Source of the DNA: Mobula hypostoma
Lineage: Eukaryota
Reading direction: 5' to 3'
DNA length: 64,000 bases
Assembly (NCBI RefSeq): GCF_963921235.1
Contig: NC_086097.1
Coordinates: 37,946,001-38,010,000 of the forward strand
Part shown: positions 1-64,000 of the stretch, piece by piece
How positions within the stretch are numbered: position 1 is the first letter of the stretch
How the letters are laid out: each line of letters starts with the position of its first letter
Translations under genes and position numbers: made by a program
The notes under the pieces: generated by a model
Seen by the model: the letters and a program-made list of their open reading frames with translations, nothing else
Told to the model about the DNA's origin: nothing
Databases searched by the model: none

Positions 1-553
1 TGTCGGGAGTTTAATGTGTACTCTAAAATAGAGCAAATATACTTGGCTAATTTGATTACATAATTATAGCATTAATATATGTTCATAATTATCATAAAGA
101 TATAAAACTTATTTCTGATAGATCAAAAACACCTGATTCTGATTTCTGACAGATCATTTGGCTTTTACTCTTTCTAATACTGAGACACAGCACAGCATAA
201 AGCCAAAATATATAAATTATGTAAATGCCACTGACCACTAGGGAACCAAATATAAGCAGAATGAAAAGCTAGAAGAGAATGACCTTCAATTAAAAAAAAA
301 TTCTGATAAATAACCTTACTGATAATTATTCATTATACATTCACAAAAACCCTCACTGCTTCTTCCAATTTTTTCTTGTGGTTTTTCTTCGTAATTTTTG
401 TTGGAAAATTTTGGTATGTAATGATTGATTTTCATATTGAATTAAAGTCTATTTTAGATGCCCGACCTGTTTCAGTAATTTGGTTTTAGTTAAAATGACT
501 CTATATCAATTTATTGGATTGCAGTGATAATAAGGAAACACCTTTCTATCATA

Positions 554-947
554 AGCAACACACACAGAGTGCTGGAGGAACTCAGTAGGTCAGGTAGCCT
601 CTATGGAAAAGAGTAAACTGTTCTCGTTTCAGGCTAACACCCTTCTTCAGGACTGAGAAGGAAGGGGGAAGATGCCAGAATAAAAATGTGGAAGGAGGGG
701 AAAAAGGCTAGGTGATAGGTGAAGCCAGGTGGGTAGGAAAGGTCAAGGGCTAGAGAAGAAGGATTTTGATAGGAGAGGAGAGTGGACAACAGGAGAAAGG
801 GAAGGAGGAGGGGGCCCAGGGAAAGCAGTAGGCAGGTGAGAAGAAGTGAAAGGTCAGAGTGGGGAATAGATGAATTGAGGGGGTATTTGTTCACAGGAAG
901 GAGAAATTGATATTCATGCTATTGGGTTGGCGGGTACCCAAACGGAA
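554..947 (-). mobile_element. Penelope-like element, 3' terminal fragment
   Basis: Begins AGCAACACAC...TGCTGGAGGAACTCAG like other copies; ends in GIY-YIG C-terminal coding remnant; flanked by cctttctatcata (541-553) / ccttactatcatt (948-960), 11/13 match. Confidence 0.85.
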
Positions 948-1755
948 CCTTACTATCATTATTTGGTATGTTTCTCATCAGAATGTATTTCTAGCAGGCC
1001 TTCCTGGTGTGAGAAAAGTGAGATGAATGAGACAAACTCACAAGGTCTTAGTCAAGTTGTTGAAGTGAAGTGTGAATGAGGAAATGCAGTAAAATTCTTT
1101 TTGCTTGTTTTAGCAAAATAATCTGCTAAAGCATAGTATGTTCACAGATTTTCTATTATGCATAGGGAAATCATGAAGTGAGCTTTGACAAAACTAATGG
1201 TCTATACATTCTACTCATAGAATATATGTAACATAGGATGAGGCCATTTGATCCATCATATCTATGACAGCACCCTTCATGACCAACCTTTGGCACATTC
1301 TCCATTGCCCTGAAAGTTTTTCTCCACCATATGTTAACCCAATTTCCTCTTGAAGGCTACCAAGAAACTTGCTTTCACCACAACTCCAGGCAGTGCATTC
1401 CCGATTCTAACCACATACTGCATACAGAAGCTTTTCTTCACATTGCTGTTAATTCTCTTCCCCTTTGTCTCTGACATACATATGCATACACAGCGGATTC
1501 TGCTAATTGGATCACATTGGGACCAGTATATTTTAGCCCAATTAAGCGGCTGCTCCAATTAGCTCATTTCATGGAAAAAGTTAAAATTGTGTAAGAATTA
1601 CAAAAGTACAGTTTAACTGAGTAGCAAATTATGCATTTAAATGAAATACAGAACAAATTAGAATACTACCAATGCTACCATAGAACTATAAAACTGTATT
1701 AGTTCTGAATAGTTATTGATGGAGGAATGCATCCAGTGTATATGCTGTGTATGTG

Positions 1756-3670
1756 TTGTCCAGGAGGGGCAGCACCTCTGGTGAAGGGGCTTGTTGTTGT
1801 CCATTCTGCGGCAGCTCACTCACCTTTGGTCCGCACCAGACACTTTGCTCTCACCTATGGCTCCAAGTAATTACTTTGCCTCCAACTTTCACCCTGCCCT
1901 CAAGTTTACCTGGTCCATTTCCAACACTTCCCTCCCCTTTCTATATATTTCTGTCTCTATCTCTGGAGACAGCTTATCTACTGATGTCTACTATAAGCCT
2001 ACTGACTCTCACAGCTGTCTGGACTATTCCTCTTCTCACCCTGTCTCTTGCAAAAATGCCATCCCCTTCTCCACCTCCGTCTCCGCCGCATCTGCTGTCA
2101 GGATGAGGCTTTTCATTCCAGGACAAAGGAGATGTCCTCCTTTTTTAAAGAAAGGGGCTTCCCTTCCTTCACCATCAACTCTGCTCTCAAACGCATCCCC
2201 CCCATTTCACGCACATCTGCTCTCACCCCATCCTCCCGCCACCCCACGAGGAATAGGGTTCCCCGGTCCTCACCTACTGCCCCACCAGCCTCCTAGTCCA
2301 ACATATAATTTTCCGTAACTTCCGCCACCTCCAACAGGATCCCACCACTAAGCACATCTTTCCCTCCCCCTCTATCTCTGCTTTCCGCAGGGATCGCTCC
2401 CTACACAACTCCCTTGTCCATTCGTCACCCCCATCCCTCCCCACCGATCTCCCTCCTGGCACTTATCCTTGTAAGCGGAACAAGTGCTACACATGCCCTT
2501 ACACTTCCTCCCTCAGTACCATTCAGGGCCCCAGACAGTCCTTCCAGGTGAGGCGACACTTCACCTGTGAGTCGGCTGGGGTGATATACTGTGTCCGGTG
2601 CTCCCAATGCGGCCTTTTATATATTGGCAAGACCCGATGCAGACTGGGAGACCGTTTCACTGAACACCTACGCTCTGTCTGCCAGAGAAAGCAGGATCTC
2701 CCAGTGGCCACACATTTTAATTCCACGTCCCATTCCCATTCTGATATGTCTATCTACGGCCTCCTCTACTGTCAAGATGAAGCCACACTCAGGTTGGAGG
2801 AACAACAGCTTATATTCCGTCTGGGTAGCCTCCAACCTGATGGCATGAACATTGACTTCTCTAACTTCCGCTAATGCCCCACCTCCCCCTCATACCCCAT
2901 CCGGTATTTATTTATTTATATACACACATTCTTTTTCTCTCTCTCCTTTTTCTCCCTCTGTCCCTCTCACTATACCCCTTGCCCATCCTCTGGGTTTTTC
3001 CCCCCCTCCCCCTTTTCTTTCTCCCTAGGCCTCCTGTCCCATGATCCTCTCGTATCCCTTTTGCCAATCAACTGTCCAGCTCTTAGCTCCATCCCTCCCC
3101 CTCCCCTTCCCACTTTCAAATCTCTTACTAGCTCTTCTTTCAGTTAGTCCTGACGAAGGGTCTCAGCCCAAAACGTCGACTGTACCTCTTCCTAGAGATG
3201 CTGCCTGACCTGCTGCGTTCACCAGCAACTTTTGTGTGTGTTGCTTGAAATTCTAGCATCTGCAGATTTCCTCGTGTTTGCGCTCCAAGTAATTGTTTGC
3301 ATGTGACTGTGGCCACACCCCAGTACACTGCTTTGACAGGGAGGCAAAACCAGGCGAGGGTAGCTGGAAGACCTCATACCCTGGTGAAATAGGTGTGAAA
3401 CCAGCTCCAGCAGACTGGGTGGATGAGATTAACAGTGAGATCCAGTGGCCAAGAAGGTGATTCTGCAATGCTTTGTGGACAGTGAAGGCACAGAAGAAGT
3501 CGTGGTTATCCTCTGCAATGAAAGAAGACCCCAGTATGTGACGACTACTCGTACCACTTGACCTGCACTTCCAAGGTCGAGAGAGTCAAACTGTCCTAGT
3601 GCAATGACTTTTCCACTTTAAAACATCCCGCACAGGTTCATTGTCTTTGTCAGATACGACAGACAACCAA
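1756..3670 (+). mobile_element. Unclassified ~500-bp insert (probably non-LTR-derived) interrupted by a Penelope copy
   Basis: 1756-1872 joins 3295-3670 across the Penelope TSD; homologous uninterrupted sequence at about 48710-48890. Confidence 0.55.
1873..3281 (+). mobile_element. Penelope-like retroelement, 5'-truncated (RT C-terminus, GIY-YIG endonuclease, terminal repeat)
   Basis: ORF 2548-2874 has VIYCVRC..CGLLYIGKT..RLGDRFTEH (GIY-YIG); STDVYYKPTDSH RT-thumb motif upstream; perfect 13-bp TSD gctccaagtaatt at 1860-1872 and 3282-3294. Confidence 0.95.
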
Positions 3671-3749
3671 CATGTTGCCATGTTCTTTTGATTGACTGTA
3701 AATGAACAAAATTAGTGCAGACACCTCGTGCAGATAATGGACTGACGAC

Positions 3750-4570
3750 ATTGAATTGAATTGACTTTATCACTTACATGAGGAGTAAAAATCTTTACGT
3801 TATATCTCCATCTAAATGTGCAATGTGCAATTTATAGTAATTAATAATAAATAGTACGTACAACAGGACAGTCAATATAACATAGAAATACAAATGTAGC
3901 AGCATGAATTAATCAGTCTGATGGCCTGGTGGAAGAAGCTGTCCCGGAGCCTGATGGTCTTGGCTTTTATACTGTGGTACCGTTTCCCGGATGTAACAGC
4001 TGGAACAGTTTGTGGTTGGGGTGACTCAGGTCCCCAATGATCCTTTGGGCCCTTTTTACACACCTGTCTTTGTAAATGTCCTGAATAGGGGGAAGATCAC
4101 ATCTACAGATGAGCTGGGCTGTCTGCACCACTCTCTGCAGAGTCCTGTGATTGAGGGAAGTACAGTTCACAAAGCAGGCAGTGATGTAGCCAGTCATGAT
4201 GCTCTCAATTGTACCCCTATAGAAAGTTCATAGGATTCAGGGGCACATACCAAATGTCTTCAGCCATCTGAGGTGAAAGAGGCGCTGTTGTGCCTTTTTC
4301 ACCAGACAGCCAGTATGTACAGATAACGTGAGATCCTCGATGATGTGTATGACGAGGAACTTAAAGCTGTTCACCCTCTTAACCCCAGATTGATGTCAAT
4401 AGGAGTTAGCCTGTCTCCATTCCTCCTGTAATCCACAATCAGCTCCTTTGTTTTTGTGACATTGAGGGAGAGGTTGTTTTCTTGACACCACTGTATCAGG
4501 GTGATGACTTCTTCTTTGCAGGCTGCCTCGTTACTATTTGAGATGAGGCCAATCAGTGTAGTGTTGGCAG
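3750..4570 (-). mobile_element. Rex1/Babar-type LINE, 5'-truncated
   Basis: WCQENNLSLNVTKTKELIVDYRR and RLRDSFFHQAIRLIN motifs; AATAAA-like signal and (ATTCA)n tail. Confidence 0.85.
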
Positions 4571-6444
4571 TAATACTTTTGACGATCGCATCCTCCAAAA
4601 CTGCACCTTCATTGTAACATTCAAGATGGTTGTCACTATCTTCAAATTCTTCGTAGTTCCAAACTTATTGAACTAGTGAAATGGTTTCATTTTCTCTCCT
4701 GGCCATTTCTGGCATCTCCAAGCCTGAATACTTGAACCTATAGTGCTCATAGCGAGCAAAACAATTCTCAATTGTCTTACTGCTGATTTCTCACCAATTA
4801 TTAGCAACAAAAATCACTGCTTTTTGAACAGAAACATACGCAACCAACACTATTTAAAAGCTGCTTGGTTTAAGCACAGTGTAATGTTTAAGGGCCACAC
4901 AAGTTCACATGACTGAAACTAGTTAGAAACCGTTCAGCAATAGTTTCCTGTCCCAATTAAGTGGCACAGTGTCCCAAGTAAATTAGGGGAATCTTGCTCT
5001 TTTCTTTATTAGGTTTTGTTCTTTAAGAGTTGTCCCAAATAAGCAGCGCCCTGATTAACCAATGGGCCAATTAACCGGAATCCACTGAGTATATACAGCC
5101 TCCCACTATACTCTCTCGAGGACCTTTGTCATTTTAAAAAGATGCATCAAATCTCCCCTCTTTTCCAAAACAAACAGAATCAGTCTCTAATCTATCAATG
5201 TCATTGTGGGCCCTCATCCCAGGAAGTGGGATCTTTTCTGAATCCTCTCCAATGCATTCACCCTTATACTCAATATGGTGACCAGAGCACAACACAACAG
5301 CAGTGGCCAAACACTGCTTTATAAAGGTCTAGCATAACTTCCCTTCTTTTATAGTCCATGCCCCTATTGATAGAACCCTAAATTGTGCATATCTGACTAT
5401 TATTATCATTTTCTCAATCTGCCCTGCCACTTTTAACAATATGTATCCATATTCCCCTGCTCCTGCATCTGTTTCAGAAAGTTATCTTTTATTTATATTG
5501 TCTCTCCTCATTTGTCCTTCGAAGTGCATCACCCTACATTTCTCCGCATTAAATTTCATTTGCTGTGCGTTGCTATGAAATAAAACCGTTTAACAATTCA
5601 TACCTGGCCTTGTTTTACCAGGTGTTTTTTTGTTTCATCGATGCAAAGATTGGAGAAGCTAATGGAGTTAAGAGCAAGGAGCACAAACATCTGGTTATAG
5701 TTGCAAGGTAGTTTAATGTTTAACCCCTTGAGTACACTGTAGGCATTGAGCAGCGAGGACGTATTCACACCTATTAGATAATAAGGTTATATTTTTAAAA
5801 AATGAACTCAATCTTGAAATTTCCATCCTTTTTAAAAAAAATTCCCCTTGGATTCATCTTTCTTGGTCTGTAATCTCTCCCAGTGCTATAATTCTCAGAG
5901 ATATTTCTGCTCCTCCAGTTCTGGCCTCCTTATCATGCATTAATTATGTCACTTCTGCACTGGCAGCCATGCTTTCAACTGTCAGGAACCGAAGCTCTGG
6001 TATTTCAACCCTAAGTCTCTTTTTAAAACCTTCATATCTGACCAAACTTTCGTACCTCTCTCCTAAAATCTCTCATGCCAAATTTTGTTTGATTATTCTC
6101 CTGTCAAATAGCATAACACATATGCAAGTAGAAACATTTTACTAAATGTTGCTGCAGTGCTTTACTGCAGCCTTATAGCTTCTTGTATTTTGCCTTTGTA
6201 AACACCAATGCAGATGATATTTCTTGGAGATGATATATTCTGTTCATAATTTGATATGCAAGGTTCTTTTGTCATATGCTGCATGTAGTAAATAGTGAAT
6301 ATTGGACTTTAGTAAATCTTACATTGAAGGTGCTATATACATACATACAATTGCAGTGGTCATAATAGAAATACTACTCACGTGCCTATCCAATTAAAGG
6401 GAGTTATAGTTCTATAACTATATAGTTCACAAGTATATAGGGTC

Positions 6445-7615
6445 ATAAAGAAAGCTTTTGGCATATTGGCATTTATAAAACAAAATATTGAATCCAGGAG
6501 ATAAGACGTTATGTTGAAGTTGTATAAGACCTTGGTGAGGCATAATTTGGAGTATTGTGTGCAGCTTTGGTCACCTACCTATAGGAAAGATGTAACTAAG
6601 TTTGAAAGAGCAGAGAGAAAATTCACAAGGATGTATAAGGAGGACCTGATTGAATAGGTTAGGACTTTTTTCCTTAGAATGTAGAAGTTTGTGAGGAGAT
6701 TTGATAGAGGTATACAAAATTATGAGGGGTGTAGATAGGGTAAATGCAAGCAGGCTTGTTCCAATGAGGTTGGGTGGGACTACAACCGGAGGTCATGGGT
6801 TAAGGGTAAAAGGGGAAAAAGTTAAGGGGAACATGAGATAAAAATTTCTTCACTCAGAGGTTCGTGAGAGTGTGGAATGAGCTGGCAGAGTGAGTGGTAC
6901 ACAAGAGCTTGATTGCAATGTTTAAGAGAAGTTTGGATAGGCACATGAATGGTTGGTATATGAAGGGCCATAGTTCCAGTGCAGATTGATGGGAGTAGGC
7001 AGCTTAAATGTTTTTGACATGGGCTAGATAGGCCAAAGGGTCTGTTTCTGTGATGTACCTCTCCATGACTCTATGACCCTGACTGTTGGAGAATTAGAGA
7101 CGTTATGTTACAATTTTACAGGGTGTTGGCAAGGCGACACCTGGAGTGTTGTGCACATGTTTTTGTCTCTTTACCGAGAAAAGGATGTAATGGCTTTGGA
7201 GCTCAACCAGAGGTGGTGGCTAGGCTAATTCTTGGGATGGCAGGATTGTGTTGTTAAGAGTCACTGCACAGATTGGGCCGTTACTCCTTGTTGTTTAGAA
7301 GAATGAGGGGTGATCACATTGAAACTGAGGAGACATGTTATGATCAACGTTGAAATTATTTTCACTGGGAGAGTCTTGAATAAGGGGGTATAGATACAAG
7401 AATAGGGGCCAGTCATGTAAACAGTGGAGTGTAGAGGGTGGCGGTGGTCAAATGTTTAGAAGTATTTAAGGTGGTGGTAGATTGGGAAAAGAATAGAGGA
7501 TTAAAGGCTATAGAGTACTAACTTGGAAGGGAAACTAAGGCAGATTAGCCATGATCATATTGAAAGGCATGGCAAACTTGAGAGGCCAGATGGTTTACTC
7601 CCACACCTATTTTCC
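6445..7615 (+). mobile_element. Two tandem degenerate CR1 LINE 3' fragments
   Basis: KAFGILAFI, LYKTLVR.NLEYCVQ.WSP, RGDLIEVYKIM motifs; 3' end CTCCATGACTCTATGAC near 7075; an older copy follows at about 7090-7615. Confidence 0.85.
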
Positions 7616-7659
7616 GGCATACAATACCCCAAGTCCATATGCTTTAATTCTGCACACTA

Positions 7660-8410
7660 ATCTACTATTTGGGGCCTTGTCACAAACCTCCTGAAAGGCA
7701 CAAATTAACTTGTCTTCATAATGACAGATCTCCTTGTGTTCATGACAGACTTGGTAGAAATGACCACTGCACTGTTCTTGTGGACACTACACTGTTCTTC
7801 GCATATAGAACATTTTCAAATGTTTTGTGAAGTTCATCCAACATGCTAACTGGGATAGACTGAACAGATCTGGCAGCTAAAATTAGGCATCCAAAAAGCA
7901 CCTTGTGCCATAAGCTGCAACAGAAATGTACAACAAAGTAATTTGTTACCACTTGTCCCTCATTCTACCATTACTATCAAACCAAGGGGTTAACACTGGT
8001 TCAACAAGTGCAGATGGGCATGTCAGGATCAACCCTATACCTAAAACTGAGACTTCAGCCTAATGAAGCTGGAGAAGAGTGCTAAGTAGCAAAGCAAGCA
8101 AGCTACAGGCCGAACTCATGAGGCTGAACAGGAAACACTGAAGGACAGCTGTTTTACTGCATGAATACTGGTGTAAAATTAAAGCTAATATATGAGGAGG
8201 ATCTAGACATATCCTCACATGAGTGCTAAAGGATAGACTCACACATTTGCAACCAAGTTCAGCAGGAAGTGAACCATCTCAGCTTCTTGCTGAGATCCCT
8301 GCCACCAGCAAGTGCAGGAAAGGCTATGCAGTATCCCATCTGTTGTGCTGAAGACTTGGACTTCAGAACCTGCTGCACCTTGTGCACAGCTGGGGCACCC
8401 TCCCTCAACT
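7660..8410 (+). mobile_element. Highly degenerate LINE ORF2 fragment (endonuclease-RT linker, CR1 clade)
   Basis: Remnant motifs DH.TVLV and IPSVVLKTWTSEPAAPCAQL (cf. IPAVVLKTCAPELAAPLAKL of LINE ORF2), many stops. Confidence 0.6.
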
Positions 8411-9011
8411 ATCTGGAATTCTGCCAGATTCTGTGGTAAATCCGTAGAATTCACTGCCACGGACGGCCGTGGAGGCCAAGTCATTGAGTATATTTAAAGC
8501 AGAGGTTGGTAGGTTCTTGGTTAGTCAAGAGTTAGTTAGCAGAGAAGGCGGGAAGAAACGGGGTTGAGAGGGATAATAAATCAGCCGTGATGGAATGGCA
8601 GGGCACACTCATGGGCCGAATAACCTAACTCTACTCCTATGTCTTACGATCTTATATTGTGGTCACAAATTCCTTAACCACAAGATCTCTCACTGATGGT
8701 AAACAGACAGGAAACAAAGGATAAATACTGTAGGTACTGTCTGTGTAGCCACAAACAAGAGAACATCTGCAGATGTTGGAAATCCAAGCAAATCACACAA
8801 AATGCTGATGGAACTCTGGAGGCCAGGCTGTGTAGCAGCCAGTGACAAATGGTTTACTGCAGAGATCAATGCTTGGACCCCAGCTGTTCACAATTTATTA
8901 AGTGATTTAGGTGAGGGACTTAAATGTACTGTTTGCAAGTTTGTGGAGAACACAAACTGGGCAGGATTTTGACCTGCGAGGAAGATACAGAATGATTTGA
9001 ACAAGATGAGT

Positions 9012-9937
9012 GAATTGAATTGATTTTACTTCTTACATCCTTCACAAACATGAGGAGTAAAAATCTTTATGTTATGTCTCAGTCTGTGCAACTTATAGTA
9101 ATTTGTAATAAATAGTATGTACAATAGAACAGTCAATATAGCTTAAAAATACTATTGTGTCAGCGTACATTAATCAGTCTGATGTCCTGGTGGAAGAAGC
9201 TGTCCCGGAGCCTGTTGGTCCTGGCTTTAATGCTGCGGTACTGTTTCCCAGATGGTAGCAGCAGGAACAATTTGGGGTGACTCAGGTCCCCAATGATCCT
9301 TCGGGTCTTTTTTACACACCTGTCACTGTAAATGTCCTGAATAGTGGGAAGTCTGCACCACTCTCTGCACAGTCCGGCGACTGAGGAAAGTACAGTTCCC
9401 ATACCAGGCAGTGATGCAGTGGGCTAGGATACTCTCAATTGTGCCCCCTTAGAAAGTCCTTAGGATTTGGAGACTCATGCTAAGCTTCTTCAATTGTATG
9501 AGGTGAAAGAGGCGCTGTTGTTCTTTTTTCACCACACAGCTGGTATGTACAGACCACGTGAGGTCTCAGTGATGTGTATACTGAGAAACTTGATCCATTG
9601 ATGTCAATAGGGGCTAGCCTGTCCACGTTCCTCCTGTAGTCCACAACCAGCTCCTTTGTTTTTGTGACATTAAGGGAGAGGTTATTTTCTTGACACCACT
9701 GTATCAGGGTGATGACTTCTTCTCTGTAGGGTGCCTCGTTATTTTTAGGGACAAGCCCGATCAATGTAATGTCATCTGCAAATTTAATTAACAGATTGGA
9801 GCTGTGGGTGGTGACACAGTCATGGTTATATAGAGAGTAAAAGAGGGGGCTTAGTACACACCCCTGAGGGGCTCCTGTGTTGAGGATCAGAGGGGCAGAG
9901 GTGAGGGAGACCACTCTTACCACTTGTCAGTGATCTG
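9012..9937 (-). mobile_element. Rex1/Babar-type LINE, 5'-truncated
   Basis: ORF 9480-9923 has GAPQGCVLSPL and KFADD RT motifs; (ATTCA)n tail at 9012. Confidence 0.92.
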
Positions 9938-10236
9938 CGTGGGCTAATAAATGGCAGATGTAGTATAATGTGGAAAAATGCACAATGTACAGTTTGCTTG
10001 TAAAAACAGAACCACAAATTATTATTTGAGTATAGCATTTCACTAAACATGTCAATGTACATGAGACAAATAAAGCTAATCTTTATCTATTATGCACAGA
10101 GAGACTTAAGAGTCCTTTTGCACCAGTTGGTGAAAACAAGCATGAAAAAGGCAAACAGTATGTTGACCTCCATAGTGAAAGGATTTGAGAGCTCGCCTTG
10201 AATATTGTATGCAATTTTGGCCTCTTTAACTGAGGA

Positions 10237-10995
10237 ATTTGAATTGAATTGAATTGACTTTATTTCTTTACATCCTTCACATACATGAGGAGTAAAAATC
10301 TTTATATTACGTCTCTCTCCATCTAAATGTGCCATGTGCAATTATAGTAATTTATAATAGATAGAACAGTCAATGTAAAATAGAGTACACTCAAATCACC
10401 GTGAGTTCATCAGCCTGCTGGAAGAAGCTGTCCTGGAGCCTGTTGGTCCTGGCTTTTATGCTGCAGTACTGCTTCCCGGACAGTAGCATTTGGAATAGGT
10501 TGTGGTCGGGATGGTTTGGGTCCCCAATGATCCTACGGGCCCTTTTTACACATCTGTCCTTGTAACTGTCCTGAATCATGGGAAGTTCACATCTACAGAT
10601 GTGCTGGGCTGTCCGCACCACTCTCTGCACAGTCCTGTGATTAAGGGAGGTATAGTTCCCATACCAGGCAGTGGTGCAGCCAGTCAGGATGCTCTCAATT
10701 GTGCCCCTGTGGGAAGTTCTTAGGAATTGGGGGCCCATACCAAACTTCCTCAACTGACTGAGGTGAAACAGGTGCTGTTGTGCCTTTTTCACCACACAGC
10801 TGGTGTGTACAGACCACGTGAGGTCCTCGGTGATGTAGATGCCGAGGGACTTTAAACTGTTTATCCTCTCAACCCCAGATCCATTGATGTCAATAGGGGT
10901 TAGCCCGTCTCCATTCCTCCTGTAATCCACAACCAGCTCCTTTGTTTTTGCGACATTGAGGGAGAGGTTGTTTTCTTGACACCACTGTGTCAGTG
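10237..10995 (-). mobile_element. Rex1/Babar-type LINE, 5'-truncated
   Basis: 205-aa ORF 10391-11008 with WCQENNLSLNVAKTKELVVDYRR, IESILTGC.TAWYGN; (ATTCA)n tail; gagga on both flanks. Confidence 0.92.
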
Positions 10996-12439
10996 AGAGG
11001 AAAGGCATCCTTGCTGCTGAGGCAGTTCAGCAAATGTTCAGTAGAAGGCCTGACATATGAAGAGGTTGAGGTGATTGGACATATATTTCACCAGAGTTCA
11101 GAACAGTGAATGGCAATCGCATTAAACTTGTGAAATTGTAAGAGGATGGGACAAACTAATGTAGGTAGGATGATCTTTATGGCGAAATTTAGAACCAAGA
11201 GTCACAGACTTAAGATATGGGGTATGTGATTTAGGACAGAGATCGGGAGAAATTTTTTCAACGAAAAAATGACAAAGTTGTGGAATTCTCTATCACAGAA
11301 GGCAGTTGAAGCCAAATCCTTAATTATATGCGAAAACAACTCAGAAATTGTTCTAGTGGCTAAAGAGACTAAGGGATATCAGAAGAAGGCAGCAATATAT
11401 TACTGAATTTGGATGATCAAATATTGTAATGAAGCAGGCTTAGAGGGCCAAATGGCCTATTCCTACTCCTATTTTCTATGTTGATTCACTTGTTATCTGT
11501 CAAATCTGGCAGCTATATCCTTCAAGTTTCAGTTACTTCAGCAAGTGGTAGTCTGTCTACCCACTCTAAAGACAATGAAGACCACACCCAGAGTACATTC
11601 TGTGTTCGCTTCTCCTGAGTGCTGTTCAACATGGAGTTCTCCCAATTTTTCAGCTGAGAGGGAACAGTGTGGGTAATCAGGAGTATATTTCCAAGTCCAT
11701 TCTATTTCCAGAACATTGGCAAGTTGTATGCAGTTTCTTTTATACCTTATAACTTTTTAAGCAATCTGGGTTGCTACTGATCAAGGACCAGAAAAGTAAT
11801 AGAATGGAAGAAGCAGCTTCCCAATTTTGTCTGTACTTTATTTTCGGTTTCCTGATCATGAATATTTTAATAGGAAACTGACAAGTCTTTTTTTTGTCTG
11901 GGTGGGGGTGGGGTGGGGAGGAGGAGGGTTTAATAATGGGAATTGAAATAAATTGTCTTTTTTTTAATTCAATGCAGCCATATTTAGTACAGTTCATGAG
12001 CATTGCAAAGGTCCGAAAAAGGAAAATGTAAGATGGTTTCGTTCCTTGAACTTTCCACCTAGATATGTGGTGAAGGGAATTAAAAAAAAACTCCACCCAG
12101 ACAAAAGAAGGCTACAAAGGGCGTATCTCTTATTCCCGTCAAAATTCCACTAGACTAGTTCTGATGGGTGGGGCATGAAATGTAATGTGCAAATGCTACA
12201 AATCGGCTAATTTTCATCCCCAAGGAAAGACGTTAAACAAAGATTATCTGGGTTTCGGTTAGGTAACTGAATTGTTAAATAATTTATACGCAAGCAACTT
12301 CTTGTACAGTCAAGTATACAAGTTCAGCCATCGTAGTTTTTATTGCTTCAATAATCTTAAATACATTTATCACCTTTAAGCTTTCTTTATGGAAAACACA
12401 AAATATGAACATGTAGATTTAGTTATAAAGAGAATGATT

Positions 12440-12632
12440 CCCAGCATCCACTTCAATCTTTCAGTTCATCCTCCCACAGCTGACGTCAGGGTAGAAACCT
12501 TGAACCAAACAAGCCATTTTCACATGCGTACAAGCTCCGGACTGAGAGGCGGGGATTAGGAGTGGGAACAGTTGCACAAAGAGACCAAGTTCTTTAAAAA
12601 ATACGCACCACCTTGCAATCCATCCTTCCGTC
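12440..12632 (+). promoter_or_regulatory. CpG-rich promoter / 5' UTR of host gene
   Basis: Perfect CRE TGACGTCA 12481-12488, GC box GAGGCGGGG 12546-12554, TATA-like TTTAAAAA 12593-12600; only non-repeat CpG-rich zone in the window. Confidence 0.7.
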
Positions 12633-12855
12633 ATGGCGAGCGACCCTTTCGTCCAGCCGTTTCCAAAGGGACAGTGGAGCGAAGGAGAGGAGCCCGAGCA
12701 GGCGGACTGGAGCGCTGACAGCGGTCCGCAGGCAAGGGCGGCAGTCACTGGCGGGGATGCAGCTGCTGCAGCCGAAAGCTGGCGAGCCGAGGTGGATCAG
12801 CCGCTAGTGCCAGACTCTAGGGGACAGCCTGTTACCAAGGCAACTGCATCCGCAG
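12633..12855 (+). CDS. RTN1: First coding exon (74 codons + 1 nt, phase 1) of a reticulon-1-like gene
   Basis: Strong Kozak gtcATGG; donor CAG|GTAAAG at 12855/12856; peptide MASDP..KGQW...QPVTKATASA resembles recalled human RTN1-A exon 1 (..GSQW...SPVAMETAST, also phase 1, long first intron). Exon status is more certain than the gene name. Confidence 0.62.
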
Positions 12856-15800
12856 GTAAAGTGGGGGTGGGGGTGCGGAAGATGGCAAGGCGAATATTCT
12901 GCAGATAGTATTTAAAAATCGCATTAACAGTGTGCGCTAGCTAAGTGCATTTCACTCAATATTTTTTTAAAACGAGGCCATTCGCCTTTTAAGTGCGAGG
13001 TCTTAACTAAATAAACTTAAATCTAATTTAATTTCATAATATTAACTTATGAAACATTTGGGTGCTCTAAATGCAATATTTAAGTTTTTTACAGCCGCAG
13101 TTTTTGTTCCCTTCTGTGCAAAAGTTGGCATGTTTTCTCAGGATTCTTTGTTAAGAATGTTGGCATTTATTTCTTCAGTCAGATTTTCAGAACAGATTGG
13201 AGTAGGTTTTAAAAGTCGTTCCAAACAGGATTTGAGGGCAGCATCTGACGACTCTTTAGAATATTATTGGGAGCGCATGAGTTAGTGAAATATTGCAACT
13301 TTTGATTTTTGTATGAATAAAAGATGAAAATTCAGCCATTTGTGTAAAGTGCTTTTAGAAGTACTGTATATTGATACGTTCTACGCAAGATTTTAGCTCT
13401 AACAGTGCACAGTGTAACACAGAATACAGATAAAGTTGACATAGCAGATTGATTAGTGTGAGAGTGCTTTGTGTTATTATGCTAGTTTGAATAATATGGA
13501 TGAATATTTGGAGTGTCAGATGAAACCCACAGATGTGATTGTGAATGCAAACTTGCAAAGATTCATTGTTCACAAAATACTGTTTCCATTTTTTTGATTG
13601 TTGTGGCTCAGTTGGAAAACAAACTGAGATTGGCTCGAAATGCTTAAACTTCAACATTTTGAGATATGCATTTTATAATTTGCTAATCTGCAGACTATGT
13701 AGTCTTTGAAGGAGAGCACCCTGTGTGGATTTGAAGAAAACTGCATTCCAGATTTATTTTCCAATTTCCAGATGGATAGTTCCCTGTTACTGATGTACCT
13801 TGACTGAGGTTGTGCACAAAAAGATGCTATTAAAGCTCAATGTTTCGGGTAAGATTTTAAGAAGTTGAGGGTACAAACAAGTCATTACCCAGCTGGGGTA
13901 AGTTATAACTGAATGTCCCAGACATTGGTGCTTCGATCCTATTATTTCAATATAGGGAGGACTTGGATTGAGGACCTTATCGTGGATTAGCAGATGGTGC
14001 AGACTAAAAGGAACGGTTGAATTAGGGGAGGTAGTTCAGGAAAGCATCGACCACAAAAGAGTGGAACAATGGCAGATGAAATCTAATGCATTTAAGCATA
14101 AGGGAGAGCATGGAAAATGAAAGTGCTCTATGTAATGTCGAATTAATTGAGAGACCTGGCAGCTTTGTTCACTGTTCATGATTGGAGAAGTAAATTAAAT
14201 TCTGAACTTTTCCACTGAATAGAATTTTAAATCGAAAGATGTTGTAGTACAACTGTACTTAGTTCAAAAAAAAAGATTTAAAGTGGTAATTGTTCTGTGG
14301 AAGAGAAAAATCAAGAAAACTAATTCCTTATTTAGTCCACAGTGGAAGTTTTAGACACATTGCAATTTTACTGTAAAAGCAGAACTAAGGCATGACAGAT
14401 AATAAGGCAGGGAAATCTATTAAATGAATAAATGGAAAATGAAAGTCTTGGGTCATTTTTTTCATAAGATAATCACATTAATTATATTTCTGGAAATGAA
14501 ATTGGAGGCAAATATCTTCAAGTTGTTTGAATAAATTTTGAATACCATCATAGGAGACGGCTTAGTTTATTTTAGATGGATGCTGCAACATGGGGAAATT
14601 GATCTTCCTCATCTATATCTTCCATGATTTCTTTCCACATGGAAAAAAAATAGAAATAAACTTGCATCTCTATAGTACTATTTTAAAGGGTTTTTGTCCT
14701 TTAAACAAAGCAAAAAAAAGTTACTGGATGATTTGGTGATTGCTTTTAATGAGGTAATTCAAATGCTGTAAATATTATTTATCTTTTTGCTTCTACATCC
14801 AGCCTCTCAGGCAGGAAACAAAGCATCCTTCCCTGATTGGAGGAGCATTATATGTTTCTATGGTAGAGGTTCTGGAATTTTGTTAATGTATGCTTAAACT
14901 CTGTGAGGACTTAAACAATGTAGGTGCAAATATTCTTTTAAAATAAGCCTTTCAAATCATTTCAAGAATGTACTGATTTTGCTCTTTACTTGTTTTGAGG
15001 ATACTTGTATATACATAATATATTTGGGCAAATGGCTTTAGATACTTTAATGTTCTTGTCTTCTTGTGTTGCTATACTGCATAATACTCAGTGTTAAGTT
15101 TTTCATGAGTGGCTGGACAATAATTAAAGGTACATTGTTTTAACATTGGTTTCCCAGATTAATCTGTCTAATTAATCATGAAGTTTTGTGGTACAACATA
15201 TATGTATAGTGTTTGGCTGGGTGTTGTATTATTCATAGCATTTTTCCTTCTGAGTCAATGTAGTCGCTGTTGCTCTGCTTGTCTTTGTTCCAAAGCTGCA
15301 GAGCTGAAGACAAATTGAAGGGTTGCATTAGATTTTATTATAGATAGAATCTCTAGTTATGAACATTTCCATGTAACTTCAATTAAATGTATATTCTTCG
15401 TGGTAAGCAAGTTCAAGATTACGCTAAACTTGGCTTTGGTAAGTAGGATTTGCTATGAGAGACACTGAGAATGGAATGAATTTAAACTCGACAAGCATAC
15501 ATAAAATTGCAGTAATATATATTTTGGTTGTGAATTAACAGGCTGCTATTTTTAACTAGTTTTGCTGTTTTGTATATTTTTCTCGGTGATGACAATATTC
15601 CAGTCAGCAAATCAAAATCTGGATTCCCTAGCAGTTAGGTAAAGGAAAGTAAAGTATTTAAGTTTCTAACTTTCATAGGTGACCTGAACAATAAGAGTGA
15701 AAATAGAATTATCAAATTTGTTCACGTGAGTGCAAGCGTGCAGATTGGAATTATGGGCATTAGTTTGTAATAGACAATGGAGGATGGGAGATTAAATATA

Positions 15801-16166
15801 ATAATGCTAGTATTCTTAACTTTGTGATGTGGACTTTACTGGCAAGGCCAGTGTTTACCAACTGTCCCTGATTGGCTTTGGACTGGGGAAGCAGTGCGGG
15901 TCTAGAAATAGAGGAGTGTCAGTGAGACATACAGATTTTCATGACAAACCTGTGGTTTCATGGTTAGTATTACTAACATTGGCTCTTGAATTTGATTTCC
16001 TCCCCCCCCCAACTATGTGCATTTAAATTTCCCATTGCAGGATTTGAACTGGAGTCTGTAGCTCAATTGTCTGTGCCTCTAAATGCGGTTCCAATAATTT
16101 GACTATTATGAATAGAAGCTAAGGGTGATTATGTATTTCAGTAGATTGACTTTATGGGTAGTGTTA

Positions 16167-16601
16167 AGGCTGATTTATACTTGTGTGTACGGGCTACGCC
16201 ATTGTGAGCATTTATACTTGTGCGTTGATGTGTCTGCGTCGCTCTGCAATTCACCGCCAAAACGCTAGTTGGCGGTGGGGTTTCTATGCCACTGTGTTGA
16301 GTTTCTTCCTGTACTTCAAACAATGGCGATTGAAACTGAGCGCATCATGTTGGAGTTGGAGCTAATAAATGTTGAACAAGAGTTTCTTCTCTCTCAATTC
16401 TGAAATGGCAGAGAAGAAGCAGCAACCGGCAATGCGTAGGAGGAAATGCGGTGCCACCGAGCAGACCAATCAGTTGTTGCGGTCTGTGTCGCCGCAACGC
16501 ATTGTTACATTTTGGGAGAGGTGCGCGTTAGGCTACAGTGTAGGGTACGCGGCTGTGCTGTAGCTACGGCGTACATTTGATGCAGAAGTATGAATTGGGC
16601 T
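16167..16601. mobile_element. Non-autonomous PIF/Harbinger-like element (MITE)
   Basis: Imperfect TIRs AGGCTGATTTATACTTGTG / CAGAAGTATGAATTGGGCT; flanks TTA / TCA; CpG-rich interior. Confidence 0.65.
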
Positions 16602-17300
16602 TCAGAGGGAGCTGACCATCATTACAACCACGGGTTAATGGACTCAATAGATAATTCACACCTTACCATAAAGTGAGACAGTGACCTGAGGGGCAGGAAT
16701 AATAGTTCCAACTTGCTGAGTGTTTAGTTGTTGATTTTATTTTTCAGGCTGGTCACTAGATAACTACTTATGTGACTTAGATGCATGGAAGGAGATGTAA
16801 AGCAGGTTAAGGTGGAATCAGACACTGTGTAATATATCATGAAAGATCTGGGGGGAAATCCTTAGGTGAATTCAAGAGGAAAGGGGTGCGTGTCATTGCT
16901 TTTCCAAAGCACTGTAAACTTTTTATACTGCATAGATAGAATAGGAACTGAGAAGGTAAAGATAGATAAAGGCAGTTGTAAAATATGGAATCCAAGATAG
17001 TGATCGATAAACAACATTGCGCAACATTACACAGCAGGAGATGCAATGGTATTTAATGCAACATAGTTAACATGACATGATAGCATCATAAATATCAATA
17101 TCCATTAACTTGAGTAATTTTGGCACAAGAGATGAGAAGTTTGTCTTCCCCAATCAAAGTGAGTTGTTGAAGCTTATTGAAGGAAAAGAGCTAGTGATGT
17201 GCATCAAGGAAAATACTACTTTAAATTATCATTATTTTGTTTCCTAAAATTTGAAATTGGGGTCTCTTCCAGTGTAAAGATGTGAGTCATAGGAAAGCTA

Positions 17301-18420
17301 AACAACAGAAAATCTACAGATACTGGAAATCCAAGCAACACACACAAATGCTGGAGGAACTCAGCAGGCCAGGCAGCATCTGTGGAAGAAAGCACAGTCA
17401 ATGTTTTGGGCTGAGACGTTCAATGGGGGAAAAAAGATGAGGGGTAGAGCTAAAAGGTGGGAGGGGAGGAAGAAACACAAAGTAAAGGTGAAACCGGGAG
17501 GGGGAGGGGTGAAGTAAAGAGCTGGGAAGTCGATTGATGAAAGAGATACAGGCCTGGAGAAGGGGGAGTCTGAAGGGAAAGGGCAGAAGGCCATGGAAGA
17601 AAGAAAAGAGGGGGAGGAGCCCCAGAGGGAGACGATGGATAGGCAAGGAGATGAGGTGAGAGAGGGAAAGGGATGGGGAGTGATGAAGGGCCGGGGGGTG
17701 CCATTGCTGGAAGTTTGAGAGATCAGTGTTTATGCCATCTGGTTGGAAGCTAGCCAGATGGAATGTAAGGTGTTTTTCCTCCATCTTGAGTGTGGCCTCA
17801 CTGCAACAGTGGAGGAGGCCATGGACAGACATATCGGAATGGGAAGTAGAATTAAAATGTGTGGCCATAGGGAGATCCTGCTTCTTCTGGCGGGCAGAGG
17901 GCAGGTGTTTGGTGAAGTGGTCTCCCAGTCTGCGTCAGGTCTCGCCAATATACAGGAGGCCACACTGGGAGCGCCAGCCACAGTATATGACCCTAACAGA
18001 CTCACAGGTGAAGTGTCGCCTCACCTAGAAGGACTGTTCAGGGGCCCTGAATGGTAGTATGGTAGTGAGGGAGGAAGTGTAGGGGCAGATGTTGCACTCG
18101 TTCCTCTTGCAAGGATAAGTGCCATGAGGAAGATCAGTGGGGAGGGATGAATGGACAAGGGAGTTGCGTAGGGAGCAATCCCTGAGGAAAGCAGAAAGTG
18201 GGGTGAGGGGGGAGGGAAAGATGTGCTTGATGGTGGGATCCCGTTGGAGCTAATAGAAATTCTGGAGAATTGTGTGCTGGTTGGGAGGGTGGTTGGTGAG
18301 GACAAGAGGAACTCTATCCCTGGTATCCTGCTGAAGGGTCTTGGCTTGAAACATTGAGTGTATTCTTTTCCATAGATGCTGCCTGGCTTGCTGATTTCCT
18401 CCAGCAATTTGTGTATGTTG
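17301..18420 (-). mobile_element. Penelope-like element with inverted terminal segment
   Basis: GIY-YIG remnant; terminal repeat at 17301-17420 and inverted copy 18325-18420; TSD cataggaaagcta (17288-17300) / cataggaaagata (18421-18433). Confidence 0.92.
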
Positions 18421-19075
18421 CATAGGAAAGATAGTTTGTTGCAGTTTAGAAATCCTCAAGAGCACTGAAGAATTGCATTTGAAAGGATATTTTTAAAAAA
18501 TCTGTAACATCTATATTTTGCACACTTGTATTACTGGTACAATAGTTGAATGGGGGGGTGGGTCATGATTATTAATGCATTAAAAATAGAACACTTAAAA
18601 TAAAACTGTTTGACTGCCACGAGTCTGCACCCTTCTGTTCCTGTGACTGTCACAAAATAAGCTATTGTAATCACGACCATACAATTGTTCCAGTCTATGA
18701 AACTCTTCACCAATGAGCAGCCACTGGTGTTGAGGTTGTATGTCAGAGTCCTCCTGTGTGGGTGCACCTCCCTAGGAAACTGCAAGTGTTGTCCTGTCCC
18801 ACTACCTTGCGGAGAAAATTTAATGCAGGTTTCAACTGCTCATGAATTTAGCTGGGAAGGTCTTGGAATTGGATAAATATACAAGTTTCTTAGTGTGCTG
18901 CTGTGAGATATAGATCTGTTCAAGTACATGATTATTTTCTTATCAGTTTTAACTGTTGAAAGTAGTATAGGCTCTTGATTTTATAGAACTTCGAGCAACA
19001 TTTTGTATGTGAATATTTCAGGCAAGTGAAAACCTGAGGAATCTAGTTTCTTAGAAGAAACAGGCCCACATCTGA

Positions 19076-20611
19076 AGCAACACATACAAAATGCTGGAGG
19101 AACTCAACAGGTCAGGCAGCGTCTATGGAAATGAATAAACAGTCGATGTTTTGGGCTGAGACCCTTCTTCAGGGCTGGAAAGGAAGGGGAAAGATGCAAG
19201 AATAAAACGGTGGGGGAGAGGAAGGAGGATAGCTAGAAGATGGGTGAAGCCATGTGGCTAGGAAAGGTGAAGGGCTGGAGAGGAATGAATCTGATAGGAG
19301 AGGAGAGTGGACCATAGGAGAAAGGAAAGGGGGGCGGACCCGAGGGGAGGTGATAGGCACATGAGAAGAGTTAAGAGGCCAGAGTGGGGACTAGAAGAAG
19401 AGGGGAGGGAATTTTTTTTCACTGGAAAGAGAAGTTGATATTCATGCCATCACGTTAGAGGCTACCCACAGAGTATAAAATGTTGCTCCTCCACCTTGAG
19501 GGTGGCCTCATCGTGGCACAAGAAGAGGCCATGGGTCAATATGTCGGAACTGGAAAGGGAATTAAATTAAATTGTCTGGCCACCAGGAATTTCACTTTTG
19601 GCAGATGGAGTGGAGGTGCTTGCCGAAGCAGTCCCCCAATTTACGACTGGTCTCACCAATGTAGAGGAGGCTGCATTGTGAGCATCGAACAGAATAGACA
19701 AACCCATTAGATTTGCAGGTGAAGTGTTCCATCACGTGCAAGGACTGTTTGGAGCCCTGAATGAAAGTGAGGGAGGAGGTGAATTGGCAGGTGTAGCACT
19801 TTGGCTGCTTGCAGGGATGAGTGCCGATAGGTGCAAACAAACAAGGGAATCACAGAGGGAGCAGCCTCTGCGGAAATGGGGACGGTGGGGGGGGGGGGAA
19901 GTAAAGATGTGTTTGGTGGTAGGATCCCTTGGGAGATGGTGACAGTTGCAGAGGTTGATGTGTTGAATGTGGAGGCTCCTGGGTGCAAGTGAGAACGAGA
20001 GGAACTTGTCTACGTTAAGGCTGCGGGAAGATGGGGTGAGCGTGGATGTTCAGAAAGTGAAGGAGATTTGGGTGAGGGCAACATCAATGGTGGAGGAAGG
20101 GAGGAAGGGAAACCTCGATCTTTGATGTCCTGGAAAGGAAAGATGCATCCTGTGAACAGATGGGGTGGAGATAAAAGAATTGAGGAAAGGGAATAGCATT
20201 ATTATAGGAGACAGGGAGGGAAGAGGAAAAGTCAAGATAACTGTGGGAATTGGTAGGTGATAAAAGTCGTCGGTTGTCAGTTTGTCTTCAGAGGTGGAGA
20301 CAAAGAGATTGAGAAAAGGGAGGCAGGTGTCAGAGATCAAGCGAATTTAAAGGCAGGGTAGAAGTTAGAAGCAAAGTTGATGAAATTGATGAGTTCAGCA
20401 TGGGTGCATGAAGCAGTGCCAGTGCAGTCCTCAGTGTAGTGGAGGAAGAGTTGAGCATAACCAGGGATGGCTTGGAACATGGATTGTTCTACATAGCCAA
20501 CAAAAAGGTAGACCTAGTTGAGGCCCATGTGGGTCTCATGACTACCCCTTGAGTCTGGAGAAAGTGGGAGGAGCTGAAGGACAAATTGTTGAGAGTGAGG
20601 ACCAATTGGTT
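19076..20611 (-). mobile_element. Penelope-like element, older copy with RT and GIY-YIG remnants
   Basis: VYSVRCSQCSLLYIGET; RT G..HMG remnant; TSD ggcccacatctga (19063-19075) / gacccacatctga (20612-20624). Confidence 0.9.
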
Positions 20612-20711
20612 GACCCACATCTGAAAGTGTGACCAGGTAAGAAATACTTTTGTGATACACAATGACCATTTCTAATGAGTCTAACAACACTTGATATTCA
20701 GTGTCATATTT

Positions 20712-22118
20712 AACCATATAACAATTACAGCATGGAAACGGGCCATCTCGGCCCTTCTAGTCCGTGCCGAACTCCTACTCTCACCTAGTCCCACCGACCT
20801 GCACTCGGTCCATAACCCTCCATTCTCTTCCTGTCCATATATCTATCCAATGTAACTTTAAACGACAACATCGAACCTGCCTCAACCACTTCTGCTGGAA
20901 GCTCATTCCACACAGCCACCACTCTCTGAGTAAAGAAGTTCCCCCTCATGTTACCCCTAAACTTTTGCCCTTTAACTCACAACTCATGTCCTCTTGTTTG
21001 AATCTCCCCCACTCTCAATGGAAAAAGCCTATCCACGTCAACTCTATCAATCCCCCTCATAATCTTAAACACCTCTATCAAGTCCCCTCTCAACTTTTTA
21101 CGCTCCAAAGAATAAAGACCTAACTTGTTCAACCTTTCTCTGTAACTTAGGAGATGAAACCCAGGCAACATTTTAGTAAGCCACCTCTGTACTCCCTCAA
21201 TTTTATTGACATCTTTCCTATAATTCGGTGACCAGAACTGTACACAATACTCCAAATTTGGCCTTACCAATGCCTTATGCAATTTCAACATTACATCCCA
21301 ACTCCTATACTCAATGCTCTGATTAATAAAGGCCAGCATACCAAAAGCTTTCTTCACCACCCTATCCACATGAGATTCCACCTTCAGGGAACTATGCACC
21401 ATTATTCCTAGATCCCTCTGTTCTACTGCATTCTTCAATGCCCTACCATTTACTATGTATGTCCTATTTTGATTAGTCCTACCAAAATGTACATTTTTCA
21501 GCATTAAACTCCATCAGCCATCTTTCAGCCCACTCTTTTAACTGGCCTAAATCTCTCTGCAAGCTTTGAAAGCCTACTTCATTATCCACAACGCCACCTA
21601 TCTTAGTATCATCTGCATACTTACTAATCCAATTTACAACCCATCATCCAGATCATTGATGTATATGACAAACAACATTGGACCCAGTACAGATCCCTGA
21701 GGCACACCGCTACACACCGTCCTCCAATCTGACACACAGTTATCCACCACTACTCTCTGGTGTCTCCCATCCAGCCACTGCTGAATCCATTTTACTACTT
21801 CGATATTAATGCCTAACGATTGAACCTTCCTAACTAACCTTCCATGTGGAACCTTGTCAAAGGCCATACTGAAGTCCATACTGAAGTCCATATAGACAAC
21901 ATCCACCGCCTTACCCTCGTCAACTTTCTTAGCAACCTCATCAAAAACTTCAATAAGATTTGTCAAATGTGACCTTCCATGCAGAAATCCATGTTGACTG
22001 TTCCTAATCAGACTCTGTCTATCCAGATAATTATATATACCATCTCTAAGAATACTTTTCATCAATTTACCCACCACTTGACGTCAAACTCACAGGCCGA
22101 TTATTGCTAGGTTTACTC
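20712..22118 (-). mobile_element. CR1 LINE, 5'-truncated, relatively young
   Basis: ORFs 21634-22077 ([24 protein letters not shown]) and 20977-21504 (LVRPNLEYCVQFWSP, LRGDLIEVFKIM). Confidence 0.95.
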
Positions 22119-22204
22119 ATTTGTCGGTGAATATCCTTCCTTTCTCCCCTGCCCCCCCCCCCACCCACTATTAACAAGCTGGTGATCACTGTTGACTATT
22201 TTTT

Positions 22205-22370
22205 CTCCTGCAGGGCTTGTGGAGGTCAGGCAACATTGTAGCAAGAAAGATTGAAACGAGGATTGGAGCAACAGTGTAGCCTTGTTCAGTGCCAGACCAC
22301 ACTGCGACTGGGTCTGCTGTAGACCCATTGAATAGGGTCCTGGATTGCATGCCATCATGAAGCATCCAAT
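22205..22370 (-). mobile_element. RTE-clade LINE RT fragment
   Basis: LHDGMQSRTLFNGSTADP...SGTEQGYTVAPILVSIF matches RTE LHDGM...SGVKQGCVLAPTLFSIF. Confidence 0.7.
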
Positions 22371-22704
22371 CTAGAACCAATATCACCCTAACTTTAATAA
22401 TTGAGTTGTGGTACATAAAACAACTTGAATTTTCACATAATTAGAGCTGGGCTTAGAGGCATTGTTGACTTGTTCACTAAAACAAAAGAGAGAGATGGTC
22501 TTCTCTTTGAAGAAGCAATGGTCTTTTAGCAAATAGCTCTGTTCTGAAGTACCACACTCATACAATAACCATTTTCAGTGAGATCCTGGTAAACGTGGAT
22601 CACTTCTCTTATCACAGTCATCAATCAGAGAAGGCAGAAATTATGATGAAATTAACCATTGGCCTCAATGCATCAGCACAGACTTTAGCCAACCGAGGTA
22701 AAAC

Positions 22705-23340
22705 ATTCAAGATTGTCTAATGTCATTTCACACAAGTGTAAAGGTGAATTAAATAATTGTTACTCTGGATCCAACACAGCACAAAAAAAAAATGCACAAG
22801 ATAAAGAACACAACAGTAATAAAACACCATAAATATAAATGCATAAGATAGCTTCTACACGTGGGTTTAATTGTATGTCCATAAAGTGACTCTAGGTACA
22901 GAGTTGTCTGCACATAAATGAACTCTGACAGGAAATGATAAATTATTGGTGGTGAGTGATGAGGAGGGGTGGGTTAGTGGGTGGAGGTTCTTGGGGAAAG
23001 TACTTTTTGGTGGTCCTAGTGTGGTTGCAACATAGTCTCCTATGGGAGTGGGACAAGTGACAAACAGTCCATGAGCAGGGTGGGTGGGATCCTTCATGAT
23101 ATTACTGACTCTTTTATGGCACTTTTCTGTATATGTATTGACTACCTGCTGTAGAGCCTTCCTGTCCGCTGCAGTGCAGCTCCTGTACTGTTTGTACTTT
23201 TTGAATGCAGTGATGCATCTGTAGAAGGATGCAAATACAGATGTGCATTGTTCGGCTCTCATCAGCATCCTCAGAAAGCAGAGGTTTGTTGAGGCTTTCC
23301 TTATGGGGTAGGGATTCTTCTGGGACCATGAGAGGAATGG
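22705..23340 (-). mobile_element. Degenerate Rex1/Babar-type LINE 3' fragment
   Basis: CTAADRKALQQVVN, IMKDPTHPAHGLF motifs. Confidence 0.75.
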
Positions 23341-25654
23341 GTACTTGAATATGAAGCACGTCACAAAATTCTTATTCTACTGCACGGTAGTTGAAATCTG
23401 CTCTGTATGTTTTTGACACCCAAGCTCCCTATTATACACAGTTCAATTCACCGCAAAGGTAATGCCAATAACTTGTCTGCAGAATCCTAAGTCTACTGGA
23501 GGAACAAGTAAACCATTATCAGCATTCTCTCCAAGTCTAACATCCACAGCATTGGGGCACTGGTTACAATAGGTTAGCTCTGTTGGGCATGAAAAGTAGT
23601 TCACCTACTCAACACTAATGTTTTAAAATGGTGCCTGTTTTGTCATAGAATGAAATTACCAGGTGGATTAAAAAAAAAGGATTTAGGATTGTGCTTAAAG
23701 CCACTTGGCAAAAATGTAGTAAATAGTTTATTTCTGAGAATCCCTAGCCAATAGTTGTTCAAAATAGAAAAGTGCATGCCAAAGGTTCTTGCATTAATTT
23801 TTACCTTACATCTGCAGCAGAGGCCCAGATGTGGATTTTCTGAGGGACTGAAGATAAGTCAGTTATTTTCATTTTTTTGTAACATGGCTTTTAAGCTTGA
23901 TAATATTTGATTTATTATGGTGTAGATCTTTTACAAAGAGCCATGCAAGCTACCATAACCTGTATTTTGTCATTCATTAGGGACCTGTGGGTGAGCTTTG
24001 GCCTATCATCATCCTACTTTTCAGGGTTTATTTAAAAAAAAGATATACATGTTTGCAGCTTGAATGCTAGCCTAGTTTAGGGACAGGGTAAGCATTTGCA
24101 ACCAGCCCTCTTCTCCCCTTACTCTATCTCCAGATTATCAGTCATCTTTTTTTTGGTAGAATGGCAATAAATTGCTTGTTATAAATCCAGCTAAATGAAT
24201 ACAATCAGGCATGTAATCTGTTTGAGGCGTGAATGCTTCCTCTTGATAGCGATTGTTATGTAGCAATATATTAATTGGCATTGGGATTTGCTAATTAATT
24301 GGTTAGACTGGAAATTACTGGAGGGCAGAAGTGATCTGTACATTTAACTACCAAAAGACTAAGAAGAGTTAGAATAGCAAATTAATGTGTTTTTTTGTTT
24401 TTTTGCAACTATAGTCCTTCCTGCTTGGTCATTAAAATCTACTTGAGAAAAATAGCCAGGAATATGATTTAAAGTTAATGTAAAGTCTTTAATCATAAAA
24501 CTGGAAAATTCCTCAATATAGATTGTTGCAGAGATATAAAAGTGATTTTAGACATCAAGCCAGCTGGAATCCCATTAGAGGTATCCTTGTACATAGGAGC
24601 TACAACAATCAAGATTTACTTGTTCTATTAATAACATATATGGATTTACTTAGGTTGTGCAACTTTAATAAAATGGTGGTGATGAAAAAGGAATTCATAA
24701 ATAACTCTGTTCTGATAAAAGTCATTGAGCTGCTTTGCCTCCTCACTTTAAGCTTTTTTTTAAAACTTTGAAACACTTGAAACTTATTTCTTTAAACTGA
24801 GGTCTCAGTCACCTACTCCAGAATCCCCAATGTGGCACAGCATGAATTTTTGTTTGATGGTTCTCTGAAGCTCCTGGGGGGTATTTTCCTGTAATATCAA
24901 TACTCTGTTAGTTCATTGATTAACTTCCTAAGTAAAGTGAATTGCTCATGTTGTTCTGGACTATGTTATGATGTCATCACAGTAAGTTGACAGTGGCTCA
25001 TAGTAAGTTGACAGTAGTGGGTGAAGAGCCTGATGTACTCTGAATAATGAATGTACATATCACAGAAACAGTCTGGTGGCCAGAGAACTATGCAGACTAT
25101 GGGATGCAAAGAGAGTTCCTTTTTATTTGTTCTGAGAGAAGGTGTACACGTATCATATTAAAAGCTTGCAGCAAAGAATTATCAGGATGATTATTCATAA
25201 CAAGGGGGCTATGAAGATCATATGTGGGAGCAACAGAGAACAAAGTTTCTGCAGATTTTAATTGGCTGTAGGCCAATTCATAATCCTTTTTGACCATTGC
25301 CCCTAGGAAGGCTGCATGACTACTTGACCAGCATGTGTAAGAAAATAGGTGAATCATAAAAGACTGGATTGCACACATTATGGTGAAGAACCTTGGAAGG
25401 TTGAAATACGGTATTTTCTGTGGTATCAGCCTTTGATTACTGCAGATTTTATTTCTGACCGAATATCTGGTAACAATTCTTTTTCTGTTTATTACAGGGA
25501 TGTTTACTGAGCAAGAAGCACAAAACTACGTGCAACTCTAGTTGTTTTAGAAAGCAAAGAAAGAAAGGGGTTTAAAGATTTGGAAGTTTATTAAGCAATT
25601 TGACCATGCATAAGTGCAGGTCTATGTTTCGACTTGAATATAGAGCCAATGAAG

Positions 25655-27245
25655 TTCTCAGATGATGCAAACGTTGGCTGTGGAGTCTATAGACAGTAGG
25701 AGGAAAACAATTAAGAGCTGGTCTGGTGGGCAGACAAATGGCAAATAGAATTGAATATGGAGAAGTACGATAAGTTGTTTGGAGAGGGTAACCTTAGCAA
25801 AGGAATAGACAATAAACAGTGTGATATTGGGATGTATTTGGAATATCTGGAATTGATTGCTTGTTTGTGGATACCAGAAAATAGGGCCAGTAGAGAACAC
25901 GGCTGAGTAGGCATACAGGCTAGGCATTAAATGTAAGAATGATTAAAATACTATCGAAGCACAGCTAGAGTATGGCATACAGTTCTGGTCACCACTTTGT
26001 CTAGACAAGGGTTGTTTTCTTTGGAACATGAGAGACTGAAGGGAGATGTTAATTGAACTATATAAATCTATGAAGCCTAGTTAGGGTGTTTATAAAGGAC
26101 CCATTTCCCCCTAGAGCTGATATCAACAACAAGAGACATTTATTTAATGTAATTAAGGGGCAAGGAAAATGTTTTCATTTGGTGGTGGGTGTCTGATATT
26201 CTGCCTGAAAGCTTAGTGAAGGCATCAGTTTTCCTTCAGATATGTTTCAAAGATATTCAAATAAGGCCACATTGTACCTGATGAGAGATGAGGTTATAAA
26301 CCTGTAAAGTGGGATGTGGGATTGGTTGGAGCAGCAAGTTTCTTTTGATCAGCAGGAATCTGACAGGCTTTTTGCAGGCCTCCTGGGTTGCAGGGTTCTA
26401 GGACTCTTCAAAATGGCTGACTCCATTAATGAATATTTATTAAGCAATATAAGGTAGACATGATGGAGGACTGAAGTCATTTTACAGAAATAAGTACCAA
26501 AGATACTTGACACAAATTTCATCGTACTCATATTTTGAAGAGCTTGTTCTTCAGTATATAATTGCGGTTTCCTGTTGCATTCTCCTGTTGGGTCTATATT
26601 CTTTAGAGTTTAAAAGAATGAGGTGTGACCTTATTCAAACATATAAGATCCCATATTGGCTTGACAGGTTAATATATTGAGATGTTTTGACTAGCAAGAG
26701 AAAAGCCATGAACAAGGTGACACAGTTGAAAAATAGGGGGCCAGTAAATTAAATCTGAGACGCGTAGGAATTTTATCTCTCAAAGGCAAGAGAACCTCTA
26801 GAATTTTCTGCCCCAGAGAGTAGTGAAGACCTGGACATTAAATATACTTAAGGTGAAAATGAGTTAAATATTTGAAAGATTGAGGAATAGTAATACAGGA
26901 AACAGGCACAGAAGTAGGATTAAGGCCAGCACAGATCAGCCTTGATTATTGAATAGCAACACACATAAAAGTTGCTGGTGAACACAGCAGGCCAGGCAGC
27001 ATCTCTAGGAAGAGGTACAGTTGACGTTTTGGGTGGGTCTCAGCCTGAAACATCGACTGTACCTCTTCCTAGAGATGCTGCCTGGCCTGCTGTGTTCACC
27101 AGCAACTTTTATGTGTGTTGCTTGAAATTCCAGCATCTGCAGATTTCCTTGTGTTTGCGTTGATTACTGAATGATGGGGCAGTGTAAGCCACAGTAGAGG
27201 GGCGTGATGGCCTACTTTGCTCCTATTTTCTGGTGTTCTTGTGTT
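25655..27245 (+). mobile_element. Degenerate CR1 fragments (about 25655-26400 and 26585-27245)
   Basis: DDANVG, WQIELN, FWSP, LGLYSLEFKRMRCDLIQTYKI remnants and CR1 3' UTR. Confidence 0.7.
26955..27159. mobile_element. Fold-back non-autonomous Penelope derivative (two inverted terminal segments, no ORF)
   Basis: About 75-bp inverted arms plus about 37-nt tail; TSD ttgattattgaat (26942-26954) / ttgattactgaat (27160-27172). Confidence 0.9.
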
Positions 27246-29501
27246 GGTAGTACTTCATTTCTGTATGTGCTTTCTCTGTTTTAAAATACTGAGCCATTTA
27301 AAATGTGTGAGTGTGTTCCTTTAATTTTCCTATTGGAAAGAACATCTGGCAAAGAGTCACTTTGTTTTGACATAGTTAAATACTGATTTGTTACCTTTTA
27401 CAATGGAGCATGTTTGGATTATGCATTAGTTATGTTTTTGTTAAGCTAAAATGGAATTCCTAGGAGCTTTATTCAAATTGGGAACATTTGTTTCATGACT
27501 TGCGTTATCTGACCAAAATAGACAATTAGTATTCATCTGTTTGCCTGCCACCATATTTGTGACTAAATAGTTTGATTGTGGCACTGAAATAATACAGAGT
27601 TTGAACGTTGCAAGTTCCATTTTTGCATTCGTTGTTCTGTTAAACCAGAAATAATCTCTATGAATATTTTATTGTTGATTAATAGTATTAAATAAAGGTA
27701 ATTGCTATAATAATTTAACTATTTTGTCATACTTTTGTTTCAACCAGTAAATGCATTTCGTCTAAAAGCATTTATCATCATTATTTAACTAAAACAAATT
27801 AGGAATTGAACGGCTTTCAAATTATGTCATGCAGTAATAAAAATGATGAAACATTCTGCTGGGTGGTACTTTAGCAGAAGTATTAAAATATAAACTGTTC
27901 AAAATATTACGAATGATTTCATGAAAATGGCAGGTGGGAAGTTATTTCAATGAAAGTCTTAATAGTTTCTACCATGCCATAAATCTAAGACCTGTTATGA
28001 ATTCTTCAAGTCTCATGCATTTTGTTTTTTAAGCAACTGAAGAACTTACTGGTGTGTATACTTGCCACAATTTTGAGTAGAGTGATCAAGTTAGATAATT
28101 TTTTTTGTGAAGACAGGGCCTTGTATTCTAAACACTTCTGCGACTATACTTCATAAATGTGCTTGGAACAAGTGTTGGTCTCTTCTGAATACATAATACA
28201 TAGTTAGTATGCTCAGATTTTCTTAAAAATCAACATAATTCTAAACTTTTACTGGGTGTCATTCGAGTAAAGATAAAATGTTTGTTACTCAACTGATACT
28301 TGAGTGTTATTTTGTTTAGTTCAGGAAACATTTGCATCTGAATCAGTAAGTTATAAATTTGAGTCCAGATTTAAATCTGGACCAATGTGCAGTTGTAAGA
28401 GATTGCTGCATTGGCAGAAGTGATATTTTTTTTGGCTGAAACATTGGCTGAGGTTCTGAATTCTCTTTCAGAAGAATGTACTAAATATTATGAAACTATT
28501 CAATGCAGAATATTAATTTCAGTCCTATAACCTGGTAGAGATTTCATGGTGAACTAGTTATCTAACCATCCTTGTTCCCTTTGTGCAAATTGGAAGCAGC
28601 ATTGAGAATATGAGAAGATGGGTACGTACAGAAAATTTAATTAGTTGTGAAGCATTTGTGACAACCTGAAGTCAAACTTGAAGTGCTATATAATGCATAT
28701 TTTTCTTTTTGCAATGAAATCAGTTGTAATATTCCACTGTGAGATGAGCTCAGCTCTGCCCAGAGGCTGTACTTGGCTCCAGAGAGTCGATGAACTTATT
28801 GTCATTGTAGTCCTGCTGAAGGGTCTTGGCCCGAAATGTTGACTGCACTCTTTTTCCATAGATGGTGCCTGGCCTGCTGAGTTTCTCCAGCAGTTTGTGT
28901 TACTTATCATTTCAAGATTAGGATAGAACAATGCGGTGTTATAATTTAAATAAAATTGTAGCCTGCTCTTCAGTACACCAATAAATATACATAAAGATTT
29001 ACAGAAAGGCAGAAAAATTGTTACCGCTTGGTGATTATCCATTTGCTTTTTAATGTACTTTTTCAGGAGACTAAGAAAAGAAAAACATCAGTCAAGAGCT
29101 TGAATGAGACAGAAATTGTCAGTCATTAAAAATTACTCTGAAAAATTGTTGTGCAGGAAAGAGATTTAAATTTGGAATCCCAAACATGAGGGAAACAAAT
29201 CCTCCTATAGAATCTTCAACTTTACCTGTGCAGTTATTATTTAGTTGCTACTCTATAATGATGAAAGAACTTAATATTCCTTAACACTTTTTCCCTGCCT
29301 GTCTATTTCAGCTTGTGACAAAGGCGACAGACATGAATCATTGACTTTTCTCTTTCCGCTGTTTGGTAACTGGCTGAGTATTTTCAGCATTCTCTGTTAT
29401 TTGTTAGTATTTCCATAGCCTGACAAATGAAGAATGGCTACATAAATATATGCCAGGTTGTACATCTTGTTTGGAAGTATAGGGAGATCACTTGTTACTT
29501 G

Positions 29502-29698
29502 CCAGCCAGTGGTATAGTGGCATCCGCACCAGATTTTGAGGTGAGGGGTCCTGGGTTTGAATCTGGCCGGCTCCTTGCATGTTTTCCATCAGTGCTGGGT
29601 TGACTGCCGAACTAGCAACTCAGCCTTGTCTAAAAAAAAACAGACAAATGCAAACGAAAGGTTGCTGCCCGATGCGCCATAAGGCGTGGAGAGAAATA
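29502..29698 (+). mobile_element. tRNA-derived SINE
   Basis: A-box-like TGGTATAGTGG, B-box-like GGTTTGAATCT; perfect 12-bp TSD acttgttacttg (29490-29501 / 29699-29710). Confidence 0.8.
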
Positions 29699-30100
29699 AC
29701 TTGTTACTTGGAAAGTGTGAGTGTAGGTGAGGTGGTGAGACAAGACTGTTCCTGTATATTCAATATTAAGAGTCGTCCCACACGTTAACAGGACCATTGG
29801 GGAGGAAAAAAAATCACTGGAGCTTATTTCTAGTAGAATGGAATTGAAAAATGTTTGTTATCTAATCTTTTATTGAACCTTGATTTGACCGCACTTTTAA
29901 TGCTGCTTAAATTTCTGGGTGCCATGTTCATAGACAGTCACCAATCTGGAAGGCATTTAGAAGAGACTTCTTTAACAAGAAGAGTGGAGAGAATGTAGAA
30001 CTTGCTTTCATAGGGTGTGGTTGAGTTGAATAGTATGGACACATTTAAGTGGAGCCTGAAGAAAAATCTGAAAGAATATAATGAAGAATGATTTTTTAAA

Positions 30101-30323
30101 ACGCAAACAACAGGAATTCTGCAGATGCTGGAAATCCAAGCAACACACATCAAAGTTGCTGGTGAAAGCAGCAGACCAGGCAGCATCTCTAGGAAGAGGT
30201 ACAGTCGACGTTTCGGGCCGAGAAGGGTCCTGACGAAGGGTCTCGGCCTGAAACGTTGACTGTACCTCTTCCTAGAGATGCTGCCTGGCCTGCTGTGTTC
30301 ACCAGCAACTTTGATGTGTGTTG
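30101..30323. mobile_element. Fold-back non-autonomous Penelope derivative with hammerhead motif in the loop
   Basis: Inverted arms around 30220-30240; flanking repeat taatgaagaatgat (30079-30092) / taatgaaggatgat (30324-30337); inserted in an old CR1. Confidence 0.88.
30226..30261 (+). ncRNA. Minimal type I hammerhead ribozyme motif
   Basis: gtc-CTGACGA-AGGgtctcggCCT-GAAAC-GTT-gac: intact core, stem II and short stem I. Confidence 0.7.
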
Positions 30324-32089
30324 TAATGAAGGATGATAATAGATTTAGATGCTGAAAGATAGGGACGGGCTTGTGTGGAGAATAAATGCTGATGTGGGGT
30401 GGTTGGGAAAAGTGTTCAGTCTTTTTACCATATGTCACAGCAGACCACACAAAACGCTATACTCTATTCCATAAATGCTTCCTGGCCTGCTGAGTTCCTC
30501 CAGCATTTTGTGTGTGTTGTTTGGATTTCCAGCATCTGCAGATTTTCTTTTGTTTGTTATTGGGTCACAGCAGATCAGATTACTTTGGTAAGCTCAGTTT
30601 GTGGAACAAGGATGATAAAGTTAGTATCTTTTTCTTTATTTCAGTTTTATATTCATGATTTAATAAATAGCTAAAAGTTAATTTTTTCCCCAATTTTTTA
30701 AAACATTTACAGCAAGCTTAATAGTTTCTATCACAGTGTCAAATTTATTGTATCTGTTTGACAGGGTCAAAGTTCCCTCTCTTGCTTTGCTTTCAATTAT
30801 TGCTGGTCGTTTCTGGTCTAGAGGGCAAGACCTTGAGATCTCATCACCCAAATCCTGGTTGTACAATTGGTGATTGTGCCCTATTGGGAAATACAAGAGG
30901 CAAGCAGGTACAGGCAGATCAAAGACAATGGTCCACGATGTTAGTCTGGAAATAGTGCGAGAATGGAAACTTGTGATGCGTCTCTGTCCATTGCTTCTCA
31001 TGTAGGCAGTAGGCTAATTCTGTGTTGCTTGTGAATAAACATTATTACAGAGACAGATGTTTTGTGGCTGCTAGTCTTGGCAGGGGCCCAGATGTGAGTA
31101 GACATCACTATTAAAGGCCAACTTGCTTCTAGTCGGCCTGCAGCTTGTAGGCTGGAGTGCATTTGATTGGATCAGATATAGATTTTAAAGATTATGTCCA
31201 GAGGTCCTGAACGCTTTTCCTTATTGATTTTAATGTGGGTCTTGTTCCTTGAACATCTTGGGTGATAAGGGGAATATGGCTTTCAACTGTGGCCCATTCT
31301 TTCCTCTTTATTCTCTCTGCTTTTATTTATTACAAGCATATCTTTAAGCTAGAAACTAGTTTGTGAGAAGCTTTTGAAGTCAGCAAAAAAGAACTTCAGC
31401 ACCTGCTGAACTTTAAAGAAGTTCAGAAAGGACCAAAGAGTTATACAAACATAGTAACAGTCAATATAAATCAATCAGCAACAAAGCTGAAAGTAGTCGT
31501 TGATCTCTTTAAACAACACTGGTGACAAGTCTTTCATCCTACTGAGTGAATATTTAATTATTGTTAAAAATGAGTGTTAGCTGGAATTCAGAGTGTATTA
31601 AATGGCATTATTATTAATGCAGCATTCTGACTGACTTTTTTTATCTATTTAGTCTTCATGTGTTCTGTGTGCCCAAATGCAAAATAATGCAGATACTGGA
31701 AATCTGAAATAAAAACTGAAAACACACTAGAAGTAGCTTCTGTGTGAGGAAAAAGACTCAGTGTTTTAAGTTGATGGCTCTTTCCCATTCTGGTGATAAG
31801 ACAGTAACCTGAAATGTTAATTTTGTCTCTCTCTGCTGGCCTACTGATGATTTCTGTTTTTAGCTGAATTTGCATCATCTTCATCAATGTAATGTGTTAA
31901 TGTTACATTGTGTTGCAAGTGTGTACATGGATATTACAAGTTATTTTGTAGCCAAAATAACAGGCATAGACCTGCAAAACTGTATAGATGATCTTTGTAT
32001 CCTCCCTGGCCACAGGAGTAGTACCGGAGATTTGGTGGATGGCAAGTGTTGTTCCATTATACAAGAAAGGTAATGGGACGGGATAATTC

Positions 32090-33570
32090 TGGGAATTATA
32101 ATCAATGAGTCTTGCGTCAGTGGTGGGCTAATTAATGGAGACATTTTATGGCTGGGATTTATGAGCATTTGGAGAAGCCAAGTCTTATGGATAGTCAGCA
32201 TGGCCTATTCCTCTTGAGCCTGACTGAGTTTTTGTAGAGATGACAAAGCAAATTAATGAAGGTAGACTGGTGGATGTGGTTTATATGGATTTTACTAAGG
32301 TATTTCACAAGCTTCTCCATAGTACACTCATCCAGAAGTTGTGAGGTATGGGATCCAGGGAAACTTGGCTGCATGGATTTGAAATTGGCTTGTCCATAGA
32401 AGGTGGAGGGGATTTGCAGATGAGCATATTCTGCCTGGAGGTCAGTGATGAGTGGTGTTCTGAAGGGATCTGTTCTGGGATTCCAACTCTTCGCGATTTT
32501 TATAATTGAGATGGATGAGAAAGTGGAAGGATGGGTCAGTAAGTATGCAAGTGACATGAAGGTTGGTGGTGTTGTATATAGTATGGAAGGTTGTTGTAGG
32601 TTACAAATGGATATTGGCAGGATGGAGAAATGGCAGATTAATTCAATTCAGACAAGCGTGAAGTGATACACTTTGGAAGGTCAAACCTGAAGCCAAAGTA
32701 CAAAGTTAATGACAGGATTCTTACCAGTGTGGAGGAACAAATGGATCTTGGAGTTTATCTCCATGGAATTCTCAAAGTTGTTACATAAGTTGATAGGGTG
32801 GTTAAGATGACCTTCATTAATTGGGAGATTGAGCTCAGGAGCTCTGTTGCAGCTCTATAAAACTCTGGCCGGATCACACAGGATTGTTACAGGAAGATTG
32901 TTACACCTTATTACAGGAAGAATGTGGAAGCATCAGAGAAGGTGCAGAAGATTTTCATCAGGGTGCTGACTGGATTGGAGAATATTTCTTATGGGGAAAG
33001 GTTGAGAAAGCCAGGGGTTTCCCTCTTTGGTGTTAAGGGTGAGAGGCAACTTGGTAGAGGCGTATAACATTATATGTACAACATAGATAGAGTAGACAGT
33101 TAGTGCCTTTTCCCCAGGGCGCAAATACCTGTACCAGAAGAAACCTTTTTAAGGTGAATGGACCGAAGTTTATAAAAGGTTTCAGCCCTGAAGAAGAGTC
33201 TCAGCTTGAAGCGTCGACTGTTTACTCTTTTCCATAGATGCTGCCTGATCTGCTGAAGTCCCCCAGCATTGTTTTGTGTGTTGCTTTGGATTTCCAGCAT
33301 CTATAGATTTTCTTGTGTTTGGGAAGTGTCAGGGTTAAGTTTTTTTTAGACAAAGTGATATGTGCCTGGAACACGCATCGAAGGGTAGTGGTAGAGGCTG
33401 ATACAATAGGGACATTTAAGAGACTCTTAACAGTGCACGTAGATGTAAGAAAACTGGAGCATTGTGGGCTGTGTAGGAGGAATGGATAGATTGATTGCAC
33501 AGTGGGTTACAAAGGTTGACTCAATGTTGTGGGCCGAAAGGTCTGTATTGTGCTGTACTGTTCTGTGTTC
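32090..33570 (+). mobile_element. Degenerate CR1 LINE with a Penelope terminal fragment at about 33185-33320
   Basis: SGVLKGSVLG, KYASDMKVGG, WQI remnants; CR1 3' end CTGTATTGTGCTGTACTGTTCT. Confidence 0.85.
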
Positions 33571-33766
33571 AAAGAGGATCAGAAGTTTGAACCTATGGTT
33601 TGGTACAATATCTTACTGTGAAGAATACACATTACTAAACAGTCTACAGAGGACTAAGATACATGGTAACAAGATTCATACCATAACTCTTGCATTTGGT
33701 GTACAGTGTAATTCTTGAAGCAGTTGAATGAATAGCTGAAGAGCTGGTACAGGAGAGAGGGCTTTG

Positions 33767-34504
33767 GATTGTGGACTTCAGGAAGGGTAATACGAGAACA
33801 TGAACCAATCCTCATAGAGGGATCAGAAGTGGAGAGAGTGAGCAGTTTCAAGTTCCTGGGTGTCAACAAGGTGTCTGAGTATCTAACCTGGTCCCAACAT
33901 ATCAATGCAGTTATAGGGAAGGCAAGATAGCAGCTATACTTCATTAGGAGTCTGAAGAGGTTCGGTTTGTCACCTAAAACACTTGAGAACTTCAACAGAT
34001 ATACTGTGGAGAGCATTCTGACAGGCTGCATCATTGTCTGGTATGGGGCGGGGCTACTGCACAGAATCGAAAGAAGCTACAGAAAGTTGTAAAATTAGTC
34101 GGCTCCATCTTCATTATCCAAGACATCTTCAAAGAGTGGTGCCTGAGAAAGGCAGTGTCCATTATTAAGGGCCCACACAGGGCATGCCCTCTTCTCATTG
34201 TTACTGTAGGAAGGAGGTACAGAGGCCTGAAGGCACACACTCAGCAATTCAGGAACAGCTTCTTCCTCTCTGCCATCCGATTCCTAAATGGATATTGAAC
34301 CCATGAACACTACCTCACTTTTTAAATGTATCATTTCTGTTTTTGCAGTATTTTTAATCTAATCAATATACATATACTTATTGGAATTGATTTAATTGGG
34401 TATTTATTTTTCTTTCTATATATTATCATGTATTGCACTGTACTGCTGCTGCTAAGTTAACAGATTTCACAACACATGCCAATGATAATAAATCTGATTC
34501 TGAT
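33767..34504 (+). mobile_element. Rex1/Babar-type LINE fragment inserted in a CR1 ORF1 (esterase-like) remnant
   Basis: IVDFRKG, VERVSSFKFLGV, VESILTGCI motifs; (GATTCT)n tail; flanks read as CR1 ORF1 QLNE.LKSW.RREGF...WDL. Confidence 0.8.
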
Positions 34505-35004
34505 ACCTGAATTATTGGTATCTCTTTCAGAGCAGGTGGGATCTGTCAAGAAGGATAGGTTACACCAGTATCCTTGCAGGGAGGTTTGATGGTACTACTC
34601 AGAAGGACTTAAACATGTTGGATGGCAGGATAGGGACCAGAGCACTAACTCAGCAGATGCAGTGATTAAGGTAAAGGTTAAGTCAGGTAAGCTGAAGAGC
34701 AAGAAGAGGCAAGTCAGGATCATGAACAAGGCAGGAATGGTGGTCTGTGTTTATTTTAACGCAGAGTATAATGGGTAAGGTAGATTAGTTTAGAACTTGG
34801 GTGCAATAATATTATAAGCTGTCACAGAAACGTGGTTGAGAGAAGGGCAGGACTGGAAGCTCAACATTCCAGAGTCCAAAGTGGCAGAGTTTCCTTCTTG
34901 CCATGTTACATATTTAACCGCTCTTTTGACCAGAAGAGGAATAGAGTAGAAGAACAAAATTGCAGATGATCACTGTTCATCTGTATACTTCAATCTGCAG
35001 ATCA

Positions 35005-35305
35005 TATAGCACCAGCAACTCAGGTTCAATTCCGTCACTGACTGTAGAGAGTTAGTATGTTCTACCTGTTACTTTGTTGGTTTCCTTAATGTGCTGCAGT
35101 TTCCTCCCACATTCCAAAGATGTACGGGTTAGGGTTAGTAAGTTGTGGGCTTGCTATGTTGGTGCTGGAAGCACGAAGACACTTGTAGGCTGCCCCCAGT
35201 ACAATCCTTGGACTGTGTTGGTCACTGACACAAATGATGTATTTCACTGTATGTTTCATTGGACGGTACATGTGAAGAATCTAATCTTCAGTCTTCATCT
35301 TCAGT
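35005..35305 (+). mobile_element. V-SINE-like element
   Basis: B-box GGTTCAATTCC and V-domain-like GTTTCCTCCCACATTCCAAAGATGT; related fragments near 49440-49570, 53455-53625 and 57880-58090. Confidence 0.7.
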
Positions 35306-35803
35306 CTGTCTAATTTTAGCATGGAGCTCTTAGTTGTTTTGTACAAATGAGGTGCTACTGTGTGGGATCCAAGAAAAAAGGGCAGATAGAATTCAAAATA
35401 AATTCTTTTGCAGAAAGTGAAAAGTTAATTATTTGATGGATGTTTAGCTGCTGGAAAAAATGCATGAGATTCTCCAGGATTTAGTATTGTGATATATTTC
35501 TGTGGTTTGCACTAGCATAACTCCTGTATCTAAGAAATTTGCAGATAATGCCTGGTTTGCCAGGGTGCAGCATCCTCTCACAATAATTGAAAACTACAGC
35601 GAACTGTCAGGTCAGCTGAAAAAGTCTTCAGCTGCTGTCTGCCTTGGCTACAGGACAATGAAGTGGGCAGGAAAAATCTGTAATGTGTTATAGGGCTATT
35701 AAAACAAAAAAAACACTTCATACCATTTTAAAAGTTTCTTCCCCCAGGCAGTTAATCTGATCAACCATTATAGTTAGCTATCCTCCCCCTATCTATTACC
35801 TGA

Positions 35804-36747
35804 GGCTACGTCCACACTAAGCTGGATAATTTTGAAAATGCCGCTTTCGAGTAAAAACGACAGGCGTACACATTAGGCGGATATTTGGGCGAATCTCCTA
35901 CTGGGCATGCACAGGACACACAGAAAACAAGCGAAGAGGAAACGATATACTTTGTGCGTGTTTGTCCAGTTAGAGTAGAAAAACTTAAAAGGAATTGCTC
36001 TTGGCTCTCGCACAGGAGGACCTAAAACTTCTTAAAAAAAAATACTGGAGCGTACGGAGGCAACCGACAGGGAGTTCACGGACAGTATAACCCAGCTGAC
36101 GACGAACATTGAAAAACTAACTCTGTTACATTAAAAAGCACCTTGTTAAATGTATAAAACGTCTGCATCAGTGTTATCTTGTATTTCCATACAATGTTAC
36201 ATTAGGCTGTTAGACATCTATTGTCAGAGAAGTACTCGCATAAATAGGTAAACCACCTTAATACAAGCAAGGACAGAAAACAGGGCAAAGTGAGTATACT
36301 TATTTATTCAGTAAGCTATGGGTCAACTGGCTTCAGTCTCGTCCGTCTGTTCTGAAATTGTTAGGTGGTGGCGTTCAAGAAAACAATGAACATCTGTTCC
36401 AGCACGTCATGACAGCATTTTTAAATAGTCAAAAAAACTGACTTTACAATTTAACTCTCACGCCGTTCACACCGACTGCGCGTTATAACAGCTTGCGCGG
36501 TACCAAGCAGAAGCAGAAAAAAGCATCGTTGTTGTGGTGTTGTCATGACAGCATTTTAAAATCTCTCCGGTTACCCCGTACACACTATGCCGGATATTAA
36601 GCGTTTTCAGATTTATTCACTCTGGATAGTGTTTTCGAAAATCTCCGTTTTCGGGGGCTGAAAACACCCTTTCAGAGTGGACGGGAGGGCAAAACAAAGA
36701 GAAAAAGCTTTGTTTTCAAAATTATCCGCCGTAGTGTGGACGTACCC
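35804..36747. mobile_element. Non-autonomous PIF/Harbinger-like transposon
   Basis: About 35-bp imperfect TIRs GGCTACGTCCACACTA..GGATAATTTTGAAAA / TTTTCAAAATTATCC..TAGTGTGGACGTACCC; flanks TGA/TCA; CpG-rich. Confidence 0.8.
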
Positions 36748-37229
36748 TCAGTCACTGCACTGTAAACACTTTAAACCACTTTTTATAATGCTATTCACAT
36801 TGTAAATGCATGATGTTATTTACACACCTTTTATTCCATATCCATTCTTTAACCTTTAACCTCTAAGTTTATTTTGTGTAACTTTTTACACTTATAATTG
36901 TTGCATGTTGTATCAACATACCACTGCAAATTCTGAGTACGTGAATGTGGTCAATAAAGTTGATCCTTCATGCCAAAATTTGCAGTGTATTTAACGTGCA
37001 GAATGTAAGTTATTTGCTGCAGGAAGGTATTGGAAGTGTGATCAAGTGGGTAACGCTAATTCAATCTAGAGAAGTTTGATATAAGCGTTTAGGAAGGCAA
37101 GCAGTACAAGGAAATACAGAATAACAGGTTGCTGCATTAGAGTAATGATGTGGAGGCATTGGCAAGATGTCGAAGTAGTTCACCAGTACGTTGCCTGGAT
37201 TGGAATGACAGTCAGAACAAAAGTGGATT

Positions 37230-39524
37230 AAGCAACACACATCAAATTTGCTGGTGAATGCAGCAGGCCAGGCAGCATCTCTAGGAAGAGTTACAGTCGA
37301 CGTTTGGGGCCGAGACTCTTCGTCAGGACTAACTGAAGGAAGAGCTGGTAAGAGATTTGAAAGTGGGAGATCCAAAATGATAGGAGAAAACAGGAGGGGG
37401 AGGGATGGAGCCAAGAGCTGGAGTTGATTGGCAAAGGGGATATGAGAGGATCATGGGACAGGAGGCCCAGGGAGAAGGAAAGGTGGGGGGGGGGAACCCA
37501 GAGGATGGGCAAGGGGTATAGTGAGAGGGACAGAGGGAGAAAAAGGAGAGAGAGAGCGAAAGAATGTGTGTATATTGTGATGAAAAACCAAGTTATCAGA
37601 AGATTGATGCTAATGAGAGAGAGATAAGGGAGACAATGGAGAAACGTTCAAAATGTTAATGAGAGAGGAGAGAGAGATAATGAAAAGAGACACAATTCAG
37701 AATATTGACAGACCGGTTGTTTTGAACCTGAACTGTTTGAAGTTTGATGGACAGGTGATACCCCAGCAGGGGGATAAAAAGAACAGGTTCGCTATGGCAC
37801 GACACACACCACGAGATCACGAGATAACGAGACCCTGGAAGAGCGGTGTGCCCCCACAAGTTGGTGGAAGTTTGGAGGTCTGGTTCGAGGGAACCGACCA
37901 TAGACTCACAGGGTGAAAAGGTACGATCGGCAGGAACCTGGTGTGTGTGTCCGTCCTTGCCTGGGTGCTGGGTTCACCGTGGAAGAACAGTCGTATCCAG
38001 AACGGAGGGGTCACAGTCGGTGACCACAGCGGGATAGAAGACATAAAAGGGTCCACCCGAAAGCCAACTGCGAAGAACATCAAAGGTCTGCTTGAATCAA
38101 AATTTGCATCCCCCTCCCCCCCCCAACAGCAATTACTGCGAACTGTACTAAGCAGAATTCTGTCACTTGAGACTGATCATTTTACCCCTAGACTGCGATA
38201 GAGCTTGGTTGATTCCTATTACCCTACTTCTGTGTACATGTGTGTTTTATCATTGCTAACCTGTTGCATTTATATCCTTATGATTAGAGTACTTATTTAC
38301 TTATTTCTTTAATAAAACTTTATTAGTTTCCAGTAATCCAGACTCCAACTAGTGGTCCATTACTGCTGGTTTGGCAACCCAGTTACGGGGTACGTAACAG
38401 TATATAAACAAATACCAGATGGCGTACGAAGGGGAGGTGGGGCATTAGCGGAAGTTTGAGAAGTCAATCTTCATGCCATCAGGTTGGAGGCTACCCAGAC
38501 GGAATATAAGGTGTTGTTCCTCCAACCTGAGTGTGGCTTCATCTTTACAGTAGAGGAGGCCGTGGATAGACATATCAGAATGGGAATAGGATGTGGAATT
38601 AAAATGTGTGGCCACTGGGAGATCCTGCTTTCTCTGGCGGACAGAGCGTAGATGTTCAGCAAAATGATCTCCCAGTCTGCGTTGGGTCTCGCCAATATAT
38701 AGAAGGCCACATCGGGAGCACCGGACGCAGTATATCACCCCAGTCGACTCACAGGTGAAGTGTCGCCTCACCTGGAAGGACTGTCTGGGGCACTGAATGG
38801 TAGTAAGGGAGGAAGTGTAAGGGCATGTGTAGCACTTGTTCCGCTTACAAGGTTAAGTGCCAGGAGGGAGATCAGTGGGGAGGGATGGGGTGGATGAATG
38901 GACAAGGGAGACACGTAGGGAGCGATCCCTGCGGAATGCAGAGAGAGGGGGGGAGGGAAAGATGTGCTTAGTGGTGGGATCCCGTTGGAGGTGGCAGAAG
39001 TTATGGAGAATAATATGTTGGACCCGGAGGCTGGTGGGGTGGTAGGTGAGGGCAAGGGGAACCCTATTCCTAGTCGGGTGGCGGGAGGATGGAGTGAGAG
39101 CAGATGTACGTGAAATGGGGGAGATGCGTTTGAGAGCAAAGTTGATAGTGGAGGAAGGGAAGCCCCTTTTTTAAAAAAAGGAGGACATCTCCCTCGTCCT
39201 GGAATGAAAAGCCTCATCCTGAGAGCAGATGCGGCGGAGATGGAGGAATTGTGAGAAGGGCGTGGCATTTTTTTGCCAATCAACTGTCCAGCTCTTGGCT
39301 CCATCCCTCCCCCTCCTGTCTACTCCTATCATTTTGGATCTCCTCCTCCCCCTCCCACTTTCAAATCTCTTACTAGCTCTTCCTTCAGTTAGTCCTGACG
39401 AAGGGTCTTGGCCCAAAACGTTGACTGTAACTCTTCCGAGAGATGCTGCCTGGCCTGCTGCGTTCACCAGCAACTTTGATGTGTGTTGCTTGAATTTCCA
39501 GCATCTGCAGAATTCCTTATGTTT
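37230..39524 (-). mobile_element. Penelope-like element with inverted terminal repeat, interrupted by a solo LTR
   Basis: GIY-YIG ORF 38445-38771; inverted terminal segment about 39270-39524; TSD acaaaagtggatt (37217-37229) / acaaaattggatt (39525-39537); sits in an old CR1. Confidence 0.93.
37576..38399 (+). mobile_element. Solo LTR (824 bp)
   Basis: TGT...ACA termini, 6-bp TSD GTATAT (37570-37575 / 38400-38405), TATA-like GATAAAAA near 37773, AATAAA at 38311. Confidence 0.88.
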
Positions 39525-39914
39525 ACAAAATTGGATTGTTTCTTCTGGAACGTCAGAGGCCGAGTGGCAACCTGATAAAAGTACATAAAATTATGCGAGG
39601 TACACATTGCATTGATCGTCTTTCCCAGTTTCCCAGAGTGGAAATGTGGAACACTCGAGGGCAGAGCTGTAAGGTGAGAGGGGGAAGTTTGAAGAAGTTT
39701 TTTTTTGAACAGTGGCGGGTGCCCAGAATGTGCTTTCAGGCAAAGTGGTGGAATCAGATATGATAGAAATGTTTAATAGGCATTCAGATCGGCTCATGAA
39801 CAGGCAAGGAATTGAGGGATGTAGTCCATATTCAGGCAGATGAAATTTATTTTAAATTGGCATCACTGGTCAGAATTATGACAGCACTGTTCCTGCCCCG
39901 TTCTCTTCAAAACC

Positions 39915-40705
39915 GAGCACATCTTTCCCTCCCCCACCCCCCCACTTTGTTTTCCTCAGAGATTGCTCCCTATGCAACTCCCTTGTCTATTCATCTCTCC
40001 CCACTGATCTCCCTCCTGGCACTTATCCTTGCAAGTGGAACAAGTGCTACACCTGACCCTACACCACCTCCCTCACTACCATTCAGGGCCCTAAACAGTC
40101 TTTCCAGGTGAGGCAACACTTCACCTGTGGGTCTGTTGGGGTCATATACTGTGTCCTGTGCTCCCAGTATGGACTCCTGTATATCAGTAAGATCCAACAT
40201 AGATTGGGAGACTGCTTTTCTGAACACCTATGCTCTGCCCACCAGAAAAAGTGGGATCACCTAGTGGCCACCCATTTTAATTCCGTTTTCTATTCCCATT
40301 CTGATATGTCCATCCATGGTCTCGCAATGAGGCCACATTTGGGTTGGAGGAACAGCACCTTATATTCTGTCTGGCTAGCCTCCAACCTGATGGCATGAAT
40401 ATTGATTTCTTGAACTTCCAGTAATGTGCCCCCCCATCATTTCTCATTTGCTTTTCCCCTCTCACCTTATCTCCTTGCCCACCCATTGCCCCCCTCTTGT
40501 GCACCTTTCCCCTTTTCTTTCTTCTGTGGCCTTCTGTCTCTTTTACCAATCAACTTACCAGCTCTTTACTTCATCCCTGCCCCCTCAGGTTTCACCTGTC
40601 ACCTTGTGTTTCTCTCTCCCCTCCCCCAACTTTTAAAATCTACTCCTCAGCTTGTTTTTCCTCCAGCGTTTTGTGTGTGTTGCACTTGGATTTTCTCTTG
40701 TTTGC
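39915..40705 (+). mobile_element. Penelope-like element 3' fragment
   Basis: ORF 40108-40398 degenerate GIY-YIG; terminal repeat partly deleted. Confidence 0.85.
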
Positions 40706-41511
40706 TGTTCTATGTTCTTTCACTGTCTTCCACAGGGCTAATGAAGGGTTGTAGTCCTGAAGTGTTCTGTTATATTTGGCTGAGTGGTTCCTTTCTATGT
40801 AATGTGGTCATGTTCCAGTTTTTATAAACATTGTACTCCATCTTGAGCAACAAACAATCTGTGGAGCTGGAGGAAACCATTGGGTTAACCAGCATTGGTG
40901 GGAGGAAGGAAATTGTTGACATTTCGGGTCAAAACCCCACGTCAGTACTCCATCTCGTTGTTCGTGATCATGATCTGGCTTTCTTATAACTTCCTCATTC
41001 ACATTGTAACAATAGGGTATCAAAAACAAAACTGCTTAACTCTAAATGATCATAAAATACAGAATGACTGAAGCAATGAATCTTCACACAGGAAGCTAAA
41101 ATTTTGCATCACTTTTGAGTATCTTCCTGTTGCCATTCCCATAAAAGAAAAATAAAGGCAAGGGGCAGCTGAGACATTGTCTGCATATCTCAGAATTTCT
41201 GTTCCGTTACTTAGTTTGACTTGGAATTGACGTTGACATCCCCTGTAAACTTCAAGTTGCAGTGCTGTTTCTCAGGCAAACAAAGCTGCTGAAGAATAAT
41301 TCAAATTATTTTTTACCTAATCTGTTCAACACTTGTTTTCCAACTGTAGTTGTGGCCTTTCCTAGACCTACAAAAGCATACTTTACAGTTCTCGGGTTTC
41401 TTGTTTCCTTAACATTTTTGAGCCTCCATTAGATAGTTGCCACTTTATTGAAAAATTGAGCAGAATTAGAGGTTGTGATGGGTAAATTACAATAGCTTTG
41501 CAGCAAATCTG

Positions 41512-41514
41512 AGC

Positions 41515-41577
<63 letters not shown>

Positions 41578-42230
41578 CCAGGGGGACTCAGCAAGCCAGA
41601 CGGTATCTATGGAAAAGAGTAAACAGTTGCAGACCCTTCATCAGGATTGAAGGAAAAAGTTGGGGTCAGAGTAAGCAGGTAGGGGGTGGGGAGGAAGAAA
41701 TACAAGGGTGTAGGTGATAGGTGAAACCAGGAGGGGTGAAATAAAGGGCTGGGTGAAGTCAGCTGGTGAAAGAGATAGAGTTGGACAAGGGGGACAGGAG
41801 AGAAAGCCATGGAAGGGGGAGGAGCACCAGAAGGAAGTGATGGACAGTTAAGGAGATAAGTCGAGAGAGGGGAAATGGTGAGGGGGTGGGGCCATTATCA
41901 GAAGTGTGAGAAATTGATGTTCAAGCCATCAATGTGGAGGCTACCCAGCTGGAATATAAGGTGTTGCTCCTCCAGCTGAGTGTGACCTCATCGTGGCAGT
42001 GGAGGAGGCCATGGACTGACATGTCGGAATGGGAAGTGGAATTAAAATGGGTGGCCACTGGAAGATCCCGCTTTTTCAGGCGGGCGGAGCATAGGTGTTC
42101 GGCGAAGCAGTCTTTCGATCTATATCGGGTTTTACTGATATAAAGGTGGCCACACTGGGAGCACTGGATACTGTGGATGACCCCAACACATTCACAGGTG
42201 AAGTGTCACCTCATCTGGAAGGGCTGTTTC
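41512..42230 (-). mobile_element. Penelope-like element 3' fragment
   Basis: Homology to other copies including GIY-YIG remnant and terminal repeat. Confidence 0.85.
41517..41572. repeat. (CA)28 microsatellite
   Basis: Perfect CA run inside the Penelope terminus AGCAA(CA)nAAATGC. Confidence 0.97.
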
Positions 42231-42385
42231 AATAAATTGCCTGTAACATTTTAGTGGAAGATGCACAATTCTCATCTTGGAGAATCCAATTCCAATGCAA
42301 ATCTACTTGAAATTTGGGATCAACCAAAACAAAACTTGTTTTGGCTTTCCTAATGGATAACAATAGTGAGAATGAGTGAATTCTG

Positions 42386-43350
42386 AGCAACACTCACAAC
42401 ACGCTGGAGGAACTCAGCAGGTCGGGCAGCATCCGTGGAAATGATCAGTCAACGTTTCAGGCCAGAACCCTTCATCAGGACTGTAGAGGGAGGGGGCAGA
42501 GGCCCTATAAAGAAGGTGGGGGGCGGGTGGGAAGGAGAAGGCTGGTAGGCTCCAGGTGAAAAACCAGTAAGGGGAAAGATAAAGAGGTGGGGGAGAGGAG
42601 GCAGGGAGGTGATAGGCAGGAAGGGTGAAGAAAGAATAGGGGAAAACACAATGGATAGTAGAAGGAGACAGAACCATGAGGGAGGTGATAGGCAGCTGGG
42701 GGGAGGGGGCAGAGTGACATAGGGATAGGGGAAGAGAGGGGGAGGGAATTACTGGAAGTTGGAGAATTCTATGTTCATACCAAGGGACTAGAGACTACCC
42801 AGACGGTATATGAGGTGTTGCTCCTCCAACCTGAGTTTAGCCTCATCATGGCAGTAGAGGAGGCCATGTATGGACATGTCTGAATGGGAGTGGGAAGCAG
42901 AGTTGAAGTGGGTGGCTACTGGGAGATCCTGTCTGTTTTGGCGGACGGAGCGGAGGTGCTCGACGAAACGGTCCCCCAGTCTGCATCGGGTTTCACCGTT
43001 GTGTCCCTCCCCCAGCTGCTTATCACCTCCCTCTTGGTCCCGTCTCCTTCTACTACCCATTGTGTTTTCCCCTATTCCTTCTTCACCTTTCCTGCCTATC
43101 ACCTCCCTGCCTCCCCTCCCCCGCCCCTTTATCTTTCCCCTTACTGGTTTTTCACTTGGAACCTACTAGCCTTCTCCTTCCCACCCTCCCCCACCTTCTT
43201 TATAGGGCCTCTGCCCCTTCCCCCTACAGTCTTGACAAAGGGTTCCGGCCCGAAACGTCGACCGATCTTTTCCACGGATGCTGCCTGACCTGCTGAGTTC
43301 CTCCAGCGTGTTGTGAGTGTTGCTTTGACCCCAGCATTTGCAGATTATTT
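42386..43350 (-). mobile_element. Penelope-like element (second subfamily) with about 320-bp inverted terminal repeats
   Basis: 42386-42715 is inverted relative to 43003-43324; perfect TSD tgagtgaattctg (42373-42385 / 43351-43363). Confidence 0.93.
42446..42483 (-). ncRNA. Minimal type I hammerhead ribozyme motif
   Basis: Minus strand: cagtc-CTGATGA-AGGgttctggCCT-GAAAC-GTT-gactg; 5-bp stem I, stem II, palindromic AACGTT in place of stem III. Confidence 0.75.
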
Positions 43351-44413
43351 TGAGTGAATTCTGAGGTTTTCTAAAGTAGCTTGCTCAGCATATGCAGTGT
43401 AAAATCAGCTGCCATACATTAGGTCGTCAACCCTAAACCTTTTCTTCAGAGAGTTATTGCCGGTGACCAAAAGGTGTGTGATTTCTCACTGAAATTTCGT
43501 CATTATTCTTTTGATAGCAATTCATCTTGTGCACTGTTTCATCCCTTGCTGCTTCATTGAATGGCTGTCAGGGGCACGGGGTGCTGTATACATGATACTC
43601 CTCCACTACATTAGTTTCAGCACAGATATGATAAAAGTAATGGGGGCAACAGGAGCACCGTGGAAAGCACATCGTTCAAGTTGTTAGTGCTTTTATTTGT
43701 CTGGAGTCTGTCTCTAATATGGCACATGATCCACAATACTACAACATAGAATCATTCCAGGTGGTATTATGAATGACCTTTCCTTTCACTATCTACTTAA
43801 AATAATTTTCTTCAACTGACAGCAACTGAAAGACTCCACCCTAGAGAAAAATTGTTGTGTGTGCCTTGGGTGTATCCAGAGAATTTCAACCATATGATCG
43901 TGTTCACGTATTCCAAGAGGAACTCAGAATAATTTAAAATCTGCATAATTTTAATTAACTAAAATTTTGATTTATTTTTGTAAAAGACAAATTAACAGAA
44001 TGTACATGGACTGTGGAGGTAAATTAATGTTTAAAAGTTTATACACGAGGTTTTGCTTTTAACCTAAACAATGCAATGTTTATTCAAACATTTTCTCAAC
44101 TAAAAATGTATTACTACATAGTGTCGCAGATTTTGGTAGGTTTTACCAGCACTCCACCCAGAACTGTCAACTTGTATTTGCTTAACTGCCACGAGATCAG
44201 AGCTCTGACACAAGTACCTAGTCCTAATCTTTTTGATAGACACTTACAAAGTTCAGTGGTGAAGCATAACCAGTAAAACACCACTGAAGCTCTAACAATG
44301 TAACAGGAGCTTTCATGAATTCCCCAGCATTTGTTTTGAGGAATCAGCTTCTGGGTGCTGTGTCCATCGGATGACAACTGTACAGCAGCAAGGATGAAAG
44401 GTAAGAGTATTTG

Positions 44414-46047
44414 CAGTGGTGCTAGAAAGTTTGTGAACCCTGTAGAATTTTCTCCATTTCTGCATATATATGACCTAAATTTGATCAGATCTTCACGTAA
44501 GTCCTAAAATTAGATAAAGAGAACCCCAATTAAATAAATAACGCAAAAAGCATTATACTTGTTCATTTATTCATTGAGAAGAAAATGGTCTAATATTGCA
44601 TGTATTTGTTGGAAAAAATTTTGTGAACCTTTTGCTTTCAGTAACTAGTGTGACTACACCCCCCCGCCCCCCAGCAGCCCCTTGAACAGCCAAATGTTTC
44701 CGGTAACTGTTGGTCAGTTCTGTACGTCGGCTTGAAGGAATTTTAGGCCATTCCTCCTTACAAAACTGCTTCAACTGTGGGATGTCAGTGGGCTTCCTTA
44801 CATGAACTGCTTGCTTCAGCTCCTTCCACAACATTCCTATAGGATTCAGGTCAGGACTTTGACTTGACCATGCCAAAACACAGATTTTCTTCTTTTTAAA
44901 CCATTCTGTTGATTTACTCTTGTCTTTTGCTTTATTGACTTGTTGCATTATCCAACTTCTCTTAAGCTTCAGGTCACAGACCGCTACCCTGATATTCTCC
45001 TGTAAGATACCTTGATACAATTTTGAATTCGTTGTTCCCTCAATGATTGTAAAATGTCTAGGCCCAGAGGCTGCAAAGCCGCCCTAAACCACGATGCTCC
45101 TTCCACCATGCTTCTCAGTTGGAATGAGGTTTTGGTGTTGGTGAGCAATGTCCTTTTTTCTGTAAACATAGTAATATGCATTTCTGCCAAAAAAGTTCAA
45201 CTTTTGTCTTATCTGCCCGCAAACATTGTTCCTGAAGCATTGTAGAACATCTAAGTAGTCTTTTCCAATCTTGAGACGTGCAGCAATGATTTTTTTTTTG
45301 GAGAGCAGTGGTTTCCTCCATGATGTCCCTCCATGTACGCCATTCTTCAGTGTTTTTCTTATAGTGGACATGTGAACAGAGATTTTAGAAAGTTCTGGAG
45401 ATTTCTGTAGGTCTTTTGCTGTTACCCTTGGATTCTTTTTCATCTCCTTCAGCATTGCATGTTGTACTCTTGGTGTGATCTTTGCAGGACACCCACTACT
45501 AGTGAGAGTAGCAACAGTACTGAGGTTCCTCCATTTGTAGACAATTTCTCTTGCTGTGGACTGTTGAACATTCAGGTCTTTGGAAATGCTTTTGGTCACC
45601 TTTTCCAATTTCATGCATCTCTACAATTATTCTTCCAAGGTCCTCTGAAAATTGTTTTGATCGAGGCATGGTGCACATGGAGATCTTTCTTGAGAAGAGC
45701 AGGCTCTGTCAGTAACCTGACTTTGTGTGCCTTTTTTTTTAATGGGACAGGGCACCTCTACAACCCACATCTCTAATCTCAGCTCCTTGATTGCAATACC
45801 ATACTCCAAGTAGCTTTTGTAGAAGGCATTATCCCAGAGGTTCACATACTTTTTCCAACAAATACATGTAATATTGGATCATTTTTCTCAATAAATAAAT
45901 GAAGAACTATAATGTTTTTGTGTTACTTATTTAATTGGTTTCTCTTTATCTAGTTTTAGGACTTCTGTGAAGATCTGATCACATGAGGACATATTTATGC
46001 AGAAATGGAGGAAGTTCTTCAGGGTTCACAAACTTTCGAGCACCACT
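44414..46047 (-). mobile_element. Full-length Tc1 transposon (IR-DR type) with frameshifted transposase
   Basis: About 210-bp TIRs (44414-44630 / 45838-46047) starting CAGTGGTGC, with inner repeats TTTGTGAACC; fragments 45084-45614 (HTH, KHGGRSIVV) and 44571-45020 (WSSQSPDLNPI). Confidence 0.95.
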
Positions 46048-46284
46048 AATTGAACTGGATATTTTTGTTTTCAATTGGATGAAGTAGTTTTTTTTAGTAT
46101 TTTTATCTGGCAGTAATTTTTCAATATTTTAATTGAACTGTGTTGGCTTGTGTTTCTGTTAGAGGCTATCAGAAGTTTGCAAATACTTGATATTTGTAAG
46201 AGAGCAAAGGTAAAGGTGTGGTTTTACCACATTCCAAAGTTCCCAGTGGAGTTTGAGACAGATTGTTTTGATCCACCCACTAAT

Positions 46285-46840
46285 CAGAATCAAGTTTACT
46301 CTCATTGTCTTATATGGCATGAAATGATTTATTTTTTTTGGCAGTGCAAAGGCTGAATTACTATAAATTACTAAATAAATTTTGTAAAATAAAGGAATAG
46401 TGAGATAGTGTTCATGAAACATTCAGAAATCTGATGGTGGAGCTGTTCTTAAATTATTGTGGGTTTTCAGGCTCCTGTACCACCTCTGTGATACAGGGGC
46501 ATGGTGAGGGTCCTTAGTGATGGTTGCTACTTTTCTGAGGCCTTTTGAAGATAGCCTCAATGGTGGAGAGGGTTGTGGCTGCAATGCAGCTAGCTGAATC
46601 TATAACCCTCTGCAGCCTTTTGCAATCCTTTGCATTGGAGCCTCCATACAGTATCAGACTGTGAGGCAGCCAGTTAGAATGCCCTCCACTGTACACCTAG
46701 AATTCGCAAGAATCTTCGGTGATAGACCAAACCTACTCAATCCTAACAAAGAAGAGCCCCTGGCATGCTGCCTTCTTGGTTGCATCAACTTGTTGGCCCA
46801 GGGCAGATTCCGGGAGATGTTGGCACCCAAGAAATTAAAG
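46285..46840 (-). mobile_element. Degenerate Rex1/Babar-type LINE fragment
   Basis: YGGSNAKDCKRLQRVI motif; (GATTCT)n-type tail. Confidence 0.7.
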
Positions 46841-47584
46841 TTATGTTATGTTCAAAGTCTGATCATTTCTGCAGGCCCCACCACTTAATTCCAAGTAAAG
46901 TTTGGCTCAGACGATTGACTCTACATATCCAGAACAGGCAAGCCCAACAGAGTATGGATTTCTTGTCCCATTTAGCAAAGTCAGTCTCTGTAAACAAAAA
47001 TAAAACTTGCAGTTTGCACTGAACTGATGAAACATCAAGTATACAAAACCAATCTATATTTGGACCTTCTGTCACAAAAATAAGTCTGCTGTTCGAGTTA
47101 TTTAACAGGAGGATTGACTCTTAAAAATAATGACAAGGTCATTAGGAGTTTGGAGGACTATCCTGTTGTGGGAGAGAGCAATGTGAAAAATATTATAGAT
47201 GTGTTAGGTGAATTAGACAAGAAAGCCAGGCAAAGAAATGCTTGAGTTGCATCCTGAGAGATTAGAATGGGCGTGGTGTTTAATCACAAAAGCAATTGTG
47301 TCCGATAGCGAATTGTTAAAATATGAATCCTGTCAAACATTCACTTTTAATTTGATGACACAGATTAGGAAGAGGAAACCAAGTGGGTAATTTATATCCA
47401 AGTGCCTGTGATGGAGTCACAGGAAAGGACAGCACAGAAAAAGGCCCTTTATCTAATCTAGTTCATGCTGAACTATTTAAGATGCCTACTCCCATCGTCC
47501 TGTACTGGGACCATAGCTCTCTATACCCCTACTACCCTTGTACCTATCCGTACTTCTCAAATATTGAAATCTTGTGTTTAAACG

Positions 47585-48245
47585 TTAAATGCAAGAAATT
47601 GCAGATGCTGGAAATTCGAAGCGACATACAAAATGCTGGAGGAGCTCAGCAGGTTAGGGAGCATCTAGAACAGGGGTTCCCAGTCTGCAGTCCATGTGTG
47701 TCTCTCTGTTAATGGTAAGGCTCCACGGAATGAAAAAGATTAGGAAACCCCTGACCTAGAAGAAGCTGGGAGGTGATAGGTGGAAAAGGTAAAAGGCGGG
47801 AGAAGGAGAAGTTTGACAGGAGAGGAGAATGGATCATGGGAAGGAAGTGGGCATCAATTTCCCCAACTTCCAGTAACGTCGACCTCTCCAATTTCCAGTA
47901 ACTTGCCCCCTTCCCTGTTCACCCTTCAATTCCAAACTTCGTAACCCCCCCCCCACGTCTATCACTTCCCTCTGGTGCCCGCTCCTTCCTTTTCTCCCAT
48001 GGTCCACTCTACTCTGCTATCAGATTCCTTCTCCCCTTCACCTTTTCCACCATTCACCTCCTACCTTCTTACTTGATACCCCCCCCCCCCACCCCAACCA
48101 CCTGGTTTCACCTTCCCTTCCACTTTATTCTGGCTTTTTCTCCCCCCTCTTTTTTTTCCAGTGCTGATGAAGGGTCTCAGCCCGAAAGATTTCCATAGGT
48201 GCTGCCTGACTTGCTTCGTTCCTCCAGCATTTTGTGTGTGTTACC
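47585..48245. mobile_element. Penelope terminal segments in inverted arrangement
   Basis: Terminus with tail at 47585-47665 and inverted terminus ending 48245; decayed hammerhead motif near 48160. Confidence 0.75.
47671..47753. mobile_element. hAT-type MITE
   Basis: TIR CAGGGGTTCCC / GGAAACCCCTG; 8-bp TSD atctagaa / acctagaa. Confidence 0.8.
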
Positions 48246-48428
48246 TCGGATAAGCCATTGTATTAAATTTAGTTCTGTCTAGGAAAGTTTAGTAAGGATT
48301 GGGAATCCAGGCAACCAAAGAGATGCCATTACCACTGGGTCTTGCATACTAGATTCCTATTGTTCTGCTTCGCCAGCCCAATGCAATAAAATAACCCATC
48401 TTCCCCTCTCCCATCCTGAATCTTTTTA

Positions 48429-48890
48429 CGGTGGATTCCAGTTAATTGGGGCACATCAGGACCAGTACATTTTGGCCCAGTTAAGCGGCTGTCCCAATTA
48501 GTTGATGTTGCCTGGAAATAGTTGAGAAGGTACTTTCTTTTTTTATTTAAAAAAAAGCAGATGCTGTTTAACTGAAAAACACATTATGTATTTAAAAGAA
48601 GTTAAGAACAAATTAGAACATTACCAATGCTACTGCAGTGCTATAAAACTGCATTAGTTCCTAGTGGTTATTGCTGGAGGAATTCATCCAGTGTGTGCTG
48701 CTGTGTATGGGGTGTCCAGGGAGGGTAGCAAATCTGGTGAAAGTTCTTGTCATGTCCATTCTTGGGCAGCTTGCCTTTGGTCCCCACCAGACACTTAGCT
48801 CTCACCAATGGCTCCAAGCACCTGTTTGCATGTGACAGCAGCCACACGCCGGTAAATGCTTCAATAGGCAAAATCAAGTGAGGGTAGTTG
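48429..48890. mobile_element. Second, truncated copy of the Tigger-like composite element
   Basis: TA|CGGTGGATTCCAGTTAATTGG left end; colinear with 1491-1872 plus 3295-3365. Confidence 0.8.
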
Positions 48891-49689
48891 GGGGGGGGTC
48901 TAATTCCCCCTGCCCCTTTCCTCAGTCTGCTTGGTTGTTGTATATTTAACTTGATACCTTACGACATACAGTATTGTTTTCTTCAGATAATTAGTTTGAC
49001 GGAATTTATTAAATTGTGCAGTCAATACAAGTAGCAGACTTCAAAGGTTATTTAAATTTTATGGAGTTGGATTGACCCAGGTTCTGACTTTTGAAGACCC
49101 CACCCTTCCCATCCTCTTATGCTCCCTGGAGCAACAATAACGTTTTGTGGAGTTATATTTGAACTTGATGCCTCTCCTGCATTTAATCTACAACATTGGT
49201 GGTCCACAATCAATAACTAGGTATTACTGCCTTTTGGTATTTTGATCATTGTTGAATTGTTTCAACCATCTCTAAATGCTTCTGATCAGTGATAGTTTAA
49301 AAAAAATTAGATGTTGATATGAATTTAAATAAGGTTAAATTATTTTGTACATAACAGAGCACTTAATTAAAATCAGAGTTCTTAATATTTAAAAAAGCAA
49401 GCTCCTTCTTTATCTGGTTTGCAACACTGTTTATTTGTTTGAGATGTGGCATGGAACAGGCCCTCCTGGGGAGCTGTGCCACCCGACAACTCCCATTTTA
49501 ACCCTAGCCTAATCATGGGACAGTTTGCAATGACTAATTAACCTACCAACCAGTATGTCTTTGGACTACGTTTACATTGATAGGGTTGGGCCAGAAGCGC
49601 TGGATTGGTACAAAGCTGAACATCACAAGTAAATTGTGTCCTTCCAGACTTCTGAACTTGGTGCTGAGTCCAGTGGCGGCTGAAGGTCT

Positions 49690-50460
49690 GATTGCAAAAT
49701 CCATTGGGGAGTAAAAAAATAGCAAATGTATACTATGGGGGAAATGTGAAGAGAAAGTGATGAGCCACATTATTAGTTAACTATAGAAAGAATGCAGAAA
49801 GCCACAGCACGAGAGGGTTTAAGGAACATTGTACATGAAGTACAGAAAGCTGTCACAGAGGTACACCAGATAATTGGGAAGCTGTCTTTTATTTCTAGAG
49901 AGTTAAAGTATTTTTAAAAAATGGAATTCTTGTTACAGCTGTAATGGCACTAGTGAGACCATATCTAGAGTACTGTGTAAAGTTTTAGTTAGCTTAATTA
50001 GGGAGAGAGATGTCAGAATTGGAAGCAGTTCAGTCAAGGGTCATGAGGATTACCCTGACAATGCAGGTTAGGTCTGTAATCATTGAAGAGTAGAAGAATG
50101 AGAAGCTTTATATATTGGGATGTAATATTCTCGGGGGAGTTAATGGTATCAGGAAGATGTTTCTCCTCATGAGATAGTCAATGACCAGAGGCCATAGTTT
50201 CAGAATAAGGGGGTACCCATTTAAAATTAAGAGGAAGAACTTGTACTCCTAGTTTTGTAAGTATTAGAGTTTCTTCTTCCTGAAAACTAGAAACTGAATC
50301 CATGAATGTATTTAAAATAGGAAGGTAGATTATTTTAGTTTATTAGAAGATGCCAAGGTTTAGGGAAAGGGCAGGAATGTGAACTCGAGGAAACTTGGAT
50401 CTTATGAAATGGTAAAGCAGACTTGAATGGTCTACGCCTGTTCCCATTTCTTGCATTCTG
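49690..50460 (+). mobile_element. Degenerate CR1 LINE
   Basis: ALVRPYLEYCV remnant and CR1 3' UTR. Confidence 0.7.
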
Positions 50461-52077
50461 ATTTTAAAAATCAACAATTTAATATTTATTACCATTTTTG
50501 GGAAAAAACTTTTTTTAAAATGACAAGCAGTTAAGACATTGATAATTAATTGTAAAATCTCCTTCAATGGGTTAACACATCCTACACCAGGTATTGCATG
50601 AGCATTGATTTCCTGGTGTCAGTGCTGGGTAACCAGAAAGTTTATCATGGGACTCTGTGGGCGTCCAATGGTGGAGCACAGCCTGAAAACAGGGAATCTC
50701 TGCTAGCAAATTCAGGACTACTACCTTTTTACAAAGTTCTAAGCTTGTTGGAGATTAATGCTGCCAGCATTCCCAGTGAGCTCCAGCCTATTGTCTTTTT
50801 TTCCCCCTCACTGATTATGATTAAAACTGAATTTTGGTGGAACAAAATTCTTGCTTTAAATGAGCCACATTAGTAATTTTATGAAACACTTTTCAAGATG
50901 TCTGTTTATTTTTAGAATGTTTAACTTTTGCCTCAACAGAAGATTCCCTTTCCTTTGGACGGAAGGATTTGTTCATTTCCACAATAGGATGTTGGTTGAG
51001 CTAGGGTTACATGCACTTCTGGTTTGAAATAAACAGTATGTGTAAATATTAATACTGCAGAAATGAAACCGTAATCAATGCGTAAGAGTATGAATTGAAC
51101 TCATTCATCAATTTTTTTTCCTGTTTGTTGTGTGATTGGGGTTCATCTAAAAGCTATGTTCTACCAAGGCAAATCAATTTTAATATTATAAAACTTCATT
51201 TGGTTTAAGTTAGCTGCTCATAGTCAGAGCTATTTGCTTAACTGATCTAGTTACCATAACATCAAGGCTTCAAATCAATGTAATGTCTAATAAATATAGA
51301 CACACAAGAAAGCAATCATTTTGGAGATGAGCCCCCATTGCTAAACCTTTACTAATCTTTTTCTTCTAAAAATGTCTTCTTTTGAAACATTCGTTCCAGA
51401 AAAGAGACCTAGAGCGTCAGTTTTTTTTTATTGAGAGGAAGCTTCTGTGATTTACTGTTTCCTGTATCTAGAGATTTCCTTATGGCTGTGACCTCTGTTT
51501 CCCTTCTGGCATATGTTACATATTTTCTGTGTTTTTAATTGCATTGCAAGTGTATTCTGTCTATAATGTCTCTTGAGTGCTACAATATTCATTTGGGGGA
51601 ATGACATGGCTGTGGATATAGAGTTGGAGCAAAATAGAGTGGACTTCTAACTGCACAAACTTGCATAGATAAATTTTTAACCTTCAGGTGAACTGCTTGA
51701 ATAAGAAACAAGATGACCTGAGGAACATTGGCCACATTTATACTGAGGAAAAACAATATTTTAGGAGGTGAAATAATGCTATTATGTTGGAATTTCTTGA
51801 AACATTTTTAGATGTGGAGAGCACAGTACATTTTCTATGTGTACTTTGCATTTAGACATGTTCACATTTTAATAACTATAGCAGATCATGATATTAACCA
51901 TATATAATTGAAAACAAAGGAAGCTGTCTCGAACCTGGAACTTTCAAGTTTAAAGATTAGTTGTATATGTTCAATTTTATTAAATTTTACAAGATACCCT
52001 TCCAGTGATTGTATGAGTTTGTGATTTGCTGGTGCAGAGTAGTTAGCATCTGGTAAAATTAATCCCTGATGTCATTC

Positions 52078-52632
52078 ATCATAGAAACATAGAAAATAGG
52101 TGCAGGAGTAGGCCATTCGGCCCTTCGAGCCTGCACCGCCATTCAGTATGATCATGGCTGATCATCCAACTCAGAACCCTGTACCAGCCTTCCCTCCATA
52201 CCCCCAATCCCTTTAGCCACAAGGGCCATATCTAACTCGCTCTTAAATATAGCCAATGAACTGGCCTCAACTGTTTCCTATGGCAGAGAATTCCACAGAT
52301 TCACCACTCTGTGTGAAGAAGTTTTTCCTCATCTCGGTCCTAAAAGGCTTCCCCTTTATCCTCAAACTGTGTCCCCTTGTTCTGGACTTCTCCAACATCG
52401 GGAACAATCTTCCTGCATCTAGCCTGTCCAATCCCTTTAGGATTTTATACGTTTCAATAAGATTCCCCCTCAATCTCCTAAATTCCAATGAGTATAAGCC
52501 TAGTCGATCCGGTCTTTCATCATGTGAAAGTCCTGCCATCCCAGGAATAAATCTGGTGAACCTTCTTTGTACTCCCTCTATGGCAAGGATGTCTTTCCTC
52601 AGATTAGGGGACCAAAACTGCACACAAATACT
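52078..52632 (-). mobile_element. CR1 LINE 3' fragment, young
   Basis: ORF 52267-52638 CVQFWSP..VQRRFTR..LGLYSLEFRRLRG.LIETYKI; (TTTCTATG)n-type tail. Confidence 0.95.
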
Positions 52633-54094
52633 TATCATTTAAAATAGTGGAAGAAAATAGAGCAGTTGAAGTAAAATGGTAGTAACTGAATATTTATAGT
52701 AGTTGGATGGACCTGCTGTAAAATGAAAACAACCGTATTTTCCGCAGAGCTTGTTGAATGAGCTCAGGATGAAACTTCAAATGGTAATTTTAGGTGCGTT
52801 AATTTTTCAATGCTGATACTTTCCCTTTTTAAAAAAATAACAAAATCAACTTTATTCATAGTAAAAAATGTTTACAAGAATAAACCACTCAATGCCTTTT
52901 CATTCTTTACATCTGTAGTCAATGCTTTCTATAATATTCTATTGCTTTCATAGACATCAGTAGCACTGCAGTTGCTCATTGTTGCTCAAAGTTGCTTCTA
53001 AATTGGCTGAAGCCACATGTGGAAACGGTGGGGGCGGGGGGGGACAGGATTGGGCGGTGCTTCTAGTATGGACTTGGGCTTGCTGTGTAATTCTCTACAT
53101 GTGCATTTCTCTGTATCAAGATTTATGCTCACCTCGTGGGCAAAAGGGCCTGTTCCTCTTTGATGCAGTTGTACTTTCCAAATAAATGCTGTTGTTATTT
53201 TTCCAATTTAAAAAAAACTTTTTCACAGGATGTGAGTCAACACTGGAGATGCATGCACTGATTGTCCTTAATTACCGCTACACTGAAGTTTGGAATGTTT
53301 TTGTATCCTCTCATTAAGTGTTATTAGTCAATATTTGGCCCTTTAACACTGACTCCCATAAATTCATTTCACCCTCTCCCTTCTCGCCTGTCTTCCTGCA
53401 ATTTTTCCTCTCTATGTCCATTTGCTCCACCTTAATTCTTTTGTCATGTACCTTAACTGCGGGGCAATTTACACTAGCTACTTAACCTATTAGATTGTCT
53501 TCAGGAATGCAGCAGAAAACCAAAGAACCCAGTGGAAACCCATGGGATCATTGAGAGTAGAAAACTACATAGAGACAGCACAGGAACTGCCCAATAGTAA
53601 GGCAGCAACAGTAACTGCTGCACAAATGTCTTAAATGACACTGATTAGATGCATTTGCAGTCAAATTGATTTTCTTTTCAACAGGATATACTGTAGACTT
53701 CTATTTTTGTACTAATATATGGCTTTGACTTGGGGAAATGTTACTGCAGTGAAAACATCCGTAACATGAATATTTGATCACAATGCACACAAAGTAGTAC
53801 TAATTGTTTGTATCTAAGATTTTTAGAGGAAGCACTTTGGAAGGATCTAAATATAATTAACTAAGTGCTAGTCTATTCATTTCCAAATGCAAATGATCAT
53901 TCAGTGTTTTAGAAATGCAGCTCAACAAAATGACATGATGCTGCTTCAGTTTTGTATATAACAATGATCCAAAATGGTGTATTATCATGTTGATCTATTC
54001 AAATAATTTTACTGTCTGCAGTATCTATATTGTGCTGTTGAAGCGATAATGAAATTCCACTTTATGCGGCTTTATAGCTTTGCAAAACTCATAC

Positions 54095-55050
54095 AGGTCC
54101 TTTTGGGTCATAAAACAGTACAGCAGTGATAACCGAACCTTTGACCCAAACGGTCTGTGCAGACCACAGTCCTCACCCAGTTGGTCCCAATGCCCTGTGT
54201 TCAACCCCTGTCCCTCTAAGCCAGGTGTTCCCAACCTTTTCGTTTTATGCCGTGGACCAATACCATTAAGCAAGGGGTTCTGCTCTAAGCCCTTCCCCTC
54301 TACACAAACTATGCAAGTGCTTCTTGAATGATACTCTTGTACCTACCTCAACCACTTCATCTGCTGCTCATTCCATCTATTCATCACAATCTGCATGAAA
54401 AAGTTGTCCTGCAGTCCCTTTTAAATCTTTCTCTTCGCATCTTAAATCTATACCCTTAGTTTTTGACTCCACTACCCTGGCATCAGTGTATGTGTTAACC
54501 ACAAGGGGCAATGATCCGTGCACATTTACCTAGTCAAGATCATTTTTTTTCATATTGCATTCAAATCCTGTCTTGTTCAAAGCTCCATTTGAGACCTGAC
54601 TAGCAGAAGGTAACCTATCCTCTTAGTAGGATAAACCTGTTGGCTGATTCCAGTGCATGAGCTTCCTCCTTAATTAAGTGATCTAATACTGTTTGTAATG
54701 CTCAAAAAGTGGTCTTGCCAGTGTCCTATATAACTGAAGCATATCCTCTTTACTTTTAAACTCCCCAGCTAAGAAATTATAACATTCTCTTAGTTTTCCT
54801 AATTTGTGCATTATGGTTTTTTGTAAATCATACACGAGAACATCCAGATCCCTCTGAGCTCTGTAATCCCTCCCCATATAGGTAGTTTTTTTTTTGTTAT
54901 TCCTGCCAAAGTGGGTAATTTTTATCATCTCGACCCATACTTTTCCCAATTTGCTTTTCTAGAACTCACCTTAATCAGGCAATTTAGCAATCATACCTTT
55001 GAAACCTACACTCAAGTTACTTATGCAGATTATCAAAAGAGTGGACACTT
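54095..55050 (-). mobile_element. Degenerate CR1 fragments with a truncated hAT MITE at 54222-54282
   Basis: LQLYRTLARPLFE remnant; MITE left TIR CAGGTGTTCCC and perfect 8-bp flanking repeat ctctaagc. Confidence 0.7.
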
Positions 55051-56505
55051 GCTAATAAATTAAGTCCCTTTTATGACTATAGTAGCATTTTATCCTCTAC
55101 TTCCTGAGGAAGATAGATTTTTTTAACAACACAGAGAAAATGCTGGAGGAACTCAGCAGGCCAGGCAGTTTCTATGGAAAAGAGTATAGTCGATGTTTCG
55201 GGCTGAGGCCCTTCAGCAGGACTGGAGAAAAAAATGTGGAGTCAGAGTTAGAAGGTGGGGGGGGGGAAGAAATGCAAGGTAATGGGTGAAACCAGGAAGG
55301 GGAGGGGTAAAGCAAAGAGCTGGGAAGTTGTTTGGTGAAAGAGATACAGGGCTGGAGAAGGGGGAATCTGATAGGAGAGGATAGAAGGCCAAGGAAGGGA
55401 AAAGGTGAGGAGCACGAAAGGGAGGTGGTGGGCAGGTAAGGAGATAAGGTGAGAGAGGGAAAAGGGATTGGTGAAGGGTGGCGGGGGGGGGAGGCTATTA
55501 CTGGAAGTTCCAGAAATCGATGTTCATGCCATTCTTCGGAGGCTACCCAGATGGAACACAACGTGTTGCTCTCCAACCTGAGTGTAGCCTGATCATGACA
55601 GTAGAGGAGGCCATGGACTGGCATGTTGGAATGGGATGCAGAATTAAAATGGGTGGCCACTGGGAGACCCTGCTTTTATTGGTGGAAGGAACATAGGTGC
55701 TCAATGTAGCGGTCTCCCAATTTACATCAGGTCTCGCCGATGTATAAGAGGCAGCACCGAATACAGTAGATGACCCCAACAGACTCACGGAAGTGTCGCC
55801 TCAACTGGAAGGACTGTTTGATGCTCTGAATGGTAGTGACAGAGGAGGTGAAGGGGCAGTTATAGCACTTGCTTTGCTTGCAAGGATTAGTACCAGGAGG
55901 GAAATTGGTGGAGAGGGATGAATGGACAAGGGAGTCACATAGGGAGCGATCCCTGCAAAAAGCAGCGAGTTTGGGGTGGGGGAGGGAATGATGTGCCTGC
56001 TGGTGGGATCCCGCTGCAGATAGCAGAAGTTCCGAAGAATTATGGGCTGGATGCAGAGGCTGTTGGGGTGGTAGATGAGGACAAGAGGAACCCTATCCCT
56101 GGAGGGGTGGTAGGAGATGGAGTGAGGGCAGACGTATGTGAAATGGAAGAGATACGGTTGAGGGCGGTGTTGATGGTGGAGGAAGGGAAGTCCCTTTCTC
56201 TGAAGGAGGAGGACATCTCCTTTGTTCTGGAATGAAAAGCTACATCCTGAGAGCAGGTGGTGGTGACTGAGGAATTGAGAGAAGGGGATGAAATTTTTAC
56301 AAGTAACATGATGGGAAGAGGTATAGTCCAAAAAGCTGTGAGAGTCAGTGGGTTTGTAATAGACGTCAGTGGATAAGCTGTCTCCAGAGAAAGAGATTTC
56401 GAGAAAGTGGAGGAGATGTTGGAAATGAACCAGGCAAAAATGTGAGGGCAGGTTGGAAGTTGGTGACAAGGTTGATGAGGTCCACATGGGTGCAGGAAGC
56501 AGCAT

Positions 56506-56919
56506 AACACATAGGAGCAGAATTAGTCCATTTGGCCCATTGAGTCTGCTCCACCACTTAATCATGGCTGATCCATTTTTCCCCTCCTCAGTTCCACTCC
56601 TCCCTGTAACCTTTGATGCCATGTCCAATCAAGATGCCTGTGGTAATAAATTTCACAAATTCACCATCCTCTGGCTAAAGAAATTTCTCAGCATCTCTGT
56701 TTTAAATGGATGCCCCCCTATCCAGAGGCTGTGCCCTCTTGTACTAGAGTCCCCCACCATGGGAAACATCCTTTTCCACATCTACTTTGTCTAGGCCTTT
56801 CAACATGTGAAAGGTGTCAATGAGATCCCCCCTCATCCTTCTATATTTCAGCAAGTACAGACCCAGAGCAATCAAACATTCCTCGTATGATAACCCTTTC
56901 ATTCCTGGCATCATCCTTG
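56506..56919 (-). mobile_element. CR1 3' end (part of chimeric insertion)
   Basis: TRMMPGMKGLSYEE.L.ALGLY...RRMRGDLI and CR1 3' UTR. Confidence 0.9.
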
Positions 56920-57273
56920 TTTCATGACCTGTGTAACGCAAAACAATCAATGCAGAAAACTGAAGGTTTAACCAACCTGCTGGATATTGACTGCATGAAG
57001 TCACCCACTGATCAGAATAGTCAATTAGTTACTGGTTTGTGTTCCAACCATTGTATCCGTGTCTACAATAAACAAATTCTGACTCTCCTTAAACAGTTCC
57101 AAGGCCACTTTGCTCCTATTAGTGGGATAAGATTTGCAGAAACCAACAGCCATTTACTATTCTCTGCTTCACATGGTGGGACGCTGAAATGCTGGGATGT
57201 GGCTTTTTCTAGCGTGGAGGCAGTGCAGATTTACAAAGGCTATCCGAATAAAACATTTATCAGCTTTGATATT
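56920..57273 (+). pseudogene. WDR89: WDR89 N-terminal coding fragment (118 codons, no start or stop)
   Basis: LLDIDC..LVTGLCSNHCIRVYNK..GIRFA..LFSASHGGTLKCWDV..VQIYKGYPNKTFISFDI is colinear with recalled human WDR89 (LLGIDT..LVAVLCSNGSIRIYDK..GVRFA..VYSACTDGTVKCWDA..VQLFKGYPSNIFISFDI). Confidence 0.9.
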
Positions 57274-58136
57274 ATAAGGCTTTGTAAGGCCCTGGTGAGA
57301 CCTCACCTTGAGCATCAGTGCAGTTGTCGATGTAGTGTAGGAAAAGTTGGGGCATGACACCAATGTAGGTTTGGAACATAGACTGCTCCATGTAGCTGAC
57401 AAAAAGGGAGGCATAACTGGGACCCATGTGAGTGCCCACAGCTACACCTTTTGTTTGAAGGAAGTGGGAGGAGCCAAAGGAGAAATTATTAAGAGAGAGG
57501 ACAAGAACCGCCTGGTGGAGAGGAGCTGGTTGAGTCTGGTGTCCAGAAAGAAATGGAGAGCTTTGCGGCCTTCCTGGTGGGGATTGGAGGTGTATAGGGA
57601 CTGGACATAAGATGCTCGGTGCCAGGGAACTTGAAATCATTGAAAAAATCAAGAGTGTGTGAAATGTCATGGATGTAGGGAGGAAGAGACCGAATTGGGG
57701 GGGATAAAATGGAGTTGAGTTATGCAGATATAAATTCAGTGGGGCAGGATCAAGTAGAAACAGTGGGTCCAACTAGACAGGCAGGTTTGTGGATCCTGAG
57801 TAGGAGATAGAAATGGGAGGTGCGGTGTGAGGGAACTATGTGGTTGGTGGCAGTGGATGTGAGATCCCCAGAGTTGTGTTCCTTCTGGATATTCTGGTTT
57901 ATCCCACATCCTAAAATGTGCAAAATGGTACATTAATTGGCCGTTGTAAGTAGCCCCATAACGTGTAGGTGAGTTGAGAATGTAATTGGTGGGGGGCGGG
58001 GGAGGGTGGGAGCAGTAAAATATGGCATTATTGTATAATTAGTGTAGTTGGTTGGTATGGCTCAGTTGGTCCCATGCTATATTTCTCTATGAACAAAATC
58101 TGATGGTGAATTTGTATTTCTGACTGGTCATATTTT

Positions 58137-58468
58137 TCATAGTCATAGTCATACTTTATTGATCCCAGGGGGAAATTGGTTAAAAAGAGCTCTGCTTGCT
58201 AAACCGGCCGGCATAAGCGCAGTCAGCTGGTCCCTGGAATGAACAATGCGGCCATCCTGCTGCCATGCTAATGAGACGTGTCCGAATGTAACTATTTCCA
58301 GTGCTAAAAAAACAAATAAAACTCTCTCCACCAGCATGTTAGAGAGGGTGCAGCTTCAACGTGTTACCATGAGAAAAAAATACAACAAATAACCTACGTT
58401 AAAAAAGTTTAAAAAGTAAGAAACAGAGCAACTGTAACAGGCTGCATGCACGACCGGCGCATGTGCAC
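58137..58468 (-). mobile_element. Short non-autonomous retroelement with Rex/Babar-type tail
   Basis: Minus-strand end CCCCCTGGGATCAATAAAGTATGACTATGACTATGA joined to a CpG-rich 290-bp head. Confidence 0.6.
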
Positions 58469-59154
58469 TTTTTGAGAAGATACCACGATTCAGGTTTGAT
58501 CCTGGGTGGTACAAGATATGGGGAATTTTGGTAGGATGCATCAAAATATGACGGGGAGGCAAACAACATTTTATAGTAAATTAGAGGACTGTATATAAGA
58601 AAATAGGGTTTTTGATAGGGATTTCAGGATATTAACTAGTATGTATAAGCAGTGGTGCCTGTTCCCAAAGGACTTCTAGGTGATACAGATCATGGCTTTA
58701 GGAAGTGTTGTTGAAGCTTTGAGTGTCTGGGATATATCCTGAGTATTGTATGCTATATCGCCAAGTAGTGGATGGGAAGCCTATCAAGTGACTGGTTTTC
58801 CTTTGTGTTGGAGTTAGTTGGATATCTGCGATATGAATAGCTTTCTATAAAGCTCCTGTCTTCTAATATGAAAATAGTCAAATGTTCCTGAAAATCTCTG
58901 TGAACTCCTCACTTGTCCACAGCCTGCTATCTTCACCAGAATTTGTGTGACTATTCAGGTGAGTTCCTGGTGTTCTATGGATACACATGAAGCACTTTGG
59001 TTACGGGATAAGGCGCACTGCATAATGATAGGTAGACGAGTTTTCTGTGTGTACATGTGTGTAAGCTTGACTGACTTTTGTTGTGATCACTCTAGAGTTT
59101 AGAAAAGTCTAAACAAAAGCCTATCAAGCTTTTATACGTGCACACCCAAAGGTG

Positions 59155-59235
59155 CAGGGCTTCCCAACCTTTTTTTGTACCACGGAGCTCTACCATTGAC
59201 TGAGGGGTCCGCGGATCCCAGGCTGGGAACCCCTG
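59155..59235. mobile_element. hAT-type MITE
   Basis: TIRs CAGGGCTTCCCA / TGGGAACCCCTG; same family as 47671. Confidence 0.75.
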
Positions 59236-60227
59236 CAATTGTAATGTATGACTGAACTCTTAGTCCCATCGTGCTTAAGATGACATGCTTATGTGTTTGA
59301 ATTTCTAAGCCACTTTTAGCTTTCATTTTGACATTGGCGCCATCTATTTTTCTTGTTAACTTGACAAGTTTTGGGGATCCAAAGATCAATGCTTAAAACT
59401 ATTGCTTGTGTCATTCCAGTGTTTTTGTCAGTGTTCAATATCTTCTGCTCTTGAACATGATGGTATGTGTTAATTTTCTTCATTTGCTACTCAAAATATC
59501 ACAAAAGAGGTCTTCCAAGCACTTTGGCCTGTCTATAAAATATTTTAATTTTCCCCTGTAACATAAGAATCATAGCAAATCTCTTTAGATTACATTTAGG
59601 TCATTTTCCTTTCTGATTAGATTACCCACTGCAAATTGAGTGAATTATAACTTGACCTAACTAAAAATAAACAAGGTGATAAAGCTTTCCTGAAATATCA
59701 TTTAGTAATTCATTTCATATTGGTTAAATGGCTATTTGGAAATGTTGGAATTGTATATATGAGGTGCCAAGTGGTTAAATTTCACTATAGTTCTAATAGT
59801 TGCTGGTTATCACCTGGCATCTAGTGTGCAACATGTGAAATTAATCAAGAATCTACCCACCCTTGCTTCTCAATTTCAGATGTGCTGCATTGACTTGTAT
59901 CTGTACAGTTTTATTGTATTTGTATTGATCGCAACATCCAGCACTTGGGCCGCATCCCTTAATGCAAAGATTCAAGTGCTTATCTAGACACCTCTTAAAT
60001 GCTGGTGGTGATCCTGTTTCCACTGCTCTCTTTGGCTATGCATTCCAAGCATTTACCACTCTCTGGGTTGAAAGATGTACCTCAAATGCTCCCATCAAGT
60101 CTATTTCAACTGTGCCAGAATCTCTCTCTCAAGTTTGAATTGGGACCAGAAGGGTGGAGGTTGCTGGTGATGCTGGTCTCGTTTTATGTAGATAATTTTT
60201 AAACTTTTTGCAAAATACAGCTGTACT

Positions 60228-60585
60228 ATCATCATCATGTACTTTGTCATATGACGTGCATGATCATGGTCTTGTGACCATGATTTTTCTTGGCAAATGT
60301 ATCTGCAGAATTCGTTTGCCATTGCCTTCTTCTGGACAGTTGACCCCAGCCATGATCAATACTCTTCAGAGATCATTTAGCTGGTGTCAGTGGTACCATA
60401 ACTTGGACTTGTGAAATGCACCAGCTGCTCATACGACCATCCACCACTTGCTCTCATGGTTTCATGTGACCTTGACTGGGGCACTGAGCAGGTGCTACAC
60501 CTTGCCCAATGGTGACCTATAGGCTAGTAGAGGGAAGGAGCGCCTTACACCTCCTTTGGTAGAGATGCATCTCTACCACACTACC
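60228..60585 (-). mobile_element. RTE-derived non-autonomous element / SINE
   Basis: Minus-strand GAAGAAGGCAATGGCAAAC (RTE 5' UTR hallmark) close to a (TGA)n tail. Confidence 0.65.
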
Positions 60586-60702
60586 AAATTGCACTATCCA
60601 GTTTTCCAAGCTACTTAATTGTTATAAAGTAAGTTATGCACATGAAGGAAGTATGCAAAAGAATATGCAGCCCCCTCACCGGGCTTGTATAGAAACTTAA
60701 CT

Positions 60703-61506
60703 TGTTACCAGCCCTGGTAATGGCCATGGGACTCAGCAGTGAGAAGGCTACCGTTCATAGCCAAAAGGCATCTGGGCTGGGTATGATTTGGGGTTCAACC
60801 AAACAGGAACGTTGTGATGTTCCAATTACAGAAACCTCAATTTGAGCAAATACTGCCCATACACAAATGTCGGTCGGCAAGAAATAACAAATCGTACAAC
60901 CCATAAAATTGTAAAGGAAGTATATTTGCAAATTTCAACCTTATCAAACAGTTAATAGGAAACAGAAAAGGGGAAAAAGAAATAAAAGGGCTCATTACAG
61001 TTCAGTCAGTCTAAATGTGCCCATCGTTGGAGCTCACCTTGAAGCTCTTTTTATTTGCGCGCTGCACCCACGGTCTGCATGAAAGCACACAATGCATTCT
61101 GAACTTCACTCGAAATCCATCTTGAACAAACGGGCGCTCTGTCTGCAGTATTGGTCCTTCCTCCTTGGAGCCATTCATCTGCATGAAGCACCTTGTGCAA
61201 CAGGGACGCTCCTTCCCACGGCATCTTCAGGCATCTTCCCTCTTGTCCTCTTCACAGCTCCCGCCAAATGGGCCATGAACCCCACCGGTGTCCGTCACAA
61301 ATCTCTCCCTGCCCAGCTTTCTCTAGAAACTTCTCCGAATATCAACCATCCTGATTGGCTGACGCAGTGTTCCTAAGTGAACATCGTAGCCCCTTATCTT
61401 CCTGAAACCCAAACGTGTTATCACCAGGACACACTGCTTCTGCAGAAAGCTGCCGCACGAAGTACCCTACAGCATTAGCAGTAAAAATCTTAACCAGGGC
61501 ATTACA
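60703..61506 (-). mobile_element. Probable solo LTR (804 bp, Gypsy-like)
   Basis: Minus strand TGTAATGCCCTGG...CCAGGGCTGGTAACA; flanks aact / aaat (3/4 match); CCAAT near 61353. Confidence 0.65.
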
Positions 61507-62525
61507 AAATAACCAATAAACCATTAAAACTGTTATTAATAGTGGTTATTAAGAATAGCCATTAAAATGAAACTGTGTACATATTCAAGGATTTTAAAGT
61601 CATATTTGAGGCAAAAATAATAACATGCTCCTCCTAGATGTTCAAATGTTCATTCTGTTTTACAGCAAGAAGATTTGAAAGCTCTATCATTTTTTTTTGT
61701 AAATATTACATGACTGGTCATGCCTTAGCTTGGATTCCCAAAGACTTGGGCTGATGTTATTCAGAAATTAATTGCAAAAGGAGGTCAAAGCCTTCAGTTT
61801 AATGAGCTTAAATCCTTTGGGTGCATCTTAGTGCCAGGTCTCCACAGCTAATTTCATCCTCCCCCTGTTTCTTCTACCCTACAAGCTAGCACACATAATC
61901 ATTGGAAAAATAATTGGAGTATCGTTTCCTGATTTGGCATTTTGAGACATCAGCAGGGTTCTGGCAGATAAATGAAACCAGATAAGCTGTGAAGTTTCTT
62001 TGTACTGATGATTTGTGTGTGTTACAGGCACTAGCTTTGATGGTTAGTCTGTCAGATAAAGATTATTTGACTGGACAACACAAGCAATTTTTCTGATTTC
62101 TTTTGACTCAAATTTATTGTCCAAATAACCTGTAGGTGATGTTGATGAAGAATTGTGGAATATATATTGGGCAGTTTGCTGTAGCTATAACTGGAGAAAC
62201 ATTAATCACTTTGTATTCTCATTTTCATTGTTCTTTGGAATTAAATGTACGTTTCCCCCCTTGCATCCTATTCTAATGGGATATTATAAAGTGTGTTGAT
62301 CCTTGAGTTTGCAATAAACTTTCAATGTGGACATTTTTTATTATCAAAAAGGTCTGATGTAGATCCACCTGGTTTATAATTTGTAATCTTCACTTCAGCT
62401 ATGGTGTTAAGTCTCCTACATTAAACCAAATTTTAAACAGGAAAAATCATGGACTAATCAGTATTTCAACACAAAAATAATAAAATGAATATTTTTACCA
62501 ACTGTCTTTAACTTTTTTTTTCCAG

Positions 62526-62564
62526 CTGGACATCCTTTCCTGAATCAGAATCTAGCTGACATAG
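62526..62564 (+). CDS. Candidate 39-nt internal exon (phase 1-1) of the RTN1-like gene, peptide (A)GHPFLNQNLADI
   Basis: Branch-like TTTAAC plus T-rich tract then CAG acceptor; donor TAG|GTAATT; open only in the frame matching exon 1; lies in repeat-poor sequence. Confidence 0.65.
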
Positions 62565-63727
62565 GTAATTCTTCCATTTACTCTAAAATATGAATGCTGT
62601 TTCATAAATGCTTAATTGAGTGCATTGTTTTTACATTAATGAAAGAAACCAAGAAAATGGTCACATATTTGTACATTTATTTGGTAATGAGCAATCATTT
62701 GAAAGTTTGCCCTTGACAATGTGAGCCCATGTTCAGGGGAATATCAATTATGTATGTGTAACTCAGTAATTATTTTTGCAAATATTTGTATTGTGTAACC
62801 TGAGTTGCACAGCATCATACTGCCTGTGTGGAACTATTGCTAAAGTAATGATAACATCTAAATTGAGTTAATTCATTTCAGATTCTTTTTAAAACAACGT
62901 GTTAATTTACCATTTATTTTCTCTGAAGTAAGTTTTTGTGCATTTGTTTTTCTAAGCCAAAGTAAATTTTGGAATTTAATGAAAAAAAGTTTTGGAAATT
63001 TTGCCTTCAGTCTTGCAATCACTGGAAGAAAACTGCTGATTACAATTGTAGTATACAGATTGTGCAGGACACATTGTTTTCTGGTTGGATGTTTCAGTGG
63101 GGACCAGTTTAAGCTTACCTGTACCAGCTAAAGGGAAGATTTGTTGTTGAAGCAGGTGCTGGTAGATGTACTATAACAAAAGCTAACTTGTGAAATTGTG
63201 AAGCATGCCGCACATCAAGCTGGCTCCATTTTTGGACATGGCACTAAATACCTTGGCAAAGGCAGGAGAGGAGATAGCCTGAATTTGTAGAGACCTGAAG
63301 GCTCTCCAGCCCGATGATCAGAAACCAGTATTGTGTAGTCCTAGAACTCAATGCCAAGAGTCTAGACCTGAGCACCTGAATGCAATGGAATGTGTTGAAT
63401 GCCATGTACTACCAGTGACTTCAATCATGCTGTACTTCCTACATGCACACCAGCCAAATATTTCTGTCAAGACTAGCATGGATAGACCTCATGTCAACAT
63501 CTGAGTTGTCATTCATTGGCAGTTATTTAACTATGATCTGCATAACCTAAAAAGATTGCTTAGACCTAACTGGCATCTTTCTACCTTGTGGAGTCAGGTT
63601 GGATAACTCTGAATACAAAGGTGGTAGCTAGAGAGGATGGGCCTTCTACACCACTAAAATATTTTAAAGGAGACATCAGTGGATTCTTGTGCCGAAGCTG
63701 TGACACTGAAGCGGCTGAGAACATGGT

Positions 63728-64000
63728 AAAATCATAGACATAGGAGCAGAAATAGGCCAATCTGCCTGTCAGGTCTGCTCTGTCTTTTAATCATGGCTGA
63801 TTTGTTATCCCTCTCAACCCCATTCTCCTGCCTTCTCCCTGTAACCTTCTGATGCCTTTACTAATCAAACATCTATCAGCCTGGGCTTTAAATATACCCA
63901 ATGGTTGGCCTCCACAGCCATTTGTGGCAATGAATTCCACAGATTCACCACCCTCTGGTTTTTTTTTAAAAAAAAAAGATCTTTCCCCTTTCTGGTCTAA
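63728..64000 (-). mobile_element. CR1 3' end (runs off window)
   Basis: ATCATAGACATAGGAGCAGAAATAGGCC and GAATTCCACAGATTCACCACCCTCTGG, as in copies at 52078 and 56506. Confidence 0.85.

What the first reader, a model, noticed from the sequence alone, without database searches (positions are those of the whole stretch)
56501..57315. Host WDR89 coding fragment captured inside an inverted CR1 insertion nested in a Penelope element
Seen: the Penelope RT is broken by an 805-bp insert bounded by AGCAT (56501-56505 / 57311-57315). The insert consists of a CR1 3' end (-, 56506-56919), 118 open codons of WD40 sequence (+, 56920-57273), and about 40 bp of CR1 on the + strand (KALVRPHLE). That short piece lies upstream of the first in CR1 ORF2. 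Known: 5'-inverted LINE insertions arise by twin priming, and LINE RTs can switch templates. Inference: one CR1 integration event copied WDR89 sequence at the inversion junction. Cellular-gene capture is much less documented for CR1 than for L1. The WD40 frame reads in frame into the CR1 piece and is sense to the host gene.
Basis: partly seen in the sequence, partly recalled or inferred. Interest (0 to 1): 0.8.

Follow-up and report, generated by a model that had tools for sequence, protein, structure and literature searches.

The report
WDR89 fragment inside inverted CR1 insertion
An old, dead jumping-gene (CR1-type LINE) insertion in a ray genome carries 356 bases of the cell's own WDR89 gene at its internal inversion point, a rare natural record of this kind of LINE copying a cellular gene, but a one-off relic with no sign of function.

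Summary
An 805-bp insert (56506-57310) splits a Penelope-like reverse-transcriptase element and is flanked by a real 5-bp target-site duplication: in 9 of 11 uninterrupted copies of the host repeat both flanks map onto the same pentamer. The insert has three parts:
- CR1-type LINE 3' end on the minus strand, 56506-56920.
- 356 bp of WDR89 coding sequence on the plus strand, 56919-57274 (CDS nt 21-376).
- 36-nt CR1 ORF2 stub on the plus strand, 57275-57310.

In intact CR1 copies the stub lies 70-72 nt upstream of where the 3' piece starts, which is twin-priming geometry. All junctions show microhomology.

The parent is the intact WDR89 gene 3.25 Mb upstream on the same chromosome and strand (88% identical). 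No other WDR89-derived copy exists, and both junctions are unique in the genome.

Contigs from a second species label bridge the right junctions, and a third carries the decayed fragment, so the event is ancient. The open frame is chance.

Best reading: one CR1 integration with twin priming and a switch of template to WDR89 RNA. RNA versus DNA origin cannot be told. Known mechanism for L1; new for a CR1-type LINE. Modest interest.

The parts
56501..56505 (.). Left copy of the 5-bp target-site duplication (AGCAT)
   Evidence: in 9 of 11 uninterrupted copies of the host repeat both flanks map to the same 5 bases. The last 3 bases could also be read as the CR1 tail (3-nt overlap).
56506..56920 (-). 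CR1-type LINE 3' piece. It runs from ORF2 ..TRMMPGMKGLSYEE.. to the element's 3' end, with an 8-bp terminal hairpin stem and a tail cut to ..TATGTGTT.
   Evidence: 45 matches listed from 11222 first-look candidates, 76-90% identity apart from the window itself; the CR1 similarity ends at 56920-56922; family copies end ..TATGTCTTATG(G..); predicted hairpin, -20.3 kcal/mol, z -1.39 (not significant alone); lacks a 50-nt stretch that most fetched copies have.
56919..56920 (.). 2-nt microhomology (GT) at the inversion junction, readable as either CR1 or WDR89
   Evidence: CR1 similarity runs to 56920 and WDR89 homology starts at 56919.
56919..57274 (+). Captured WDR89 coding sequence, CDS nt 21-376 (residues 7-126), sense on the plus strand, decayed
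   Evidence: 356 bp, 88.2% to G000:C1:34753656-34754011; the parent is WDR89; only 2 WDR89-like places in the genome; 42 differences, 24 of 118 residues changed, dN/dS 0.55, codon positions 11/14/17.
57275..57310 (+). Inverted CR1 ORF2 stub (..R/LCKALVRPHLE), sense on the plus strand. Similarity to CR1 copies runs on into the duplicated AGCAT, where CR1 has GAGTAT.
   Evidence: maps 70-72 nt upstream of the start of the 3' piece in L014 and L010; matches of other CR1 copies mostly start at 57275 or 57277 (two start at 57268 and 57271) and mostly end at 57312-57316 (five run on to 57318-57338).
57311..57315 (.). Right copy of the target-site duplication (AGCAT). Its minus-strand 3' end ATGCT can pair with CR1 RNA AGUAU (4 Watson-Crick pairs plus 1 G-U).
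   Evidence: two Penelope-like matches start exactly at 57311.
55730..56505 (-). Downstream half of the host Penelope-like element (RT C-terminal part ..ASCTHVDL.., ..GDSLSTDVYYKPTDSHS.., and a GIY-YIG-like end ..CLLYIGET)
   Evidence: 69% over 58 aa to an uninterrupted copy; 63%, E 2e-36, to window ORF 2257-2871, which hits Pfam GIY-YIG at E 2.1e-4.
57311..57772 (-). Upstream half of the host Penelope-like RT (..GVAVGTHMGPSYASLFVSYMEQ..LFLHYIDNCTDA)
   Evidence: RVT_1 only at E 0.093; 69-80% to 7 copies over roughly 250 nt, plus 76% over 144 nt in L016 and a 32-nt match in L019.
56824..57357 (+). 177-codon stop-to-stop frame running through antisense CR1, WDR89, the CR1 stub and antisense Penelope. 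A by-product, not a gene.
   Evidence: staying open is expected in 24-36% of neutral simulations; no protein of 72-231 residues in the public collection matches it.

Best explanation
A single target-primed integration of a CR1-type LINE into a Penelope-like element, 5'-inverted by twin priming, picked up a piece of WDR89 transcript on the way.

Steps:
1. Staggered nicks 5 bp apart at AGCAT.
2. The plus-strand 3' end primed on the CR1 RNA tail (3-nt overlap). It copied the last 415 nt.
3. The minus-strand 3' end ..ATGCT annealed inside the same kind of CR1 RNA at AGUAU, about 70 nt upstream of where the first cDNA ended. It copied about 36 nt.
4. The reverse transcriptase then moved to a WDR89 RNA and copied CDS nt 376 back to nt 21.
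5. The 3' ends of the two cDNAs paired through 2 nt (GT/AC) and were filled in.

The product was dead on arrival and has decayed neutrally. It predates the split of at least two, probably three, sampled species.

Shown: anatomy, target-site duplication, geometry, microhomologies, parent gene, uniqueness, presence in other species. Inferred: the order of steps, and that the WDR89 template was RNA.
For: - The target-site duplication encloses the whole composite: 9 of 11 host-repeat copies show both flanks on one pentamer.
- The CR1 stub lies 70-72 nt upstream of the 3' piece in the 2 of 11 CR1 loci where it matches full-length. It is inverted and abuts the other duplication copy, which is the twin-priming layout.
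- The primer-2 overhang matches CR1 at 4 of 5 bases, with the fifth a G-U pair. Chance of at least 4 of 5 at a fixed place is about 1.6%.
- A 5-bp duplication fits the 3-5 bp peak reported for L2/CR1-clade LINEs (PMC4245944, passages read).
- The WDR89 piece has the orientation of the inverted arm, as a continued cDNA must.
- Its ends show 2-nt and 0-2-nt overlaps.
- Only the 356 bp are shared with the parental locus, with no wider duplication.
- There are only two WDR89-like places in the genome.
- Both junctions are unique: 1 of 40 scored matches runs through each.
- Read contigs bridge WDR89/CR1/duplication/Penelope with 0 differences in run X1 and 4 in 434 in run X5, which has another species label.
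- Template switching by LINE reverse transcriptases is documented for L1 (U6/L1 and inverted U5/L1 chimeras: PMC4476161, passages; mRNA/L1 chimeras: preprint 10.1101/2025.02.02.635956, passages). It has been proposed for CR1 in the birth of a SINE (PMC5729268, passages).
Against: - RNA origin is not shown. The captured piece lies wholly inside the single coding exon of the parent, so there is no lost intron and no poly(A) to prove it.
- The parent lies only 3,249,263 bp away on the same chromosome and strand. The chance of being within 3.25 Mb either side in 3.476 Gb is about 0.19%. Random sampling of cellular mRNAs does not predict this; a local DNA template does.
- The acceptor site is internal to the mRNA, unlike the classic 3'-end jumps onto small RNAs.
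- In cell-culture assays a CR1/L2-clade LINE with 5-bp duplications gave no 5' inversions. The authors suggested a 5-nt overhang is too short to prime (PMC4245944).
- A crude, consensus-free estimate puts the CR1 piece's own branch at about 5%. My rough reckoning gives about 8-10% for the WDR89 piece. The CR1 estimate is biased low because the copies compared were its nearest matches.
- The left junction has only 29-30 CR1-side letters in read contigs.
- In run X12 the contig that carries the fragment stops matching exactly at 57274. This is unexplained.
Confidence: 0.6

Rival explanations
1. Same single CR1 twin-priming event, but the WDR89 piece was copied from chromosomal DNA rather than RNA. 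It would be templated 'filler' made while the two cDNA ends were being joined by a microhomology-driven repair or replication switch. The template would be the WDR89 locus 3.25 Mb away.
For: - The parent is on the same chromosome and strand, 3.25 Mb away. The chance of that proximity is about 0.19%.
- Both ends of the piece have short or no microhomology (2 nt; 0-2 nt).
- Nothing in the piece (no splice junction, no poly(A)) demands RNA.
Against: - 356 bp is long for templated filler at end joining (my own knowledge, not tested).
- The orientation is the one an ongoing cDNA would give, though that is a 1-in-2 chance.
- A reverse transcriptase was demonstrably at work on that very arm, 36 nt earlier.
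- Proximity could equally reflect nascent WDR89 RNA nearby in the nucleus.
Confidence: 0.2
2. Ordinary twin priming on an RNA that was already a WDR89-CR1 fusion. Possible sources are an earlier chimeric retrocopy, RNA ligation or trans-splicing. In that case no template switch happened during this integration.
For: - WDR89 and the CR1 stub are co-oriented and in frame.
- Pre-formed chimeric RNAs are one of the routes discussed for L1 chimeras (10.1101/2025.02.02.635956).
Against: - No other WDR89-derived copy exists in this genome, by DNA or by protein search: 2 places, the parent and this one.
- The parental gene is an intact 396-codon frame with no CR1 at codon 126.
- The junction is not at an exon end, because the parental ORF is continuous there.
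- Reading in frame is a 1-in-3 chance.
Confidence: 0.1
3. Separate nested events (an inverted CR1 first, a WDR89 fragment inserted later at its inversion point), or an assembly chimera.
For: - The crude age estimates of the CR1 piece (about 5%) and the WDR89 piece (about 8-10%) differ.
- The left junction is not formally bridged by read contigs, with 29-30 letters against the tool's 31.
Against: - The WDR89 piece has no duplication or other insertion hallmark of its own.
- It would have had to land exactly at the inversion junction.
- The right-hand junctions are bridged in two runs of different species labels. A 140-letter contig with 0 differences runs 56891-57030.
- Both junctions are unique in the assembly.
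Confidence: 0.05
4. The 177-codon open frame (56824-57357) is an exapted, selected coding sequence.
For: - The frame is open and reads through WDR89 into the CR1 stub.
- Two low-depth contigs of a run guessed to be RNA cover 57066-57446 with 0 differences.
Against: - 24 of 118 residues are changed, including positions invariant in 7 WDR89 orthologues.
- Differences are spread 11/14/17 over the codon positions.
- dN/dS against a gene under constraint is 0.55.
- 24-36% of neutral simulations stay open.
- The copy in run X12 carries a 1-nt insertion that breaks the frame.
- The public collection holds no matching protein of 72-231 residues.
- There is no start context or splice evidence.
Confidence: 0.03

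Closest known systems
Twin-primed 5'-inverted L1 insertions (Ostertag and Kazazian 2001; cited in PMC4245944 and PMC4476161, whose passages I read; the original paper was not read)
   Same: - One target-site duplication encloses the whole insert.
- The 3' segment is direct and the upstream segment inverted.
- There is a small loss (about 70 nt) between them.
- There is microhomology at the second priming site and at the inversion junction.
   Different: - The LINE is CR1-type, not L1.
- The duplication and overhang are 5 nt, not about 15.
- The inverted arm is only 36 nt of LINE followed by 356 nt of a cellular gene.
- In cell culture a CR1/L2-clade element gave no inversions at all (PMC4245944).
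L1 chimeric retrocopies made by template switching or twin priming. These include U6/L1 and inverted U5/L1 chimeras (PMC4476161) and mRNA/L1 chimeras, some with antisense mRNA 'more consistent with twin-priming' (preprint 10.1101/2025.02.02.635956).
   Same: - A cellular RNA-derived piece is fused to LINE sequence within one duplication.
- The piece is antisense to the LINE 3' part.
- There is complementarity between the target overhang and the internally primed RNA.
   Different: - Here the second primer started on LINE RNA and only then moved to the cellular sequence, giving a three-part product.
- The captured piece is an internal part of a coding exon, not a small RNA or first exons.
- The LINE clade is different.
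Tripartite chimeric pseudogene from double template jumps in Magnaporthe (PMC2104539; title and abstract start seen in the listing only)
   Same: The product has three parts and is ascribed to template jumps during LINE reverse transcription.
   Different: - It is a fungal LINE.
- No inversion is mentioned in the title or the abstract start that I saw. That all parts are co-oriented is my assumption; the text was not read.
CR1-mobilised SINE birth by template switching (PittSINE; PMC5729268, passages read)
   Same: A CR1 reverse transcriptase is proposed to move from a CR1-tailed RNA to a nearby cellular RNA during target-primed reverse transcription.
   Different: - The acceptor there is a tRNA, co-oriented, and it gave rise to an active family.
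- Here the acceptor is a protein-coding sequence on the inverted arm, and the product is a single dead copy.

Membership tests
Twin-primed 5'-inverted LINE insertion | One target-site duplication flanks the whole composite | tested here: met
   AGCAT stands on both sides. In 9 of 11 uninterrupted host-repeat copies both flanks map to the same 5 bases.
Twin-primed 5'-inverted LINE insertion | The direct segment reaches the element's own 3' end at one duplication copy. The inverted segment comes from further upstream in the same element and abuts the other copy. | tested here: met
   The 3' piece ends with the family's tail at 56506. The stub maps 70-72 nt upstream of the 3' piece in L014 and L010, is inverted, and abuts 57311.
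Twin-primed 5'-inverted LINE insertion | Complementarity between the second-strand overhang and the LINE RNA at the internal priming site, and microhomology at the inversion junction | tested here: met
   ATGCT-3' pairs with CR1 AGUAU, 4 of 5 plus a G-U. There is a GT overlap at 56919-56920. Each is short; the chance of the first alone is about 1.6%.
LINE chimeric retrocopy by RT template switching | Sequences of two different transcripts are fused in one orientation inside one duplication | tested here: met
   WDR89 (56919-57274, +) and the CR1 stub (57275-57310, +) are co-oriented within the duplication.
LINE chimeric retrocopy by RT template switching | The captured part derives from processed RNA (lost introns, poly(A), or a transcript end) | not testable with these tools
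   The piece lies inside the parent's single coding exon, and the parental ORF is continuous. It starts about 45 nt inside the exon and ends mid-exon.
CR1-clade LINE | Reverse-transcriptase phylogeny or family-specific ORF2 profile | tested here: inconclusive
   The 212-residue ORF2 C-terminus of copy L014 has no Pfam hit at E <= 0.01. 'CR1' rests on my recall of the ..LVRPHLEYC.. and ..PGMxGLSYEERL.. motifs. The clade was not placed on a tree.
CR1-clade LINE | 3' end with a hairpin and a short-unit repeat tail instead of poly(A), and short (3-5 bp) duplications | tested here: met
   An 8-bp stem GGAGCAGA/TCTGCTCC lies just before the tail (z -1.39, not significant alone; the stem letters are also seen in the printed copies). 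The tails of copies repeat GTCTTATG-like units. The duplication is 5 bp, against a reported 3-5 bp peak (PMC4245944). That a hairpin plus octamer is a CR1 hallmark is recalled (Suh 2015, not read).
Penelope-like element (the host repeat) | Reverse transcriptase followed by a GIY-YIG endonuclease | tested here: inconclusive
   RVT_1 hits only at E 0.093 for the window copy, and there is no hit for an uninterrupted copy. The downstream ORF is 63% identical (E 2e-36) to window ORF 2257-2871. That ORF hits GIY-YIG at E 2.1e-4, 21.9 bits against a cut-off of 22.6. A YIDD-type motif and ..LLYIGET are visible.
WDR89 (origin of the captured piece) | Closest relative is the WDR89 orthologue, not another WD40 protein | tested here: met
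   The parental ORF is 100% identical to the NCBI WDR89 of Mobula hypostoma. Nearly all named hits among the 120 listed are called WDR89 or WD repeat(-containing/domain) 89; the few others are generic or mis-merged names. The fragment is 80% identical to it and shares its lineage-specific residues. Only 2 places in the genome match.

The most novel reading that the evidence does not exclude
The captured template was chosen by nuclear proximity. A CR1-type reverse transcriptase started its second cDNA from a mere 5-nt overhang. It then jumped to a nascent WDR89 transcript, or to the WDR89 DNA itself, 3.25 Mb away on the same chromosome. If general, inversion-junction fillers of LINE insertions would be a fossil record of which loci lay near an integration site. 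They would also show a route by which 'stringent' LINEs such as CR1, thought unable to retrocopy cellular mRNAs, still duplicate pieces of genes.
Probability: 0.2. Interest if true: 0.55.

Novelty: new variant of a known kind. Interest (0 to 1): 0.33.

Why it matters
CR1-type LINEs recognise their own 3' end. They are therefore held to make few or no gene retrocopies (review PMC5470649, passages read; PMC3747384). This insertion shows a way round that limit. Once reverse transcription has begun on CR1 RNA, the enzyme, or the repair that follows, can still copy part of a cellular gene.

It is also a natural example of a 5' inversion in a LINE with a 5-bp duplication. A cell-culture study did not observe this for a related element and thought it unlikely (PMC4245944).

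The nearness of the source gene (3.25 Mb, same chromosome) hints at template choice by proximity. That could be tested genome-wide.

Against this, it is one ancient, decayed, non-functional copy, made by a mechanism well known for L1. It changes no picture on its own.

Tried and rejected
- **Selection on the open frame: rejected.** dN/dS is 0.55, codon positions are 11/14/17, and 24-36% of neutral simulations stay open. The X12 copy has a frameshift.
- **Wider segmental duplication of the WDR89 locus: rejected.** Only 356 bp of the 3.35-kb parental locus match the window outside common repeats.
- **A master WDR89-CR1 copy in this genome: not found.** There are 2 places by DNA and 2 by protein, from 17 candidates scored.
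- **Search for the fragment's product among public proteins of 72-231 residues:** 3 candidates, none at E <= 1e-5. Longer and shorter lengths were not searched.
- **Expression:** no RNA holder is listed. Run X9 is only guessed to be RNA. Its two contigs (57066-57247 and 57219-57446, depth about 3) may be DNA or intron RNA. No conclusion is drawn.
- **'Skips 816/824' joints in runs X1 and X5 at 56504 to 57321/57329:** each has only 20-21 letters on the shorter side and lies in a repeat of thousands of copies. They are most likely other Penelope-like copies, not an empty allele, and are not used.
- **Left junction in reads:** the X1 contig 56891-57030 (0 differences) and the X12 contig both start at 56891. 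That gives 29-30 letters on the CR1 side, under the tool's 31-letter rule, so the junction is not counted as bridged.
- **Pfam naming of the two repeats:** no hit at E <= 0.01 for an uninterrupted Penelope-like ORF or for a CR1 ORF2 C-terminus.
- **Host gene:** Pfam on 47 of the 53 frames of at least 110 codons found only transposon domains. Three of the six left out had been scanned. No exon was identified, and short exons were not searched.
- **Earlier notes of this scan:** nothing for this place, this sequence or these words.
- **Age match of CR1 and WDR89 pieces:** only a crude consensus-free estimate is available, and it is biased by the choice of nearest copies. Inconclusive.
- **Literature on the CR1 inversion survey:** I did not see the survey of vertebrate L1/L2/CR1/RTE junctions by Ichiyanagi and Okada (2008). 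It is not in the library and may already report CR1 inversions. No supplements of any paper were opened.
Full report
**Where and what.** The window is G000:C1:37946001-38010000 of a 3.48-Gb, 200-contig assembly. It is dense with transposon remains. The finding lies in a Penelope-like element on the minus strand. Its reverse-transcriptase frame reads ..LFLHYIDNCTDA up to 57311 and resumes ..ASCTHVDLINL.. from 56505 downward. Between them lie 805 bp (56506-57310).

**The duplication is real.** AGCAT stands at 56501-56505 and 57311-57315.
- I fetched 11 other copies of the host repeat with the left flank and laid both flanks on them.
- In 9 of 11 the two flanks are contiguous, and the two AGCAT copies fall on the same five bases.
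- The other two (L025, L026) have no upstream half.
- All six copies printed show a single pentamer between ..TG and GCTTCC..: GTGCT in 4, GTGTT in 1, GCGCT in 1.
- So the host element was whole, and 5 bp of it were duplicated by whatever came in.
- The last bases of each copy can also be read as CR1 sequence (see below), so the duplication could be 3-5 bp.
- Five base pairs is the length reported as typical of L2/CR1-clade LINEs (PMC4245944, passages read).

**The three parts and their borders.**
- *Minus-strand LINE 3' piece, 56506-56920.* It has thousands of relatives: 11222 first-look candidates, and the 45 listed are 76-90% identical apart from the window itself. It encodes ..TRMMPGMKGLSYEE... 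It ends with the family's 3' end, an 8-bp stem just before a short tail. In the genome search with an 80-mer across the left junction, 39 of 40 scored matches stop at 56920-56922. Only the window runs through.
- *WDR89 piece, 56919-57274.* BLAST of the parental locus against the window gives one non-repeat match: L002 1500-1855 against 56919-57274, 356 bp, 88.2%.
- *Plus-strand CR1 stub, 57275-57310.* In the search with a 111-mer across the right junctions, only the window runs through. Of the other 39 scored matches, 37 are CR1 copies. They mostly start at 57275 or 57277 and mostly end at 57312-57316. The other two are Penelope-like copies starting exactly at 57311.
- I call the LINE 'CR1-type' from its ORF2 motifs (recalled), its hairpin-plus-repeat tail and its short duplication. 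Pfam did not name it and I did not place it on a tree.

**Twin-priming geometry.**
- In the two CR1 copies where the stub matches full-length, it maps 72 nt (L010) and 70 nt (L014) upstream of the first base of the 3' piece. The order is ..LYKALVRPHLEYC..[gap]..FTRMIPGMKG...
- So the upstream segment is inverted, abuts one duplication copy, and is separated from the direct segment by a small loss. This is the layout that twin priming predicts.
- Where the stub meets the duplication, CR1 copies read GAGTAT and the window reads GAGCAT. The minus-strand end ..ATGCT-3' left by the second nick can therefore pair with CR1 RNA AGUAU, by four Watson-Crick pairs and one G-U.
- At the other end, the CR1 tail ..TATGTCTTATG overlaps the target by three bases.
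- At the inversion junction, CR1 (..ACAAGG..) and WDR89 (..GAAAC) share two bases, 56919-56920.

**The captured gene.**
- The 354-nt core has exactly two places in the genome: itself, and G000:C1:34753657-34754010 on the same strand, 88% identical.
- That locus holds an intact 396-codon frame. Its 388-residue product is 100% identical to the protein NCBI names WD repeat-containing protein 89 isoform X1 [Mobula hypostoma]. Nearly all named proteins among the 120 listed are WDR89 orthologues.
- A protein-level search of the whole genome again finds only the parent and the fragment, which covers residues 7-126 at 78%.
- The fragment shares residues that are peculiar to this ray's WDR89 (for example ..TDQNSQ....LCSNH....NSHLL..). 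It keeps a few older states that the parent has since changed. It therefore left the WDR89 lineage after that lineage split from the other sampled rays and sharks.

**Decay.**
- Fragment and parent differ at 42 of 354 sites (28 transitions, 14 transversions; K2P 0.131).
- The differences are spread 11/14/17 over the codon positions, and 24 of 118 residues are changed. dN/dS is 0.55. That is what a neutral copy compared with a constrained gene gives.
- Random substitutions at 30-42 sites leave the frame open in 36-24% of trials. The '118 open codons', and the 177-codon frame 56824-57357 around them, therefore need no explanation.
- Reading in frame into the CR1 stub is a 1-in-3 chance.

**Is it an assembly artefact, and how old is it?**
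- Logan contigs of four coded runs were laid on 56201-57620 at a threshold of 90%.
- Run X1 (organism A) has a 345-letter contig on 57001-57345 with 0 differences. It bridges WDR89/CR1, CR1/duplication and duplication/Penelope.
- X1 also has a 140-letter contig on 56891-57030 with 0 differences. This has only 29-30 letters on the CR1 side, under the tool's 31-letter rule.
- Run X5 (organism B, another species label) has a 434-letter contig on 57001-57434 with 4 differences. The composite is therefore shared by a second species.
- Run X12 (organism C) has a 2425-letter contig on 56891-57274 with 32 differences and one inserted base that breaks the WDR89 frame.
- Of X12's 23 listed differences, 12 equal the parental state and 11 are its own. 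At 19 or more of the 42 sites where window and parent differ, it goes with the window.
- I read X12's contig as the orthologue of the captured fragment in a third species. About two thirds of the decay would predate that split.
- Its match ends exactly at 57274, and the contig runs on unlike the window. This stays unexplained (note).
- X1 may be the sample the assembly came from, so it is not independent. X5 and X12 are.

**Mechanism.** The simplest account is one CR1 integration.
- The first cDNA copied 415 nt from the CR1 3' end.
- The second cDNA was primed by the 5-nt overhang on CR1 RNA about 70 nt further upstream. It ran 36 nt and then continued on WDR89 sequence from CDS nt 376 to nt 21.
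- The two cDNA ends were joined through two bases.
- The orientation of the WDR89 piece is the one this demands.
- Template switching and twin priming on foreign RNAs are documented for L1 (PMC4476161; preprint 10.1101/2025.02.02.635956). Switching has also been proposed for a CR1 enzyme in SINE birth (PMC5729268).

**What is not shown is that the WDR89 template was RNA.** The piece lies inside the parent's single coding exon. It starts about 45 nt inside the exon, so no intron loss can be seen.

Against a random mRNA, the parent lies only 3,249,263 bp away on the same chromosome and strand. Being within 3.25 Mb either side in 3.476 Gb has a chance of about 0.19% (a post hoc figure). This favours either a DNA template used during repair or a nascent transcript close by in the nucleus. 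I give the RNA-switch reading 0.6, DNA filler 0.2, a pre-formed chimeric RNA 0.1 and the rest 0.1.

**Comparison with what is known.**
- My searches were 'twin priming'+CR1 (10 papers), 'twin-priming'+CR1 (2 papers), template switching+chimeric retrogenes+LINE (18 papers), CR1+retrogenes+microsatellite+hairpin+target-primed (11 papers), and CR1+template switching+mRNA+chimeric+retrocopy (33 papers).
- In the listings, and in the passages I read, none describes a CR1-clade insertion with a 5' inversion or with a captured coding fragment.
- One paper mentions an unresolved U6/CR1-like case in turkey (PMC4476161).
- One cell-culture study saw no 5' inversion for a CR1/L2-clade element and argued that a 5-nt overhang is too short (PMC4245944).
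- Reviews state that CR1's need for its own 3' end limits gene retrocopying (PMC5470649; PMC3747384).
- The 2008 survey of vertebrate LINE junctions by Ichiyanagi and Okada is not in the library and was not seen. It may bear on the novelty of CR1 inversions. No supplements were opened.

**Verdict.** It is a new variant of a known kind, namely twin priming plus template capture, here in a CR1-type LINE with a 5-bp duplication. It is preserved as one ancient, decayed, non-functional copy. Interest is modest. The one feature that could raise it is the closeness of the source gene, which a genome-wide survey of inversion-junction fillers could test.

Noticed in passing
G000:C1:34753636-34754799 (L002/L027) versus window 56919-57274: The parental WDR89 gene lies only 3,249,263 bp upstream on the same chromosome and strand as the captured piece. 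The chance of being within 3.25 Mb either side in a 3.476-Gb genome is about 0.19%.
   Followed up: partly
window 56891-57274 (run X12): A 2425-letter contig of a third species label carries the decayed WDR89 fragment (32 differences, and a 1-nt insertion behind 57049). It stops matching exactly at the WDR89/CR1 junction and runs on for about 2 kb unlike the window.
   Followed up: partly
window 2257-2871 (+), 38448-38852 (-): Two further Penelope-like copies have frames that hit Pfam GIY-YIG at E 2.1e-4 and 4.3e-4, just under the curated cut-off.
   Followed up: partly
window 44574-45083 (-) and 45087-45620 (-): Remains of a Tc1/mariner-type transposase: DDE_3 at E 2.6e-6, and HTH_Tnp_Tc3_2 at E 3e-9.
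   Followed up: no
window 9483-9926 (-), 21637-22083 (-), 10394-11026 (-), 54683-54958 (-): Other LINE scraps are present: two RVT_1 frames (E 1.3e-9 and 2.7e-17), a frame hitting ALKBH8_N (E 1.8e-7), and a frame reading ..LYRTLARPLFEHY.., which resembles the CR1 ORF2 motif of the stub.
   Followed up: no
L014 (G000:C82:12709787-12713266), about 1001-2230: Another CR1 3' end abuts a Penelope-like reverse transcriptase just upstream of its YIDDC motif. It is a second nesting of the same two repeat families.
   Followed up: no
window 56506-56919 versus L004-L014: The window's CR1 3' piece lacks a 50-nt stretch that most of the 11 fetched copies have. Seven other genome copies are 89-90% identical over its first 284-288 nt, then match only weakly after a gap or not at all. 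This suggests subfamilies that differ in the 3' region.
   Followed up: no
L002 about 1456 (24 nt upstream of the WDR89 start codon): A likely splice acceptor (..TTTAAG|AT..) precedes the main start codon. This fits the N-terminal extension of NCBI isoform X1. The whole 388-codon reading frame sits in one exon, which is why intron loss cannot be used to test RNA origin.
   Followed up: partly
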